64,000 bases of DNA, taken from positions 276,345 to 340,344 of the IMG/VR virus record IMGVR_UViG_3300050120_000152, one strand, 5' to 3'. The translations under genes were made by a program, and so were the position numbers. Shown here piece by piece: positions 1 to 64,000 of the stretch. Positions within the stretch are counted from its first letter, which is position 1; the number at the start of each line of letters is the position of its first letter. The notes beneath the pieces are model-generated. The model worked only from the letters and a program-made list of their open reading frames with translations. It did no database searches and was not told where the DNA came from.

Positions 1-3000
1 GTCAACTAACGAATAGGCATATTGATCATGTTGATTTAATGCGGGATTCCATATAGCAATTTGGTTAACGATTACGCCCGCAGTCTTATCTACAAATACT
101 GAAGAATTTTGCGCATTATAGTTATAGATCAAACAACTTATTTGGACATTATTTAATATAGTTGGATCGGTCGAGAACACCACAACTTGATTATTGATCA
201 TGGTATAATCTTGCTGATTAACTAATGATTTAGTATTCCCATTGGCATCCAAATATGTAATGATAACGCCATCATAAATATCACCCAATGATAATATAAT
301 ACGAGAATTTATATATAATAAATCGCTTTCCTGTAATGATATAATTTGTTTTACTGATGCATTAAAGAAATATGATTGATTGGGGGCTATTTTATTTAAT
401 ACATCGGGCTGATCCCACCATCGGGTATTATCGGTTAAAGCAATTCCAGTAAACGTATCATCTAATGCATTTTCATCTGGTGCAATAAACTCTGCTCTAA
501 ACTCTGCTCCTATAGAATCGGAACGTTTTAATTTTAATTCAATATAATCTTTTTCTTTAGAATCGCCAAATCTAGCTAATTTATATACCCAGAATTCATC
601 TAGAGTGGCTTTATTAAACAAGCTTTGGTTAGTATAGGCATCTATAGCTAAGTTTGTGCCTTTATTCTTAATCATACCACGCCAAAAAATGAAATCAGAT
701 TTTGAATTTACATTCAAGTCCGCCATATAATCTGATTGACCAGAATATCCCAAAGACTTTCTTACTTCTTTAATTAAGGGTTTAGATTCTAATACGTTAT
801 AGGTATCATACATGTAACGTAAATCGGTCACTGCAGATTCAAAGTTTTGCATTAAATCATCATTATGTATAATGAATCCGCCTGTATTTGGTCTTAATGT
901 CATTCCGGGCTGGCGATTGAATTCTACAAAGAAACGTGGAGTTCTTAAACCCAAGAAAGAATCATATATTAAATTGTTTGAAACGGAATAATTATTTAAG
1001 GATAAAATATGTTCATATGCATCAATGAAAGCATGTATTCCGGCAATATATGATGGAAATGCTGAAATGGTATTTGATATAATTTGTTCGTTCGTTAATG
1101 ATATTTGACTATATTCATCATGACGAAGTACCATCAATTTATCATGCGTTAACATTTGACCATACTGATTATATATTCTTTGATTAGTTAAAATATCATT
1201 ACGATCATTACCTATCACATCAGATAAAATACCTTGACTATGATTTATACGCATAGCTTTTTTATAAGGATTTATTAAAAATTGTGGGTAATTTATTTGA
1301 GGTCTATAAATTTTGAATGATGATATGCCCGATCCTGATGTACTAAATGGTATAAAGATGCCCGCTAATGCATCGGAATTGGTATAAGCTAACTGAAAAC
1401 CCATTCCATCAGATGATGGAATGACATAATAAGGAACGAACTGCTTTAATGGATTATCAAATGGTTGTGGTAGTATTGAAGCATCAGATGCTGTTATCAC
1501 TACTCGTTGCGCTTTATTGATTTGTGCACTAGGAATTGAAACATTAGAATCAGTATATAGAAATCGACTATTTACATAATCAGATTTTATTTGATATTCA
1601 AGATCGGTAGTTTGTTGTGATGTTGAAAGGACGTATAACCAATCGATAAAATATTCTATTTCTAATTGCCAATCATTTAATCTTCCAGTATTAGGATCAG
1701 AGTTATCAATGTCTTCCGTCATTGTTGAGAACCCGATGCTTGCTAGATAATCGGAATATCCATCAATAAAATCTATCATTTGTTGTATATTTGTAATATA
1801 CAACGGTTGAGAGGCATTTATAATGGTTCTAGTATCTGAGTAATGCTTTCTCCATGAGGTATTAACAGCATTTCCACCCAATGCTTTGAAGGTGGTTTGA
1901 ATACGTCCTACAAATGGTGCAGATAATGATGTAGTCAAAGGTGTTATAGCACCCTTATTAGCTAAAGCTGCATCAGGATTATTACTCAAGGAAAATGAAT
2001 AATTATCCAATCTAATAAGATAATATGGAATGAATTCGTTAAATGGTGCAGGTAATGCCGTATCAGTTGTTAAATATAATTCGGTTCCCGTTACCCAATC
2101 ATCAGGTAATGTTCTACGAACAGATGGATAGATTTGCCCATCTATGGTATCAGAGGTTAAAGTTATAGTTTCATTGACAAATATTTTTGTTGATGAGTTA
2201 GCAATATCATAATAAATTGATTTTATTGTGTATGTACCGTTGAACTGTGTCGAATGGTTGATGACAAATGAAGTTCCTTCGACAAATGAAGTTGTTAAAT
2301 TACCACTCAAATCAAAATATTGTTGGAATAAAAATCCAGTGTTAATAGATGCTGATATACCAGCATAATTATCATGTAAAGTAGAAAATAGACCATTATC
2401 ATTGATGGTGATAGTTGTGTTTGCCTGAATGACGATATTTCCGTTACTTAAGTAAGCTGATGCCGCCGTACCTAATTGGTCATTCAATGTTATAATAGCT
2501 GCACTAATTGTAGGAGCATTAGTAGTATTTAATGTTAATATAATTGAATCAGAGCCGATACTAATTGATGCGGTATATGACATTGTACCAATATAGTTAG
2601 TCGAATTACTTAAATCAGCAGTTTCACTATAATTTATAGTTGAAATAGTAGCAGGGGTAGCAATACCAGCATCAATAATATCATATACGGAAATTTCAAA
2701 TACCGGATTGCCAGTCAAAGATTTAAACCCAAAGTTTTCTTTTGGATAATATAAAATATTGGTATTTGTGGGCGATGTTGATCCAAATTGTACTGTCCAC
2801 CCTGTACCTAAATTACGTGTTTTTGAATATTTTGATGGTGAATTTAATACAGTACCAATCAATGAATCAAAACTTATATCATTGAATCCAAATGTTTTCT
2901 TTACATTTATTGTATAATCTTTGTTTGTAATATCAAAATTTTCATTATCGATATTTAAAGATGGGGTATCAATATATGAACCTATTAGATAGGATAGTTG

Positions 3001-6000
3001 GGTATCCCATGTTTTCCAATATGATCTGAATTGTGATGCCTCGCCATCATAACCATGATATCTATTATAATTAATGTACCATTGATTTAAGCCGTTAGAA
3101 TAGAAAGCTTTTCCATTAGCATCAATGTCACCATGGAAAATAGTATCTTTATGAGAAAATACTCGTTTTGTGGTATCATCTACATTTAAGCAATTTATCT
3201 TTTGTAATTTATTACCATTAAACGTCTCATAATTAAAATTAATAGGATCAATCTTAAATGATACTATCATCTGATCGTACAAATATTGCGCAGAAGTCTT
3301 CCATTCCCATTCATTGGGGTTTCCATCACCAAATGTATAATCTACATTTGGTGTGATAATTTCCTGATTTAAATTGGCATCATATGGTGTTCTAATTTTT
3401 GCGGCCGTAGTATTCGCACTATTCCAAAAGGGTGGTAATAAATCATCAGGATTATAACCATCTAATGTAGGAGTAGCTGCCATATTTACTGGTATGTAAA
3501 GATATGTTATTCCAGCTTGGCCTACTAATCCAGAGGACATATTACCATTAGGTAATATTTTACCTGACGGTACTGTACCATTGATAATATTGTTCCACAT
3601 GAAACCATTCCAATGTCTTATACCAGTATTGTCGTGGTATATAGAATCCCACCATGTTGGTTTATCTTTATAATTTTGTAATTTCCACGGCTCAAGGTTT
3701 GGATATGGGGTTTGGTATAATTTGGTGTACAAACTTTGGTAGCTAGATGCTAAATCATGTGACACGTTTCCTGTAACTGGATGTTCTTGAATTGTTGTAA
3801 ATTCATAGTTCCATGTAAATGCATTGTTTGTTCTGAAATATGTATTCGTCAATGGAGTAGCAATATTACTATATGATGCCCATGCCCCAAATTGAGTGGC
3901 ATTTAAATTTATAAATCTATTATTTGTATTATTTGTAGTAGCGTCATATATTAAATTATCGTATATTGGACAAGCATCATACAAATTCTGTTCAACTTGT
4001 AACATGACATTAGCTAATATTTGATGGAAATCTACCAATTCCCATATAGTTGAAGTTGCTAATCTATATAATTTTCTAGTTTTTGCAACTGTATTAACAC
4101 GAATTATTAAACTCCCAAATGACACGCCATTTGGAAATGGCGTGTCATCTGACGAGACGGTTTGCTGAATTATACTAACCTGTTGTAATAATGTAGCAAA
4201 AAATAATTGAATTACTGATGGTTGAAGAATAATGTCCTGAATATGTCCATCATGGCACGATACGGCATTTAGTTTTAATTTATCGTCAAATAAAGTGTAA
4301 CAAACTTTCTTTTCAGCTAAACCAAAATAGGGAAGTGTTGCAACCCAATTTTCCATACCAACGCCAGTAGATTGATTATAAGTTGTGCTATCGCCAAACC
4401 ATTCATTAAATTTTTCGTTTGATTTGTAAATGGTTATTAACAAATTATTTAAATATGTTTGAAAAGATGATAGCGATGTATATGAAGTTTGATTTACTAA
4501 TGATGATACAATATTTTTTATATATTCTTCTTGAATGAAATTATATCCATTTAAATACTGATCATGGCCGAATTGTATCAATTGTAGCGGGTTTACATTA
4601 TTAACTAATGTAGATGATATAGATAAATCCATCCCATTATTATGTTCTTTAATTGTACCACCTAATCCATAATTTATATTATCACTTAAATGAATTTGAT
4701 TGATGTTTGTAGAATTTGGCACCCCCGGTACTTTTTGTGCTAAAATAATACTATTAAAATGTGATAGACATTCAGACAAATTAATATCTGATCTAAGTTG
4801 ATGATCAATATTATAATACCATGGATTAGGCAATTCCCATGAACCATCAGCTAATAATTGTGGAACATATTGCTCATTGTTTAATCCACGTTTCCATATA
4901 GTTTGCAATGGATAATTTGGTTGTGAAAAGTTTTTATATGAATATAATTCACCTGTATCTGGATTAGATAGTTCTTGTACAAACCCATAATCATTCGTTA
5001 ATGTATTATTGACGATTCGCTTAAGAATATAATTATTAACGGGATAAGTTTGATCTTCACGATATGTAAATATTCGCGATGCTATGGTTTCGGCCTTTCC
5101 TTCTACATCATATACAGTAAACCAAGGGTAAATATTAGTGGTATCCTTGCTTTGTTCAATTTTTCTAAATGATGTTATATTCAACAATTCATACGGAATC
5201 GTAGGGTCTACTAGGTTAGCATTAGTAACCATAGTTACAGCACGACGGCCAATATCACTCAAAGCATATTCGCCCAGTTCAATACGGAGTAAATCATCTT
5301 TACCTAACGATACTGATTGGTCAAAAATGATAGTACCGACATAATCAGGGTAAATATCGGATCGGCTATCTTGATAATTACCGTATTGACGAATATTATT
5401 AATATACACCCGAAGATCGCCTTCCTGATAGTCATCATAAAGAACTAACTGATGTAAGGAATTGTCAAATCTAATAGCAACACCAATATTATAATCATTT
5501 ATATAAGAGAATGTCTGCCACATCAAACCGACATTGGTTTCATAACCTGCTCCTATATTAGAATAGGATGTTACGAAGACTTGTAACATGGGGTTAGGTA
5601 CTGGTGCAATACTTGTTGCAGATACATCTTTAACACCGTAGAACATCCAATGTTTATCATAACCCAACCATTGATCACCGGCTACTGTTTTTTCTGGCCC
5701 AACGGAAGACCCAACCGGAATATCAAATGGATTTGCTATATTCACCGTTAATGTTATATAGGATTGATACATTGAGTTAGGAGTTTGCTGGGTATAGGCT
5801 ACATTGGATACGACATAATATCCATTATTACCTACTGTACCCGATATCTTTATTCTTGAACCAATGGCAATATCATTGGTAACATTACCTAATGAGGGTG
5901 CCAATAAAATAGTATTTTCAGTTACAAAAATATAAGCCGGATTCAATGGATCGATATTAGTGATATCTGAAATTTCAAATAATGTTGGTTCGAAAATAGT

Positions 6001-7674
6001 GTCGGAATAGATGTTAGATGTTAATGTTCTATATTTCCAATTATAAGTCGTTAATGACGTTGTAGATAGCTCTAGGAATGGATCGAACTCTATGATAGGT
6101 AGTTGTGCGCGAATTTTACCAGAGAATGACTGTAACTCATTCTTATGAACCCACTGATTGCTTGCTGACCATGGATCGGTTTGCGTTAATGACAATTTAT
6201 ATCGTTGATGTGCCGCTTCAACTAATAATGAAATATGATATACTTGTGGCACCCAATCGTGTCCAGACCATTGCATAATTACATCATTCACCGAATCTAT
6301 CCATATTTGATAGATTGTGGGGAACGATGGCGCAGTTGCACTTACGAGATAATCATATATGGTTTGTCTTACGATAGTGTAATGTAAATCTTCTTTAGTG
6401 AACATACGAATAGCGGCATCAACACCAATAAAATTATGTTGCACGGAAATAATGGTATATGATCCGCTATTAGCACCATTAGTTAATTGTAAAATATCTC
6501 CCGGTCTGATTTCATTTGTAATAAAATCATAAGTAGTATCGTATATACCATGATTACCTAAGAAAGAATACCCGTTGGTTGAACTCAATAACGGCAAATT
6601 CCTATCCCAGATTAATGATCCTAAATTGATATCATTCCACATGGAATTATATTGAATAATAGAATCATCTGTGATGGAATTATATTCAGCATCCGCCAAT
6701 GATGCCATAGGCATCATTGAAATTGTATGCCATGCGTCTGCGGCTGCAACAAGTTGATTTACTATAATCTTTGTACTATTAGTAGAAACATTGAAGGTTG
6801 ATGTAGTAGTAGACCATAACGTATCATAAATGATATTAGATTTGGTTAAAAATATATAATCTTTAGTAAATATTTCACTTAAATCTCCCGCAACTATGAA
6901 TGAATTATCATTACCTGTAGACAATATAGATAATCCAAAATTACACATTCCGGTGAATGTACTTCCATCCATATTATTCAATACACTAATTTGTGTTAAG
7001 CCTGTGGTAGGATTTAATGATATGGATGATATTTGATTAATCGCTGAGCCTGTAGTATTGTTGTTTTGAGTCAATAATATATAATCATATGCCTTGAAAG
7101 ACGATAAAATGTTTCCTTGGACAGTTATGTTAAAAGAATCGAGTTGGGTAACCGCAAATACTGGATTGACCTTGTTTATAGTATTTTTATATTCTGTACT
7201 TCTACCCAATGCCCAATTAGTTTCATTTTTTATGGTTATATAATCGGGAACATCATTAATATTGGGAGAATTCCAATAATAGTCTTGATAATTAATTAAT
7301 TTATCAATGTCGATAGGTGGCGCATAGTTAAATTGAAGAGTTTTACCCCATTCATTAAATTGGGTAATATCTACATCAAGTCTAGACAAACGTTGTAAAT
7401 AATCTTGAAAAGTTAAATATGCTGTTTCGGAACCTACGGCAACAGATGCCACCGGCTGTAACTGTTCAGTCTGACGATAAATTGTTTTTTCTATGATTTG
7501 CTTTAATGGATTATTTGGATCAACATCACCGATAATACCAACAACATGTTGGTATTCATCCTTTGTTAAAAAACGATTGAACAAATTTTCATTTATATTT
7601 TTAAGAAAAGCCGACTGAAGTTGCGCTGGCAGATAATCATTTAAATTTGTTCGTTGCTTTGTGTAATCACTCAT
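1..7674 (-). CDS. Giant virion structural (baseplate-associated) protein, >2558 aa, 3' end runs off the window
   Basis: ATG at 7674 (MSDYTKQRTNLNDYLPAQLQSAFLKNINENLFNRFLTK...). Frame open wherever spot-checked (e.g. ...EPWKLQNYKDKPTWWDSIY... near 3650, ...HDQYAYSLVD at base 1). TAAATA motif upstream. Absent from the ORF track, presumably because no stop lies in the window. Confidence 0.85.
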   Translation of the reverse strand, partial: MSDYTKQRTNLNDYLPAQLQSAFLKNINENLFNRFLTKDEYQHVVGIIGDVDPNNPLKQIIEKTIYRQTEQLQPVASVAVGSETAYLTFQDYLQRLSRLDVDITQFNEWGKTLQFNYAPPIDIDKLINYQDYYWNSPNINDVPDYITIKNETNWALGRSTEYKNTINKVNPVFAVTQLDSFNITVQGNILSSFKAYDYILLTQNNNTTGSAINQISSISLNPTTGLTQISVLNNMDGSTFTGMCNFGLSILSTGNDNSFIVAGDLSEIFTKDYIFLTKSNIIYDTLWSTTTSTFNVSTNSTKIIVNQLVAAADAWHTISMMPMASLADAEYNSITDDSIIQYNSMWNDINLGSLIWDRNLPLLSSTNGYSFLGNHGIYDTTYDFITNEIRPGDILQLTNGANSGSYTIISVQHNFIGVDAAIRMFTKEDLHYTIVRQTIYDYLVSATAPSFPTIYQIWIDSVNDVIMQWSGHDWVPQVYHISLLVEAAHQRYKLSLTQTDPWSASNQWVHKNELQSFSGKIRAQLPIIEFDPFLELSTTSLTTYNWKYRTLTSNIYSDTIFEPTLFEISDITNIDPLNPAYIFVTENTILLAPSLGNVTNDIAIGSRIKISGTVGNNGYYVVSNVAYTQQTPNSMYQSYITLTVNIANPFDIPVGSSVGPEKTVAGDQWLGYDKHWMFYGVKDVSATSIAPVPNPMLQVFVTSYSNIGAGYETNVGLMWQTFSYINDYNIGVAIRFDNSLHQLVLYDDYQEGDLRVYINNIRQYGNYQDSRSDIYPDYVGTIIFDQSVSLGKDDLLRIELGEYALSDIGRRAVTMVTNANLVDPTIPYELLNITSFRKIEQSKDTTNIYPWFTVYDVEGKAETIASRIFTYREDQTYPVNNYILKRIVNNTLTNDYGFVQELSNPDTGELYSYKNFSQPNYPLQTIWKRGLNNEQYVPQLLADGSWELPNPWYYNIDHQLRSDINLSECLSHFNSIILAQKVPGVPNSTNINQIHLSDNINYGLGGTIKEHNNGMDLSISSTLVNNVNPLQLIQFGHDQYLNGYNFIQEEYIKNIVSSLVNQTSYTSLSSFQTYLNNLLITIYKSNEKFNEWFGDSTTYNQSTGVGMENWVATLPYFGLAEKKVCYTLFDDKLKLNAVSCHDGHIQDIILQPSVIQLFFATLLQQVSIIQQTVSSDDTPFPNGVSFGSLIIRVNTVAKTRKLYRLATSTIWELVDFHQILANVMLQVEQNLYDACPIYDNLIYDATTNNTNNRFINLNATQFGAWASYSNIATPLTNTYFRTNNAFTWNYEFTTIQEHPVTGNVSHDLASSYQSLYTKLYQTPYPNLEPWKLQNYKDKPTWWDSIYHDNTGIRHWNGFMWNNIINGTVPSGKILPNGNMSSGLVGQAGITYLYIPVNMAATPTLDGYNPDDLLPPFWNSANTTAAKIRTPYDANLNQEIITPNVDYTFGDGNPNEWEWKTSAQYLYDQMIVSFKIDPINFNYETFNGNKLQKINCLNVDDTTKRVFSHKDTIFHGDIDANGKAFYSNGLNQWYINYNRYHGYDGEASQFRSYWKTWDTQLSYLIGSYIDTPSLNIDNENFDITNKDYTINVKKTFGFNDISFDSLIGTVLNSPSKYSKTRNLGTGWTVQFGSTSPTNTNILYYPKENFGFKSLTGNPVFEISVYDIIDAGIATPATISTINYSETADLSNSTNYIGTMSYTASISIGSDSIILTLNTTNAPTISAAIITLNDQLGTAASAYLSNGNIVIQANTTITINDNGLFSTLHDNYAGISASINTGFLFQQYFDLSGNLTTSFVEGTSFVINHSTQFNGTYTIKSIYYDIANSSTKIFVNETITLTSDTIDGQIYPSVRRTLPDDWVTGTELYLTTDTALPAPFNEFIPYYLIRLDNYSFSLSNNPDAALANKGAITPLTTSLSAPFVGRIQTTFKALGGNAVNTSWRKHYSDTRTIINASQPLYITNIQQMIDFIDGYSDYLASIGFSTMTEDIDNSDPNTGRLNDWQLEIEYFIDWLYVLSTSQQTTDLEYQIKSDYVNSRFLYTDSNVSIPSAQINKAQRVVITASDASILPQPFDNPLKQFVPYYVIPSSDGMGFQLAYTNSDALAGIFIPFSTSGSGISSFKIYRPQINYPQFLINPYKKAMRINHSQGILSDVIGNDRNDILTNQRIYNQYGQMLTHDKLMVLRHDEYSQISLTNEQIISNTISAFPSYIAGIHAFIDAYEHILSLNNYSVSNNLIYDSFLGLRTPRFFVEFNRQPGMTLRPNTGGFIIHNDDLMQNFESAVTDLRYMYDTYNVLESKPLIKEVRKSLGYSGQSDYMADLNVNSKSDFIFWRGMIKNKGTNLAIDAYTNQSLFNKATLDEFWVYKLARFGDSKEKDYIELKLKRSDSIGAEFRAEFIAPDENALDDTFTGIALTDNTRWWDQPDVLNKIAPNQSYFFNASVKQIISLQESDLLYINSRIILSLGDIYDGVIITYLDANGNTKSLVNQQDYTMINNQVVVFSTDPTILNNVQISCLIYNYNAQNSSVFVDKTAGVIVNQIAIWNPALNQHDQYAYSLVD

Positions 7675-7739
7675 CAAGAGAATCCATCATTAGATTGTAT
7701 GATCTATTTATTCACGGAAACTTAAAGTTTTTTCTGTGT

Positions 7740-10634
7740 TTAAAATTGTTGAAGCATAGAAGGAGTCAGTGAAGTTACTATGTTAATATTATCTACTGAT
7801 ATACTTGGTTGAATAATTTCATTTTCCTTTGCATATACTTGAAACATATCACCGAATATATGTGTGTTATAGGTTGGGACTAACACAATGGAACTTATAT
7901 CATTTGGTAATGTAGTATGAATGTATGTTGCAAGTTCGGTGAAATAAAATGTTTGACCAAATTCCCATTGATTGATATCAAAATATGCGTTGATAGCGTC
8001 TACAATAGCGGTCTTTACCTGATTATTGGTAAGTGTTGTATTTTGTGATCTTATAACCTTAAACGATGCTTGCAAGGTGTTATTTGCGTTAGCACCAAAT
8101 AATACTTTAATACTCCCCGAATGTAATATAATCTCATCACTAATCATTTTACTTTGTAGTAAATATCCATAATCATTTTTCAATTCAAATGGGGTAGGTG
8201 GGGTAGGTTGAATTAATATTTGCCCTGTTAACCATTGACGTAATAAATTATAATATCCACGAGTAATTATATACGAATCTATTATATTCGATGGTGCCGG
8301 GTCAACCAAATGATAACGGGGTGTTCTATGCATCCATAAGAAATTGATATTCTCTCTACCCATCTCAACTTTCCATAGATTGGTACCAGCAGTTTGATCG
8401 GCATTATAGGATGCTACAGTAGCTGTCGAATATGGGACATATGACCATTCACATCCTGATACACACGCTCTATTAAAGTACACTAGTGTAGCCGGGGATA
8501 TCAAATAAGATAATGTGACATAATCTGGTATACCATCACCATTAATATCGCCCGGTAATAATATTAGATCATTGATACTATCTAACCCTTTATTTTCACC
8601 TGTTTCATAGACATATTGACTAACAACATTTAAATTATAATTAGTAGTTAGTATATGGTTATTTGGATCAGTGTTAGCAGATAAAACTACAATTTGGTCA
8701 TAATTACCATTTAAAGTATCATAAGTGATAGTTTTAGCTTCAGTATTGGTAATCCAAAAATCCAATCCACTACTATGCATAATAACGCGTTTAGCTAGAA
8801 ATTGTATATCCCAATAATAATCAGTTTGTGACTCTATAGAAATCCAATAACTTTGTGGTACTGTTAGCGAAACCTGCCATGTATTAGTAGGAACATCGTA
8901 GTTTAAATAAACTGTTTGTGGTAATGCATTAACCGCGTTAGATAATGCAGCCTGTATTTGCATGGCTTCCAGTGTAGTAAATTGTGTGCGGATAAGTTGG
9001 GGTATAACACCAAATAGTAATGATTTTGTATAAAATTCATCTGTTGATAAAATAGGTTGAATATAGTTTGTAACCAATGCCATAGTTAAATTAACATTAG
9101 CGCCAAAATCTGGAGCAGGTAATGATCCGGGTGCTATTAACTTATCAACGGAATAACTATTAAAATATATAACACCATCATCAGAAAACATTTTTACATT
9201 ATCATAATATTCTCGTGGATCATGCCATTCAATATATTTTGAATCACCGGCAAATGTTCTATTAATAGCTCGTAATTTTAATATAGAATTATCTTGTAAC
9301 ATGAATTGATTATAATCTTGACCATTAACCATACGATCTTGAGTATAATATGCTGCTGGTGCTATTCTTCGGATATGTTCTATATCTTCTGATGGTGAAG
9401 CATTCTGGATAGAATCAACAAGTGAAAACGCAAATGTTAGTGTTTGTTTTTTGCCATTATTGTCAGCATAGGCGATACTATTTGACATATTTTGAATAGC
9501 ATTAGCAGGAATGACGGCATCACTATTTGCCGATATTCTTGACCATATTTCAAATGATCCAGATGGAATAGCTGCGAAATTACCGTCACCAAATACTAAT
9601 CTAAATTCATCATTATCTAAGGTTTCAATTTCATACTTATTCATGTTAGTATTAGTATTGAAAATAATGTTTTGACCGTTGGCTACGTCAACCTGCATCC
9701 ACTCGCCTGCACGAAGAGTACTACTACCATCGCCAACAATAATAGCACCATTAGAATCGATATTATTTAACCATACGTCAGTATTATTAGAATTTTCTAT
9801 CAAAACATCAAATGTTTGGTTTGGTGTTACACCATCAAATACAGTTGTAGTGCGCTGTAACTTCCCCTGTTTTGTAAAGAAAAAGAATCCAGTATTATCG
9901 GAGGCGTCACCAAGACCATCTGAAAGATATAGAATATTCGTACCTAAATTCTTTTCAGGCCGTTTTTCGTAAGGCCCATTAACATCCAATGATGCACTAA
10001 CCAATTCCATTGGATAGGTAACCCCAGATACGTTTATATTATATGATATTACATTGTTATTTAATGGGTTATTATTTAATCCATAGAGTTCAAACACCAC
10101 ATCTTGTACTTGAATGCGATCTGATGGTAAAACTGAACCAAAATTTTGTGCTAATACTCGATTGAGGACAATGAGAAATTGATCTTTCCATTGAGAATTG
10201 TTAGGATCATTCCATAAAATAGTAATATTGGTTAAATTATTACCACGAGAATCAAATACCGATTCGGTAGTCGATATAGATGTAATTTTTACTAAACCTC
10301 TAGCTGGAATATTACGCGATGCATTGTATGATAATAATTTAGCTAATCGCAATACAGATTCTTTTCTATCTGCTTGAGTAACAATATTTTCGTGAGCATT
10401 CATATCTTGTCGATATGCTATCAATTCACCAACATAAGCAAATAATTCTAATATAGCAATAAGTTCTGAAGATTCAATATAATCATTAAAATCTTCTTCA
10501 GGATAATATAATTTCAAATAGTCAAGTAATGACTTTTTGATGCTATCAAAATCCCAAGCAGTAAAATTAATTTGTTGGAAGGCTGTGTAAGCCATTTCCC
10601 ATGTTTCTGCTCGGTTAATTACTCTGGCTACCAT
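7740..10634 (-). CDS. Baseplate wedge subunit, T4 gp6-like
   Basis: N-terminal DFDSIKKSLLDYLK..EDFNDYIESSEL..LELFAY, FGDGNF and QDRMVNGQDY motifs typical of gp6/baseplate J-like proteins. Confidence 0.85.
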   Translation of the reverse strand: MVARVINRAETWEMAYTAFQQINFTAWDFDSIKKSLLDYLKLYYPEEDFNDYIESSELIAILELFAYVGELIAYRQDMNAHENIVTQADRKESVLRLAKLLSYNASRNIPARGLVKITSISTTESVFDSRGNNLTNITILWNDPNNSQWKDQFLIVLNRVLAQNFGSVLPSDRIQVQDVVFELYGLNNNPLNNNVISYNINVSGVTYPMELVSASLDVNGPYEKRPEKNLGTNILYLSDGLGDASDNTGFFFFTKQGKLQRTTTVFDGVTPNQTFDVLIENSNNTDVWLNNIDSNGAIIVGDGSSTLRAGEWMQVDVANGQNIIFNTNTNMNKYEIETLDNDEFRLVFGDGNFAAIPSGSFEIWSRISANSDAVIPANAIQNMSNSIAYADNNGKKQTLTFAFSLVDSIQNASPSEDIEHIRRIAPAAYYTQDRMVNGQDYNQFMLQDNSILKLRAINRTFAGDSKYIEWHDPREYYDNVKMFSDDGVIYFNSYSVDKLIAPGSLPAPDFGANVNLTMALVTNYIQPILSTDEFYTKSLLFGVIPQLIRTQFTTLEAMQIQAALSNAVNALPQTVYLNYDVPTNTWQVSLTVPQSYWISIESQTDYYWDIQFLAKRVIMHSSGLDFWITNTEAKTITYDTLNGNYDQIVVLSANTDPNNHILTTNYNLNVVSQYVYETGENKGLDSINDLILLPGDINGDGIPDYVTLSYLISPATLVYFNRACVSGCEWSYVPYSTATVASYNADQTAGTNLWKVEMGRENINFLWMHRTPRYHLVDPAPSNIIDSYIITRGYYNLLRQWLTGQILIQPTPPTPFELKNDYGYLLQSKMISDEIILHSGSIKVLFGANANNTLQASFKVIRSQNTTLTNNQVKTAIVDAINAYFDINQWEFGQTFYFTELATYIHTTLPNDISSIVLVPTYNTHIFGDMFQVYAKENEIIQPSISVDNINIVTSLTPSMLQQF

Positions 10635-10660
10635 TTTGATCCTGAAATTAGTCTAATTAT

Positions 10661-11038
10661 TTATACGGAGCTACTAGCAAAATTAATTTGTATACTCATT
10701 TGATCGCTATAATTCAAATAAGTATAATATACATCGGCAAATACCATCAAAGCATTTTGATCATATAATGGAATGACTCGCAAATCTTGTAATTGTACGC
10801 GAGGCTCATTTTTAAATACTGTGGTGATATCTTCTTCAACTATATACACCGTAGTATCATCCAAGGGATCAAACATAAGATCGGGAATGCTGGTGCCATA
10901 ATTAAACATCATCACACGTTCCCCTCGGCGAGTGTAAATATTATTAAGTATATCTTGTTTAATAATATCCACATTTCGCATTATCAAATCTTTATTATAC
11001 TGATATTGTAATGATGAAAATCCAACGTATGCGTCCAT
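10661..11038 (-). CDS. Baseplate wedge subunit, gp25-like
   Basis: IKQDILNNIYTRRGERVMMFNYGT..LMFDP..EPRV gp25 signature. Confidence 0.9.
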   Translation of the reverse strand: MDAYVGFSSLQYQYNKDLIMRNVDIIKQDILNNIYTRRGERVMMFNYGTSIPDLMFDPLDDTTVYIVEEDITTVFKNEPRVQLQDLRVIPLYDQNALMVFADVYYTYLNYSDQMSIQINFASSSV

Positions 11039-11067
11039 AGTATACTCTATAATCTATTATTTATCTT

Positions 11068-11394
11068 TTATCTGCGCCAGAACTGACCGCGCGGTAAAAT
11101 ATCAATACCTTCAACACGATTAATAGATTTTGATGATTCACCGCCATCATCTACGAATTGTGGATTGTGACTAGTATTATACTTACATTCTGGGTTAGGT
11201 GAATTTGCGGATGGGGTATCTCCCATCATAGTTCTAGGCCATGGTTCATGTGCGGGAACCCTATTAGTCCAAGGTGCAGCATCAGTAAAAGACAAACATG
11301 AAGGTGTTGCGGCAGTAGGCAGTACACCAGCATAGGATGAGCCTAAATTAATTGGAGTAAACCCTGTAACTACATTTTCATTTATGCTTATCAT
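11068..11394 (-). CDS. Hypothetical baseplate-associated protein (RVPAHEPW motif)
   Basis: 108-aa ORF starting 2 nt after the gp5-like stop, in the same operon. Confidence 0.6.
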   Translation of the reverse strand: MISINENVVTGFTPINLGSSYAGVLPTAATPSCLSFTDAAPWTNRVPAHEPWPRTMMGDTPSANSPNPECKYNTSHNPQFVDDGGESSKSINRVEGIDILPRGQFWRR

Positions 11395-11396
11395 AA

Positions 11397-13541
11397 TTAT
11401 CCTCTCACATGATCAAAGACTGTTAACGCTACCGGGTCAATAGATGGTATATGGAATGGAATTACACATTCCATATTAACTTGTAATCCAGTAGTTATTA
11501 ATGGTAATACAACTTCGAATGACGATGGTAAAGTAATATGTATATTTGCTAATGCTCCCAATGTTTGAATAGCATTTTCTGCATAGCTAACATAACCTTC
11601 GATTTCAGAAAGAATAGTAGATGATGGTATATTAAGTTCAGATAACACACCTATTGCCGTACTGATTGTACTTAATGCAGTATTGGCATAATAAGACAAT
11701 GTATCTAACTGTAACCCATTTTCATTAAGTTTACCCAAAATACTACCTGCCCCACCCAATGTAGGCAATGACATATTTAATGATGTAGATATCATATGTA
11801 TGTCATTAGTAGCTTGTAGCATTAATCCACCAGCGCTAAATGATAATGATGGTGCTAATGGATTACATGATATTGCGGATAATAAATTATTATCTCCCAT
11901 AACCATATCGAATGATTCTCTGTTTTTAGCTACTGAAAATAAGTTACTTCCCGGATCAGTAGGTGAGTTACTTGCTAATGTAGTATTTCCACCAGATTGT
12001 ACGTCAAATGTTCCAGTGGTAGAAATGGTTACCGCAATATCAGTTACACCTATCTGACTATTGGGCGATTTTATAATAACTTGTCCAGTTTCCGAATTAC
12101 CGCCCACTGATTGTATGATAACATCACCACCCATAGATTTTAATACAAGATTTTCCCATGATGCTATATTCATGGTTCCTTCATAAGAATATATATTAAC
12201 GTCAGATTTAGATGCCAACCAATATTCATCAATAGCAAACATGTTGGCTTTACCACTAGCAGACATGTTATAATCTCCGGTTACTGATAAATTATAATGT
12301 CCATCATTTGTAATTATATCTATATCATTTTTAACTTGTGTGGAAAAATCACTTCCTACAGTTAAACAATAATTTCCACCTATTTCTGACATAGCATCAC
12401 TCAAGCTCATTTGACGATATATCGTAGACAACAAATGTAAGTCATTTTGTGCTTGAATTCTGACTTGACCAGATAATGGTGCTTCGGACATTTTTTCTAA
12501 ACCATTATCAGTACCGGCGTAGATATACACGCCTTCTTTACCCTGAATTCGAACTGATCCACCAGCATTTATATTAACATCCATATCAGAACTTAAAGAT
12601 ATTCTTCGGCTAGAGTATACGTCTACATTACCCGCAGAATCCATTTCCATCCATGCATTACCCGTATTGGTTTTTACATAAATTCTATCATTAGTATCAT
12701 CCATCAATATCATATGACCAGATGCAGAACGTAATTTAGTTCTACTATTAAAAATTCTATCATCCAAGGTAATAGAAGCAAATCCCGGCGAAGTCAATGC
12801 AATAACTTTAGATGCTTTGAACGATAATCCACCAAATCCACTCCAATCATACCCATTTGATCCAACGATATCTTGATTGAATCCAAATTGTTGGGATTTG
12901 GCGATATCTTCTTGCATTTGATCTAAATATGACCCTTTATCGGGTGTTGGTGGTTGATTAAGTGAACCATCTACTGCAGCAATAGAATAGTCTGCTATTC
13001 TAGCTTGCCATTCAGGTGAATTATTATTACCACCAAATGAGGCTTTAGCATTGTCATATGCTGGCTGAATAGGTTTTCCCGCTGATGATAATGGGCCATC
13101 GGCAGACCCACCAGATGACCATTTAAACCGACCATTACCTAAAGTGTGGGTTTCTTGTTGATCATACATAGTACCAATCCAGTAGCGCCGACGAAGATCG
13201 CCGTCAATACATCCTACTAATACATTAGCCCCTACTTCGGGGATAGCCCAGAATCCATAACTTACAGCACCAGTCGTAGTTTGACCATTACGCTCAAATG
13301 ATGAGTTAGCAATAGTACCACCAAAGGGTGAGATATAAACTGCCCAAGGCAATTGTAATATTTTAGATGGATCATCGCCATGAGACGGACAAAATACTCT
13401 TAATCGACCTTGTTGTAAAGGATCATCCGTATCAACAACAATACCAGCGGTTAATGAAGTAGTAACATGAAAATAATCACCTTTATTATCGGTAGAATAT
13501 CTTTTGTCTAAAATATCTAATAGTTCATCTTGGTTAATCAT
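11397..13541 (-). CDS. Baseplate hub/spike protein, gp5/VgrG-like (OB-fold plus beta-helix)
   Basis: GIVVDTDDPLQQGRLRVFCP, SYGFWAIPEVGANVLV and RSASGHMILMDD motifs. No lysozyme domain seen. Confidence 0.85.
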   Translation of the reverse strand: MINQDELLDILDKRYSTDNKGDYFHVTTSLTAGIVVDTDDPLQQGRLRVFCPSHGDDPSKILQLPWAVYISPFGGTIANSSFERNGQTTTGAVSYGFWAIPEVGANVLVGCIDGDLRRRYWIGTMYDQQETHTLGNGRFKWSSGGSADGPLSSAGKPIQPAYDNAKASFGGNNNSPEWQARIADYSIAAVDGSLNQPPTPDKGSYLDQMQEDIAKSQQFGFNQDIVGSNGYDWSGFGGLSFKASKVIALTSPGFASITLDDRIFNSRTKLRSASGHMILMDDTNDRIYVKTNTGNAWMEMDSAGNVDVYSSRRISLSSDMDVNINAGGSVRIQGKEGVYIYAGTDNGLEKMSEAPLSGQVRIQAQNDLHLLSTIYRQMSLSDAMSEIGGNYCLTVGSDFSTQVKNDIDIITNDGHYNLSVTGDYNMSASGKANMFAIDEYWLASKSDVNIYSYEGTMNIASWENLVLKSMGGDVIIQSVGGNSETGQVIIKSPNSQIGVTDIAVTISTTGTFDVQSGGNTTLASNSPTDPGSNLFSVAKNRESFDMVMGDNNLLSAISCNPLAPSLSFSAGGLMLQATNDIHMISTSLNMSLPTLGGAGSILGKLNENGLQLDTLSYYANTALSTISTAIGVLSELNIPSSTILSEIEGYVSYAENAIQTLGALANIHITLPSSFEVVLPLITTGLQVNMECVIPFHIPSIDPVALTVFDHVRG

Positions 13542-15979
13542 GTTTTATCATCCGTGCGATATAATTGTAGAGATTGTGTAAAAAACGATCCAGTAATAAC
13601 CGATTTTATTACTCCAAGATGATAATATCCTGTATAATAATATTGTAGCGGCATATCTTTTGGTATAGTCAGGCCAATGCTATTAGATGGTTTAATATAT
13701 ACATCCAATTTTGCATACATTGGATAATATTCAGGGAATTTATAAAAATTTGGTGAGTCTGCATCTTCAGCAGATACCTTTATCGGATTTCTAAATAAAT
13801 CTGATAATAAATTAGGATTTCCTATAATAGTAATATATAATTTTGATGTTTGTGTTAAGTTTGTTTTCACTAAATTATCTATTGATATTGGGCCATTAGG
13901 GCGCTCTAATCCAAAGTTTTTAGGATTAGCCATCCCTCTAACACCCGAATAAGCCGTATTAAAAAATCCTATATCAGGATTACGTTCTAACATGATCTGC
14001 TCTCTATTACCATAGATTGATAGATTATTGGTACTATTATTAGGTTGACTCATAATACCTAAATCAGTATCCGAAAATAATGACATTGATAATTTTATGA
14101 TATCTCTATCTCTACCATTTTTTTGGTAAGTAAATTCTAATGGTTTAAAAAACCCCTCCCCAGTTCCCGGCCCAGAATCAGTAGTAGTGCTATTTAATGG
14201 TACAACATATTGTTTAATCGTTATATTAAATTCATATTTCGTGTCACACGTTTTGACGCATGAAATATTACATTTATAGCTTTTTTGTAAGGATGAGGCA
14301 GAGATAGCATCATTACCCACTTGATTTGATAATTTCATTAAGTTATTAACTACTTTGGTAAGCATCTTACCGGGCTTAACTTGATATACCTTTATCCCTG
14401 ATGATGTTTGAGATTGGTCAGGTTGTTCAAATGGCATATTTCTATTATCTATAATATAGTCATTATAGATAGGGTCTAGATTTATATTATAATCTATAGG
14501 TAATATTCCATCAGATTTTTTTTGGTCATTGGGGATAAGCGAATCAACATAATTATTATTTATAGATGCTAACCATTGTGATAATGTCGATGGTGGTGGT
14601 GATTTTAGAGCTTTCAGCGCTGCCTCAAGACCATTCATAACATCTTGAATAGTTTTCATTGTTTTATCACTATTTAATCTGCGGCTTCTATACCCATTTA
14701 ACGCATCGTTTTTAGCCTTTATATCAATGTTTTGGTTTGATCCATGATCTAAATTATTTTGTACTGGTGCTGGTTGATTCCCGGTAGGTGGTGGCAGACC
14801 ACCGAATATAGCAGCTTCAGCAGCGCGACGATTTACTAAGCTTTGATTTACCTTACCTCCAGAATATACATAATCATTAAATGCTTGTTGTGCACCATTA
14901 TAATCACCTGAATTGAGTTTTGCTAATAATCCTTTATATCCATTAGCACCTACGTTATAAGTTAAACTTACTAAGGCATCATATTTACCTTGGTCTAATA
15001 ATACAGTAACCTTGGTACGTACAGCAGCTTGCGCCCATTGTAAATCTTCCAATAAAAATGCATCTGCTTGTGATTGATTAATCACATCACCCTCATGTAC
15101 ACCTTTTCGGTGACCATAACCAATAGCCCATGCATTTACATCCCAATAAGCCGTTAATCGTAATCCTTCAAATTGTTTTATTAAATTTAAACCGGCATCA
15201 CTTATCGAGAACGATGATGCTGGTTGACCATTATTAATAGTTACCGTTGGTGTAGGTGTTAATCCCGGTACTGGAGTTGGAGTTATAGTAACCGTAGGGG
15301 TAACGGTAATAGTTGCTGTTGGAGTAACGGTAGGTGTGGTTACATATGATTGGGCGCTTGCAATGTTAGCAGAGGTATTACTATCTTGATGAGTAATAGT
15401 CATCTGAAACATTTTTGAATAATTTGGTAATAATGAAAATGTATTATAATCTGCAACATATAACATTGTATAAAAATTATTAATAGTATCGACATCATTA
15501 TATGAATGTGTAAGATTATACATATGAAAAATTAGAGGTTTGATCGGTATAATTTCAGTTTTATCGTCATATGTAGTGCCAATGATATATGTTTTTAATG
15601 CAAATATAATATGTGTTTCTGATATATTTAATTTTGATGCGACCTGATCACGTAAAAAATTTTGAAAATATCCACCTACCGAATCGGTAATAGTTAATGC
15701 TCCCGTCATAGATGATGTTGATAAATCAAAAAATGAATGAAAGGAAAATTCATTTTCATGCGAATATATGATGAATGAATTATCGACAAACTCATTTACT
15801 ACTACTATACCGGGTTGACCGCACCCAGTACCCACAAATTCTGTACCAGCTTTACCAATAGTATAATCTATTGTACTATTAACCGCATCAGAGGTAGTGG
15901 TAAATGCGACCAAAATATTTTTGATCACATAACTTCTATATTTCATTAACGGATTTTGTGTATCTGACGTATTAGGCAT
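13538..15979 (-). CDS. Putative baseplate hub protein with inserted GH24 lysozyme domain
   Basis: ISDAGLNLIKQFEGLRLTAYWD..WAIGYGH..DALVSLTYNVG..LVNRRAAE (GH24) after a Thr/Pro linker. C-terminal TIIGNP motif. Located between gp53-like and gp5-like genes. Confidence 0.75.
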   Translation of the reverse strand: MPNTSDTQNPLMKYRSYVIKNILVAFTTTSDAVNSTIDYTIGKAGTEFVGTGCGQPGIVVVNEFVDNSFIIYSHENEFSFHSFFDLSTSSMTGALTITDSVGGYFQNFLRDQVASKLNISETHIIFALKTYIIGTTYDDKTEIIPIKPLIFHMYNLTHSYNDVDTINNFYTMLYVADYNTFSLLPNYSKMFQMTITHQDSNTSANIASAQSYVTTPTVTPTATITVTPTVTITPTPVPGLTPTPTVTINNGQPASSFSISDAGLNLIKQFEGLRLTAYWDVNAWAIGYGHRKGVHEGDVINQSQADAFLLEDLQWAQAAVRTKVTVLLDQGKYDALVSLTYNVGANGYKGLLAKLNSGDYNGAQQAFNDYVYSGGKVNQSLVNRRAAEAAIFGGLPPPTGNQPAPVQNNLDHGSNQNIDIKAKNDALNGYRSRRLNSDKTMKTIQDVMNGLEAALKALKSPPPSTLSQWLASINNNYVDSLIPNDQKKSDGILPIDYNINLDPIYNDYIIDNRNMPFEQPDQSQTSSGIKVYQVKPGKMLTKVVNNLMKLSNQVGNDAISASSLQKSYKCNISCVKTCDTKYEFNITIKQYVVPLNSTTTDSGPGTGEGFFKPLEFTYQKNGRDRDIIKLSMSLFSDTDLGIMSQPNNSTNNLSIYGNREQIMLERNPDIGFFNTAYSGVRGMANPKNFGLERPNGPISIDNLVKTNLTQTSKLYITIIGNPNLLSDLFRNPIKVSAEDADSPNFYKFPEYYPMYAKLDVYIKPSNSIGLTIPKDMPLQYYYTGYYHLGVIKSVITGSFFTQSLQLYRTDDKT

Positions 15980-15981
15980 TA

Positions 15982-16317
15982 TTAATCGCTGGTCAAGTTA
16001 TATAGGGTACGCGCATAAGATGGTAATATAAGAACGCTACCTACAGTAAGCTCTTCATTGATATCTACAATATTATTATATTGTAATACCAGCCATTGAA
16101 AATCATCTCTACCATATAATTTATATGAAATTTTGTCGGCTCGGAATGCATAATCTGATGTTATAGTAAATTTTACATCGGTAATATTATCAGTAGGGAA
16201 CGTAGCTTTATCCCAATATCCTAAGAATTGCCCTGATATTTCTGTAGTACCGCCACGAACCATTCTACAGTTTTTATTATTTAAAGAACTTTTATTTTGA
16301 TAGAGTTTAAATGCCAT
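15982..16317 (-). CDS. Baseplate wedge subunit, gp53/LysM-like
   Basis: RADKISYKLYGRDDFQWLVLQYNNI..LTVGSVLILP. Confidence 0.8.
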   Translation of the reverse strand: MAFKLYQNKSSLNNKNCRMVRGGTTEISGQFLGYWDKATFPTDNITDVKFTITSDYAFRADKISYKLYGRDDFQWLVLQYNNIVDINEELTVGSVLILPSYARTLYNLTSD

Positions 16318-16323
16318 AATTAA

Positions 16324-17181
16324 TTACCATTGGGTCAAATTACCTTTTTTATAGTCAGCATATATAAATGATCCAAGATCATCACTGCTTCTTACTTCTT
16401 TAAGGACTATAGATACATTTTGTATAATAGGTACCCATATAGCTACTCCATTAATATCTTTAGTGTTTATATAATCTATTTCTGATGAATACTCAACATT
16501 AAGAGATTGAATCATTACTGGAATACCTCGTATTACATTACCATAAGCAAACAATCTAAGAGTTTCAGGTTCGGCGCCACCAAGACCTTCGCCTTTCCCT
16601 AATACTGGCATTCTCCATGCCTTCAATGTATTTAAATATGTATTATTGGCCGTGGCTTCTTGCGCTGTTCTAGATATAAACTTAGCATTAATACTAAATG
16701 CCCTAGATGGGCTACCCATATAAAATACGATAGATGCTGCTGCGCGAATATCACCAATATCTACTAATATTACAGTGCCTGCTTCTGACATATCTGGTGT
16801 AGCGTTAAATATTACTGACGAAAATAATGATGTACCCGTTTTACTATCATTTAATGATGATACTGTATCAGTATGACCAAACGCATCACCCGATAATCCT
16901 ATAGTACCCGTGCCAGTTCTACCCACTAATACTACTTTTTGGACAGCATTAGGGTCAACTGACGATAATGCTGATACTCGTGAAACATAATCTTTCGCGC
17001 TATCTGATATAGAATTTGCCTCTTGTTGGGGAGTAGACCCATTAAATGCGGTTCTAAGTTGTTGCGCCTGTGCTGCAGCTGTTTGTACCCCTACCCCTGC
17101 AGCAGCAACATTCACATTAGGCGTATTCGGGGATACCACTGGCTGAACAGCTGGTGTGGTGTGATCTATTGTTTGCGTCAA
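16324..17181 (-). CDS. Putative tail-tube initiator/baseplate protein
   Basis: Position in the baseplate operon. YMGSPSRAFSINAKF and PVMIQSLNVEY resemble tube-fold proteins. Confidence 0.5.
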   Translation of the reverse strand: MTQTIDHTTPAVQPVVSPNTPNVNVAAAGVGVQTAAAQAQQLRTAFNGSTPQQEANSISDSAKDYVSRVSALSSVDPNAVQKVVLVGRTGTGTIGLSGDAFGHTDTVSSLNDSKTGTSLFSSVIFNATPDMSEAGTVILVDIGDIRAAASIVFYMGSPSRAFSINAKFISRTAQEATANNTYLNTLKAWRMPVLGKGEGLGGAEPETLRLFAYGNVIRGIPVMIQSLNVEYSSEIDYINTKDINGVAIWVPIIQNVSIVLKEVRSSDDLGSFIYADYKKGNLTQW

Positions 17182-17294
17182 AGTTCTTTCCTCATTATAC
17201 TAATTCATATATTACCAATATTTATATCGTTTATAGATACAATTTTCTTGCATGTTTTAGAAATATAAATAGTTTAACAAATGAGATATACCAT

Positions 17295-18140
17295 ATGACA
17301 TCAGAAGTCGATCTACAACATAATCCACTTATTCATAAAATGATTAAATCCAATGCTATTCCCGGCACTGTGTTTAGATTACCATCTAAAGGTATCCCTT
17401 ATACTAATGGAGAGTTGGCTGATGAAGTGTTAGGTGGTGAAATTTTGATTTATCCTATGTCAACATTAGATGAAATATATTTAAAATCTCCTGATATGCT
17501 TTTCCAAGGTACTGCAGTTGAAAAAACTCTAGTTAGATGTTGCCCACAGATTATTAAACCTTTAGAGCTATTGGCTAAGGATGTAGATTATATCCTTACT
17601 TGTATGAGACAAGTATCTTATGGAAATATTTTAACTGTTCCATACGAATGTAATTGTCCAAAAGCTAAACCAATTGACCTACAAGTCCCTGTATCAGACT
17701 TTTTATCTAAAACTAAGACCATATCCGAAAAATCTTTAAAACAGCTTACCTTCACTCTTGATAGTTTTTTGATAAAGACTAAGTATGTGCGATTCGGACA
17801 AATGATTAAATTAAATCAAGAAAATCTTACTGAGGGTGATGAAGATACTCCAGATAATATTTTTGATACGTTTATTAAAAATCTAGCAGCAAATATCGAA
17901 TCCATTGATGCTATAGAAGATAATAATATTATTGTAGATTTCTTGAAAGCCCAGCAACGGTCTTTCCAAATGTCTCTTCTTAAGAATATTCAAGATATCA
18001 ATAATTGGGGGGTAAATTTTGAATATAAATTTACCTGTAAATATTGTGATAAAGTTAAAACGACCGCGATTGCATTGAATCCTGTAAGTTTTTTTACGGA
18101 ACCCTCAAATCAGGAACCGGAGAGCAAAAGCGACGATTAA
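17295..18140 (+). CDS. Baseplate hub assembly chaperone, T4 gp26-like
   Basis: FRLPSKG..YPMSTLDEIYLKSPDML, CxC and CxxC motifs. Start reassigned to ATG 17295, downstream of TATAAATA (17264-17271). Confidence 0.8.
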   Translation: MTSEVDLQHNPLIHKMIKSNAIPGTVFRLPSKGIPYTNGELADEVLGGEILIYPMSTLDEIYLKSPDMLFQGTAVEKTLVRCCPQIIKPLELLAKDVDYILTCMRQVSYGNILTVPYECNCPKAKPIDLQVPVSDFLSKTKTISEKSLKQLTFTLDSFLIKTKYVRFGQMIKLNQENLTEGDEDTPDNIFDTFIKNLAANIESIDAIEDNNIIVDFLKAQQRSFQMSLLKNIQDINNWGVNFEYKFTCKYCDKVKTTAIALNPVSFFTEPSNQEPESKSDD

Positions 18141-18331
18141 AAAATGATCTTGAGGGTCAAAGTAGAAAATTATATAAATCAGGTGTAGAAATAATGTACT
18201 TTATGCGTGGCGCACTTAGTCGTGAAAGCATGTTGGATTTAACTTCATGGGAAAAAGATATATTGTCCGAATTCCTTAATGAGCGCATAGAAATTGAGAT
18301 GCAAAAAAAGAATACCCCACCAATTTATTAA
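18095..18331 (+). CDS. gp51-like/tail-chaperone C-terminal segment (-1 frame extension of gp26, or own ATG at 18194)
   Basis: Frame open from the T-run at 18089-18095 to TAA 18329-18331. Encodes ...MYFMRGALSRESMLDLTSWEKDILSEFLNERIE. Confidence 0.65.
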   Translation, partial: YGTLKSGTGEQKRRLKNDLEGQSRKLYKSGVEIMYFMRGALSRESMLDLTSWEKDILSEFLNERIEIEMQKKNTPPIY

Positions 18332-18332
18332 T

Positions 18333-19028
18333 ATGAATATAGTAGCTATTGATCCATCCCTAACCTGTTCAGCCTTAGTTGTAAATGATAAAAAATTTAT
18401 TTACGCTAAAGAAGATTTGGGAATATCTGAAAAAACACAAAAAATTAAGAAATGGTTTGAGTTATGTGCACCATTCATTACCTATCGTTGGATAAATTAT
18501 ACAAAAAATATTATTCATTCAGAATCTGAAATATCTAAGTTAATGGAATATGATGTTATTACGGATAACATCATAAAAGATATATTATCTAATATTAACA
18601 AAGATGAAAAGACGATCATCGGAATTGAAGGATATAGTTATTCATCTGCAGCAGGCCCATTAATTGATTTAGTTACTTTTAGTACATTATTACGAAATAA
18701 ATTATATAAACAAGTATCAACAAATATAAAAGTATTTCAGCCAGCATCATTAAAATTGGAGGCGGCAAAACTAACTTATCCAGTAATAAGAAAGGGTGTG
18801 AAAGTCATAAAATTAGAATATAGAAATAATCAAGGTGTTTCTGGTGGTAAATTTAAAAAACCGGAAATGTTAATGGCATTGACTGATAATACTACTTTAA
18901 TATGTCCATGGGTTGAGTTTTTAAGAGTTCATCAACAACTCATTATGGAACTGAATACGGTTCCTAAACCAATGGAAGATGTTAATGATGCCAAATTACT
19001 ATATGAAATCCTAAAGAACCATAAATAA
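18333..19028 (+). CDS. RuvC-like Holliday junction resolvase
   Basis: MNIVAIDPSLTCS, IEGYSY and DVNDA acidic RNase H-fold motifs. Confidence 0.75.
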   Translation: MNIVAIDPSLTCSALVVNDKKFIYAKEDLGISEKTQKIKKWFELCAPFITYRWINYTKNIIHSESEISKLMEYDVITDNIIKDILSNINKDEKTIIGIEGYSYSSAAGPLIDLVTFSTLLRNKLYKQVSTNIKVFQPASLKLEAAKLTYPVIRKGVKVIKLEYRNNQGVSGGKFKKPEMLMALTDNTTLICPWVEFLRVHQQLIMELNTVPKPMEDVNDAKLLYEILKNHK

Positions 19029-19049
19029 TTACAATAAGAATCATATAAA

Positions 19050-20237
19050 ATGGCTACTTCTCAACAAATCTATAGTGAAATAAATTCAGCAATCAATCCT
19101 GAAAATTCTTCAAAGCGTCCTACTATGGCATGGATTGCTGGTACATTTAAGAAAGCCTATGATTTTGGTAGAATACAACGCGCTGTTGATGAACATTCTA
19201 AAGAACTTGATACAAAGACATTAGAAAATTTTATAAACACCTTAAAATTTAGAGATATTGCTGTAAAGAATGGTTTAATGACTAAAACTGATGAAGGTAA
19301 GTATGTAACCTCGGAAAGAGGAAATCGATTCATTCAGGATTTATCCAAAAATATTAAACAATGGGAGTCGATTAATGATCTTTCATTTAAACAGTTACGT
19401 GGTGAAGTTCAATCTGCAAAAGGTGAAGTAGATCAAGAATGGTATAATAACCTCCCTCCCGTTGAACAGCATGTCATTGACATTTATTCCAGATTGACTC
19501 CAAAAGAGTTTCATTTGTTGACTGGTCTTAAAAATGATCGAGATAACAAACAAAAATATGTTAATCGTATAGAAACTCTTGAAGATAGTGATCCAGAATC
19601 TTATGCTATTTTACGAGATGCCGGAATTATTAACAATAAAAATCAAATAAACAATACTTTACTATCAACATTCTTTGCTACATTGGCTAAGTATGATTAT
19701 CGTCATCTTCGTTCATTCAATCGTAGTATATCAAGTAAATCTGATAGAATAGCTGCCGACAAAGGATTGGCACAAAATTATTTGAATCGTTCATTAGATA
19801 AAAATTCTCCACGTAACTCTGATATTGGTGTTAGAGCTAGGGAGTTCATTGAAGATAGTAATGGATGCACTAAAAGTTGGATTGAGGCCATGGCAAAAGG
19901 GCCGGGTCAAGGTGTAAGATGTTCACAAGTGGATTTTGATGATTTGAGATTACAAGGTATAGTTACTACAGCGGCATCACGAGAATTAACTACTTTTGGT
20001 AAGCTTGTAGCTTCATTAATCAAAACGGGTAGGGGCATGAATTCGTTTGATGAAAAAGAACCGTTGAATTCTAGAATGCCAACTGGTGCTGTAGCTGATA
20101 ATGATCGCCAGCGTCAACGATCTAAAATACTCGGTGGACGTAAGGCTGCATTTAATGATAGAATGCATCGAACAAAAACAGAAGAATCTAAAAACCTTTC
20201 ATTCAAGAAGTATCTCATCGAGCAGCAAGCTTCTTAA
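19050..20237 (+). CDS. Hypothetical late protein, possible head-internal protein
   Basis: ATAAATA upstream. C-terminal SFKKYLIE resembles T4-type prohead-protease/capsid-targeting motifs. Confidence 0.55.
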   Translation: MATSQQIYSEINSAINPENSSKRPTMAWIAGTFKKAYDFGRIQRAVDEHSKELDTKTLENFINTLKFRDIAVKNGLMTKTDEGKYVTSERGNRFIQDLSKNIKQWESINDLSFKQLRGEVQSAKGEVDQEWYNNLPPVEQHVIDIYSRLTPKEFHLLTGLKNDRDNKQKYVNRIETLEDSDPESYAILRDAGIINNKNQINNTLLSTFFATLAKYDYRHLRSFNRSISSKSDRIAADKGLAQNYLNRSLDKNSPRNSDIGVRAREFIEDSNGCTKSWIEAMAKGPGQGVRCSQVDFDDLRLQGIVTTAASRELTTFGKLVASLIKTGRGMNSFDEKEPLNSRMPTGAVADNDRQRQRSKILGGRKAAFNDRMHRTKTEESKNLSFKKYLIEQQAS

Positions 20238-20280
20238 TTTCTTTTTGTTTTATTAAAAAAGGCATAATTAAATAATGTTA

Positions 20281-20323
20281 AATGCACTTGACAGAATTAA
20301 TTAATTCATATATAATGCACTTG
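20281..20323 (+). promoter_or_regulatory. Consensus sigma70 promoter with palindromic spacer
   Basis: TTGACA(20288-93)-N17-TATAAT(20311-16). Spacer palindrome GAATTAATTAATTC. Direct repeat AATGCACTTG at 20281 and 20314. Confidence 0.7.
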
Positions 20324-20545
20324 CTCTTCCAATAAATGCCTTCTATTAAAAGCCATATAATTTCAAATAGAACTTGTTTCTATTTGATATTTCGTGTAAG
20401 CGAAATATTATTTATTTCTATTTAATATTATACAATTATATTTTAATATTGCGTTTTTTGTTATATGTAACGCATTAACAAACGAATGGCAAATAAATCC
20501 CAGATATGATAGCATGGCAATCCCTAAACTAGGTACTTAATTAGC

Positions 20546-22147
20546 ATGGCAACAGAAATACTAAATTATTGGCCGATGGCTAATTTTTCGCCTAGAGATT
20601 CACAGGTGAAAGTATTGGAATGGATTCAAGCATTACCACCAGAAAAAAAATACATATTATGTGAAATACCTGTGGGTGGTGGTAAATCACCTATTGGTGT
20701 TAATCTATCAGCTTATCTAGCTAATTCATTAGGTAACGCATTTATTCTAACACCACAGAAAATATTGCAGAAGCAATATCAAGACTCATTTCCAGAGAAA
20801 ATGCTTTTTTCTCTATATGGAAAGAGCAACTACAAATGTGCACCAAAAGAAACGAATTGCGATATTGGTTCAGATATCAAACCGAAGTGCGCCAGCTGCC
20901 CGCATAGAAATGCAATGATAACCGCACGCACATCACCTAACATTGTTCTTAATTACACATTAGGTCTTTTGTTATTCATGCTCAGTGCTGAATTAAAATT
21001 AGACAAAAGAAAGCTAATGATTTTAGATGAATGCCATACATTAGAACATCACTTGACAGAATTCAAAGCTCTTCAAATAGGTGAAAAGAGATGCCGTCAG
21101 TTCAAAGTAAAATTTGTATGTCCTACGAATGAATATGAAGCTCTTGATTGGATTGAAACAGTTTATCATCCAGCAGTAGTACATGAATACACCATATTAA
21201 AATCAGTGGTGGAAGCTATCATGTCCCGATATGAAGAAAATGAAACCATGGATAAAGCAGATGCAGATGCTATCAATAAATTAAAAGATATTATCAGTCA
21301 TTTGGATGTGTTAAATGACTATAAAGCATTAGGTATTCAAGAGCTAATGGAAAAATATGCTCTTATCCGTGATAAAACATTTTTTAAATTTAAGCCATTA
21401 TATGGAAAAGAATTATTCGTAAAATACATGAAGCCTATGGCAGAACGATTCTTATTCATGTCATCAACTATTTTAGATAAAGATGCGTATTGTCGTGATT
21501 TAGGTATTCCACCAGAGGAAGCAGCATTCATATCCATTGATTCAGAATTTGATCTAGAAAACAGACCAGTTATTTACAGTCCTACTATGAAAATGACATT
21601 CGGTTGGGATAAAGACGATAAACGTGCAGATAGAAAAAGAATGATTGCCAAAATTATTGAAATATGTAATTCACATAAAGAAGATTCTGGCGTTATTCAT
21701 ACGGGAAGTTTTCAAGTAGCTAAATGGTTAATTAGCGAATTGTCCGGCAAAATCCCACAAAAAATAATGGAACATGGCCCAGATTCCGATTCCACTAGAG
21801 ATGCAGTTATTGATGAATTTCAGAAGAATAATAATGCCGAACCTGCATTATTGATTAGTCCAAGTATTACCGAAGGACTTGACCTAAAAGATGATAAGGG
21901 AAGATTTTCTATTATAGCAAAAGTACCTTATCCTTATCTTGGCGATAATTGGGTAAAGCGTCGCCAAGAACTTTCTAAAGAATGGTATACAAGACAAGCA
22001 ATGATTGGTATAATCCAAGCAACGGGTCGAGTAATTCGTACTAAGACTGATTGGGGATATAATTACATTTTAGATGAATCCTTTGGGATGTTATCTAAAA
22101 TGTATTCAAAGAATATTCCTAAGTGGTTCAAAGATTCGATAATGTAA
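20546..22147 (+). CDS. DinG/XPD-family SF2 helicase
   Basis: PVGGGKS Walker A, DECH, Cys cluster, EGLDL, KVPYP, QATGRVIR and ILDE motifs. Confidence 0.9.
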   Translation: MATEILNYWPMANFSPRDSQVKVLEWIQALPPEKKYILCEIPVGGGKSPIGVNLSAYLANSLGNAFILTPQKILQKQYQDSFPEKMLFSLYGKSNYKCAPKETNCDIGSDIKPKCASCPHRNAMITARTSPNIVLNYTLGLLLFMLSAELKLDKRKLMILDECHTLEHHLTEFKALQIGEKRCRQFKVKFVCPTNEYEALDWIETVYHPAVVHEYTILKSVVEAIMSRYEENETMDKADADAINKLKDIISHLDVLNDYKALGIQELMEKYALIRDKTFFKFKPLYGKELFVKYMKPMAERFLFMSSTILDKDAYCRDLGIPPEEAAFISIDSEFDLENRPVIYSPTMKMTFGWDKDDKRADRKRMIAKIIEICNSHKEDSGVIHTGSFQVAKWLISELSGKIPQKIMEHGPDSDSTRDAVIDEFQKNNNAEPALLISPSITEGLDLKDDKGRFSIIAKVPYPYLGDNWVKRRQELSKEWYTRQAMIGIIQATGRVIRTKTDWGYNYILDESFGMLSKMYSKNIPKWFKDSIM

Positions 22148-22187
22148 ACTCACAGTTACTATAAATAGATTAAATACGAGGTAAACC

Positions 22188-23054
22188 ATGTTAATCTATA
22201 AAATAACACATATGAATAGCGGTAAATCATACATAGGACTTACAACGCGTAAAACGGTATATCAACGATATAGAGAACATTTTTACGTTGCAAAACGTCA
22301 TCATAATAAAAAAGGTAGTCCACATAAATTCAAAGATATTTTACATGAAGAAAATTACGATAAATCTAAATTTAATGTTACTATATTAGATACGGCGTCA
22401 ACTTTAATAGAACTTATTGAAAAAGAAGCTTATTATATAAAAAAATATGATACGGTTAATTCTGGATTTAATGTAGTAAATGGCGGAAGTGATACAGTGC
22501 ATAGAGAGGCGGTATCTAAAGGATTGATAAAATATTGGGCAAATGTTGACGAAACCAAAAGACAAGAAAGAATAGATATACTTAAACATATGATATCAGA
22601 AAATAAAGAGAATTATGTCAATAGAGCAAAAAGTTTAGCAATCAAAAACTGTTTACCTATAAAACTTATTTTATATGGGAATGAACACACATTCCAATCT
22701 TTATATTCTAATAATGGCTTAAAAAAATTTTGTGATATTAACAACATTAATTTTTATGATTGTAAACAAAAGGCCAAGGGTACAATAGAGCAAGACCATG
22801 AAATCAAATGTTATTTCTTAGATATTAATGGTAATGAAATTAAATTTAATACAACAAGAAAAAAATTTGAAAAAAGTAAATATACAAAAACGAAATATAA
22901 ATCTTATACTTTATTATCACCAAATAATAAAAAAACTGTTATTACTAATTTAAAACAATTCTGTCATGAACATAGTCTGTGTATAAAAAATATATATGGA
23001 ATATTAAACGGTAAAGAAAAGAGTCATAAAGGATGGAAAATATATAATGCTTAA
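22188..23054 (+). CDS. GIY-YIG (Seg-like) homing endonuclease
   Basis: LIYKITHMNSGKSYIGLT..R..EH..E..GFN. C-terminal KSHKGWK DNA-binding motif. Late promoter TATAAATA at 22160. Confidence 0.85.
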   Translation: MLIYKITHMNSGKSYIGLTTRKTVYQRYREHFYVAKRHHNKKGSPHKFKDILHEENYDKSKFNVTILDTASTLIELIEKEAYYIKKYDTVNSGFNVVNGGSDTVHREAVSKGLIKYWANVDETKRQERIDILKHMISENKENYVNRAKSLAIKNCLPIKLILYGNEHTFQSLYSNNGLKKFCDINNINFYDCKQKAKGTIEQDHEIKCYFLDINGNEIKFNTTRKKFEKSKYTKTKYKSYTLLSPNNKKTVITNLKQFCHEHSLCIKNIYGILNGKEKSHKGWKIYNA

Positions 23055-24090
23055 TAAATGCGCAATGTTTACTGATATTCATTTTGGTGCACATAATAAT
23101 TCAGAACAACATAACAAAGATTGTATAGATTATCTTGAATGGTTTGTGAATAATGTAAAAAGTGATTCAACTATAGATCATATTATGTTTTTAGGTGATT
23201 ATTTTGAACATAGAGCAGCTATATCAGGTCTAACTTTAGATTATGGATATAGAGGGGCTAAAATGGTAAATTCATTAAATATTCCTGTATATTGGCTTAC
23301 GGGTAATCATGATTATTATTATAGAAACAATAGAAATATTCACAATACATTTTCATTTGAATCTTTATCTAATATTACAATAATAAACGATATAACTGTA
23401 TTAGATGATGTAGGATCGCGTGGAGTAATAATGTCACCATTTTTATTTGAAGATGAATATCCTCAACTATTAAATTATATGGAATATCCATATTTGTTTA
23501 TTCATGCAGAATTTAAAGATTTCGTTATTACGGGTGATACTATTGTTAAAGAACATGGGCCTGATCATAAATTATTTAAAAGTTTCAAACGCATTTTTTC
23601 AGGCCATTACCACAAGAGGCAGGAAAAAGATAATATTGTTTATATAGGTAATACATTTCCTACATCATTTGCTGATGCTAATGATATTAAACGTGGTATG
23701 GCAGTCTATGAATATAAAACTGATAAATTGGAATTTAACGATTGGGGGGGTGCACCATCTTATATTAAATGCAAATTATCGAAATTATTAGATCATCCAG
23801 ATGCTATATTAAAACCAAAGGCTACAGTGAGATGTTTAGTTGATATTGATCTATCTTATGAAGAATCATTGGAATTAAAAGCTAGTATGATATCAACGTA
23901 TAAATTGAGAGAACTTTCATTGGATGAAGGTTTTGATTTAAACTTCTTGATTGCAGGTGCCGAATCTGAAGATTGTGATCTTGAAGGTCAAACTATGGAT
24001 AATGTTATTATTGAATTGCTGCAAACTGTATCATCAAAGGATATCGACAATAATACTTTAGTCGAATTATATAAGGATTTAGTCATATGA
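23047..24090 (+). CDS. Recombination endonuclease, gp47/Mre11/SbcD-like
   Basis: TDIHFG, LGDYF, GNHD and SGHYH metallophosphoesterase motifs, adjacent to gp46. Confidence 0.92.
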   Translation: MLNKCAMFTDIHFGAHNNSEQHNKDCIDYLEWFVNNVKSDSTIDHIMFLGDYFEHRAAISGLTLDYGYRGAKMVNSLNIPVYWLTGNHDYYYRNNRNIHNTFSFESLSNITIINDITVLDDVGSRGVIMSPFLFEDEYPQLLNYMEYPYLFIHAEFKDFVITGDTIVKEHGPDHKLFKSFKRIFSGHYHKRQEKDNIVYIGNTFPTSFADANDIKRGMAVYEYKTDKLEFNDWGGAPSYIKCKLSKLLDHPDAILKPKATVRCLVDIDLSYEESLELKASMISTYKLRELSLDEGFDLNFLIAGAESEDCDLEGQTMDNVIIELLQTVSSKDIDNNTLVELYKDLVI

Positions 24091-26342
24091 AAACCCCCAT
24101 TCGATTAATATCAATATCCTTACGTAACTTCTTATCTTATGGTAACGATATAACTACTATAAATTTGGAATTTACCAACCCTACGTTAATTGTAGGACGA
24201 AATTTAGACTCCACTACAGAAGGTGAAATAGATTCGAATGGTGCAGGCAAGACTACCATTGTAAACGCCCTCGCATGGTGCCTTTATGACACCCCCATCT
24301 CTGATATCCCTCAAGATGCTTTAATTAATTTTATCAATAAGAAAAATCTTGAAATAACTGTGATTTTCCAAAAAGATGGATATTTTTATAAAATTGTTCG
24401 GTTTAGAAAACATAAGATTTTTGGTGGTGATGGCATTCGAATCTATAAGTCTGATAAATCCGATTTTACTGATCATGAAATGGACAAAGATAAGGACATT
24501 GCTCATAGTAGCATCGCACAAGCTAACAAGCAGTTGGTACAAATTATAGGAATGCCTTTTGAGATTTTTAGTCGTATCGTTATCTATAGTGCTGGTAGTC
24601 CATCATTCTTCAAGTTGAAAACTACTTCAGCGTCGAATGAACCAAATCAAACAGATATTATGGAAGAGTTGACTGGTCTTACAGACTTAAGTAAGAAAGC
24701 CGATTTGCTTAATGATCGAATGAAAATAAACAAAAAAGAAATTGAATCATTAAAACGTATCCAAGAAGAATTAGATAATCAAAAAGCTCAATATGAAACC
24801 AAAATAAATTCCATAAAATCAAGAATAGATCATTGGGAATCAGTAAAGCGTACAGATATAAAGAATTTACAGAATAAAATAGAAAATCTATCAACTGTTG
24901 ATTATGACTATCAGAAAGAGTGTTTAGTGGAATATGCTAATATTCAAGTTTCTATGACTAAAAATCAAAGTGAACTATCACTTAACAAAGTAAAGCGTCA
25001 AAATTTAGCACAATCATTGAATTCTTCGATTAAATGGGTTGAAGATCATGATATTAAGCTTGAACAAATTAATGAAAAATTGAAAAAATTTGAAAATATA
25101 GATTTTGATACGGAAGAAGCGTTACTGATCAATATTGACGAAAGTACAACAAATGTTAAAGTACAGCGGGATTTGATGTTTGCTGAATCTGCTATTATAT
25201 CTAATAATAGTAAAAAAATGTCAAAGAACGCTCAAGACCTTGAACATTTGCAGGATAATAAATGTCCATATTGCCTGCAACAATTTAAAGACGTTGCAAC
25301 AAAAATTTTAGAATTAGAAGCAGACAATGGTAATCTCTACACCGATAATGTGAAACGTGAATCAGTGGTAAAAAAATATGTTGCATCAATAGAAGCTCTT
25401 GATGATGTAATCAAGCAGGCTCGCTTGATATTATATTTTAAATCAATGAGCGAGTTGAATAATTCTAGATCATCATTACATTCATTAAACAAAGAACTAG
25501 AAATTGTATCAAGTCAAATTAATCCATATGCCGATATTAATGCCGATGCATTAAAGCTACAAATTTCAACCATGGATAGAGAAATAGATAAGCTTGATAG
25601 CACTAATTCAAAATTAATGAATAATTATAATATTTTGAAAACGGAATTGATCTATGATAATGAAGCTACGCTACTACAGGATGTACATAATCTAGACACC
25701 AATAGAATTGATTTGTCAAAACTTGAATCATCAGTCAATCCTCATACTGAAACGTTGGCTGATATGAGTGATATGTCGTTTGATGATAATAATTATAAAA
25801 AAATTGAAGCTCTCGAAAACACCGTTCAGCATCAAATGCTTCTACATAAATTATTAACCAAAAAAGATTCCTTTGTAAGAAAGAAATTATTGAGTAAAAG
25901 TTTAATTTTTTTGAATGAACAATTGAAAAAATATTTGGATCGTTTGGGGCTTCCACATAAGGTGACATTCGTAGAAGATATGACAGCATCTATCAGCCAA
26001 TTTGGGAATACATTACGATTTGGCAATCTATCATCTGGGCAGCAGGCACGAGTGAATATAGCTTTAGCATTCTCATTTAGAGATGTTCTACAGAAGAGAT
26101 ATGGTAAAATATCATTCTGTATTTTAGATGAATGCTTAGATACTGGGTTATCTACAGCTGGTGTTCAGAAGGCAGCTAAATTTATTAAATCTGTAGCAGT
26201 TACCGATAAACTATCTATGTTTATCATATCCCATAAAGATGAAGTAATAAACACGTTCCCTAACATTATGGAAATAGAATTAGAAGGTGGATTCTCACGG
26301 ATACTGCCTTGCAAAATAGTAGACATAAAAAGTGCGGCTTAA
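24087..26342 (+). CDS. Recombination ATPase, gp46/Rad50/SbcC-like
   Basis: NFLSYG, NGAGKTT, CPYC zinc hook, LSSGQ, LDE and ISH motifs. Confidence 0.93.
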   Translation: MKTPIRLISISLRNFLSYGNDITTINLEFTNPTLIVGRNLDSTTEGEIDSNGAGKTTIVNALAWCLYDTPISDIPQDALINFINKKNLEITVIFQKDGYFYKIVRFRKHKIFGGDGIRIYKSDKSDFTDHEMDKDKDIAHSSIAQANKQLVQIIGMPFEIFSRIVIYSAGSPSFFKLKTTSASNEPNQTDIMEELTGLTDLSKKADLLNDRMKINKKEIESLKRIQEELDNQKAQYETKINSIKSRIDHWESVKRTDIKNLQNKIENLSTVDYDYQKECLVEYANIQVSMTKNQSELSLNKVKRQNLAQSLNSSIKWVEDHDIKLEQINEKLKKFENIDFDTEEALLINIDESTTNVKVQRDLMFAESAIISNNSKKMSKNAQDLEHLQDNKCPYCLQQFKDVATKILELEADNGNLYTDNVKRESVVKKYVASIEALDDVIKQARLILYFKSMSELNNSRSSLHSLNKELEIVSSQINPYADINADALKLQISTMDREIDKLDSTNSKLMNNYNILKTELIYDNEATLLQDVHNLDTNRIDLSKLESSVNPHTETLADMSDMSFDDNNYKKIEALENTVQHQMLLHKLLTKKDSFVRKKLLSKSLIFLNEQLKKYLDRLGLPHKVTFVEDMTASISQFGNTLRFGNLSSGQQARVNIALAFSFRDVLQKRYGKISFCILDECLDTGLSTAGVQKAAKFIKSVAVTDKLSMFIISHKDEVINTFPNIMEIELEGGFSRILPCKIVDIKSAA

Positions 26343-26357
26343 AGCCGCATTTTTTTC
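26327..26357. terminator. Bidirectional intrinsic terminator
   Basis: AAAAAGTGCGGCTT-A-AAGCCGCATTTTTT between convergent gp46 and gp55 genes. Confidence 0.75.
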
Positions 26358-26360
26358 ATA

Positions 26361-26876
26361 TTAACCCTCTTCCGGCCCTGCCGAAGCTACGCTTACATCG
26401 TAGGTGGGATCAAAACTCACATCCTGTACAGAATCATTTGAGGATACATGACTATCAAAATCATCGTGCCCATTACGATCCAAGAATGAGAATGACGGAT
26501 TTTCTCCATGAGATATTAAAATTTCATCACGAATATCACGTTGCTTTCTTTCAAGATTATCAAATTGAAAAAACGCATGTTTTATGGTTTGAGTAAAATA
26601 TGCGAATGGGTTATCATATTTTTCAGCATTAAACCCTCGCCATACCTTAACAATGGTCAATAATGCAAAAGCTTGCATATCGTCATTATATGTATAATTA
26701 GAAAATCTACCTTTCATAGCGAACCGATGAGTTAATAACATTAACATTTTGGTTAACTCATTTGTCATCTTATTTTGCTCATTACTTAATCGCAATTCTT
26801 TAAGTAAATCTGCATTGTTAATATAATTTTTCTTCTTTTTCGGTTTTACTTCGAAATTGCTAGGAGTTTCAGTCAT
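26361..26876 (-). CDS. Late-transcription sigma factor, T4 gp55-like
   Basis: NYINNADLL..FSNYTYNDDM..NPFAYFTQ..AF motif. Fits the many (T)ATAAATA late promoters. Confidence 0.9.
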   Translation of the reverse strand: MTETPSNFEVKPKKKKNYINNADLLKELRLSNEQNKMTNELTKMLMLLTHRFAMKGRFSNYTYNDDMQAFALLTIVKVWRGFNAEKYDNPFAYFTQTIKHAFFQFDNLERKQRDIRDEILISHGENPSFSFLDRNGHDDFDSHVSSNDSVQDVSFDPTYDVSVASAGPEEG

Positions 26877-26992
26877 TTATTGTTCTCTTTTTTAAACTTA
26901 TATAAAAGATTAACATAACGTGAATGATATGTCAAATATTTTATATAAGTTTATGGATAAATATCACATATATTTCGGATATTTAGAACAAT

Positions 26993-29905
26993 ATGGCAGA
27001 TTTAACTCCAGCGCAAGCAAAACAGCTTGGTCAATTATTACAACAAGTGATGGGTGGTTCAGGATTCGCTGGCTTCGGCGGTAATGCGAAAAGTTCAGCT
27101 ATGCACAAATATGATAATGATGAAGGTGGCGGCGTTGACTTCACTAAAATGAAGAATATTATTAAAAATAATAGTGATCTTGCCACACAAATGGGCGCAA
27201 CCTATAAAGACCTTAATGCGAGAGGTAAAACTGTAGCAGGATTGTATAAAACATTAGAGGAAGCTACTAGATCACAGGGTAATATTCAGCGTAAAGCTGC
27301 TCAAAGTATGGCCGATATGATCGAAAAAACCAACGATGCCGCCAAAAAGTTAGAACAAATTACTAGAATAGCAAGTAAAGCCAGTGAGAATCTATCTAGA
27401 AGTGAAAAAGTATTTGCTCAGCTTGATAAGATTGCAGCCGAACGCAAAAAATTAAAAACGATTATAACTAAACGTAGAAATAAGGGAGAATCGACTACTA
27501 GTTATGAGAATGAATTAAACACACATAACAAAGAGAATGCAACTAAGGAAAAAAATCTTAGAGGGGAAGCCGATAAAATAATTAATAGTTTCAAATTATT
27601 AAATAAAGTTACAGGAACTCTTTCGGCTGGACAGGTTAAACAGTTATCAAGATTTGCAAAAATGACTGCTAATCAACGTAACAAGTCTGGTGTATTTGAT
27701 ACGGTAAGAAAAAGTGTAGAAGGTTTAGATGGGTCTACTAAAATTGCGGCTAATCATATAATTACTAATTCGAAGGTTGCTGGCGAATCGTTGAAAGCTG
27801 CTGGACAAAGTGCAGTTGCATTTGGAAAAGTTTTGTTAACTATGATTCCCGGCATATATGCCGGGCTTAAAGCCAATCAGAAATATAATGTAAAATCTTA
27901 TAATCCTTTAGAATCTGGCTTAAGGGGTATGAGTGAGCAAGAGCGCGCTCAAGCTATAGGCGAAAACCGAATTGGGTTGCGCGGCCTCGGCAGTGGAAAT
28001 GAGGAGAAGGGGTTTACTAATACTAAGGCATTACAAGAAACTGCGCATATTTTTGGTGTGACTGGCGCAGCAGCATTGCAAAAAGCATTTGATTATCAGA
28101 AAATATCAATGGGGATGGGAGTTTCTACTAGTAATGTCAAAGCACAGCAACAACAAATGTCGCAGATGCACGCTATGTCTAAAGCCGTTGGCAGCACTGA
28201 CGAAGAGTTACAAGATTTTTATGCAACATTGAAAGATACCGGACAGCTTGCTGGTATGAGTGCAAACATGTCTGAAAAGAATGATAAAGATCGCTCACAA
28301 GCAATAAATCAAGAAATTTTTCAACGTTTAGCATTGAATAAAGCTATGGGCATCAGTGTAGATATGTTAAAACGTCAGGCACAAGATGCCGTAAATTCAA
28401 GATATGCCGGATTAGCCAATTCTATAAAATCTGGATTGGGTGAACAGTTAAAAATTAAACAATATAATAAAGATAATCCTAATGATCAGATAAATCCGGC
28501 AGATAGCAAAAGAATGCAACAAATTAAAGCTGCTGGCGTTGGAGGAACTTCCCCAGAGGATCAGGCTTGGTATAATGCCAATGAATTAAAGATAGGCACA
28601 TTCAGAACGGCTAAATTGGCCAAGGATCAGCGGGATTATCCACACGGTGGTAAAGAATTTACGAAAGATTTAGTACAAAATCAGTATATGGGTGCACTTA
28701 ACCCAAACCTTGCACAGGAAGATAAAGATTTTGCTAATGCTCAACAACAAGGTCAAGCACAAGGTAAAGATGCAGTACAAGGAGATTTCAGTAAAGTCAT
28801 TCAGGATGCATCAACAAGTTTAAATGGCCCTACGGGGTTAACTGGTGCGGCAATGGATGCAGCTCAAGCATTGGAAGGGTTAGCAAAATCTCCGCTCGGC
28901 GGTAGTGGTGGGGTGGCATCCTATATCGAAGGTGCTATTGCCGCTAAAGTTGGTGGCATGGTCACTAAATGGGGGGCCGGACAAATAGCTAAAAAATTAG
29001 GAACTAATGCGCTAGGAAAGGCTGCGGCAGATGTTGCAGAACATGGTGTTGCTGGTGCTCTATTGAAACATGCTGCCGGATATGTAGCCAGTAAAACTCC
29101 TGAGTCTATATTGGGTAAGGTTGCAGGGGGTGTTGCTGGTAAATTTGCAACCGGAGCTGCAGGGAATGTAGCTAGAGCAGGATTATTTAGTGGAATTGGT
29201 CGAGGATTACTTAAAACTGGGCTACGTGGGGGCGCTGGTGCATTGGGCGCATATGGGATAAATTCATTATTTGGTGGTGCAGATACTCTTTCAGAAGGTA
29301 ATAAAGATTTAGGTTCCCGTATGTTGCGTGGCGGTGATGAAGTAGCTGACTGGGCTATGGCAAGCGGTTGGAAACCCGCACAAGGAGTAGGATTAGCCTA
29401 TAAAGGTGGGGTACGTACTGGTAATGCCATCCATAATTTTGGCTCCAAGTTTGACGGATATAAGGATTTTACTGATACGCTATTTGGATCAACTGTTGGT
29501 GGCGTTCAAGCGTTAATGGGTGGTGATAAGAGCGGATGGCATCAAGCAGAAAAGAGTGCTAATGAGTTAGCAGGAAAGCTTGGTCTTGGATATAATGATG
29601 ATTCATTTCATTATAATGGTAAATCAGTAGATTCAGGAATATCTATTCCGGCTGATGTAGCAGCATCAAAAATTAGTGATCTTACCAAACAATCGCTTGA
29701 TGATGCCAATGATCCGGTAGCATTAGCTCGTGATCAAGAAACTATAAAAGTATTAAAAGCTATTGCCAAAGCTACTACCGAATCAAATGATAGAGATAAA
29801 TCTAAAGATTTAACCCCAGAAACCCCTGATAATGTTAAAGGCTCGGGTTTCGCAGGTTATAATGGTCACTTGAATCAAGTCCATGCTGGCGCGTTCACTC
29901 GCTGA
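26993..29905 (+). CDS. Tape-measure-like / Ala-Gly-rich virion protein
   Basis: 970 aa, helical N-terminal half, Ala/Gly-rich C-terminal half, late promoter, just upstream of portal. Confidence 0.5.
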   Translation: MADLTPAQAKQLGQLLQQVMGGSGFAGFGGNAKSSAMHKYDNDEGGGVDFTKMKNIIKNNSDLATQMGATYKDLNARGKTVAGLYKTLEEATRSQGNIQRKAAQSMADMIEKTNDAAKKLEQITRIASKASENLSRSEKVFAQLDKIAAERKKLKTIITKRRNKGESTTSYENELNTHNKENATKEKNLRGEADKIINSFKLLNKVTGTLSAGQVKQLSRFAKMTANQRNKSGVFDTVRKSVEGLDGSTKIAANHIITNSKVAGESLKAAGQSAVAFGKVLLTMIPGIYAGLKANQKYNVKSYNPLESGLRGMSEQERAQAIGENRIGLRGLGSGNEEKGFTNTKALQETAHIFGVTGAAALQKAFDYQKISMGMGVSTSNVKAQQQQMSQMHAMSKAVGSTDEELQDFYATLKDTGQLAGMSANMSEKNDKDRSQAINQEIFQRLALNKAMGISVDMLKRQAQDAVNSRYAGLANSIKSGLGEQLKIKQYNKDNPNDQINPADSKRMQQIKAAGVGGTSPEDQAWYNANELKIGTFRTAKLAKDQRDYPHGGKEFTKDLVQNQYMGALNPNLAQEDKDFANAQQQGQAQGKDAVQGDFSKVIQDASTSLNGPTGLTGAAMDAAQALEGLAKSPLGGSGGVASYIEGAIAAKVGGMVTKWGAGQIAKKLGTNALGKAAADVAEHGVAGALLKHAAGYVASKTPESILGKVAGGVAGKFATGAAGNVARAGLFSGIGRGLLKTGLRGGAGALGAYGINSLFGGADTLSEGNKDLGSRMLRGGDEVADWAMASGWKPAQGVGLAYKGGVRTGNAIHNFGSKFDGYKDFTDTLFGSTVGGVQALMGGDKSGWHQAEKSANELAGKLGLGYNDDSFHYNGKSVDSGISIPADVAASKISDLTKQSLDDANDPVALARDQETIKVLKAIAKATTESNDRDKSKDLTPETPDNVKGSGFAGYNGHLNQVHAGAFTR

Positions 29906-29953
29906 CTATAGATACAATTAACATATAAATACTAAAATCGAAGAGATTGTACC

Positions 29954-31681
29954 ATGGCTAATCCAGAAAATGGAAAATTAACTAAAATATACAAAATCAT
30001 AACACCGGAATCGCCGAGAACCAGCGTCACGGATAGTCAAGATTTAGCCGGTAATTATGGGTTGTATGGTAATTATAGTTTTATGAACAAGTTGATGCAA
30101 GGCAGTTCTATGCGCTTGCAACGATATCGCGAATACGACATGATGGATGAAGATACTGATGTGAGTAGAGCATTGGATATCATTGCCGAAGAAATTGTAG
30201 GTAATAACCCAAAATCAGATTTACCATTAATATTAAAAATTACTGCTGGCGAAGAACAGCAAGTTAATTCTCGTACTGTAGTCACATTAAAGGCAGCATT
30301 AAATACATGGTGTAATATCCATAGATGGAATCGTAGACTTTATACTACTGTAAGAAATACAATTAAATATGGTGATACATTCTTTTTTAGAAATGAAAAA
30401 CCAAACCTACCTAATAAATATGTCAATCCTAAACACGTTATAGGTGCAGTTGTAACAAAAACCGATGTTAATGATGTTAAAGGATGGCAAATTCAAACTG
30501 ATTATGACAAAGCATCCCAAAATATAAACTTTGCCATTACAGGAAATTCTTCACAAACTTATAATGTGGAAAACTACACCCCTGAAGAAGTTATACGATT
30601 TGGTTTGCATGATGATATGAGTGATGAAGCCCCATTTAGTCAATCTATTCTTAAAGCAGCATACAAAATTTTCAAACAAAAGCAGATGCTGGAAGATTCT
30701 TTATTAATTTATAGAATACAACGCGCACCAGAAAAACGAGTATTCAAGCTTGAAATTGGTAATACACCACCACATCTAAAATCACAAATTTTAGAAAATG
30801 CTAAGAATGAAATCAAGCAACGTAAAATACCAACTCCTTATGGTGGTGGTAATCAGGTAGAATCCATTTATTCACCAATGTCAATGAATGAAGATTTCTT
30901 TTTTACAATGAAGAATGGTGTTGGGTCTACTGTAGAAACCTTACCGGGTGGTCAGAATCTTGGTCAGCTTGACGATCTTAATTATTTCTATAGCAAAATG
31001 TGGAGAGCTTTAAGAATCCCTCAATCCTATATGGACAATGGAGTCGAAGGTGGCACGCCATTCAATGATGGTAAGGTTGGCATAGCCTATCAACAGGAAA
31101 TCAAATTTACGCTTTATATTGAGTCATTACAAGTACATTTTGAAGATATTCTTGATAGAGAATTTAAAAAATTCTTACGTGATCAAAAAATAAATATTGA
31201 TCCAACTATTTTTAAAGTTGTATTACCTGAACCATCAAATTTCAAAAAGTCTCGTGATAATGAAATTGACCAAACATTAGTAGCTTTAGCAACATCTGCT
31301 GGTGCTATTGATTGGTTATCTAAGAGATATATCGCTATACATTATCTACAGATGACTAAGGCCGATCTTCTTATTAATGAACGACAGAAAGCTGAAGAAT
31401 TGGGTCTTGACCCTAATGATACTATTAAGAATATGGCTAAAATATATTCACCTGAGAATGCCGATTCTGGTGGTTATGATGGTGGTATGACTGGTGGTAG
31501 TGGAGGATCATCAGATTTAAGTGGTATGCCAGCTGATGATATAGGCGGGGATGATGATGGTGCTGATACTGGCGAAGCTGGTACAGGTGAAGAAAATGCT
31601 AAAGGTAGTGCTAATAATGGTGCAGAAACAGGTGGAAATGCTTCAAAAGGACAAAATCCTCCTAAGAATGGCAAAACATAA
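29954..31681 (+). CDS. Portal protein, T4 gp20-like
   Basis: LEDSLLIYRIQRAPEKRVF, EDFFF..GSTVETLPGGQNLG and LRIPQSY motifs. Confidence 0.95.
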   Translation: MANPENGKLTKIYKIITPESPRTSVTDSQDLAGNYGLYGNYSFMNKLMQGSSMRLQRYREYDMMDEDTDVSRALDIIAEEIVGNNPKSDLPLILKITAGEEQQVNSRTVVTLKAALNTWCNIHRWNRRLYTTVRNTIKYGDTFFFRNEKPNLPNKYVNPKHVIGAVVTKTDVNDVKGWQIQTDYDKASQNINFAITGNSSQTYNVENYTPEEVIRFGLHDDMSDEAPFSQSILKAAYKIFKQKQMLEDSLLIYRIQRAPEKRVFKLEIGNTPPHLKSQILENAKNEIKQRKIPTPYGGGNQVESIYSPMSMNEDFFFTMKNGVGSTVETLPGGQNLGQLDDLNYFYSKMWRALRIPQSYMDNGVEGGTPFNDGKVGIAYQQEIKFTLYIESLQVHFEDILDREFKKFLRDQKINIDPTIFKVVLPEPSNFKKSRDNEIDQTLVALATSAGAIDWLSKRYIAIHYLQMTKADLLINERQKAEELGLDPNDTIKNMAKIYSPENADSGGYDGGMTGGSGGSSDLSGMPADDIGGDDDGADTGEAGTGEENAKGSANNGAETGGNASKGQNPPKNGKT

Positions 31682-31707
31682 TAAATAATAATTACCGAAA
31701 GGATGGA

Positions 31708-31998
31708 TTGATGGAATCGAAAGAATATTTAAAGCAAGTAGTTAATGCATTGGTTAACGGCAATGAAACCGAAGCCAAAGAGATTCATCATGCCTATGTT
31801 GAGCAGAAATCTCAAGAATTACTTAAAGAAGATAAAATTTCTTTAAAAGGTGCTGTAGATTTTATCAAAAAAACAAAAGCTGCTATTGCAGCATGTGATC
31901 CAAAAGACATTGAAAAATTAAAAGAATTACGTCATACATTATCATCGGCTGAAGAACAGTTTGAGAATGATGAAAATGAAAATGAGTTTGATAAATGA
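31708..31998 (+). CDS. Small prohead core-like protein
   Basis: Acidic helical ORF between portal and protease. Confidence 0.55.
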   Translation: MMESKEYLKQVVNALVNGNETEAKEIHHAYVEQKSQELLKEDKISLKGAVDFIKKTKAAIAACDPKDIEKLKELRHTLSSAEEQFENDENENEFDK

Positions 31999-32264
31999 AA
32001 ATTCAAGATGTGCTATCCGAGAAGTTTGATCCGAGTGATAGAGACTATCACAAACAGACGGTGGCAGTGAAAAATAGTTCAACTGCAAAATTACCAAATG
32101 CATTTGTAAATAAACATATTACCCCGGTAGCATATCGTAATGGTAATTCTGTGAATGATGAAATTGGATTAGATTTTACCAGCCACGATTACACCAAGGA
32201 TGAACCCATTGCCAAGGATGGCAAACCTAAAAAGAAAAAAGTAAAGGAAGATAGTGAGTCATGA
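31995..32264 (+). CDS. Hypothetical head-associated protein (MKIQDVLSE N-terminus)
   Basis: ATGA-coupled within the head operon. Confidence 0.55.
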   Translation: MKIQDVLSEKFDPSDRDYHKQTVAVKNSSTAKLPNAFVNKHITPVAYRNGNSVNDEIGLDFTSHDYTKDEPIAKDGKPKKKKVKEDSES

Positions 32265-32455
32265 AAATTGGAAGTTTTAAAGAATATAGAAATTCAATAA
32301 AAGGTTCACCATATCATTACTTGGAAACCAATACAACAGAATTTGAACAAGCAGAAATAAAGGATGGGTTAGCACCATCCGAAGACGAAAAAGATATCGA
32401 AAATAAGAAATCCTTATTACAATATTTATTATATGCTAATGCAGCCAACCAATAA
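32261..32455 (+). CDS. Hypothetical head-associated protein
   Basis: ATGA-coupled ORF with MKIGSFKEY N-terminus. Confidence 0.5.
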   Translation: MKIGSFKEYRNSIKGSPYHYLETNTTEFEQAEIKDGLAPSEDEKDIENKKSLLQYLLYANAANQ

Positions 32456-32469
32456 TTGAGGAATACAAT

Positions 32470-33021
32470 ATGAGTATGCAAGACGATCTAAAAACAGTAT
32501 TTGATAGTGTAGTCAAGAAAGATGATGATGCAGCTTCTGCTGCATTCAGCGCCTATATTGATCAAAAATCTGTAGAAGTATTAAAAGGTTTAACTGAAGC
32601 AAAATTTAAATCACCCATTCAAATCAAGGGTAATGATGTATTCGTCAACGGTAAAAAGGTGGGTGGCGTCAAGCATAATGCTGAGGAAAATAAGGGATTG
32701 GAATATACCCCTACAGATGGTGAAAAACAGAAGTTTCCTAAGTTAGGCGATCTATATACTCATTTGGGTAAAGAACATAAATTGAGTGAAAGCGCAACCG
32801 ATTTGAAAGGTATTGTTAAAGATTATGAATCTGAAGTACAATCATTACCAAACCGTCCTAAGTTGTCTAAACTTAAAGCATTTAGTTCAGCTAAGGGCGC
32901 AGGTTTGGATGCCGATGGTGATCATGATGGCGAAGAAGATGGTGCAAGTGCTGATGCTAAGCGTGAAGCGCCTATCAAGAAATTAGTTGCAAAAGTAGAC
33001 GCAGAGAAGAAGGTTAAGTAA
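32470..33021 (+). CDS. Prohead core-like protein
   Basis: GAGG RBS, LTE/LSE motifs, directly upstream of the protease. Confidence 0.55.
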   Translation: MSMQDDLKTVFDSVVKKDDDAASAAFSAYIDQKSVEVLKGLTEAKFKSPIQIKGNDVFVNGKKVGGVKHNAEENKGLEYTPTDGEKQKFPKLGDLYTHLGKEHKLSESATDLKGIVKDYESEVQSLPNRPKLSKLKAFSSAKGAGLDADGDHDGEEDGASADAKREAPIKKLVAKVDAEKKVK

Positions 33022-33650
33022 TGGAACTGTTGATTGAACACTATACCAGTTCTGAAGCTAACGTTATAACCGAATCAGCTAACGGCGGGAAGGATGTATA
33101 TTTGAGTGGTAGATTTTTATCTGGAAATTTAAAGAACCGTAATGGTAGAATTTATCCAGTGAACGAAATCATGCAAGCTGTTATGTCTTTGAATGAAGGT
33201 ATCCGCGAACATGGTTCTATTGCTGGTGAATTAGATCATCCAGCTAATCGTTTAACCACAGAACTTAAATATGCTTCCCATGTTATTACTGAAATTCGTA
33301 TGGATGGTGATAATGCTACTGGTAAGATGAAAATCATGAATACTCCTAATGGATTAGTTGTAAAAGAATTAATCCGTAACGGTTTTCGTCCTGATGTATC
33401 ATCTCGCGGTGCTGGTAATGTTGGTTCTGATGGTGTAGTTGAAGGATTCCTGATTCAAACTATTGACATAGTTAACCAAGCATCTGGCATTGGATGTTCA
33501 CCAGTATCTGTTTATGAATCATTGGAAGATAATAAATTTGGTCGTAGAGCAGTATCATTGGCAGAAGCAGTATTAGAAGACCAAGCTGCACAAAAATATC
33601 TTATTGCCGAAGTGAAGCGATTCATGGATGCATTAAAATATAATAAGTAA
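33021..33650 (+). CDS. Prohead core protease, T4 gp21-like
   Basis: NRNGRIYP, GELDHP, VSSRGAG and DIV motifs. Confidence 0.95.
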   Translation: MELLIEHYTSSEANVITESANGGKDVYLSGRFLSGNLKNRNGRIYPVNEIMQAVMSLNEGIREHGSIAGELDHPANRLTTELKYASHVITEIRMDGDNATGKMKIMNTPNGLVVKELIRNGFRPDVSSRGAGNVGSDGVVEGFLIQTIDIVNQASGIGCSPVSVYESLEDNKFGRRAVSLAEAVLEDQAAQKYLIAEVKRFMDALKYNK

Positions 33651-33671
33651 TACAAAAATGACAGACAAAAT

Positions 33672-33693
33672 AAAGCCCCTTTCGGGGCTTTTT
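33672..33693. terminator. Intrinsic terminator
   Basis: AAAGCCCC-TTTC-GGGGCTTTTT between convergent genes. Confidence 0.85.
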
Positions 33694-33694
33694 G

Positions 33695-34042
33695 TTATTC
33701 TATTTCCATAGATTCATCAGGCTCGCGTTCCATACCTTGAGAACCTTGTTGTCTGAAATTATCTCTAGCCTGACCCAAGTTTCTACGATCAACACTACCA
33801 CCAAGCTTATTAGCATAATTTAATGCCATAGTACCACGTTCTGTAATATCTAAAGCGATATCATCAACTAATCCCAAAGCAGCTAAACCTTCAACTGCAT
33901 CATGTGCTTGAGGGGAAGCATCATCAAAATTAAATTTATTTGATGCAATCTTTCTTAAAATACCAACTTGCAAGGGCGATAACTGTTTATATGCTAATAC
34001 TGCACCACCACCATCTTCTGTTAAAACGTTTTGAATTTTCAT
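33695..34042 (-). CDS. Hypothetical late protein (MKIQNVLTE N-terminus)
   Basis: GGAG RBS and ATAAATA upstream on the minus strand. Confidence 0.7.
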   Translation of the reverse strand: MKIQNVLTEDGGGAVLAYKQLSPLQVGILRKIASNKFNFDDASPQAHDAVEGLAALGLVDDIALDITERGTMALNYANKLGGSVDRRNLGQARDNFRQQGSQGMEREPDESMEIE

Positions 34043-34210
34043 AATACTCTCCGATGTTATTATTTATTTGAGTTTGATGATAAGATGAACATATTTTAAT
34101 GTCAAGCACTTCTTGTAAAATGAAATTAATTATGTTAGACTTGATAAGTTAATTATGAAGTCGAAATATGTCTACAATATTAAAAATAAAAATAACAGCG
34201 AGGGAATTGG

Positions 34211-34777
34211 ATGACTTGTATAGTAGCTTTAAAAGATAAAAATAAAGTATATATGGCTGGTGATTCTCTTGGTACTGACCCAGTAACCTTACAGAAAACC
34301 GTGAGATTAGATGAAAAAGTTTTTATAAAAACTGATATGTTATTCGGATTTACTTCATCATTTAGAATGGGACAAATTATACGTTATGTATTTGATATTC
34401 CCGAGCGAATGGAAGCTATTGGTGATATGGAATATCTTGTAGCACATTTTATACCAGCCTTGATAAAATGTTATGAAGACCAAGGATTCCTTAAAAAACC
34501 TGATGATAATGAATATCAAGGGGGGCATTTTTTGTTAGGATATCGTGGTAATTTTTATGATGTTCTTGATGATTTTCAGATAGGCATTCCAACATTAAAT
34601 TATGAAGCCATAGGATGTGGTGAAGATTATGCCAAAGGTTCAATGTATACCACAGAAACGTTGGAAGATAAACTAGATAAAAAACTAACCCCACAAAAAC
34701 GCCTTACCATGGCATTAGATGCAGCATGCGAGCATTCTGCGGGCGTAGCAGCACCCTATATCATATTGAGTATATAA
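34211..34777 (+). CDS. HslV/proteasome-beta-like Ntn peptidase
   Basis: N-terminal (M)TCIVAL..AGDS..K..AIGCG..A.G motif. Confidence 0.75.
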   Translation: MTCIVALKDKNKVYMAGDSLGTDPVTLQKTVRLDEKVFIKTDMLFGFTSSFRMGQIIRYVFDIPERMEAIGDMEYLVAHFIPALIKCYEDQGFLKKPDDNEYQGGHFLLGYRGNFYDVLDDFQIGIPTLNYEAIGCGEDYAKGSMYTTETLEDKLDKKLTPQKRLTMALDAACEHSAGVAAPYIILSI

Positions 34778-35313
34778 TGAATAAATTTACTGAAGTATTC
34801 TTGACAGAATCAAAAAAACCATCCCGAGTATTTAAAGCTCCTGTAAAAACGATTCTTCCGAAAGATGGAGTTTCTATATTTTTAGCTGGTTCTATTGAAA
34901 TGGGCAAAGCCGAAGATTGGCAAACTAAAGTTACCAAATTACTTACAAGTCATTACGAAAATATTTACATTTTCAATCCTCGTAGAGATGACTGGTCATC
35001 TGACTGGAAACAAGAAATAGAAAATAAACAATTTAACGAACAAGTTACATGGGAACTATCCCATATTGAATCATCTACAATTATGTTAGTTCATTTTGAT
35101 CCAAAAACCCAATCTCCCATTACTCTAGCTGAGTTGGGAATTGCTTGTGGTAAATTCCCCGATAAAGTGATAGTATCGTGCCCTGAAGGCTTTTTTCGTA
35201 AGGGTAATGTGGATATCATATGTCATCGTTACGGGGTTACACAGATTGAATCATTAGATGATGAATTAATTGAAGCTGTAGCAAAAAAATCAAACAAATT
35301 AAAGGAGAAATGA
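34777..35313 (+). CDS. Nucleoside 2-deoxyribosyltransferase-like protein
   Basis: IFLAGSIE..WQ..FNPRR..QVTWE..SPITLAELG. Start moved to TAATG-coupled ATG 34777. Confidence 0.8.
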   Translation: MNKFTEVFLTESKKPSRVFKAPVKTILPKDGVSIFLAGSIEMGKAEDWQTKVTKLLTSHYENIYIFNPRRDDWSSDWKQEIENKQFNEQVTWELSHIESSTIMLVHFDPKTQSPITLAELGIACGKFPDKVIVSCPEGFFRKGNVDIICHRYGVTQIESLDDELIEAVAKKSNKLKEK

Positions 35314-35314
35314 A

Positions 35315-35500
35315 ATTCCAATCCATATCTACCACTGCGATACAGAATCGTGTGAAGCACCAGAAGAAGAACGTTTAGTAAAATTTAGTAATGCTGAAGA
35401 ACAGATATGTAAAGAGTGTGGTGCAATATTACGTATTATTCCTTCTTTTGGCACTTTTCATTTGAAAGGTCATTGGTGGAAAACGATGAAATCTTATTAA
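35315..35500 (+). CDS. FmdB-like zinc-ribbon protein, apparent ATT start
   Basis: (I/M)PIHIYHCDTESC..ICKECG..FHLKGHWW. AAGGAG 7 nt upstream of ATT. In-frame TAA at 35300 and no ATG/GTG/TTG before the motif. Confidence 0.7.
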   Translation: MPIHIYHCDTESCEAPEEERLVKFSNAEEQICKECGAILRIIPSFGTFHLKGHWWKTMKSY

Positions 35501-35502
35501 TT

Positions 35503-35868
35503 ATGACGCGAGTATTTGCATTTGATGTTGATGAAACTTTAGACATATCGAATGGCCCAATTGGAGTAAAAGTAATTGAGCTTTTATATAATGCTGGTCA
35601 TATTGTAGGTATTTGTGGAAATTTCCCACAATTTATACGTGAAGTACCTAATTGGAATAAGATGGTATCATTTATTGGACAATTTTATCCATTATTGACT
35701 AAAGATCAGTTTTTAACGCAAATCAAAACATATGTACAGGCCGATGAATATATTATGATAGGAAATGATCCAGCGCATTATGGTAATTCTAATGACATAG
35801 ATGCTGCATTAAAAGCTGGTTGGACATTTGTTAGAGAAGATAAATTTAGATTAGAGGATTGGATATAA
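35503..35868 (+). CDS. HAD-superfamily phosphatase-like protein
   Basis: FAFDVDETLD motif I, and MIGND..D.DAALKAG. Confidence 0.75.
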   Translation: MTRVFAFDVDETLDISNGPIGVKVIELLYNAGHIVGICGNFPQFIREVPNWNKMVSFIGQFYPLLTKDQFLTQIKTYVQADEYIMIGNDPAHYGNSNDIDAALKAGWTFVREDKFRLEDWI

Positions 35869-36332
35869 TGGAATTTCGCACACGTAAAATGGTCATGGAT
35901 CGCGACCTTAACCCAGCCGGATCATTATTCGGAGGTAGAGCATTAGAATGGATTGATGAAGAGGCCGCAATTTTTGCTATATGTCAACTTAAATATCCCA
36001 CTCATCTTGTTACTAAATTAATGTCAACTATTGATTTCAAGTCACTAGCGTTCAAAGGTGACATTGTAGAAATAGGAATGAATACAGTAAAAGTCGGGAC
36101 AACTTCAATCACTATTGAAGCATGTATTCGTAATAAGAGAACTCAGCATGAGATAGTTAGAGTTGAAAAAATAGTATTTGTTAATCTTGGTGAAGATCAT
36201 AAACCTCAAGCTCATAATGTTTATTATAGTGATCCCGATGCCGTTATAGTAGGGCAGGGAGACTACTTCAAGAAAGATACCTGTATAGGTCATGATGGAA
36301 TACCTTATACATTAACAACTACAATAGGATAA
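35868..36332 (+). CDS. Hotdog-fold acyl-CoA thioesterase
   Basis: DLNPAGSLFGGRALEWIDEEA..VGTTSI..IVFV. Confidence 0.85.
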   Translation: MEFRTRKMVMDRDLNPAGSLFGGRALEWIDEEAAIFAICQLKYPTHLVTKLMSTIDFKSLAFKGDIVEIGMNTVKVGTTSITIEACIRNKRTQHEIVRVEKIVFVNLGEDHKPQAHNVYYSDPDAVIVGQGDYFKKDTCIGHDGIPYTLTTTIG

Positions 36333-36334
36333 GT

Positions 36335-36922
36335 ATGGAAGATATTTTAATTTGGATAGATTTAGAGACAACAGGACTAGATCAAGATGATAAAATGCAT
36401 GGTTGTATTGACCATTGTATTCTAGAAATTGGTTTGCATTTAACCGATTCCAATTTCAATTTATTGGATGAAGGTATACAGATTGCCATTTTCCATCCTC
36501 GTGAATATATTGATATGAAGATGTGCGATTTTGTTAAGCAAATGCATACCGATAATGGATTACTAGAAGATGTAAGTAATTCAGTAGTTTCAACTAATAT
36601 AGCAGATATGATGATTTGTCGATATCTTGAATCACATAATGTACCCAAAGGTAAATCACCAATCTGTGGTAATAATGTAAGTTTCGACAAGAATTTCATT
36701 GCCGCACAAATGCCAATGTTGATGGATTATTTACATTATAGAAAGATTGACGTATCATCCTTTAAAGAAGTCTCTAAAGCATTATCACCAGAAACGGCAT
36801 TAATAGTCAATGCATACAAATATGCTGACGATCAAACTAATCGTGCACACCGCGCTCTTGACGATATTAAAAAATCTATAGGTGAAATGCAAATATATCG
36901 TGACTACATGATTAAAAGGTAA
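36335..36922 (+). CDS. orn: Oligoribonuclease (DEDDh)
   Basis: WIDLETTGLD, MHTDNGL, CGNNVSFDKNF, HYRKIDVSS and HRALDDI motifs. Confidence 0.92.
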   Translation: MEDILIWIDLETTGLDQDDKMHGCIDHCILEIGLHLTDSNFNLLDEGIQIAIFHPREYIDMKMCDFVKQMHTDNGLLEDVSNSVVSTNIADMMICRYLESHNVPKGKSPICGNNVSFDKNFIAAQMPMLMDYLHYRKIDVSSFKEVSKALSPETALIVNAYKYADDQTNRAHRALDDIKKSIGEMQIYRDYMIKR

Positions 36923-36950
36923 TTATGAAAGCATAATTCAAGTATTATAA

Positions 36951-38108
36951 TCAATCATAATACTCTGGTAAGGTATAGTGTATATTATTTATGATTTTTT
37001 TAATAGTAGAACTATCAATTCCGTATAATTTAGCTAATGTGGTTGATCCATACCCTCTACAATTGGGTATATAATCTCGTCTAATGGCTTTTATTATTTC
37101 TATTGGTAGTTTTGCATTATGATTAATTTTTTTAGGTATATTTTTTACTTTCTCCCATTTTCGACCCATGGCAGGCAATCCATTTTCAATAATAAAGTTT
37201 CTAAGAAATAACACTAAAGAAAAATTTAAATTAATATAAAAGTAGCCTCTACTATTTAATTTAGGAATATGTTTTGATGTGATCCCACTTATTTCCTTAA
37301 GTGTTTCATAAAAATATAATAAATTAGATTGCCATGAAGCATGACATTCCACTTTACAATCAACAGTATTATGATGATATTTAATTGATCCATCACCATC
37401 AATAAAACCGATTAACATTGAGATGAATTGTGTTGGAGATAAATTATAATTTTTTATATTGGGTGGGTTATATGTTTTGTTATTTGTAATAAAAAATTTA
37501 TCAATTATTTTAATCATAGCATCTCCAGTCATAATAAACGTCGCAATTCGTTTGGTAGGTTTAATCTGGATTCCTCTTATAAATTTAATTTTATTAGATT
37601 TATTTTCATATATCGTTATAGGGCGTACTTTCCCTAAATATTTTCCTAATTTTTCTAAATGATTAGTGTCAGTTGCCGATATTTTAAGTTGACAACTATT
37701 ATTTTTAAAATGTGCATCTGCTAATAAAAAACCAATCCAATAATAACTCTCTTTACTATCATCTAAGAGTTTTTCAAGATTGAGATTATCTTTAATATAA
37801 AATTTACGTTTTCTTAAATTTAAAAGCTTTACTCTATACATCAAATCGAATCTGGTTACATTAAATTTTAATATAAAATGTTTCTCTGGCATCACAGAAT
37901 ACATTTGAGTCAAATATTCATCTTCGTCACTAGACCATATGCGGGCACTTTTTTTCACCGTAAGATTCAAATATCTTTTCCTAGCTTTAATAGAATTGGC
38001 TGAACGCATTAATATTGATGCTATTTGTGCAATAGGCATATCTTTATTTTCAATAAGAAAATTATTTTCTAGTTCATTCCATTTGCGTATAATCCGATAT
38101 TGTGTCAT
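36951..38108 (-). CDS. LAGLIDADG homing endonuclease
   Basis: YWIGFLLADA and MLIGFIDGDG motifs, N-terminal W-repeats and C-terminal HTH. Inserted antisense to neighbours with its own ATAAATA promoter. Confidence 0.85.
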   Translation of the reverse strand: MTQYRIIRKWNELENNFLIENKDMPIAQIASILMRSANSIKARKRYLNLTVKKSARIWSSDEDEYLTQMYSVMPEKHFILKFNVTRFDLMYRVKLLNLRKRKFYIKDNLNLEKLLDDSKESYYWIGFLLADAHFKNNSCQLKISATDTNHLEKLGKYLGKVRPITIYENKSNKIKFIRGIQIKPTKRIATFIMTGDAMIKIIDKFFITNNKTYNPPNIKNYNLSPTQFISMLIGFIDGDGSIKYHHNTVDCKVECHASWQSNLLYFYETLKEISGITSKHIPKLNSRGYFYINLNFSLVLFLRNFIIENGLPAMGRKWEKVKNIPKKINHNAKLPIEIIKAIRRDYIPNCRGYGSTTLAKLYGIDSSTIKKIINNIHYTLPEYYD

Positions 38109-38141
38109 AATTTTGCTTCCATTTTCAATTTGATATTATTT

Positions 38142-38690
38142 ATGCCAATTATAAAATATTTTGCCGGAATCGGCTCAAGATCGACACCAATAGAGTTAAA
38201 ATCTGTTATTTATGAGATATCTTGTAAGTTGATAGAACATGATTGGGTTTTACGAAGTGGTGGGGCCAATGGTGCAGATGAATTTTTTGAGTCGGCATAT
38301 ACAACATTAAATGGTAATAAAGAAATATATATCCCATGGAAAGGTTTTAATAAAAGCAAATCTACTTTATTTTATACTCCACCAGAGGCATTCAAGGTAG
38401 CTAAACACTTTCATTCACGTTGGAATTATCTATCACAAGCTGCACAAAAATTAATGGCACGAAATGTTTTACAAGTGTTAGGACAGTCTCTTGTACATCC
38501 AGTAGAATTTGTTATTTGTTGGACTGAGGATGGATGCGAATGCCAAAAAACTAGAAACATAAAAACTGGTGGGACTGGACAAGCTATATCTATTGCTGAA
38601 TATTGGGATGTTCCAGTTATCAATATGGCAAATTGGAATTGGAAAGACCGACTTAATGATATTACAGGAATAAACTTATATGAAAGTTAA
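38142..38690 (+). CDS. SLOG/DprA-like protein
   Basis: FAGIGSRSTP..LRSGGANGADEFFE..ARN..GGTGQA. Confidence 0.8.
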   Translation: MPIIKYFAGIGSRSTPIELKSVIYEISCKLIEHDWVLRSGGANGADEFFESAYTTLNGNKEIYIPWKGFNKSKSTLFYTPPEAFKVAKHFHSRWNYLSQAAQKLMARNVLQVLGQSLVHPVEFVICWTEDGCECQKTRNIKTGGTGQAISIAEYWDVPVINMANWNWKDRLNDITGINLYES

Positions 38691-39237
38691 AGAGCCACAT
38701 GTATATCTAGATATAGTAGAATATAATAGAGAATTTAGTGAAATTTCGCAAATAGATATAATGATAGAAAATATAGAAGATTATATGTTTTTCTTTGAAT
38801 GGTATAGAAATGATAGACATATTAGAAAAACATTAATCATAGGTAAATATATAATCGAAAATGTTACTATTCAAAAAATGAACGATAATGTAGCTGAACT
38901 TACTGGTAGAGTCATATATGACTCAAGCATTTCGTATGTTATTTCAAAATATATAAAGAATGAAGTTTGTCTAACAATTGAACAGCTAAGCAAAGCAGTC
39001 AGTCTGTATTCAGGCAAATACATGGATAATATGATTCTAGAATTGCCCGATGAATGCTTCAATGAACGATTATTGAATGTACTAGAAAATAATCCCAATA
39101 ATATTTCATCTAAAATAAAAAATTGGGCATATATGAAAATTAAATTAAACTTGGAAAATTATGAACAGTTCTGTGAAGCACGTTATACTAAACGATACAA
39201 TAAAGGATACAAGTTCGCTGAATTCGATTTTTCTTAA
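38680..39237 (+). CDS. Hypothetical protein
   Basis: 185-aa ORF overlapping both neighbours. Confidence 0.5.
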   Translation: MKVKEPHVYLDIVEYNREFSEISQIDIMIENIEDYMFFFEWYRNDRHIRKTLIIGKYIIENVTIQKMNDNVAELTGRVIYDSSISYVISKYIKNEVCLTIEQLSKAVSLYSGKYMDNMILELPDECFNERLLNVLENNPNNISSKIKNWAYMKIKLNLENYEQFCEARYTKRYNKGYKFAEFDFS

Positions 39238-39538
39238 TATTATAGCACTTGGTAGAACAGTTGATCCTGCCAAATGGTTGCCTTCTGATGTAATAGCAAA
39301 GCTTGCTGAAGAGACTGGTGAACTTGCTAGAGCTATTCAAATTAAGAACGGTAAGCTACCATCTAAAACACAACCAGATGGCGAAGAAATTGAAGAATGT
39401 GCTGATGTAATCAATTGTGCAATTGATGCTATTTCACAGGTGAATCGTGATTTATCTGATCAAGAGTTACTACGTAGATTAATTGTAGCTACGGTAAAGA
39501 AAAATAAAAAATGGGCATCATTAATTAATAAGGTATAA
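39161..39538 (+). CDS. MazG-like NTP pyrophosphohydrolase
   Basis: KLAEETGELA..EECADVINCAID. Confidence 0.8.
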   Translation: MNSSVKHVILNDTIKDTSSLNSIFLNIIALGRTVDPAKWLPSDVIAKLAEETGELARAIQIKNGKLPSKTQPDGEEIEECADVINCAIDAISQVNRDLSDQELLRRLIVATVKKNKKWASLINKV

Positions 39539-39541
39539 TTT

Positions 39542-40039
39542 ATGTTTTTTGGTATAATAGACAAATTAAAGCAACGTAGTGCAAAACGACAGGCTGATTA
39601 TGCTAAATTTATAGCTGATCGTGGGATAGCTAAACAGATATTGATAGTACGCAAAGATTTAAATATGCGTAAGGGTAAGATAGCAGCACAGTGTGCGCAT
39701 GCTAGTCTAGGTGCTATTTTAAAAAATTCTACTACTGAATATATCCATTCGGAATTAAGTTGTCATAGTTTGATGAAACGTATTATTACATATGATTCTG
39801 AAAGTTCTATGGCATCATGGTTAAATCATAGTTTCACTAAAATATGTGTCTATGTAAATTCTGAAGAAGAGTTGTTACAAATACAGTCTCAGGCTATATC
39901 AGCAGGAATATTAAATTGTCTTATAACAGATTCTGGTAAAACTGAATTTAATAATATACCAACTAACACAGTATTAGCATTAGGCCCAGCATGGTCAACA
40001 GATATTGATCCGATAACAAAACATTTACCATTATTGTAA
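39542..40039 (+). CDS. Peptidyl-tRNA hydrolase, Pth2 type
   Basis: VRKDLNMRKGKIAAQCAHAS..KI..DSGKTEF..TVLALGP..IDPITKHLPLL. Confidence 0.92.
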   Translation: MFFGIIDKLKQRSAKRQADYAKFIADRGIAKQILIVRKDLNMRKGKIAAQCAHASLGAILKNSTTEYIHSELSCHSLMKRIITYDSESSMASWLNHSFTKICVYVNSEEELLQIQSQAISAGILNCLITDSGKTEFNNIPTNTVLALGPAWSTDIDPITKHLPLL

Positions 40040-40128
40040 TATCAACTACTATAACACCACAGTCACAAGATAGAAATAATAAATTTAATATCACATTGAT
40101 AAATAATAACAATAAACAGAATCAAACT

Positions 40129-41685
40129 ATGAGCAATACTAATCTTCATAATTATCCATTTCGTGTAAATGATTCAGCGTTCGTAATAAATGAATCGGTT
40201 CTCATACGAGAAGGTATAGTAACGTCTATACCAGCTGGCGAAGTAACATCATATGGTGTTCTTATGAATGATACACAGTCAATAGAAAATTATACTTACG
40301 ATCAATTATTTGGTATAAGAAGTAATGCAGAAATATATATTCAGCAATTTTTAATAACTCCTACTCCAACAATTTCGGTATCCACTACCCCACATCCATC
40401 AAGAACACCAAAAGCATCGGTTACTCCTACTCCAACACCATCATCTTCATTTGTGATATATCCAGATGTTGCTGATAATATTGAATGGACTGCAACAAAT
40501 GGTTCTGTTATTGTACATGATGATAATTCTGTAAAATTTGTATCCAATTCGATTCAAGGTAATGTGGTATCTTTTAGTGCACCAATATCATTGATAGCAT
40601 CTACTAATTATAGGTTTAAATTAAGATTTAATGAAGGAACGTGTAGATATATCACTATAGAATTAGATTTGCAAGATGGAAGTCCTACTACTGTTTATAA
40701 ATTAGATTTGCAATTTAGTGGTACATTTCAATCCGATTTTTCTACATTAAATGATACAACAGGTGGTATTGTTACTATAAAAATGTATGCCGATTCTAAT
40801 TACAAATCTCCTGCATTAAATGCAACAAATTATAGTTTTTATACCTTTGATATAATACAAAAAAAGGATTCTTCACCTGTTCCAACTCCTACCCCATCAG
40901 CAATTGCCCAGACCCCATATACAATTCAATTTGATTCAACAGGAATAGTTGAGGTCGATACCGATTCTGGGATAACTATAGATTGGGGTGATGGTTCAGC
41001 GATAGAGATAGTTGATGGGGATGCATATGCGGAACATACGTATTCATCAGTTGGAACTTATATTGTTAAAGTATATGGTAATGCGACATCCATTGACGCC
41101 TATGAAATGGATGGAACTATCCCACCATCTAATTCAAAAATATTAAGTTTTGGAACCTATAATGTAGAAAATATTCAGGTGCCACATTCAGTGTATGAAG
41201 TTCCCGATCAAATACCTTCTACATTAACTAAGCTGAATTCTATGTTTGGTGGTACATTAGTGTTTAATCAAGACATTAGTTCATGGGATACTAGTAATGT
41301 AACAGATATGTCTTATATGTTTATTAATGCTATAGCATTCAATCAAGATATTAGTTCATGGAACACTAATAATGTAACGAATATGAATTCTATGTTTTAT
41401 AGTGCTAATATATTTAATCAAAATATTGGATCATGGGACACTAATAATGTAGCTGGTATGAGTCAAATGTTTTCTAGTGCTTCGGCATTTAATCAAGATA
41501 TTAGTTCATGGAATACGGGTAATGTAACTGATATGAGTTTTATGTTTTTAAATGCTTCAGCATTTAATCAAGATTTATCTCATTGGTGCGTCACATTGAT
41601 CCCATCAGTTCCTATGAACTTTGATTTGGGTGCTAACGCATGGACTGATCCACAACCTGTTTGGGGGACTTGTCCCGGTGCATAA
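40129..41685 (+). CDS. Surface/virion protein with PKD-like domain and DUF285 (BspA-like) repeats
   Basis: TPTP linkers, IDWGDG..HTYSSVGTY, and 25-aa repeats FNQDISSWNTxNVTxMxxMF. Confidence 0.8.
   Translation: MSNTNLHNYPFRVNDSAFVINESVLIREGIVTSIPAGEVTSYGVLMNDTQSIENYTYDQLFGIRSNAEIYIQQFLITPTPTISVSTTPHPSRTPKASVTPTPTPSSSFVIYPDVADNIEWTATNGSVIVHDDNSVKFVSNSIQGNVVSFSAPISLIASTNYRFKLRFNEGTCRYITIELDLQDGSPTTVYKLDLQFSGTFQSDFSTLNDTTGGIVTIKMYADSNYKSPALNATNYSFYTFDIIQKKDSSPVPTPTPSAIAQTPYTIQFDSTGIVEVDTDSGITIDWGDGSAIEIVDGDAYAEHTYSSVGTYIVKVYGNATSIDAYEMDGTIPPSNSKILSFGTYNVENIQVPHSVYEVPDQIPSTLTKLNSMFGGTLVFNQDISSWDTSNVTDMSYMFINAIAFNQDISSWNTNNVTNMNSMFYSANIFNQNIGSWDTNNVAGMSQMFSSASAFNQDISSWNTGNVTDMSFMFLNASAFNQDLSHWCVTLIPSVPMNFDLGANAWTDPQPVWGTCPGA
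41263..41586 (+). repeat. Four to five tandem 75-nt coding repeats (DUF285)
   Basis: Recurring TTTAATCAAGATATTAGTTCATGG..AATGTAAC unit. Confidence 0.8.
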
Positions 41686-41717
41686 AATATTATAAGTGAA
41701 CTTTTTTCTACAACTTG

Positions 41718-41767
41718 TATAAATAGATTTAAGAAGTGCTTGACAACATCGAAAAATGTGTTAAGCT
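41718..41767 (+). promoter_or_regulatory. Tandem late (TATAAATA) and sigma70 promoters of the tRNA array
   Basis: TATAAATA 41718-25. TTGACA(41740-45)-N16, then extended TGn-TAAGCT(41762-67). Confidence 0.7.
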
Positions 41768-41804
41768 ACATTCCTCAAACAACCAAACACAGAGATTTAC
41801 CGAA

Positions 41805-41894
41805 ATGAACACAATTAATAAGAAAAATTATGATCATAATATTGACTATAAATTTAGTCAAGGTGCTTCTTTGTCTGATAAAGGTGGCTGGTAA
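41805..41894 (+). CDS. Attenuator leader peptide MNTINKKNYDHNIDYKFSQGASLSDKGGW
   Basis: 29 codons after an AGAG RBS, lying between promoter and terminator. Contains the 5' antiterminator strand. Confidence 0.7.
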   Translation: MNTINKKNYDHNIDYKFSQGASLSDKGGW

Positions 41895-41931
41895 GTAAAA
41901 ATACCTCCAACAGAACCAGAAAAAGAAGCCC
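41865..41931 (+). promoter_or_regulatory. Antiterminator helix
   Basis: GCTTCTTTGTCTG (41865-77) is complementary to CAGAAAAAGAAGC (41917-29) at 12 of 13 positions and invades the terminator 5' arm. Confidence 0.7.
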
Positions 41932-41953
41932 GCGAAATGCGGGCTTTTTGTTT
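41926..41953 (+). terminator. Intrinsic terminator upstream of tRNA array (attenuator)
   Basis: AAGCCCGC-GAAAT-GCGGGCTT-TTTGTTT. Confidence 0.9.
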
Positions 41954-41986
41954 AAATGATCTTTAAAAACTTGAAAATATTTATAT

Positions 41987-42078
41987 GGGTAGGCACCGAA
42001 GTTGGAGAGTCGGAGGGCGCTGTAAACGCTCCGCATGAAAATAAGTCTGAGTAGGTTCGAATCCTATACTACCCACCA
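41987..42078 (+). tRNA. tRNA-Tyr(GTA)
   Basis: GGGCG-CTGTAAA-CGCTC arm, long variable arm, GGTTCGAATCC, encoded CCA. Confidence 0.9.
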
Positions 42079-42103
42079 TATTATAAACCTTAGAATACTT
42101 TGG

Positions 42104-42180
42104 GGTAGTTGTGATGGAATGGTAGACATATCGTGCTGTGAACACGATCCTCGTGGGTTCGATTCCCACCTTCTACCCCA
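42104..42180 (+). tRNA. tRNA-His(GTG)
   Basis: TCGTG-CTGTGAA-CACGA arm, G-1/C73, CCA. Two T-T mismatches in the acceptor stem. Confidence 0.85.
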
Positions 42181-42197
42181 AAGTGTTTTAAAAATAT

Positions 42198-42274
42198 ACC
42201 GCGTGGGTCTGCTTGGTGAAGATTTTTGCCTGTCACGCAAAAGATGAGGGGTTCGAATCCCCTACGCGGTGCCA
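42198..42274 (+). tRNA. tRNA-Asp(GTC)
   Basis: ACCGCGT/ACGCGGT acceptor, TTTGC-CTGTCAC-GCAAA, G73, CCA. Confidence 0.9.
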
Positions 42275-42280
42275 AATATT

Positions 42281-42356
42281 GGGAGTATGACAGTGATGGT
42301 TCATGTGCTAGACTGAAAATCTAGAAATTCTGGTTCGATCCCAGATGCTCCCACCA
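42281..42356 (+). tRNA. tRNA-Phe(GAA)
   Basis: CTAGA-CTGAAAA-TCTAG arm, TTCGATC loop, ACCA. Confidence 0.9.
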
Positions 42357-42361
42357 AACAT

Positions 42362-42436
42362 GGGTTACAAGCATTAATAGTGATGCAGGAGACTCTTAAT
42401 CTTCAGAATAGGGAGCATTACCCTAGTAACCCACCA
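42362..42436 (+). tRNA. tRNA-Lys(CTT), non-canonical D/T loops
   Basis: GGGTTAC/GTAACCC, GGAGA-CTCTTAA-TCTTC, T arm TAGGG-AGCATTA-CCCTA, ACCA. Confidence 0.8.
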
Positions 42437-42441
42437 AATAT

Positions 42442-42517
42442 GGGCATCCTACACTATGGAGTAGGCAATTTTGAAACTCAAGATTGGTATTAGGTTCGAA
42501 TCCTATTATGTCCACCA
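42442..42517 (+). ncRNA. tRNA-like gene with closed, elongated anticodon arm
   Basis: Acceptor, D-like and TTCGAAT arms plus ACCA. Anticodon arm is CAATTTTGA-AAC-TCAAGATTG. Confidence 0.65.
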
Positions 42518-42523
42518 AAATAT

Positions 42524-42599
42524 GGGTCATAAACATTAATACGTGATGTAGGAGTCCTTTAAACTTCAAAACTCGGGGCGGTACCGAGATGACCCACCA
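42524..42599 (+). tRNA. tRNA-Lys(TTT), non-canonical (C33, GGCGGTA T-loop)
   Basis: GGGTCAT/ATGACCC, GGAGT-CCTTTAA-ACTTC, CTCGG-GGCGGTA-CCGAG, ACCA. Confidence 0.75.
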
Positions 42600-42606
42600 A
42601 ACATAT

Positions 42607-42684
42607 GGAACGTAGCGCGAAGTGGTAAGCGACTCGACTTTTAATCGAACAGACTACTGGGTTCAAGCCCCAGACGTTCCACCA
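42607..42684 (+). tRNA. tRNA-Lys(TTT)
   Basis: GGAACGT/ACGTTCC, TCGA-CTTTTAA-TCGA, TTCAAGC loop, ACCA. Confidence 0.85.
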
Positions 42685-42690
42685 AAATAT

Positions 42691-42816
42691 GGAGCAGAGG
42701 CCAAACGGTTAGGCAATCGGCTGTGGGAAAAGATGTAAAGGCATCCAAAGCTAGTTCAAGTCTAGTATTCCAAAGGTAACCGATGATATAGGGTTCGACT
42801 CCCTACTGCTCCGCCA
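42691..42816 (+). tRNA. tRNA-Asn(GTT) interrupted by a 52-nt anticodon-loop insertion (42725-42776)
   Basis: GGAGCAG/CTGCTCC acceptor, G73, CCA. ATCGG-CTGT[insert]TAA-CCGAT reconstitutes a typical Asn arm. Confidence 0.75.
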
Positions 42817-42835
42817 TTTTATATGATTTATTTGG

Positions 42836-43108
42836 ATGAAAAATAACATGAATAACGATTTTGAAGTAAAAATCATATCTGATAAGAAAATTAAAGTTTC
42901 TATTGAAGAGATTTTATCTATAAGAAAACGATGTAAAGAGATAAATTCTGTAAAACTTAATGATATTGAATTTACTTTTGATGGAAAAATTATTAATCCT
43001 TCATTAGAAGATATAGAGCATTGGTACTTTACCGGATTAAATAATATTGATTTTGTTAGATGTATATTAGAAGGGGAATATATTCCTTTACAAAATATAG
43101 ATGATTGA
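42836..43108 (+). CDS. Hypothetical protein
   Basis: 90-aa ORF between tRNA genes. Confidence 0.55.
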   Translation: MKNNMNNDFEVKIISDKKIKVSIEEILSIRKRCKEINSVKLNDIEFTFDGKIINPSLEDIEHWYFTGLNNIDFVRCILEGEYIPLQNIDD

Positions 43109-43186
43109 AATATAGTACGTGACCCGAGCATAGTAGCACACTGGTATGATAATGATAAATAGTTATTATCAGAGAGTAAATCTACT

Positions 43187-43798
43187 ATGTCACAGACTAA
43201 TAATTATAGAAATGTTAAAAATTATAGATTAAGAATAAAAGATATTGTTTTATTTTCTATGGGAAATAAATGTCAAATATGTAAGTATGATAAATGTAAA
43301 GCAGCATTAGAAATTCATCATGTTGACCCCACGACAAAAGAATATTCTATTAATGAAATTAAATCTTGGAGTAAGATGTGTGCAGAATTACCAAAATGTA
43401 TCTTATTATGTGCTAATTGTCACCGAGAAGTTCATCATAATGATTTAAAAATTCCTACCGAATATAATAGATTTGATCAAGAAAAAGCAAATGGTTTAAA
43501 AATTGAACAAGCAGAATTAGGTAGAATTATAAGCAATAAAGCGGTGATTAAATATAACAAACAGTTAGCCATCCAGAGAAAAATAGATTATCAAGAAAAA
43601 TTAAAACTTCTTAAAGAAGTTAGAACTAATATAATATTAAATTCTAACATAGATTTTACTAAATTTGGTTGGGGTGAGCAATTGGGAAAATGTTTTGGTA
43701 TAAGTAGACAAAAAGCGTCAGCATGGTTTAAAAAGCATTTACCAGATATGTATTATTCTAATAATATTAAGAAATTTCCACGAAAAACGGTTGTGTAG
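43187..43798 (+). CDS. HNH homing endonuclease
   Basis: CQICKY..LEIHHVDP..CILLCANCHREVH. Stop codon lies inside tRNA-Ile. Confidence 0.85.
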   Translation: MSQTNNYRNVKNYRLRIKDIVLFSMGNKCQICKYDKCKAALEIHHVDPTTKEYSINEIKSWSKMCAELPKCILLCANCHREVHHNDLKIPTEYNRFDQEKANGLKIEQAELGRIISNKAVIKYNKQLAIQRKIDYQEKLKLLKEVRTNIILNSNIDFTKFGWGEQLGKCFGISRQKASAWFKKHLPDMYYSNNIKKFPRKTVV

Positions 43799-43863
43799 CT
43801 CAGTGGTAGAGCGCAGTCCTGATAAGACTGTGGTCGAAGGTTCGATTCCTTCTACAACCACCA
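43789..43863 (+). tRNA. tRNA-Ile(GAT)
   Basis: Canonical cloverleaf, CAGTC-CTGATAA-GACTG, ACCA. Confidence 0.95.
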
Positions 43864-44022
43864 TTTTAAAATAAATATTTTTGATAATTTTATGTCAACA
43901 GAATCAGAAGAGCGTCAGCAAATTATAAATTTGCTAAAAGAATGTATCCAACACATGGATATTCTAAATCAACATCTTGCTAAACTTTATCCAATGGATG
44001 ATGGCGAGAATTAATAATTTAT

Positions 44023-44093
44023 GGGATGTTAGCTAAGTGGTAAAGCATGGGCAAATCGCCCCGAGGTCAATGGTTCGAATCCATTACATCCCC
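44023..44093 (+). ncRNA. tRNA-like gene lacking a valid anticodon loop
   Basis: GGGATGT/ACATCCC, TAGCTAAGTGGTAAAGC, GGTTCGAATCC. Anticodon arm is GGGC-AAATC-GCCC. No full CCA. Confidence 0.7.
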
Positions 44094-44110
44094 ATTACTT
44101 GAGAAATAAT

Positions 44111-44368
44111 ATGTCCTTATCGAAAGAAATAAAAGAGTCCTTATGGGACTTTTATGGTTGTGACAGTTTCAGTCGTTTACATGATTGTTTGATTGAATTT
44201 TACGATGATGTAACCGAAGATCATGTATATAAATTATTTTTAATGTTACCAGATTTTATTATTGGATTAGGCATTAGTTGGTCATTTAACGATACTGAAG
44301 TTGGTGATGCTGTTTATTCATTCATAGAAACTAATACCGAAATGGTAGATACATTATTTAAGGATTAA
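44111..44368 (+). CDS. Hypothetical protein
   Basis: ORF with GAG RBS. Confidence 0.55.
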   Translation: MSLSKEIKESLWDFYGCDSFSRLHDCLIEFYDDVTEDHVYKLFLMLPDFIIGLGISWSFNDTEVGDAVYSFIETNTEMVDTLFKD

Positions 44369-44403
44369 CATGTATTGGATTCTTCAAGATAACCTATTAC
44401 CGT

Positions 44404-44480
44404 GGAGCAATAGCTTAACTGGACAAAGTTTCTGATTCCTAATTGGAAAGATGTGAGTTCGAATCTCACTTGCCCCACCA
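44404..44480 (+). tRNA. tRNA-Arg(CCT)
   Basis: TCTGA-TTCCTAA-TTGGA, GTGAG-TTCGAAT-CTCAC, ACCA. Confidence 0.85.
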
Positions 44481-44530
44481 CTTGACATATCAACGATTCT
44501 GTATTAATCTCTTGTAAAGAGGATTAGATT

Positions 44531-44758
44531 ATGAATGAAGTTAGCGTAGGTATTACTGGCCCAGCAGGTTCAGGTAAGTCAACAATACTATCAATTATTC
44601 AAAAAGCATTATTGGATGCTGGATTTGCTAATGTTGTTATAAGTGATTCGGGTAATTCTATTGACTTGAATACTAGAATTACCACATTACAAAGCCATGG
44701 AACTAAGATTTGGTTAGGCACACATCAAACTATACGAACTCTTCATGGTGCTAATTAA
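44531..44758 (+). CDS. Small P-loop-containing protein
   Basis: GPAGSGKST. TTGACA promoter and AGAGG RBS upstream. Confidence 0.6.
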   Translation: MNEVSVGITGPAGSGKSTILSIIQKALLDAGFANVVISDSGNSIDLNTRITTLQSHGTKIWLGTHQTIRTLHGAN

Positions 44759-44996
44759 ACACATACTTGACAATATCATCACATTGTAGTAATGTATTGT
44801 TATTATGAATGAAGAAATCAGAAAGAAAGAAGCTGAAATTAAAAACCAACAACGATGTAATTTGAAATACAGTAAATCACGTTGGTATAATTCTGGAATA
44901 ACTACTCTTGAGCGGTTACAAAAAGAATTGGAAGAACTTAAAAAGTTATTTTTGAATGATAGTGAAGCTAAATAATTCAACAAGGGTTATTTAGCT

Positions 44997-45245
44997 ATGA
45001 TCAAAAAATTGTGGGGGTTCATAGTTGTTCATAACTATGTGAAGTGTGGACTCAGATATGGTATTGACCAAGAAAGTTCTTGGCAAGTTGGTGATTCCGA
45101 GAACAGATATTATATAAAAACTTTCGCATTCTGGTCTAAATTATATCATAAAATAGGATATAGATGTATATCTGATGATATTTGGGCATCATGTACTTAT
45201 GATATTTCCAGATATAAACCATTTTTCAAAATTAAACGTTTTTAA
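44997..45245 (+). CDS. Hypothetical protein
   Basis: 82-aa ORF. Confidence 0.45.
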   Translation: MIKKLWGFIVVHNYVKCGLRYGIDQESSWQVGDSENRYYIKTFAFWSKLYHKIGYRCISDDIWASCTYDISRYKPFFKIKRF

Positions 45246-45378
45246 TGGGACGTTAGTTCACGAGTCTAACATCTTAGTCCATATGAGTCCATATTGACCT
45301 AGAAATAATATTGTAATAAATTTGTGTTGGCATGCGGAAATATATAAATACCCGTATAATCTATCCAAATCCCCTACA

Positions 45379-46434
45379 ATGAAAAAAACCCTATTTATAC
45401 TTAAGAAGCGTAGTAATAATTATCAATCAGATTTGCCATCTATGACCGGCACACTATCATCTGGATTAATTAATTCAGTTAAATTCGTAGATAATATGTT
45501 GAATGACCATGGTATTGAATCCCACTTCGTAGAAGTAGATGACAATAACGATATCGACCGCGAAGTCACCAAGTACAAGCCAGATGTAGTCATCATCGAA
45601 GCTATTTGGGTTGTGCCTAATAAATTTGAGGTATTGCGTAAGCGTCACCCTAACGTTCAATGGATTATTAGAATTCACTCAGAAATACCATTTATCTCTG
45701 GTGAAGGTAATGCATTAGAATGGCTGTTTGGATATGTTGCATACGATAATGTTCTGATCGCAGCTAATACTGAAAGAATGGAACATGATTTGAAGCATAT
45801 GTTAGCAGCTAGTCATGGAGATGCACTTATTGAAAATAAAGTGATATATTTACCAAATTACTATAAAGAGAAGATCATACATCAGGATGCCGATAGAAAA
45901 ATTGCTTATAAAGATTTCTTGAATGTCGGTTGTTTTGGTGCTATACGACCATTAAAAAATCAATTGATTCAAGCAATGGCGGCAATTGAATATGCTAGAG
46001 AGAATAGTAGACGCTTGAGATTCCATATTAACGGCTCTCGTATAGAACAAGGCGGTAATGTATTAAAGAATATTAGAAATTTATTTGCTAATCTTGATAA
46101 TAAATTTTATGAGTTAGTGGAACATCCATGGTTAAACCATGAAGATTTCTTACAGTTAGTTAGTCATATGGATGTTGGTTTACAAGTTTCATTTTCTGAA
46201 ACGTTTAATATTGTAACGGCAGACTTTGTAAGTAGAGATGTGCCGGTTGTCGTGTCATCTGAGATAACATGGTTATCATCAATATCACATGCTAATACAA
46301 CGTCTATACCGTCGATTGCCAAAGCAATTAAATATTCTTTAGATAATAGAAAAGCTGTGACAGTATCGAATAAAGCTAAATTGAGAGAATTCAATCATGA
46401 TAGCGAACGTAGTTGGATTAAATATTTAGGTTAA
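45379..46434 (+). CDS. GT-B (GT4-like) glycosyltransferase
   Basis: FGAIRPLKNQ..DVGLQVSFSETFNIVTADFVSRDVPVVVS. TATAAATA at 45343. Confidence 0.75.
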   Translation: MKKTLFILKKRSNNYQSDLPSMTGTLSSGLINSVKFVDNMLNDHGIESHFVEVDDNNDIDREVTKYKPDVVIIEAIWVVPNKFEVLRKRHPNVQWIIRIHSEIPFISGEGNALEWLFGYVAYDNVLIAANTERMEHDLKHMLAASHGDALIENKVIYLPNYYKEKIIHQDADRKIAYKDFLNVGCFGAIRPLKNQLIQAMAAIEYARENSRRLRFHINGSRIEQGGNVLKNIRNLFANLDNKFYELVEHPWLNHEDFLQLVSHMDVGLQVSFSETFNIVTADFVSRDVPVVVSSEITWLSSISHANTTSIPSIAKAIKYSLDNRKAVTVSNKAKLREFNHDSERSWIKYLG

Positions 46435-46441
46435 GAAATAC

Positions 46442-46516
46442 GCACCCTTAGTTCAGTGGTAGAATGCTTCTCTGACTTAGAAGAGGTCGAAGGTTCGATT
46501 CCTTCATGGTGTACCA
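46442..46516 (+). tRNA. tRNA-Val(GAC)
   Basis: CTTCT-CTGACTT-AGAAG arm (pyrimidine at 37), TTCGATT loop, ACCA. Confidence 0.85.
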
Positions 46517-46534
46517 AATTAGTTAAATAAATAA

Positions 46535-46804
46535 ATGATAAACAACAGTTATAAAAAGCTTGACTTTGATGGTGAAATTGATTTAACATATCTAAATGGT
46601 AAGGTTAAAGGATTTTCCGATGAAAAGGGTAATAGTAAATTTTATACTAGAGCCGTAGGATTCGTTGATGATCTTGAACATGCAAAATTATTGATATCAG
46701 AATTAGTTGATGATAAAACAATTATTTGTTATGCTTACCTGACAAATGGATCAGATAATATGGAAGAAAAATCATTTTTGACGATTCGATCTAATATTAA
46801 GTAA
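46535..46804 (+). CDS. Hypothetical protein
   Basis: 89-aa ORF. Confidence 0.45.
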   Translation: MINNSYKKLDFDGEIDLTYLNGKVKGFSDEKGNSKFYTRAVGFVDDLEHAKLLISELVDDKTIICYAYLTNGSDNMEEKSFLTIRSNIK

Positions 46805-46852
46805 TTGATTTTCTTATTATAATAAATATAATTATAATAGGATTCGTTTCAC

Positions 46853-47314
46853 ATGGATAGTGAAGTAAAAAATATACCGGATGATTATAGCAACCATCCA
46901 TTAGTACAAAATGCTACTGATGTTCATTATAATGAAATGTCAAAAGTGGAAAAAATATGTGCGTGGGTTTGTGACGAAATTGGATCACCCTTTGCATTAT
47001 TTGCTATTATTGTTATACAGGTATTATGGGTTGTATTAGGACAAACAAGTAATCTTGATCCATATCCATATGTGTTTCTATTAACAATTTCTAATGTTAT
47101 TCAATTGATTTTAATATTTATTTTAGCGGTAGGCCAGCGTCAATCGGTACAGCGATCAGAAATCCGATCACAAACTGATCATGATTCTATATCAAGAATA
47201 ATGCATCATCAAGATTTACAGGAAAAAATACTATTGCAAATTTTACAACATCATGATATAAATAGTGACGAAGTAAAAAATGTATTAGCTGCACTAAATA
47301 TTTCATCGGATTGA
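46853..47314 (+). CDS. DUF1003-like membrane protein
   Basis: GSPFALF..W..LDPYPYVFLL..ILAVGQ with two hydrophobic helices. Confidence 0.75.
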   Translation: MDSEVKNIPDDYSNHPLVQNATDVHYNEMSKVEKICAWVCDEIGSPFALFAIIVIQVLWVVLGQTSNLDPYPYVFLLTISNVIQLILIFILAVGQRQSVQRSEIRSQTDHDSISRIMHHQDLQEKILLQILQHHDINSDEVKNVLAALNISSD

Positions 47315-47356
47315 ACTGACGATAAATACCTACATAACTAGTAGGTTTATTGTTCA

Positions 47357-47998
47357 ATGAGATATAATAATGAAGAAGAGAAATCGAAAGCAATAAAGTT
47401 AAGAACTGAAAATTTTTTGTCTTTATCACAAATCAGTAAAGAGGTAGGATTGTCTGTCGCAACCTTATCCGTTCTATTAAGAGCTTATCCTTTAACTAAA
47501 CAGCGAATAAATGAATTAAAATTGCCTGCGCAAAAATTAGCTGCTAAAGCCAATAAAGATAAGTCAATACTGAGAAAAAATAAATTTAAAAATGAAGGTA
47601 TGGTTTTAGTAAATGAAGACCCTCTTTTTAGAGATTTATGTTTTCTGTATTGGGGTGAAGGTACAAAATTTAAATCCAATACAAGATTTTCTATATGTAA
47701 TTGTGATCCATACATGGTAAAATATATTTACAAAGTTATTTTTCATTTGGGATATATAAATAGTATGGTAACTACTGCCTATTGTTATACTGATTCAAAT
47801 AATACTGAGATAATTAATTATTGGAATGATTTTATTCAATCCCCAATAAATATTTATAAAGTTAAAAATTCTATTGCTAGTAAATTATTAAATACACATA
47901 AGCAACCTTATGGAACTTTACGTATTGATGTTAACTCTGTAGAATTGTATAATAAAGTTTTAGGTGGTATAGAAGCAATAAAGATTTTGGCCGGTTAG
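47357..47998 (+). CDS. Putative HTH plus LAGLIDADG-like endonuclease
   Basis: N-terminal HTH, LYWGEGTK..NCDP..YGTLRI. Late promoter hairpin upstream. Stop lies inside tRNA-Val. Confidence 0.6.
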   Translation: MRYNNEEEKSKAIKLRTENFLSLSQISKEVGLSVATLSVLLRAYPLTKQRINELKLPAQKLAAKANKDKSILRKNKFKNEGMVLVNEDPLFRDLCFLYWGEGTKFKSNTRFSICNCDPYMVKYIYKVIFHLGYINSMVTTAYCYTDSNNTEIINYWNDFIQSPINIYKVKNSIASKLLNTHKQPYGTLRIDVNSVELYNKVLGGIEAIKILAG

Positions 47999-48063
47999 CT
48001 CAGCGGTAGAGCAGGACGTTTACACCGTTCAGGTCGCGGGTTCGACTCCCTCACCGGCTACCA
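47989..48063 (+). tRNA. tRNA-Val(TAC)
   Basis: GGACG-TTTACAC-CGTTC, TTCGACT loop, ACCA. Confidence 0.9.
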
Positions 48064-48065
48064 AG

Positions 48066-48273
48066 TTTTACAGCGTCCACTGTAAAAGGTTCATATCTTT
48101 CCTTAAAGATAGGCTGACCATAATCAGACGCGAAGTATGGGGGTGCCACTGCTACCACAATTGATAAGTGTAGTGGGTCAGTCAGAAGATCACATTCTGA
48201 ATTTCCTCATCAATGATATAAATTTGATGCTCTAATTAGCTGCTGGTGTTGCAATTAGAGTAGGATACCAGCA
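48066..48273 (+). ncRNA. Unassigned structured RNA candidate
   Basis: Several helices and loop-loop complementarities between tRNA genes, with no credible ORF. Confidence 0.5.
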
Positions 48274-48280
48274 AAAATTT

Positions 48281-48354
48281 TGGGAATAAATCAAATAGAG
48301 AGATATCTGGCTTTGAACCAGAGTAAGTGGGAGCATTACCCTCATTCCCATCCA
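48281..48354 (+). tRNA. tRNA-Gln(TTG), non-canonical AGCATTA T-loop
   Basis: TGGGAAT/ATTCCCA (T1-A72), TCTGG-CTTTGAA-CCAGA, CCA. Confidence 0.8.
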
Positions 48355-48359
48355 ATTAT

Positions 48360-48434
48360 GCCCGTGTAGCACAGTGATAGTGCAGTTCTTTGGTAAAGAG
48401 AAGGTCAAAGGTTTAATTCCTTTCTCGGGCACCA
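48360..48434 (+). tRNA. tRNA-Thr(GGT)
   Basis: GCCCGTG/CTCGGGC, loop TTGGTAA, T-loop TTTAATT with D-loop GA, ACCA. Confidence 0.8.
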
Positions 48435-48494
48435 TTTTAAGCTTGACCCCGTTATGCTTGTAGAGATAGCCTTGGATCATCAAGCCAATTTTAT

Positions 48495-48572
48495 TGAGAA
48501 GTCGGCAAGTGGATTAAGCCATCGCTCTCTGAAAGCGATATTTCGTGAGTTCGAATCTCACCTTCTCAGCCA
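48495..48572 (+). tRNA. tRNA-Gln(CTG)
   Basis: TGAGAAG/CTTCTCA, TCGCT-CTCTGAA-AGCGA, GCCA. Confidence 0.92.
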
Positions 48573-48577
48573 TTTTA

Positions 48578-48597
48578 AGCCCCTTTCGGGGCTTTTT
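48578..48597 (+). terminator. Intrinsic terminator closing the tRNA array
   Basis: AAGCCCC-TTTC-GGGGCTTTTT. Confidence 0.85.
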
Positions 48598-48636
48598 CAT
48601 TTCTGAACATAGAATAAATCTTAATTTACTAATCAA

Positions 48637-48664
48637 TTGACATTAATCAAAATCCTGTTAACAT
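48637..48664 (+). promoter_or_regulatory. sigma70-type promoter of the ter-like operon
   Basis: TTGACA-N16 with TGn-TAACAT, the same layout as the tRNA-array promoter. Confidence 0.6.
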
Positions 48665-48697
48665 ATTCACATCTTACAACACAACCAAGGATGTTAC

Positions 48698-49780
48698 ATG
48701 TCAACATTTACCGAGTTTTATAAAAAGCCGACCATTGCTCTTATCGTAGCAATCGTGTTAGGTGGTTTAATTGGATATCACGATTCTGGTGTCATTGGTG
48801 CAGCTATCACGTCTGCTATGACAGTTATAATCCTTTCCATTTTAGAAATATCCATGTCGTTTGATAACGCAGTTTTAAATGCAAAAATTCTCAAGCCCAT
48901 GTCAGATGCCGCTCGTAATTGGTTCATGTTATGGGGTATCCTGATCGCAGTAGTTGGAATGCGCCTGCTAGTCCCTGTATTGATCGTATCAGCGGTTGGA
49001 AGTATGGCACCATGGACAGCATTCATGATTGCACTCACTAATCCATCACAGTATTCAACATTATTAACTTCATCAGCTGATTATGTATCAGCCTTTGGTG
49101 GATCATTCTTGATGATGGTTGCATTGAACTTCTTTCTTGGTGACGAAAAAGAAACCAATTGGTTACACTTTTTAGAAGTTCCTTTAGCTAAATTGGCTAA
49201 ACTTGAAGTAGTTATTACGTTACTAGTTGTAATTTTGGCGGCATTGGGTGTTAATCATGACCGTCAATTTACGTTCGTTATGGCTGGTTCTTTGGGTATT
49301 ATGCTAAACATTGCCATCGGTGTTCTAAAAGAGAAACTTGAAGAACATGCACCAGAAGCTGCTCAAGGCGTTGCAGTTACAATTAAAAGCGCCATCGCAA
49401 GCCTAATTTATCTTGAAGTTCTTGATGCAAGCATGTCATTTGATGGTGTGATCGGTGCATTTGCAATCACTACAGAAATTTTCTTGGTAATGCTTGGTCT
49501 TGGTGTAGGTGCAATGTTCGTTCGTGGTATGACTATTAACTTAGTCAAAAATGATACCATGGCTGAATATCGCTATCTTGAACATGGTGCATTGTGGTCA
49601 ATCGCGGTATTAGCGGCCATCATGTTCATCAAAGTTAATCATCATGTGCCAGAACTCTTTACAGGATTGATAAGTGCTGCTATAATTGCAATTGCAGTAG
49701 TCCATTCTCATATTTTGAACAAACGTGAAGCATCATCCACCGCAACAACTCTAGTCGATTATAAGCCCGAAGTACTTTAA
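48698..49780 (+). CDS. DUF475/TerC-like integral membrane protein
   Basis: LEISMSFDNAVLNA..GMRL and YLEVLDASMSFDGVIGAFAIT..YLEHGA. Confidence 0.88.
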   Translation: MSTFTEFYKKPTIALIVAIVLGGLIGYHDSGVIGAAITSAMTVIILSILEISMSFDNAVLNAKILKPMSDAARNWFMLWGILIAVVGMRLLVPVLIVSAVGSMAPWTAFMIALTNPSQYSTLLTSSADYVSAFGGSFLMMVALNFFLGDEKETNWLHFLEVPLAKLAKLEVVITLLVVILAALGVNHDRQFTFVMAGSLGIMLNIAIGVLKEKLEEHAPEAAQGVAVTIKSAIASLIYLEVLDASMSFDGVIGAFAITTEIFLVMLGLGVGAMFVRGMTINLVKNDTMAEYRYLEHGALWSIAVLAAIMFIKVNHHVPELFTGLISAAIIAIAVVHSHILNKREASSTATTLVDYKPEVL

Positions 49781-49788
49781 GGAAAAAT

Positions 49789-50880
49789 ATGCCAATCCCA
49801 ATTAATATTTTCGGCAACCATGCCATAGTTACGCCAGACGGTTCAACAGTTCCCATTACTGATGCTACTCTTGCCGTTCAATTTACAGCATTAACACCGT
49901 CAGTACAAAACCAACAGATCGCCACCATTACAGAAGATTATATTATGAATATAGGATCAGCATCCTCTAAAGGATTGACTGATCTTACATCCAAGATTTT
50001 ATCATCTGCCAGTGCTACCAGTGGCGGTGAAATGGGGGCTAAATTAGATGAATTAATCGATACTACTAAAGGCATGTCAGTTGATAATTTTCAAGCTAAT
50101 CCCTTAACAAAATTCTTTAACAAAGCATTACGTATGAAAGATCATGCTATGGAAACTTTCCAGACAGCTAATGATCGCGTCAATATTCTTGTTGCGCAGC
50201 TTGAAAAAGAGCGTAATGGGCAAGATAGTGATAGAAAATCTATTGATGCATTGGCACAGCAAAATTACGAATATTGCAAAGCTATTATAGTAGAAATTGA
50301 TGATGCTAAGGAAAAGTATGCCACACTTGGCAATGCTATTGGTAAATTTGGTACCAGCGATCAATCACCAGATTTTGAACAGGCAAAAATCTTAGATGAT
50401 TTACAAACTAAGTATGATATGCTTGAAAAGAAAATTGTAGATTTAGAAGCCAATAAACTTCTTTCTATGAACATGGAACCGAAATTAAAGTTAATGAAGC
50501 AAGGTTCTATCAGTCTTATTGGTACATTCGATAATATCGTAGGTAAAATTGTACCATTATATATGCAACAATTTGCAGCTTATTTGATTATGCAACGTCA
50601 AACTCAAACTGCTGCTGTAGGCGACAAGGCAATTGCTATGTTCAACCAGCAAATTATTGCTGGTAGTAATAAGGCAGCAGCAAACGCAGAAGCTATTGCA
50701 CAATTAAGTCAAAAGCAAATTATTGATGTAGACACTTTGAAGAAAGATCATGAGAATGTGGTTAATTCTCTCGATAAGGTAAAGCAAATTGCACTCGATG
50801 CAAGAACCAACCGCAAGGCCATCATGCAAGAAATCCAAACGATGGAACAAGATACAATTAACGCATTTTCTAAACATTAA
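49789..50880 (+). CDS. Toxic anion resistance protein, TelA-like
   Basis: Coiled-coil protein with IIDVDTLKK C-terminal motif, in ter context. Confidence 0.75.
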   Translation: MPIPINIFGNHAIVTPDGSTVPITDATLAVQFTALTPSVQNQQIATITEDYIMNIGSASSKGLTDLTSKILSSASATSGGEMGAKLDELIDTTKGMSVDNFQANPLTKFFNKALRMKDHAMETFQTANDRVNILVAQLEKERNGQDSDRKSIDALAQQNYEYCKAIIVEIDDAKEKYATLGNAIGKFGTSDQSPDFEQAKILDDLQTKYDMLEKKIVDLEANKLLSMNMEPKLKLMKQGSISLIGTFDNIVGKIVPLYMQQFAAYLIMQRQTQTAAVGDKAIAMFNQQIIAGSNKAAANAEAIAQLSQKQIIDVDTLKKDHENVVNSLDKVKQIALDARTNRKAIMQEIQTMEQDTINAFSKH

Positions 50881-50895
50881 ACTAAGGAATTAAAT

Positions 50896-51708
50896 ATGAC
50901 TGCAACAAATAAAATTAGCCTTTTGAAGGCCCAATCAGATAAAGTTAAAATTTCACTTGAAAAGCGTCAAGTATTAACTGCGCCAATCGTTCGTGTTGGC
51001 GAAGCATTGGATATCAGTGGTTCTATGAATCACGCATATCAGAATGGTGATGTTTCTAAGATCGTATTTCGTACATTAGCATTAGCCAATATCTTCGATG
51101 ATAATGGTGAAATGGATATGTGGGCATTCAATACCGATGTTACTCAACTAGAATCTGCCACCCCAAACAATTTCGATCAGTTTGTTAATGATGAAGTCAT
51201 TCATGGTGTAGGTATTGGTGGCGGCACTCGTTATAGTCCATGTTTAGAAGCTATTAGCGAATTTTATTTCCCCGCACATCCAGCTACTACTTCCGCTACT
51301 TCCGCTACTTCCGCTGTTTCTGCACCAAAGAAAGGATTCTTATCTAAGTTGTTTGGCAAGTCTGCCCCAGAATCGCAGGTAGTCGTACCGATCCTTAAAG
51401 GCACCCCACAGGCTGCTGTTGCGAATGTTGATCCAGCCACTATTCCGGCACTTGCCATCTTTATTACGGATGGTGAAAACGATATTAATGACGTTTCCGC
51501 TGCTGAACGTGTGTTGAAGAATGCACAAAATAAAGAAATCTATTGGCTACTGGTTGGCATTGGGCATAGTAACTTCACATGGTTAGAAAAAATGGCTGAC
51601 AAGTATCCTAATGTTGGATTCTTGAGTTTTGAACATCTTGACATGTCAGATGAAGAGCTTTATGATGGTGTCATCAGCGAAGAGTTTGTGAACTGGATTA
51701 AGAAATAA
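50896..51708 (+). CDS. vWA domain protein (TerF/TerY-associated type)
   Basis: LDISGSM MIDAS motif, FDDNGEMD, GGTRY, FITDGE, VGIG. Confidence 0.85.
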   Translation: MTATNKISLLKAQSDKVKISLEKRQVLTAPIVRVGEALDISGSMNHAYQNGDVSKIVFRTLALANIFDDNGEMDMWAFNTDVTQLESATPNNFDQFVNDEVIHGVGIGGGTRYSPCLEAISEFYFPAHPATTSATSATSAVSAPKKGFLSKLFGKSAPESQVVVPILKGTPQAAVANVDPATIPALAIFITDGENDINDVSAAERVLKNAQNKEIYWLLVGIGHSNFTWLEKMADKYPNVGFLSFEHLDMSDEELYDGVISEEFVNWIKK

Positions 51709-51762
51709 TTCAATTCACTATAAACAATAACATTAAATAAATTATAAATTAGGGAACAAAAT

Positions 51763-52392
51763 ATGAGTATTTCATTACAGAAAAAAGAAAAAATTTCATT
51801 GACCAAAGGTACACCGGGTCTTAAAAATATCCTTGTTGAATTGACATGGAGTGTTGATCCAACTACGATTCCAAAAAATGCAGTAAATCCAAAAGGTCTT
51901 TTTGATGCTGATTTGAGTGCATTCGTTTGCGAAACACGAAATGTTAAAGGTCAACCAACATCACAGGTTATTGATGATGTGTTTACATGTTTCTTCAATA
52001 ATCCTCAGACTGCTGACGGTGCTGTTGTATCGTTGGATGGTGATGATGCCGGTAATGATGGTGACGGTAAGGAAGAAATTGCAGTTGATTTGAGTAAGCT
52101 TGATAAGCGAGCGTCTGAAATTGCATTCGTAGCAACCATTGATAAGGGTGACGTTCGGCATCAATCATATGGTCAGATCACTGGTGGTAGCATCAAGGCT
52201 ATCAATCAGGATACTGGCGACGTGTTGGCCGAATTCAAGTATGGTAATAGTGCATATACTACCGAAACGGCTATTCAGGTTGCTTCCTTGGTAAGTGATG
52301 GTAATGGTGGATGGGAATTTCATGCAAATGGTGACGGTGGAGTAAAAACGTTTATTGATATTGCAACTCAAGATTTTGGGTTCCCAGCCTAA
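51763..52392 (+). CDS. TerD/TerE-family protein
   Basis: ISLQKKEKISLTK..DADLSAF..FFNN..GDD..GDGKEEI..WEFHA. Confidence 0.88.
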   Translation: MSISLQKKEKISLTKGTPGLKNILVELTWSVDPTTIPKNAVNPKGLFDADLSAFVCETRNVKGQPTSQVIDDVFTCFFNNPQTADGAVVSLDGDDAGNDGDGKEEIAVDLSKLDKRASEIAFVATIDKGDVRHQSYGQITGGSIKAINQDTGDVLAEFKYGNSAYTTETAIQVASLVSDGNGGWEFHANGDGGVKTFIDIATQDFGFPA

Positions 52393-52399
52393 AGTTAAC

Positions 52400-52426
52400 A
52401 AAAAGGGGAGTTTACTCCCCTTTTTC
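52400..52426 (+). terminator. Intrinsic terminator
   Basis: AAAAAGGGGAG-TTTA-CTCCCCTTTTT. Confidence 0.8.
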
Positions 52427-52447
52427 ATTTATATAATAAGATAAAAA

Positions 52448-53233
52448 ATGATAATGATAAAATTTAAACCGCCATCCATTGCCGCTCCAATTAATCAAGA
52501 TCATACTTCTCATATAAAGTTTGGTCAAACGCCTAATACGGTTACCGCAATTCCATCAACCCCAGTGCATGAACATGCTATATTTTCATCTTCCATTGAC
52601 CCAACATTTGATAAGGTAATTAATTATATTAAAAATAATTATATCAATATTTTTAATGATAATGAGCGCCGTATTCGCAATATGGTTAAACAGTTGCTCC
52701 CATGTGAATTAAATACTATCATGGGATGGGGTGAAGATGCTTTGATTGAGCAACGTGATATACTTAAAGTTGTAACTTCTCGTATGAGTGAGTTTTCTCA
52801 ATTGAATGGCAATGAATTGCTTCAAGAGGTTTTAAATAGTGCTAATAAGGCTAACCAGACTGGATTATTACAGCGTCTGACGAATACCTTGTATAAGCCA
52901 CAAGAAACTTACGGGAACCGTGTGGCGTCTCTTAAAATTAGACTGAAAGGTATATTTGATCCTATCCAAGACTACAATCAAAAGATCAAGGACAGTACAT
53001 TGCCATTATGGTCAGCAACGATTGCAGCTGTAAATGAATGTACCACTATTTCCGATAATACTACGGATGAAGCTATTCTTAATAGGCGTCAACTGTTGCG
53101 TCAAGCATTACAAAATCTTCAAGTAGCGGAAGCACAATTGGAGCAAACAAAGACTCTAATTGTTAAGCAGCAGACTCAGGTTGACTATATTATGAATGTT
53201 GTGTTACCATCACTTGACTTGGCGAAACCGTAA
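52448..53233 (+). CDS. Hypothetical helical protein, possibly TelA-related
   Basis: Coiled-coil ORF next to the ter cluster. Confidence 0.5.
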   Translation: MIMIKFKPPSIAAPINQDHTSHIKFGQTPNTVTAIPSTPVHEHAIFSSSIDPTFDKVINYIKNNYINIFNDNERRIRNMVKQLLPCELNTIMGWGEDALIEQRDILKVVTSRMSEFSQLNGNELLQEVLNSANKANQTGLLQRLTNTLYKPQETYGNRVASLKIRLKGIFDPIQDYNQKIKDSTLPLWSATIAAVNECTTISDNTTDEAILNRRQLLRQALQNLQVAEAQLEQTKTLIVKQQTQVDYIMNVVLPSLDLAKP

Positions 53234-53571
53234 TGATGGAAAGAGAATGGTCATGGCATAAAAATTCACCCACTATAGTATGTTCAAATGATTTTGAACA
53301 TGATGCATGCTATAGTGTTAGGGGTGATTGGGGTAATGATTCACTACCACCAGCCTATTTGCAATATTTGACTAATGCACTAAATAATTATAATGATTTG
53401 TTATATAAACAAGGAGCAGATATGGCTAGGTTTATGTATGAACGATCACTGATAGATTTAGTGTCAGAAATAAATTACAATGAAAATGACGCTATTAGTG
53501 TTGCTCCTTATGATAATCCAAAAATGTTGGAAGTATGGGTTAAAGGTTTCAAATCAGTTATTGTTAAATAA
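53233..53571 (+). CDS. Hypothetical protein
   Basis: TAATG-coupled ORF. Confidence 0.55.
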   Translation: MMEREWSWHKNSPTIVCSNDFEHDACYSVRGDWGNDSLPPAYLQYLTNALNNYNDLLYKQGADMARFMYERSLIDLVSEINYNENDAISVAPYDNPKMLEVWVKGFKSVIVK

Positions 53572-53574
53572 TAT

Positions 53575-53651
53575 ACTGTTGTCGTCTAGTGGTCTAGGAC
53601 ACTTCACTCTCAATGAAGATAACGCCAGTTCGAATCTGGTCAGCAGTACCA
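53575..53651 (+). tRNA. tRNA-Glu(CTC)
   Basis: ACTGTTG/CAGCAGT, TCGTCTAGTGGTCTAGGAC, CTTCA-CTCTCAA-TGAAG, ACCA. Confidence 0.92.
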
Positions 53652-53752
53652 TATAAAGATGAGAAAGATTTTAAGACATTGAAAGCTATGCACGAAGCAT
53701 ATGCCCCATTGTTAGATAAGATGGTATAAATATTGTAAATGAGATTATAAAA

Positions 53753-54256
53753 ATGAAGATACAGAATATTTTATTTGAACGGTTTAACGACGATGACGAT
53801 TATAGTTCCGAGCCATCAGATTTAAAGTCCGGTTATAGGCGGGGAGAACATCAACAAAATGAGCATACTGTAACAGTAGGAAACTGGCAAATAAAATTTA
53901 AAACATTTCAAGAAACTATCCATTCGCCAACCCGCTATTCATTCCATAGCCCGCCTGAAGGCGAAAGTTATGCTGGTGATGTTAAGTCAATGCAAATTGA
54001 TACAATTATTGTCCCATCTGCAAACTTTGATGTTCCAGATTTAGAATATAAAGTCGATTTTCCAGTGAATAAAAATGAAATCCATGATTTTACTAATTAT
54101 ATGATTTCATATGGCGATGATAATTATGAAGGTGCAGATAAAGACCAATATAATAAATTAATCGGATATACATTCCATAATAACCCTGATACAGCTCAAA
54201 AAATATTTTCGGCAATGGCAAAAGAAGCTAACAATGTGTATAAAGGTGAAGTTTAA
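53753..54256 (+). CDS. Hypothetical late protein (MKIQNILFE N-terminus)
   Basis: TATAAATA at 53725. Confidence 0.65.
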   Translation: MKIQNILFERFNDDDDYSSEPSDLKSGYRRGEHQQNEHTVTVGNWQIKFKTFQETIHSPTRYSFHSPPEGESYAGDVKSMQIDTIIVPSANFDVPDLEYKVDFPVNKNEIHDFTNYMISYGDDNYEGADKDQYNKLIGYTFHNNPDTAQKIFSAMAKEANNVYKGEV

Positions 54257-54266
54257 GTTTTAAATT

Positions 54267-54590
54267 ATGAAATTAAAAACTTTACATGAAGGTCTTCAAC
54301 CTATAAAAAATATAATTTATCAGGATGATATTGGCTACATTAAAGGGTATCTTAAACCAAATGGGTATTGGTTCATAGAAACATTTTATATCAATCCAGA
54401 GTTTAGAGGAAAAGGATTGGCTAAAGACTTGGCTAAGCATATTCCTCAGAAAGCTGAATTATTAGCACAACCATTAATCGTTAAAGGTCAACAAGGATTA
54501 GATCGTCAACTATTAATTAATTTTTATAAAAGCATAGGATTTAAAAAATTCCCAGATTCTAATGATAATATGATCATGCGTCGAGACTGA
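54267..54590 (+). CDS. GNAT-family acetyltransferase
   Basis: FYINPEFRGKGLA..LINFYKSIGF. Confidence 0.85.
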   Translation: MKLKTLHEGLQPIKNIIYQDDIGYIKGYLKPNGYWFIETFYINPEFRGKGLAKDLAKHIPQKAELLAQPLIVKGQQGLDRQLLINFYKSIGFKKFPDSNDNMIMRRD

Positions 54591-54671
54591 ACAAATCCTT
54601 AATACGTTATATAAAAGCCTTGCATCTGCAAGGCTTTTTTCGTATGATTACACCTTCACCAAGGATATTAC

Positions 54672-55952
54672 ATGTCAAAGAAATATGCCATGCTCGTTAA
54701 GGTCAATGTTGGCGATAATAACAATAAATTCTATGAAATCATTTGGAATGATGATGATAGCGTTACAGCCCGATATGGCCGCAATGGCGATAATGGAGTA
54801 ACCGAGCAGAAAGGTTACGGTGAAGCGGCCTTCAATAAGGTGTATAAAGCGAAGACTGGAGCCAGCAAAGGCTATAAAGAAGTTGATGTTCTAACTAATC
54901 AAGGTGGAACGACACCAAAAGCAGTTACTAAATCGGTATCATCCTTGGCAGAAATCGCAAAACGTGACGTAAGCAAAGGTAATCCTTTACTCGCTAACTT
55001 GATGGATCAGTTGGCAAAAATCAATAAGTATCAACTATTACAGGCCACTGGTGACCAGATTGACATTGTTGATGGTGTTGTTCAGACGGTGCTTGGCCCT
55101 ATTACTCTTGATGCCGTTGCGAAAGCACGCTCAGAACTATTACTATTGGATAAGTTTATTACCAATAATGATTTTGGTGATAAGTTCGGCGAGCATTTAA
55201 ATCAATATTTAACTTATGTTCCACAGAAGGTTCCGCGTAAACGTGGATGGGATCAAAACTTTTTTACGGAAGTAACATCTTTCCAAGCCCAGAATGGTTT
55301 ATTAGATCAAATTGAAGGTTCTATTAAAAACTATAAGCCTATTGATCCAGTGGTTGATGGTAGTTTACCTGAACCGGCTAAAATCTTTGGTCATAGTCTT
55401 GAATTGGTGGAAGACGGTGCAACTATTGATCGAATCAAGAAATTCTATGCTTCCAATATGAATAGAAGTCATGCATGTTCACATCTCACATTGAAACGTG
55501 TTTATGCAGTTTCCAACCCTGATGCATTAAACAAATATGAATCAATTTATTCAAAAATAGGAAATGAAAAAGAGTTATGGCACGGAACGCAGGCGGTAAA
55601 TATTTTATCAATTCTTAAAGGCGGATTAATTATCCCTAATTCTGGTGGTAATTATAATATTACTGGACGCATGTTTTATAACGGAATCTATCATTCCGAT
55701 CAAAGCACTAAAGCATTAAATTATGCATACGGTTATTGGAATGGAACTAAAAATAATAATTGCTTCATGTTTTTGTGTCGAACGGCAATGGGTAAAGAAT
55801 ATATCCCAAATGCACCATTTAGTAAACCAATTCCAAAAGGCTATGATTCATGTTTTGCTATTGGTGGTAAAAGTGGTGTACAAAATAATGAAATGATTGT
55901 ATATGATGTTAATCAAACGTATTTAAATTATTTATGTGAGTTTGATTCATGA
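54672..55952 (+). CDS. Poly(ADP-ribose) polymerase-like protein (WGR + regulatory + PARP catalytic domain)
   Basis: NNNKFYEI..YGRNG (WGR), YLTYVP, LWHGT..SILKGGL..GRMFYNGIYHSD..KALNYA..NNEMIVY (H-Y-E triad). Confidence 0.9.
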   Translation: MSKKYAMLVKVNVGDNNNKFYEIIWNDDDSVTARYGRNGDNGVTEQKGYGEAAFNKVYKAKTGASKGYKEVDVLTNQGGTTPKAVTKSVSSLAEIAKRDVSKGNPLLANLMDQLAKINKYQLLQATGDQIDIVDGVVQTVLGPITLDAVAKARSELLLLDKFITNNDFGDKFGEHLNQYLTYVPQKVPRKRGWDQNFFTEVTSFQAQNGLLDQIEGSIKNYKPIDPVVDGSLPEPAKIFGHSLELVEDGATIDRIKKFYASNMNRSHACSHLTLKRVYAVSNPDALNKYESIYSKIGNEKELWHGTQAVNILSILKGGLIIPNSGGNYNITGRMFYNGIYHSDQSTKALNYAYGYWNGTKNNNCFMFLCRTAMGKEYIPNAPFSKPIPKGYDSCFAIGGKSGVQNNEMIVYDVNQTYLNYLCEFDS

Positions 55953-56940
55953 TATTTGATATGATTTTATTAATATCAATATTTTGTGATAATGGGATTT
56001 TGGTTGAAGACGGATTCTCCCAAACCACATTCAATATATAACCTTTTGATTTTATATAATCATGCTTTTCTTTATCCTTATCCCAAATCTCTTGAGCAGT
56101 CATATTCATTTTCTTATTTAAATATGAAGCTTCGTAAATATTTGGGTCTGCATGGTAATAATGACCATTATATTCTAAACAATATTTTATATTAGTGATA
56201 ACGAAATCATAGCTCATATATCTACCAACACCATACAATCCAAATTCTTTATTTAATTCATGAAAATATGTATGTTCTTGTAATTCTTTTGGTAATTTAT
56301 TATATATTTTCCAAAAATATTCTTGTGAAGATTTTGAATGAAATCCCATTTTGTTACCATTGGCAGCTTTGGTCTTTAAACTTTTTTCTATGATTTCTCG
56401 ATTACCAAAAACGCATTCTGATCCATATCGCTCTAATGATGTAACTTTAATTTTATCTCTTACTATTTTAGATGATGATGCATTTGCCACACCATACCGT
56501 TCAAGATTTGTTATAATAGATTTATTTTTAATTTTGTCAGATTGAAACACATTAGAGCAACCATACATATCGGTTACGGTATTTACACGTTTCTGAATAA
56601 TATCTTTATGCATTAAATGGTGTTCTACACCATATTTCTCTTTAGATGTTTCTTTACACAATTGTTGACGACTAGATTTTTTGCAATAGTCTGATGGAGA
56701 TGATTGTATAGGTATGTCATATTCTTTAAGTTTTGATATTACTAATCTTGTTTTCTCTAAACCAAGTAATTTTGCAATAAACATCATAGATTCGCCGCCA
56801 TTGACATAATGTTCAATTAAATATTCTTTTGTCAAAATATATTTGCATTTATTAATAAAGGAATTATACTCCACACATAGTCTATAATGTGTTGGCATAT
56901 TGACTGACACCAATTTTTTGCAATGTTTACATATATTCAT
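55909..56940 (-). CDS. Putative homing endonuclease (EKYG-repeat + PD-(D/E)XK/Vsr-like nuclease)
   Basis: KETSKEKYGV/TNLERYGV repeats and YDF..LEYNGHYYHAD..WDKD..K..VVWE. Antisense insertion with late promoter. Confidence 0.75.
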   Translation of the reverse strand: MNICKHCKKLVSVNMPTHYRLCVEYNSFINKCKYILTKEYLIEHYVNGGESMMFIAKLLGLEKTRLVISKLKEYDIPIQSSPSDYCKKSSRQQLCKETSKEKYGVEHHLMHKDIIQKRVNTVTDMYGCSNVFQSDKIKNKSIITNLERYGVANASSSKIVRDKIKVTSLERYGSECVFGNREIIEKSLKTKAANGNKMGFHSKSSQEYFWKIYNKLPKELQEHTYFHELNKEFGLYGVGRYMSYDFVITNIKYCLEYNGHYYHADPNIYEASYLNKKMNMTAQEIWDKDKEKHDYIKSKGYILNVVWENPSSTKIPLSQNIDINKIISNIMNQTHINNLNTFD

Positions 56941-57070
56941 AATTATTATCCATTCATCATCTATTTATATCTCTACTGGTATAATGTTTGTTGATGGATA
57001 TGATACAAAATAACGCCTTGCATTAATATAGATATCGTAGTACAATTAACTTAACTATAAAGAGAACTCC

Positions 57071-57892
57071 ATGAACGAAAAAATAGCAGCAAACCCAGTA
57101 TTACAAATAGCCAAAGTTGACTTTGGTGGAATGTTCCAGACCTATGAAATGCTACTTAAAGTTTTCAATGAAGCCGTAGCCAATCTATGGTGTGGTAATG
57201 ATGAATTTGAACCTGCTGGATACCATACACGTTTTACCAGTTTGATTAAGAATGGTCGTTTGGATGCTTTTGACATTGTTGAGATAGTCATTGCCCTTGA
57301 AGATGAATTCAGTATTGATATTCCTGAAACTGTATTTGATGAATCTGTTACTGTTTCAGATTTTATTGAAAGAGTAGCGAAAATTACCGGCGATCTTGCT
57401 CCACAGCCAGTCGCAGCACCAGTACCCGTTGCTGTTCCAGTTAACGATACAAGTCACGATAATGATTATGGTATTCTTGTTATTCCTTCATTGGAAGAGC
57501 ATGGACGTTTGATTATTTCTCAGCCGGTATCCATTGCTGAAGCAAAAATTTTGGTTAATGAATTCAATGATCGTGTATTCAATAGTCGAAAAATAAAGGA
57601 TGGCAACCCCGATTCTGATGATCTTGCTGATGACAATATTGAATTTTTCCATAATGTCATTCGTTTTGATCAACTTAATCAAGGTACAGATTTTGATGCT
57701 ATGGATGCAGAATTGGAAGCGTTGAATAACTGTCAAGTTCCAAAGACTCGTGGATTCCGAGCCACCTTTATCTCACCTACGACGATTGGTATTGGTACCA
57801 CGGTAATTTACAATAAGAATTGGGCAACGGTAAACTTCAGTGATCCGACAATGTATGACCAACTAAAGAACATTGCTGACGCCCACAAGTAA
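57071..57892 (+). CDS. Acyl-carrier-protein-like domain fused to unknown domain
   Basis: LDAFDIVEIVIALEDEFSIDIPE..TVSD ACP pattern, but Ala at the Ser attachment site. Confidence 0.65.
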   Translation: MNEKIAANPVLQIAKVDFGGMFQTYEMLLKVFNEAVANLWCGNDEFEPAGYHTRFTSLIKNGRLDAFDIVEIVIALEDEFSIDIPETVFDESVTVSDFIERVAKITGDLAPQPVAAPVPVAVPVNDTSHDNDYGILVIPSLEEHGRLIISQPVSIAEAKILVNEFNDRVFNSRKIKDGNPDSDDLADDNIEFFHNVIRFDQLNQGTDFDAMDAELEALNNCQVPKTRGFRATFISPTTIGIGTTVIYNKNWATVNFSDPTMYDQLKNIADAHK

Positions 57893-57934
57893 CAAAAAAG
57901 GCCGGATTATCCGGCCTTTTTCTAGGAGTTTAAT

Positions 57935-59251
57935 ATGAAAAAAATTATTTTAATTGGTGGTGGAACCTTCTCACATGTGAGAAGCCATTTATCATTGGCG
58001 GCACCAGCATTCGGTACTACGGTAAATATTCTTGAGACGATGTTTAATCATGTTAATACTGATATGGATTATTTTAATAATAAAATGTATGAAGCATTAC
58101 AACACACTTCTGCACTATCACGGGCACCAAATCTTCGTAGTGTAGTTCATGTGGTTAAATATTTGACTAAGATGGCAGACCCAATCTCATCAATTGTAAC
58201 AAATGAGGATGTTTCCGATCTTATCGATAAATTACTTTTAGATACAGATGTTAAGGTCATCGTATTCAACCCAGCATTGGTTGATTATGACGGTCAGACT
58301 GGTATGTGTGAGTCTAATAAGCATGCTAGACGTTTAGAAACTAAGGATGGTAACACGGTCATCAACATTACACCAAGTAAGAAAATTATTGGTAAAATAC
58401 GCAAGGATAGAAAAGATATTTTTGTGGTAGGATTTAAAACTACATGCAATGAATCATCCGATGTTCAATATCTGAAGGGTTTGGAATTGCTAAAGAAGAA
58501 TTCACTGAATCTTGTCGTAGCCAATGATACTGTTACTCATAATAATATGATCATTGCTCCCGAAGAAACACGTTACTGTGAGACTAAGGATCGTATGGAA
58601 TTGCTTACATTCTTGGTTAAGATGATTGAATATCGTTCTACGAACACCTTTACCCGTTCTACAGTTATTCCGGGTGAAGCCATTGATTGGAACGGTGAAT
58701 TAGTATCCTCAACATTACGCGAAGTTGTTAATCATTGTATCAAGGAAGGGGCATATAAAGAATTTTTAGGTAAGACTGCTGGGCATTTTGCAACAAAAAT
58801 TGGCGATAACGAAATTCTTACAAGTATTCGAAAAACAAATTATAATCATTTAGATGAAATTGGGTTAGTTAAAATAGAATCTAAAAATACTGATGAAGTA
58901 ATAGCACATGGATTTAAGCCATCTGTTGGGGGTCAGTCGCAGCGTATTATTTTCAAAGAACATCCTGAAATGGATAGTATCGTTCATTTTCACTGCCCTG
59001 TGAAGGAAGGTGTTGAAGTATCGACAAGACCACAATGGCAAAACTCATGTGGTAGTTTTCAATGCGGTCAGAACACATCTGATGGCTTATGCGAAATAAA
59101 TTTAGGTGATGGTGATAAACTGAAAGTTGTTTATTTAGATAATCATGGGCCTAATATTGTTTTTAATAGTAGAATAAATCCTAAAAAAGTCATTGACTAT
59201 ATTGATCAGACATTTGATCTTAAAAGTAAAACAGGTGGTATGGTTGCATGA
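57935..59251 (+). CDS. CoaB/DFP-like ligase domain fused to class II aldolase-like domain
   Basis: IGGGT..VR..A.GTT, PALVDY, VGFKTT..LVVAND, then C-terminal PSV..IFKEHPEMDSIVHFH. Confidence 0.7.
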   Translation: MKKIILIGGGTFSHVRSHLSLAAPAFGTTVNILETMFNHVNTDMDYFNNKMYEALQHTSALSRAPNLRSVVHVVKYLTKMADPISSIVTNEDVSDLIDKLLLDTDVKVIVFNPALVDYDGQTGMCESNKHARRLETKDGNTVINITPSKKIIGKIRKDRKDIFVVGFKTTCNESSDVQYLKGLELLKKNSLNLVVANDTVTHNNMIIAPEETRYCETKDRMELLTFLVKMIEYRSTNTFTRSTVIPGEAIDWNGELVSSTLREVVNHCIKEGAYKEFLGKTAGHFATKIGDNEILTSIRKTNYNHLDEIGLVKIESKNTDEVIAHGFKPSVGGQSQRIIFKEHPEMDSIVHFHCPVKEGVEVSTRPQWQNSCGSFQCGQNTSDGLCEINLGDGDKLKVVYLDNHGPNIVFNSRINPKKVIDYIDQTFDLKSKTGGMVA

Positions 59252-59499
59252 AAACTTACAATGTAAAAATTATAATACCCGATGATATAGCTGATACAAG
59301 AAAATTAGATAGTGATTTAGAATTTTATGAGGGTTACGGTTCAGTACAATATCAAACGTGGCGCAATTTATGTGAATTAAAACAATTACCTTATAACGGC
59401 GGTTTTGAAGCTATTTTTACTTTTAATAATGAAAAGAACGCGCATACATTTAATAATATTTGGGATAAGGATATAGAAGGTATATCAGATGAAATATAA
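59248..59499 (+). CDS. Hypothetical protein
   Basis: ATGA-coupled ORF. Confidence 0.5.
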   Translation: MKTYNVKIIIPDDIADTRKLDSDLEFYEGYGSVQYQTWRNLCELKQLPYNGGFEAIFTFNNEKNAHTFNNIWDKDIEGISDEI

Positions 59500-59830
59500 C
59501 TTTGTTAAAGCTGGGGATCATTTAGTTAATTTAGATTTTATAGCATCTATTGATACCAAAGAACTTCAAAATTTGAAATTAACTCTAAATTTCTTTAGTG
59601 GTAATACCGAAACCGTAGAGGGTTTAGATGCTATTGAAATTGTTATGAAAGCTAACCCTGCCATGTTTGAAGGCAAACGTATGAATTTCCCTAAGAGGAG
59701 TTGGATCGTACATAATCTTATAGCTCATCCAATCATGCAGATATTGGCTTTGATAGGTCTTAAGCGTCAAGCTATGTGGATACATGACAGCACCATACCA
59801 AGACCATTAGGAATATATAATGCAAAATGA
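59489..59830 (+). CDS. Hypothetical protein (VHNLIAHP..HD motif)
   Basis: Overlapping ORF in the operon. Confidence 0.6.
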   Translation: MKYNFVKAGDHLVNLDFIASIDTKELQNLKLTLNFFSGNTETVEGLDAIEIVMKANPAMFEGKRMNFPKRSWIVHNLIAHPIMQILALIGLKRQAMWIHDSTIPRPLGIYNAK

Positions 59831-60740
59831 TGTATTAGAGCTAGTTAAACAATTATCTCAGAAAGATACCAAGACCCTTTCTCAAAAGGCTTTAAAATTA
59901 GCGAGTGAATGTGGGGAATTAGCTTCGAAAGCATTAGCCTATGACAACCTTGATGGTGATCGTCATCGTTTCATATCGAAGGAAGCTATTCTCGATGAAG
60001 TGGCCGACACTATGCTTGTCGCATTATCGATTGCATATTCATTAGGATATACAGATAGTGATATCTCATCCATGATGAAGGATAAGGCTATCCATTGGTC
60101 ACATCTCAAGGAACAGGACATTTCTGATGGTAATTATCCTTTTGAAATTCATTTTACAGTATTGGCAAAACATTTGGGAGGCTTTATAAAAAATTGTGAA
60201 AAGTGGGGTGATATGAAACCAATTGTTCTTGATTTATATAATCAAGATAGTGGAATAGGTACGCAAGTTACAACATCTACTGTTATATTCGGTACTCTTG
60301 TACAAGCTATATCTAAAATGAATTTTCTTTCAATGAAATTGCGTAATAATGGCTACGAGGTTATTAGAGAAAAAATTGAGACAGTTCCATGGCATCCAGC
60401 TATTGGAAGCATGAATGGAAAATATTTTGAATCGCATATTCCAATATTTTTGGAAAGTAAGGACGTACTTGAAAACTTAAGAAATACGAACATTAACGAT
60501 TTACATATTTCTAAGAATGTATTAAAGCCAGATTTGGATGGTATTAGTAAAATATTTGCTACCATTCGATCAGAAAAGGGTAGTTCTTTAATCAAGCATC
60601 AATTAGTCTTAAACATGAAACTGGCATCATTAGAACTATATGGATTTAAGATGGGTAAAACCATCACTGAATATGCTATTCTAGATTCTAATGAAGAGTT
60701 AGATGCTAGATGGTTAGGTAAAACTATAAATATCATATAA
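59820..60740 (+). CDS. MazG-like domain fused to a His-containing unknown domain
   Basis: KLASECGELA..DEVADTMLVAL, then FEIHFTV..REKIE..YFESH. Confidence 0.7.
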   Translation: MQNDVLELVKQLSQKDTKTLSQKALKLASECGELASKALAYDNLDGDRHRFISKEAILDEVADTMLVALSIAYSLGYTDSDISSMMKDKAIHWSHLKEQDISDGNYPFEIHFTVLAKHLGGFIKNCEKWGDMKPIVLDLYNQDSGIGTQVTTSTVIFGTLVQAISKMNFLSMKLRNNGYEVIREKIETVPWHPAIGSMNGKYFESHIPIFLESKDVLENLRNTNINDLHISKNVLKPDLDGISKIFATIRSEKGSSLIKHQLVLNMKLASLELYGFKMGKTITEYAILDSNEELDARWLGKTINII

Positions 60741-60754
60741 TAAATGATATTAGT

Positions 60755-61132
60755 ATGTTTGATTTAATACAACAATTGAATGAACAATTAGCTGAAGCAT
60801 TAGAGCGTCGAGTTCCTATTGTTAAAGTTACTAGCACGGATGCGCCTACTACAATGGTAATTAAACCAATGACTACTGTAATTGATGTTCAGCACTTGAC
60901 AGATAAGGATGTTGTAGGGCAGAGTATACGTCTGATTAAACAAATTTTGTCACAATATAAAACATCATTTAATTTTAATTTTGAAACTAATGAATCTGGA
61001 TTATTTAATAATTTGATTTTGTCAGCTGAATCAGATGGTAATCCAACAAAATATTTACAATTTGATTTTAATGAACTTACTTCTGATGATATTGCAGGAA
61101 TAAAGAAGCGAATTGGTTCGATTGGGACTTGA
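60755..61132 (+). CDS. Hypothetical protein
   Basis: 125-aa ORF. Confidence 0.55.
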   Translation: MFDLIQQLNEQLAEALERRVPIVKVTSTDAPTTMVIKPMTTVIDVQHLTDKDVVGQSIRLIKQILSQYKTSFNFNFETNESGLFNNLILSAESDGNPTKYLQFDFNELTSDDIAGIKKRIGSIGT

Positions 61133-61170
61133 CAAAAAATATTTGTTTGATAATATAAATAGAATCATAC

Positions 61171-61253
61171 GCTAGGTTGGCTGAGCGGTCGAAAGCACCT
61201 GTTTTGTAATCAGGTATACAACATCGTAGGTTCGAATCCTATGCCTAGCACCA
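61171..61253 (+). tRNA. tRNA-Thr(TGT), enlarged variable loop
   Basis: GCTAGGT/GCCTAGC, loop TTTGTAA, 11-nt variable region, ACCA. Confidence 0.85.
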
Positions 61254-61314
61254 CATTGGTTCAGTTCATAAACACAGCACCATTTATTGTATAAATAAAA
61301 TGAATGGTGCTTAT

Positions 61315-62031
61315 ATGAATATTGAAGATAAAAAGAAAAAGATTGTAAATGAAATAAATGATTTTATAAAAGTGTACCAAAGGTATCCTTCTAAAAATGA
61401 ATATAATAATAGAGATGATTTACCCCACCAAAATACAGTATTAAGAATTATTGGAACTCATTCTGAATACCAATCAAAGGGTATTATTAACCCTAGCCCC
61501 AACCCTATACCTAAACCATCTCACTATTGCATAGCATGTGGAATAGAATTATTAAATAATAGTAATAAATTTTGTAATCGTTCATGTGCGGCATCATTCA
61601 ATAATAAAAAGCGTGACATGGCTTGTAATACTAGGGGTACATGTAAACAATGTTTTGCTACCTTAAGAAATCGTGCTGGTAAATGGTATTGTAGTAAATC
61701 ATGTCATCATGAATATAGATTCTTAGAATTAATAGATAATTGGATAATAGATGGTAATACCACTGGTGATCCTATCACATTAAAAAAGATGATAACCAGA
61801 TTACATGGATATAGCTGTGCTAACGCTACCTGCCAATTATCGGATTGGGATGGTAAATCTATTGTTTTACAATTGGAGCATAAAGATGGTAACAGTGAAA
61901 ATAATAGTGTAACAAATTTATGTTTATTATGTCCTAATTGTCATAGTCAAACATCAACATTTACAGGTAAAAATAGAGGTAATGGTAGACACGTTCGTCG
62001 TCAACGTTATAAAGATGGCAAAAGTTACTAA
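61315..62031 (+). CDS. HNH homing endonuclease with Cys-rich N-terminal modules
   Basis: LQLEHKDGNSENNSVTNLCLLCPNCHSQT. Start probably 61315 (GGTG RBS, TATAAATA at 61290). Confidence 0.88.
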   Translation: MNIEDKKKKIVNEINDFIKVYQRYPSKNEYNNRDDLPHQNTVLRIIGTHSEYQSKGIINPSPNPIPKPSHYCIACGIELLNNSNKFCNRSCAASFNNKKRDMACNTRGTCKQCFATLRNRAGKWYCSKSCHHEYRFLELIDNWIIDGNTTGDPITLKKMITRLHGYSCANATCQLSDWDGKSIVLQLEHKDGNSENNSVTNLCLLCPNCHSQTSTFTGKNRGNGRHVRRQRYKDGKSY

Positions 62032-62041
62032 ATAAAATTAT

Positions 62042-62124
62042 GCTGGATTGGCTGAAGGGTTGAAAGCGCCTGTTTCGTATACAGGAATACCACATTGCAG
62101 GTTCGAATCCTGTGTCCAGCACCA
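62042..62124 (+). tRNA. tRNA-Thr(CGT), enlarged variable loop
   Basis: GCTGGAT/GTCCAGC, CCTGT-TTCGTAT-ACAGG, 11-nt variable region, ACCA. Confidence 0.85.
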
Positions 62125-62130
62125 TCATAT

Positions 62131-62232
62131 ATCAGCTTAACTTAAAGAAGTATTAGGTAAAGCGTACATCCCGATAGTTAGTACCCGCTTAAACCTAATG
62201 GTACAAAGCTAACTATAAGCAGTTAGGCTGAT
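62131..62232 (+). ncRNA. Unassigned pseudoknotted RNA candidate
   Basis: 12-bp closing stem, nested stems and a 9-bp loop-to-3' pairing. Confidence 0.6.
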
Positions 62233-62291
62233 TATTCATTTGACATTCAGATTATAATCTGATATCTTGTCTCTATAACAGAGGAAAAATT

Positions 62292-63023
62292 ATGACAAAA
62301 CCTAAAGACAAAAAAGTATTCAATTTAGAATTACCTGATAATTTATCAAAAGATCAATTGAATGACTTGCTTTCCGAAGTGAAAGCCAAAATAAAAGAAA
62401 AAAGTTTATCAAGCACTGACATTCATATCACTTGTATATTAGATATTTCTGGATCAATGAGTTCTATCAGAGACGATTCCATAGGTGGCTTCAATACCTT
62501 CATTCAGGAACAGAAAGAATCAAAAGATGGTGACGCATTTTTAACTGTTCATTTATTTGATGATAAATTTGAAACTTTATATGAAAATGTTCCTATTGCA
62601 AATGTTAAACCATTAACCAGAGATGATTTTGTTCCTCGTGGTAGTACAGCATTAACAGATGCATTGGGCAAGACATTAATGCAGTTATTAAAGACCGATA
62701 ATAAAAATAATATTATTGTTATTCTTACTGATGGTGGCGAAAATTCTTCAAAAACTTTTACTACACATGATGTTAAGAAATTAACCATGCGATGCGAAGA
62801 AAAGAATTGGCAGTTTGTCTATTTGGGTGCAAATCAAGATTCATTTGGTGTTACACAGCATTATGGTATGTTAGGCGCACATACAGCAAATTATGTTGCA
62901 GATAGTGCGGGTACTAGAACAGCGTATGCATCAGCTTCAAATTATACAAAAATGACACGATCCAAGATGGCAGCAACGGATACTTCAGCAGGAATGTCAG
63001 ACAAAACAGCGAAAGCGTCGTAA
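62292..63023 (+). CDS. vWA domain protein
   Basis: ILDISGSM, PRGSTALTDA, ILTDGGENSS and YLGAN motifs. Confidence 0.88.
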   Translation: MTKPKDKKVFNLELPDNLSKDQLNDLLSEVKAKIKEKSLSSTDIHITCILDISGSMSSIRDDSIGGFNTFIQEQKESKDGDAFLTVHLFDDKFETLYENVPIANVKPLTRDDFVPRGSTALTDALGKTLMQLLKTDNKNNIIVILTDGGENSSKTFTTHDVKKLTMRCEEKNWQFVYLGANQDSFGVTQHYGMLGAHTANYVADSAGTRTAYASASNYTKMTRSKMAATDTSAGMSDKTAKAS

Positions 63024-63071
63024 ATCAAAAATCCCCTCAAAACTGAGGGGATTTTCTTATGGAGGTATATA

Positions 63072-63316
63072 ATGGGTTATCATAAAGCAAAAATTAAGAA
63101 AGGAATGTTAGGTGAATTATCTAAAATACAAGAAGAATTGGATGAAGTCAAAGATGCTATGGATCAAAACGCATTCATTATGGCTTTGGTTGAGTTATCT
63201 GATTTGTATGGTGCTGTGGAGTGTTATTTGAAGCGTAATTTTAGAGGAATGACAATGGGTGATCTTAAAATCATGTCAGACTTAACCAAATCAGCCTTTT
63301 TAGATGGAGAGCGATA

Positions 63317-63317
<1 letters not shown>
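63072..63317 (+). CDS. Small MazG-like protein
   Basis: SKIQEELDEVKDA..VELSDLYGA. Confidence 0.65.

Positions 63318-64000
<683 letters not shown>

What the first reader, a model, noticed from the sequence alone, without database searches (positions are those of the whole stretch)
62131..62232. Compact pseudoknotted RNA immediately 3' of tRNA-Thr(CGT)
P1 ATCAGCTTAACT/AGTTAGGCTGAT (12 bp), P2 TATTAGGT/ACCTAATG, P3 AAGCG/CGCTT, and the apical ATAGTTAGT (62174-82) pairs with GCTAACTAT (62208-16). This much nested plus crossing pairing in about 100 nt is typical of ribozymes or protein-binding sRNAs. It starts 6 nt after the tRNA CCA and ends before the next TTGACA. I do not recognise the family.
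Basis: partly seen in the sequence, partly recalled or inferred. Interest (0 to 1): 0.6.

Follow-up and report, generated by a model that had tools for sequence, protein, structure and literature searches.

The report
Orphan pseudoknotted RNA behind phage tRNA-Thr
A 102-base stretch just after a threonine tRNA gene in a 340-kb "jumbo" phage from peat is a real, tightly folded and very strongly conserved non-coding RNA that matches no known RNA family; what it does is still unknown.

Summary
All four helices are at the stated coordinates, 6 nt after tRNA-Thr(CGT) and 7 nt before a TTGACA promoter.

I found one homologue, in a related phage contig (L010), at the same position. It differs from the window as a folded RNA should:
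- P1 keeps pairing through two A-U to G-C double changes.
- The crossing helix keeps pairing through one U-A to C-G double change.
- The 66-nt core is 95.5% identical, against 53% at third codon positions of the next gene and 63% for the adjacent tRNA.

G·U pairs and folding energy favour the + strand. No ORF, tandem repeat or terminator is present, and there is one copy per genome.

Rfam gives no match even at E≤10. There is no HDV-like or theta fold and no cloverleaf. Three to four syntenic relatives lack the element, so it is a lineage-specific insertion of about 102 nt into a roughly 13-nt spacer.

Best reading (confidence 0.45): a small RNA gene riding on the tRNA operon, cut out by host tRNA-processing nucleases and acting through its invariant pseudoknotted core on an unidentified partner. 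A new self-cleaving ribozyme is possible but untested.

Only two lineages are known, so covariation support is thin and nothing shows expression.

The parts
61129..61156 (+). Sigma-70-like promoter (TTGACA-16-TAATAT, TG-extended). It probably drives tRNA-Thr(TGT), the HNH gene, tRNA-Thr(CGT) and the element.
   Evidence: a homologous promoter precedes the tRNAs in L010. Consensus match only; transcription is inferred.
61171..61253 (+). tRNA-Thr(TGT), 83 nt with a long variable region
61300..62031 (+). Free-standing HNH homing-endonuclease gene lying between the two tRNA-Thr genes
   Evidence: PHROG HNH endonuclease families at E 6e-22. Homologues sit at the same place in L010 and L002.
62042..62124 (+). 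tRNA-Thr(CGT), 83 nt, with CCA encoded
62125..62130 (+). 6-nt A/U-rich single-stranded spacer (UCAUAU); proposed endonuclease entry site
   Evidence: Sequence. A 6-nt spacer is also present in L010. The cleavage itself is inferred.
62131..62142 (+). P1 5' strand
   Evidence: Pairs with 62221-62232. Two double compensatory changes and two single-sided G-C/G·U changes relative to L010.
62143..62150 (+). J1/2 junction. The first 3-4 nt vary and the last four (GAAG) are invariant.
62151..62158 (+). P2 5' strand
   Evidence: Pairs with 62193-62200. Invariant except that the innermost pair is U-A here and A/A in L010. Recovered by RNAalifold.
62160..62164 (+). P3 5' strand
   Evidence: Pairs with 62186-62190 and is invariant. 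MFE and RNAalifold prefer a variant that also pairs GUAC 62164-67 with GUAC 62181-84.
62165..62173 (+). Invariant C-rich loop segment (UACAUCCCG), unpaired in every model; candidate partner-binding surface
   Evidence: the binding role is inferred
62174..62182 (+). 5' strand of the crossing (pseudoknot) helix
   Evidence: 9 bp with 62208-62216. U62175-A62214 becomes C-G in L010. Duplex energy is -8.4 kcal/mol here and -10.3 in L010.
62186..62190 (+). P3 3' strand
62193..62200 (+). P2 3' strand
62201..62207 (+). Invariant A-rich linker (GUACAAA) between P2 and the pseudoknot 3' strand
   Evidence: That it spans the P2-P3 stack is inferred from H-type pseudoknot geometry.
62208..62216 (+). 3' strand of the crossing (pseudoknot) helix
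62221..62232 (+). P1 3' strand
62240..62268 (+). Sigma-70-like promoter (TTGACA-17-TATCTT, TG-extended) of the next operon. It lies outside the RNA and marks its 3' limit.
   Evidence: TTGACA-17-TATATT sits at the same place in L010
62292..63023 (+). VWA-domain protein gene, used as the synteny anchor. It is followed by a perfect 12-bp hairpin at 63028-63055, the first terminator-like structure downstream.
   Evidence: the hairpin is inverted repeat I18

Best explanation
The element is a gene for a small structured non-coding RNA of about 102 nt. It entered the short spacer between the last tRNA of a phage tRNA-Thr/HNH transcription unit and the next promoter.

Fold. The RNA forms an H-type pseudoknot: the P2-P3 stack, with its loop pairing to the downstream strand. 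A 12-bp P1 helix made from its own 5' and 3' ends clamps it shut.

Proposed working (inferred, not shown):
1. It is transcribed from the sigma-70-like promoter at 61129 together with the tRNAs.
2. Host tRNA-processing endonucleases cut in the A/U-rich single-stranded spacers on either side, as happens with RNase E or RNase P/Z in tRNA operons.
3. The released RNA is stable because both ends are locked in P1.
4. It acts in trans through its sequence-invariant core, in particular the unpaired C-rich loop UACAUCCCG and the A-rich linker GUACAAA.
5. The partner is unidentified. A host or phage protein is the most likely candidate, for example a factor of translation, RNA processing or anti-phage defence.
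For: Real structure, with the + strand favoured:
- Searches show the helices and the strand asymmetry. The U·G pairs would be A/C mismatches on the other strand.
- RNAalifold recovers P1, P2 and P3 independently.

Homologue at the same position in L010:
- Two double compensatory changes in P1 and one in the crossing helix.
- Within 62159-62216 the only two substitutions are the two partners of one predicted pseudoknot pair.

Selection on sequence:
- The core is 63/66 identical.
- By comparison: 62.8% for the neighbouring tRNA, 56.5% for the promoter/leader, 70.6% for the VWA gene and 53% at its third codon positions.
- The probability of 3 or fewer differences at the third-position rate is about 1e-14.
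- The outer parts of the same element are only 62-65% identical, so recent transfer does not explain the conserved core.

Non-coding and not repetitive:
- No frame is open for more than 23 codons.
- No tandem repeat. One copy per genome.

Transcription context:
- A promoter lies before the tRNAs and another directly after the element. There is no terminator-like site between them.
- All neighbouring genes are on the + strand.

Insertion:
- Syntenic relatives L002/L019, L014 and L017 go from tRNA-Thr(CGT) to the promoter in 9-13 nt, or 53 nt to the VWA start.
- The tRNA operon is therefore a permissive landing place rather than something that needs the element.

Precedents, from my own knowledge and not tested here:
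- Phage T4 encodes stable 'species 1 and 2' RNAs (rnaC, rnaD) inside its tRNA cluster.
- The E. coli 3'ETS-leuZ is a functional RNA cut from a tRNA operon trailer.
Against: - No RNA data exist. No public RNA run holds the sequence, so transcription, processing and stability are all inferred.
- Only two lineages are known, so covariation rests on three pairs.
- No partner was identified. No complement of 13 nt or more exists elsewhere in the phage genome, there is no TROVE/Ro or RtcB gene, and the host is unknown.
- The invariance of the helices P2, P3 and PK goes beyond what folding alone needs. It could equally fit a catalytic core, a ligand pocket or alternative conformers.
Confidence: 0.45

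Rival explanations
1. A self-cleaving ribozyme of a new class. It would cut the primary transcript next to the tRNA, helping to free the tRNA-Thr(CGT) 3' end or separating the tRNA transcript from downstream RNA.
For: - The element sits 6 nt after the CCA.
- Phage tRNAs are known to be followed by small ribozymes: theta ribozymes lie within +/-5 nt of the tRNA end (PMC10879173).
- The fold is compact and pseudoknotted, with an invariant core and a variable, covarying outer helix.
- The strand order A-B-C-D-C'-B'-D'-A' is that of twister's P1/P2/P4/T1. This is my own comparison, made from memory of the twister fold.
Against: - No Rfam ribozyme model matches at E<=10: HDV-like, twister, twister-sister, pistol, hatchet, hammerhead.
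- No nested double pseudoknot can be threaded in either homologue.
- Relatives without the element carry the same tRNA with a 9-13-nt trailer, so the tRNA does not need it.
- Only HDV-like and hatchet folds cut at their own 5' edge. A cut inside J1/2 would leave an 18-20-nt trailer on the tRNA.
Confidence: 0.15
2. A cis-acting 3'-end module of the tRNA transcript. The stable fold would block 3'-to-5' exonucleases or position an endonuclease, protecting or maturing the upstream tRNA and HNH RNA, with no function of its own in trans.
For: - It is the last structured feature of the transcription unit, and no terminator follows before the next promoter.
- The fold is strong: about -23.5 kcal/mol nested plus -8.4 for the pseudoknot duplex.
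Against: - A generic roadblock needs structure, not sequence. Yet 63 of 66 core positions, loops included, are invariant, while P1 drifts freely with compensation.
- Relatives do without it.
Confidence: 0.15
3. A ligand- or protein-sensing leader (riboswitch-like aptamer or autoregulatory operator). It would act on read-through transcripts into the downstream operon of VWA, an 82-aa protein and a class-II aaRS-like protein.
For: - A P1-closed domain with a pseudoknot between a hairpin loop and the 3' junction is a common aptamer layout. THF-I and SAM-I have this feature (my own knowledge).
- No terminator separates it from the VWA gene.
- The third gene of the operon weakly resembles a class II aminoacyl-tRNA synthetase core.
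Against: - A promoter lies between the element and the gene in both phages.
- In L010 an unrelated 80-aa ORF is interposed.
- There is no expression platform: no terminator or RBS-sequestering helix.
- More than 160 loci with the same operon lack the element.
- No known riboswitch class matches.
Confidence: 0.08
4. A DNA-level element rather than an RNA. It could be a miniature inverted-repeat mobile element with P1 as terminal inverted repeats, or a cluster of protein-binding inverted repeats upstream of the 62240 promoter.
For: - It behaves as an insertion of about 102 bp with 12-bp terminal inverted repeats in an otherwise roughly 13-bp spacer.
- It ends 7 bp from the -35 hexamer.
Against: - There is one copy in the 340-kb genome and none in 13 other phage records.
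- The arms contain U·G positions that are mismatches in duplex or minus-strand DNA, and the strand asymmetry of folding is clear.
- Four interleaved repeats that covary fit a folded single strand better than operator sites.
- No transposase gene is nearby.
Confidence: 0.07

Closest known systems
Theta ribozymes (minimal HDV-like ribozymes next to phage tRNAs; PMC10879173)
   Same: A small pseudoknotted RNA on the same strand directly 3' of a phage tRNA gene, in a Caudoviricetes genome rich in tRNAs.
   Different: - Theta ribozymes are P4-less HDV-like nested double pseudoknots within +/-5 nt of the tRNA end.
- Here the strand order is a P1-clamped H-type pseudoknot, and no HDV-like threading exists.
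- No HDV-family model matches.
- The element is about twice as long and begins 6 nt after the CCA.
- Cleavage is untested.
Phage T4 stable 'species 1 and 2' RNAs (rnaC/rnaD) in the tRNA cluster (my own knowledge)
   Same: A non-tRNA small RNA gene embedded in a phage tRNA transcription unit. Its termini are paired, it is presumably released by tRNA-processing enzymes, and its function is unknown.
   Different: - There is no sequence similarity to any cultured phage, T4-like phages included.
- The T4 RNAs are not described as pseudoknots.
- Processing here is only inferred.
3'ETS-leuZ of E. coli (functional RNA cut from a tRNA operon trailer; my own knowledge)
   Same: A functional RNA derived from the 3' trailer of the last tRNA of an operon, proposed to be released by endonuclease cleavage.
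   Different: - 3'ETS-leuZ is an Hfq-dependent sponge that includes the intrinsic terminator.
- This element has no terminator or U-tract.
- No complementary target was found in the phage genome.
Twister ribozyme / THF-I riboswitch (fold topology only)
   Same: An outer helix formed by the two ends, an inner hairpin, and a pseudoknot between that hairpin's loop and the 3'-side junction strand.
   Different: - None of their conserved nucleotides is present, and neither Rfam model matches at E<=10.
- The pseudoknot is 9 bp here, against 2-4 bp in twister.
- There is no second pseudoknot and no three-way junction.
- The resemblance is recalled from memory and is only a lead.

Membership tests
Theta / HDV-like ribozymes | Nested double pseudoknot (P1, P1.1, P2, P3) with the cleavage site at the 5' end of P1 | tested here: not met
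   A descriptor scan over the tRNA end to the promoter found 0 candidates in both homologues. No HDV-family Rfam hit at E<=10.
Theta / HDV-like ribozymes | Lies within about 5 nt of a viral tRNA 3' end, on the same strand | tested here: inconclusive
   It starts 6 nt after the CCA in both phages. The position is close to the criterion in PMC10879173, but the fold differs.
Any self-cleaving ribozyme | Site-specific self-scission | not testable with these tools
   Needs in-vitro transcription. No RNA reads are available.
Twister, twister-sister, pistol, hatchet, hammerhead | Match to the family covariance model or its conserved core nucleotides | tested here: not met
   cmscan of the element alone gave zero matches at E<=10 in the window and in L010.
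Intrinsic (Rho-independent) terminator | G+C-rich hairpin with a short loop followed by a U-tract | tested here: not met
   0 terminator-like sites in 60700-63200. P1 encloses 78 nt and is followed by UAUUCAUUU.
tRNA / tRNA-like gene | Cloverleaf with T-loop and 3' CCA | tested here: not met
   Not called by ARAGORN or by the Rfam tRNA model even at E<=10. There is no CCA after P1 and the nested fold is not a four-way junction.
Bacterial Y RNA (YrlA-like) | Rfam Y-RNA-type match and a Ro/Rsr (TROVE) protein partner | tested here: not met
   No Rfam hit. No TROVE domain in the 340-kb genome, with positive controls responding. The neighbouring VWA protein is generic.
Known riboswitch classes | Aptamer model match plus an expression platform directly upstream of the regulated gene | tested here: not met
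   No Rfam hit. A promoter intervenes and there is no terminator or RBS-sequestering helix. The downstream gene differs between the two phages.
MITE-like mobile DNA | Multiple dispersed copies with terminal inverted repeats and target-site duplication | tested here: not met
   Single copy in its own genome. Absent from 13 other phage records and 160 loci. The flanks are too A/T-rich to judge a duplication.
Type III antitoxin RNA (ToxI-like) or pseudo-antitoxin | Tandem repeats of about 34-45 nt | tested here: not met
   No tandem repeat at score 30 or more.
T4 species 1/2-type stable RNAs of tRNA clusters | Non-tRNA RNA gene inside a phage tRNA transcription unit | tested here: met
   Position and strand. 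This is a resemblance of kind only: there is no sequence similarity to cultured phages.
T4 species 1/2-type stable RNAs of tRNA clusters | Accumulates as a discrete, stable processed RNA | not testable with these tools
   No RNA run holds the sequence.

The most novel reading that the evidence does not exclude
The element founds a new class of small functional RNA whose invariant pseudoknotted core is a catalytic or ligand-binding site. One form would be a new self-cleaving ribozyme tied to phage tRNA maturation. Another would be an aptamer or decoy that a jumbo phage deploys from its tRNA operon against a host factor.
Probability: 0.2. Interest if true: 0.8.

Novelty: new variant of a known kind. 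Interest (0 to 1): 0.5.

Why it matters
Phage tRNA clusters are increasingly seen as more than codon-usage aids. They escape host anticodon nucleases, and they carry ribozymes that mature suppressor tRNAs. A second, unrelated kind of pseudoknotted RNA attached to a phage tRNA would add to that picture.

The core is better conserved than the tRNA beside it, which implies a sequence-specific job. That job could be catalysis, ligand binding or capture of a protein. The RNA is only about 100 nt, so it is cheap to test by in-vitro transcription, structure probing and pull-down.

It also shows that a tRNA operon can serve as a landing pad where a small RNA gene gains transcription and processing at no extra cost.

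The limits are real. Only two lineages are known, there are no expression data and the host is unknown. At present it is a well-supported candidate, not a characterised system.

Tried and rejected
Searches for more homologues, all negative apart from L010:
- Exact or IUPAC pattern scans in IMG/VR with five different patterns (and the tRNA anchor), in JGI metagenomes and in GTDB genomes.
- blastn of the element against cultured phages, plasmids and E. coli genomes gave only chance hits.
- The covariance model R1 was run on loci L002-L017, on 160 VWA-anchored loci, on L179 and L180, and on 13 whole phage records, 10 of them complete or nearly complete jumbo phages. The weak hits were rejected on inspection: L174 at E 0.83, L165 at E 4, and L180 at E 0.04, which lies inside a coding region and lacks P1.
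- Protein-anchored look-ups through the VWA, the 125-aa and the HNH neighbours gave L010 only.
- The sequencing-run index found the window's own type in two peat runs and the L010 type in a third run. There was no third variant and no RNA run.

Ideas tested and dropped:
- Ordinary terminator.
- Small ORF.
- tRNA or tRNA-like gene.
- HDV-like or theta ribozyme.
- Y RNA with a Ro partner.
- Antisense RNA to another phage transcript.
- Tandem-repeat antitoxin mimic.
- Multi-copy mobile element.
- A cluster of other 12-bp closing helices at 35.5-37.5 kb, which lies in coding sequence without shared repeats and is chance.
- An obligatory link to the HNH gene: L002 has the HNH gene but no element.
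- An obligatory link to the VWA gene: L012, L014, L017 and 160 further loci lack the element.

Not used or not encountered:
- The large representative-protein search and the structure and complex predictors were not used. The question is about an RNA, and the family scans left no claim resting on them.
- Read laying was given 601 letters.

Full report
**Where it lies.** The window is the last 64 kb of a 340,344-bp IMG/VR virus record with direct terminal repeats, judged complete. The record has 34.7% G+C. It carries about 39 tRNA genes plus a tmRNA-like call and a CCA-adding-enzyme-like ORF. Sequencing runs that hold the sequence are peat metagenomes. Its proteins relate only distantly, at 35-39% identity, to XacN1-type jumbo phages. 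The genes around the finding are all on the + strand, in this order:
- a sigma-70-like promoter at 61129
- tRNA-Thr(TGT) at 61171-61253
- an HNH homing-endonuclease gene at 61300-62031
- tRNA-Thr(CGT) at 62042-62124
- the element at 62131-62232
- a second sigma-70-like promoter at 62240
- a VWA-domain gene at 62292-63023
- a perfect 12-bp hairpin at 63028-63055

**The observation.**
- P1 is 12 bp, P2 is 8 bp, P3 is 5 bp, and a 9-bp helix crosses them. It joins the P3 loop (62174-62182) to the strand between P2 and P1 (62208-62216).
- Three of the helices contain a U·G pair.
- The + strand folds to -28.2 kcal/mol, z = -3.3. The reverse complement reaches only z = -1.5.
- A 9-bp complement between the two pseudoknot segments appears in 0.27% of shuffles.
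- P1 taken alone is not unusual in this A/T-rich DNA.
- There is no ORF of more than 23 codons, no tandem repeat, no terminator-like site and no second copy in the genome.

**The homologue.** Through the VWA neighbour I reached a 67-kb ENA contig (L010) whose VWA protein is 76% identical. It has the same gene order, and directly after its own tRNA-Thr(CGT), again after a 6-nt spacer and just before TTGACA, it has a 102-nt homologue. The comparison is informative because the surrounding DNA has diverged a good deal.

| Region | Identity, window vs L010 |
|---|---|
| VWA gene | 70.6% |
| VWA third codon positions | 53% |
| Promoter/leader | 56.5% |
| tRNA-Thr(CGT) (a different 77-nt version in L010) | 62.8% |
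| Element: P1 and its junctions | 62-65% |
| Element: core 62151-62216 | 63/66 (95.5%) |

- In P1, two A-U pairs have become G-C, two pairs switch between G-C and G·U, and two pairs are lost.
- Of the three core differences, two are the partners of one predicted pair of the crossing helix, U-A becoming C-G. The third opens the innermost pair of P2.
- Pairing is kept in 95.6% of cells, against 22-43% when the 3' partners are slid by one to three columns.
- RNAalifold recovers P1, P2 and P3 on its own.
- In L010 the nested-only MFE forms the crossing helix in place of P2-P3. That is what one expects if both helices are real and can coexist only as a pseudoknot.
- The diverged outer shell rules out recent transfer as the reason for the conserved core.
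- With only two sequences the formal shuffle control is weak (58/500). I treat the structure as well supported rather than proven.

**Distribution.** The window's own type occurs in two peat runs and the L010 type in a third data set. I found no third variant in any search listed under Tried and rejected. Syntenic relatives lack the element:
- In L002/L019, which also has the HNH gene, 9 nt separate the tRNA from TTGACA.
- In L014 the distance is 13 nt.
- In L017 only 53 nt separate the tRNA from the VWA start.

Removing the element from the window leaves a 13-nt spacer. The simplest history is a single insertion of about 102 nt in the common ancestor of the two carriers. The element is tied neither to the HNH gene nor to the VWA gene.

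**What it is not.**
- Rfam 15 gives nothing at gathering thresholds and nothing at E≤10, even when only the element is searched so that filters are most permissive. That covers HDV-like, twister, twister-sister, pistol, hatchet and hammerhead ribozymes, all riboswitch classes, Y RNAs, 5S rRNA, tmRNA and tRNA.
- Theta ribozymes are the known small RNAs directly behind phage tRNAs, and they are P4-less HDV-like double pseudoknots (PMC10879173). A descriptor for that fold finds no threading in either homologue.
- The genome has no Ro/TROVE or RtcB gene, and the neighbouring VWA protein is generic.
- No other place in the phage genome is complementary to the element beyond chance.

**How it most likely works.** The following is shown:
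- It is a folded, strand-specific, non-coding element under strong sequence-level selection.
- It sits at the end of a tRNA transcription unit with no terminator before the next promoter.

The following is inferred:
- It is transcribed with the tRNAs from the promoter at 61129.
- It is released by the nucleases that cut tRNA precursors in the A/U-rich single-stranded spacers on either side.
- P1 protects both of its ends.

The fold is an H-type pseudoknot:
- stem 1 is P2-P3
- loop 1 is UACAUCCCG
- stem 2 is the crossing helix
- loop 3 is GUACAAA
- P1 clamps the whole fold

The loop lengths are sterically adequate by the usual rules for such pseudoknots; this is inference.

P2, P3 and the crossing helix are almost invariant in sequence while P1 drifts with compensation. 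The core therefore does something that depends on its sequence: binding a protein or small molecule, or catalysis. I rank the readings as follows.

| Reading | Confidence |
|---|---|
| Processed, trans-acting RNA with an unidentified partner | 0.45 |
| New self-cleaving ribozyme | 0.15 |
| Cis-acting 3'-end protection or processing module | 0.15 |
| Leader or aptamer for the downstream operon | 0.08 |
| DNA-level element | 0.07 |

Precedents for RNAs that ride on tRNA operons are the T4 species 1/2 RNAs and the E. coli 3'ETS-leuZ. Both are cited from my own knowledge, not tested here.

**Verdict.** It is an orphan RNA family with two known members, of a known general kind (a small RNA attached to a phage tRNA cluster) but with a fold and sequence not seen before. 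Interest is moderate. It would rise sharply if cleavage or a specific partner were demonstrated. It is held down by the two-sequence alignment and the absence of any expression data.

Noticed in passing
window 42362-42436, 42442-42517, 42524-42599: The 250-nt gap between tRNA-Phe and tRNA-Lys folds (z = -3.7) into three consecutive cloverleaf-like units. Each ends in CCACCA and they are separated by AAATAT-like spacers. ARAGORN and Rfam do not call them; the first scores 22 bits against a gathering score of 29. Two have odd D arms and T-loops (AGCAUUA, GGCGGUA) and anticodon loops that would read CUU and UUU (Lys). They may be non-canonical or decoy tRNAs.
   Followed up: partly
window 42691-42816: A 126-nt sequence has a tRNA-like acceptor stem, a canonical T arm (GGGTTCGACTCCC) and a 3' GCCA, but about 55 extra nt in the anticodon or variable region. 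No tool calls it. It could be a tRNA with an insert or a tRNA-like RNA.
   Followed up: no
window 48282-48354: Another uncalled tRNA-like cloverleaf ending in CCA, with the same unusual T arm (GGGAGCATTACCC) and an anticodon loop reading UUG (Gln). It lies at the end of the 296-nt gap before tRNA-Thr(GGT).
   Followed up: no
window 61171-61253 and 62042-62124: Both tRNA-Thr genes flanking the HNH gene are 83 nt long, with an 11-nt variable region. They resemble the tRNA-Thr of T5-like phages (about 78% identity). The related phage L010 has ordinary 77-nt tRNA-Thr genes at the same places (62.8% identity), so the tRNAs have been exchanged or have diverged much faster than the RNA element beside them.
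   Followed up: partly
window 62292-64000; L010 5001-6740; loci L019-L178: A conserved trio sits immediately downstream of tRNA clusters (Thr, or Lys/Tyr) in many jumbo-phage contigs; 49 of 160 loci have tRNAs within 2.5 kb. The trio is a VWA protein, a protein of about 82 aa (phrog_6408) and a protein of about 230 aa with weak similarity to class II aminoacyl-tRNA-synthetase cores (PHROG 'histidyl tRNA synthetase' E 7e-24; PylRS/PheS motif region at E 0.002-0.1). This suggests a tRNA-related function for the module.
   Followed up: partly
G000:C1:89769-90200 and 77544-77903 (outside the window): ARAGORN calls a permuted tmRNA-like gene (tag ASNDAIYSMEYSLAA), and a 404-aa ORF carries a CCA-adding-enzyme/poly(A)-polymerase domain (74 bits). 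With about 39 tRNAs, the phage invests heavily in translation.
   Followed up: no
L002 2400-2490 (- strand): In the relative that lacks the element, two direct repeats of about 29 nt (AAATCAAACATTTTG...), each with an internal palindrome, lie between the HNH stop codon and tRNA-Thr(CGT). They may be operator or endonuclease-related sites.
   Followed up: no
window 42090-42191: A long inverted repeat (12 bp or more, extendable) brackets tRNA-His (42105-42180). It may form a precursor stem around the first tRNA of the array.
   Followed up: no
L004 871-970 and L005 5253-5330: In unrelated phage contigs that share the 3' half of this tRNA-Thr, the tRNA is followed by other non-tRNA stretches of about 80-100 nt with end-to-end complementarity (for example TTCCAG...CTGGAA in L004/L009). 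Neither Rfam nor model R1 matches them. tRNA-trailing structured RNAs may be more common in phages than is annotated.
   Followed up: no
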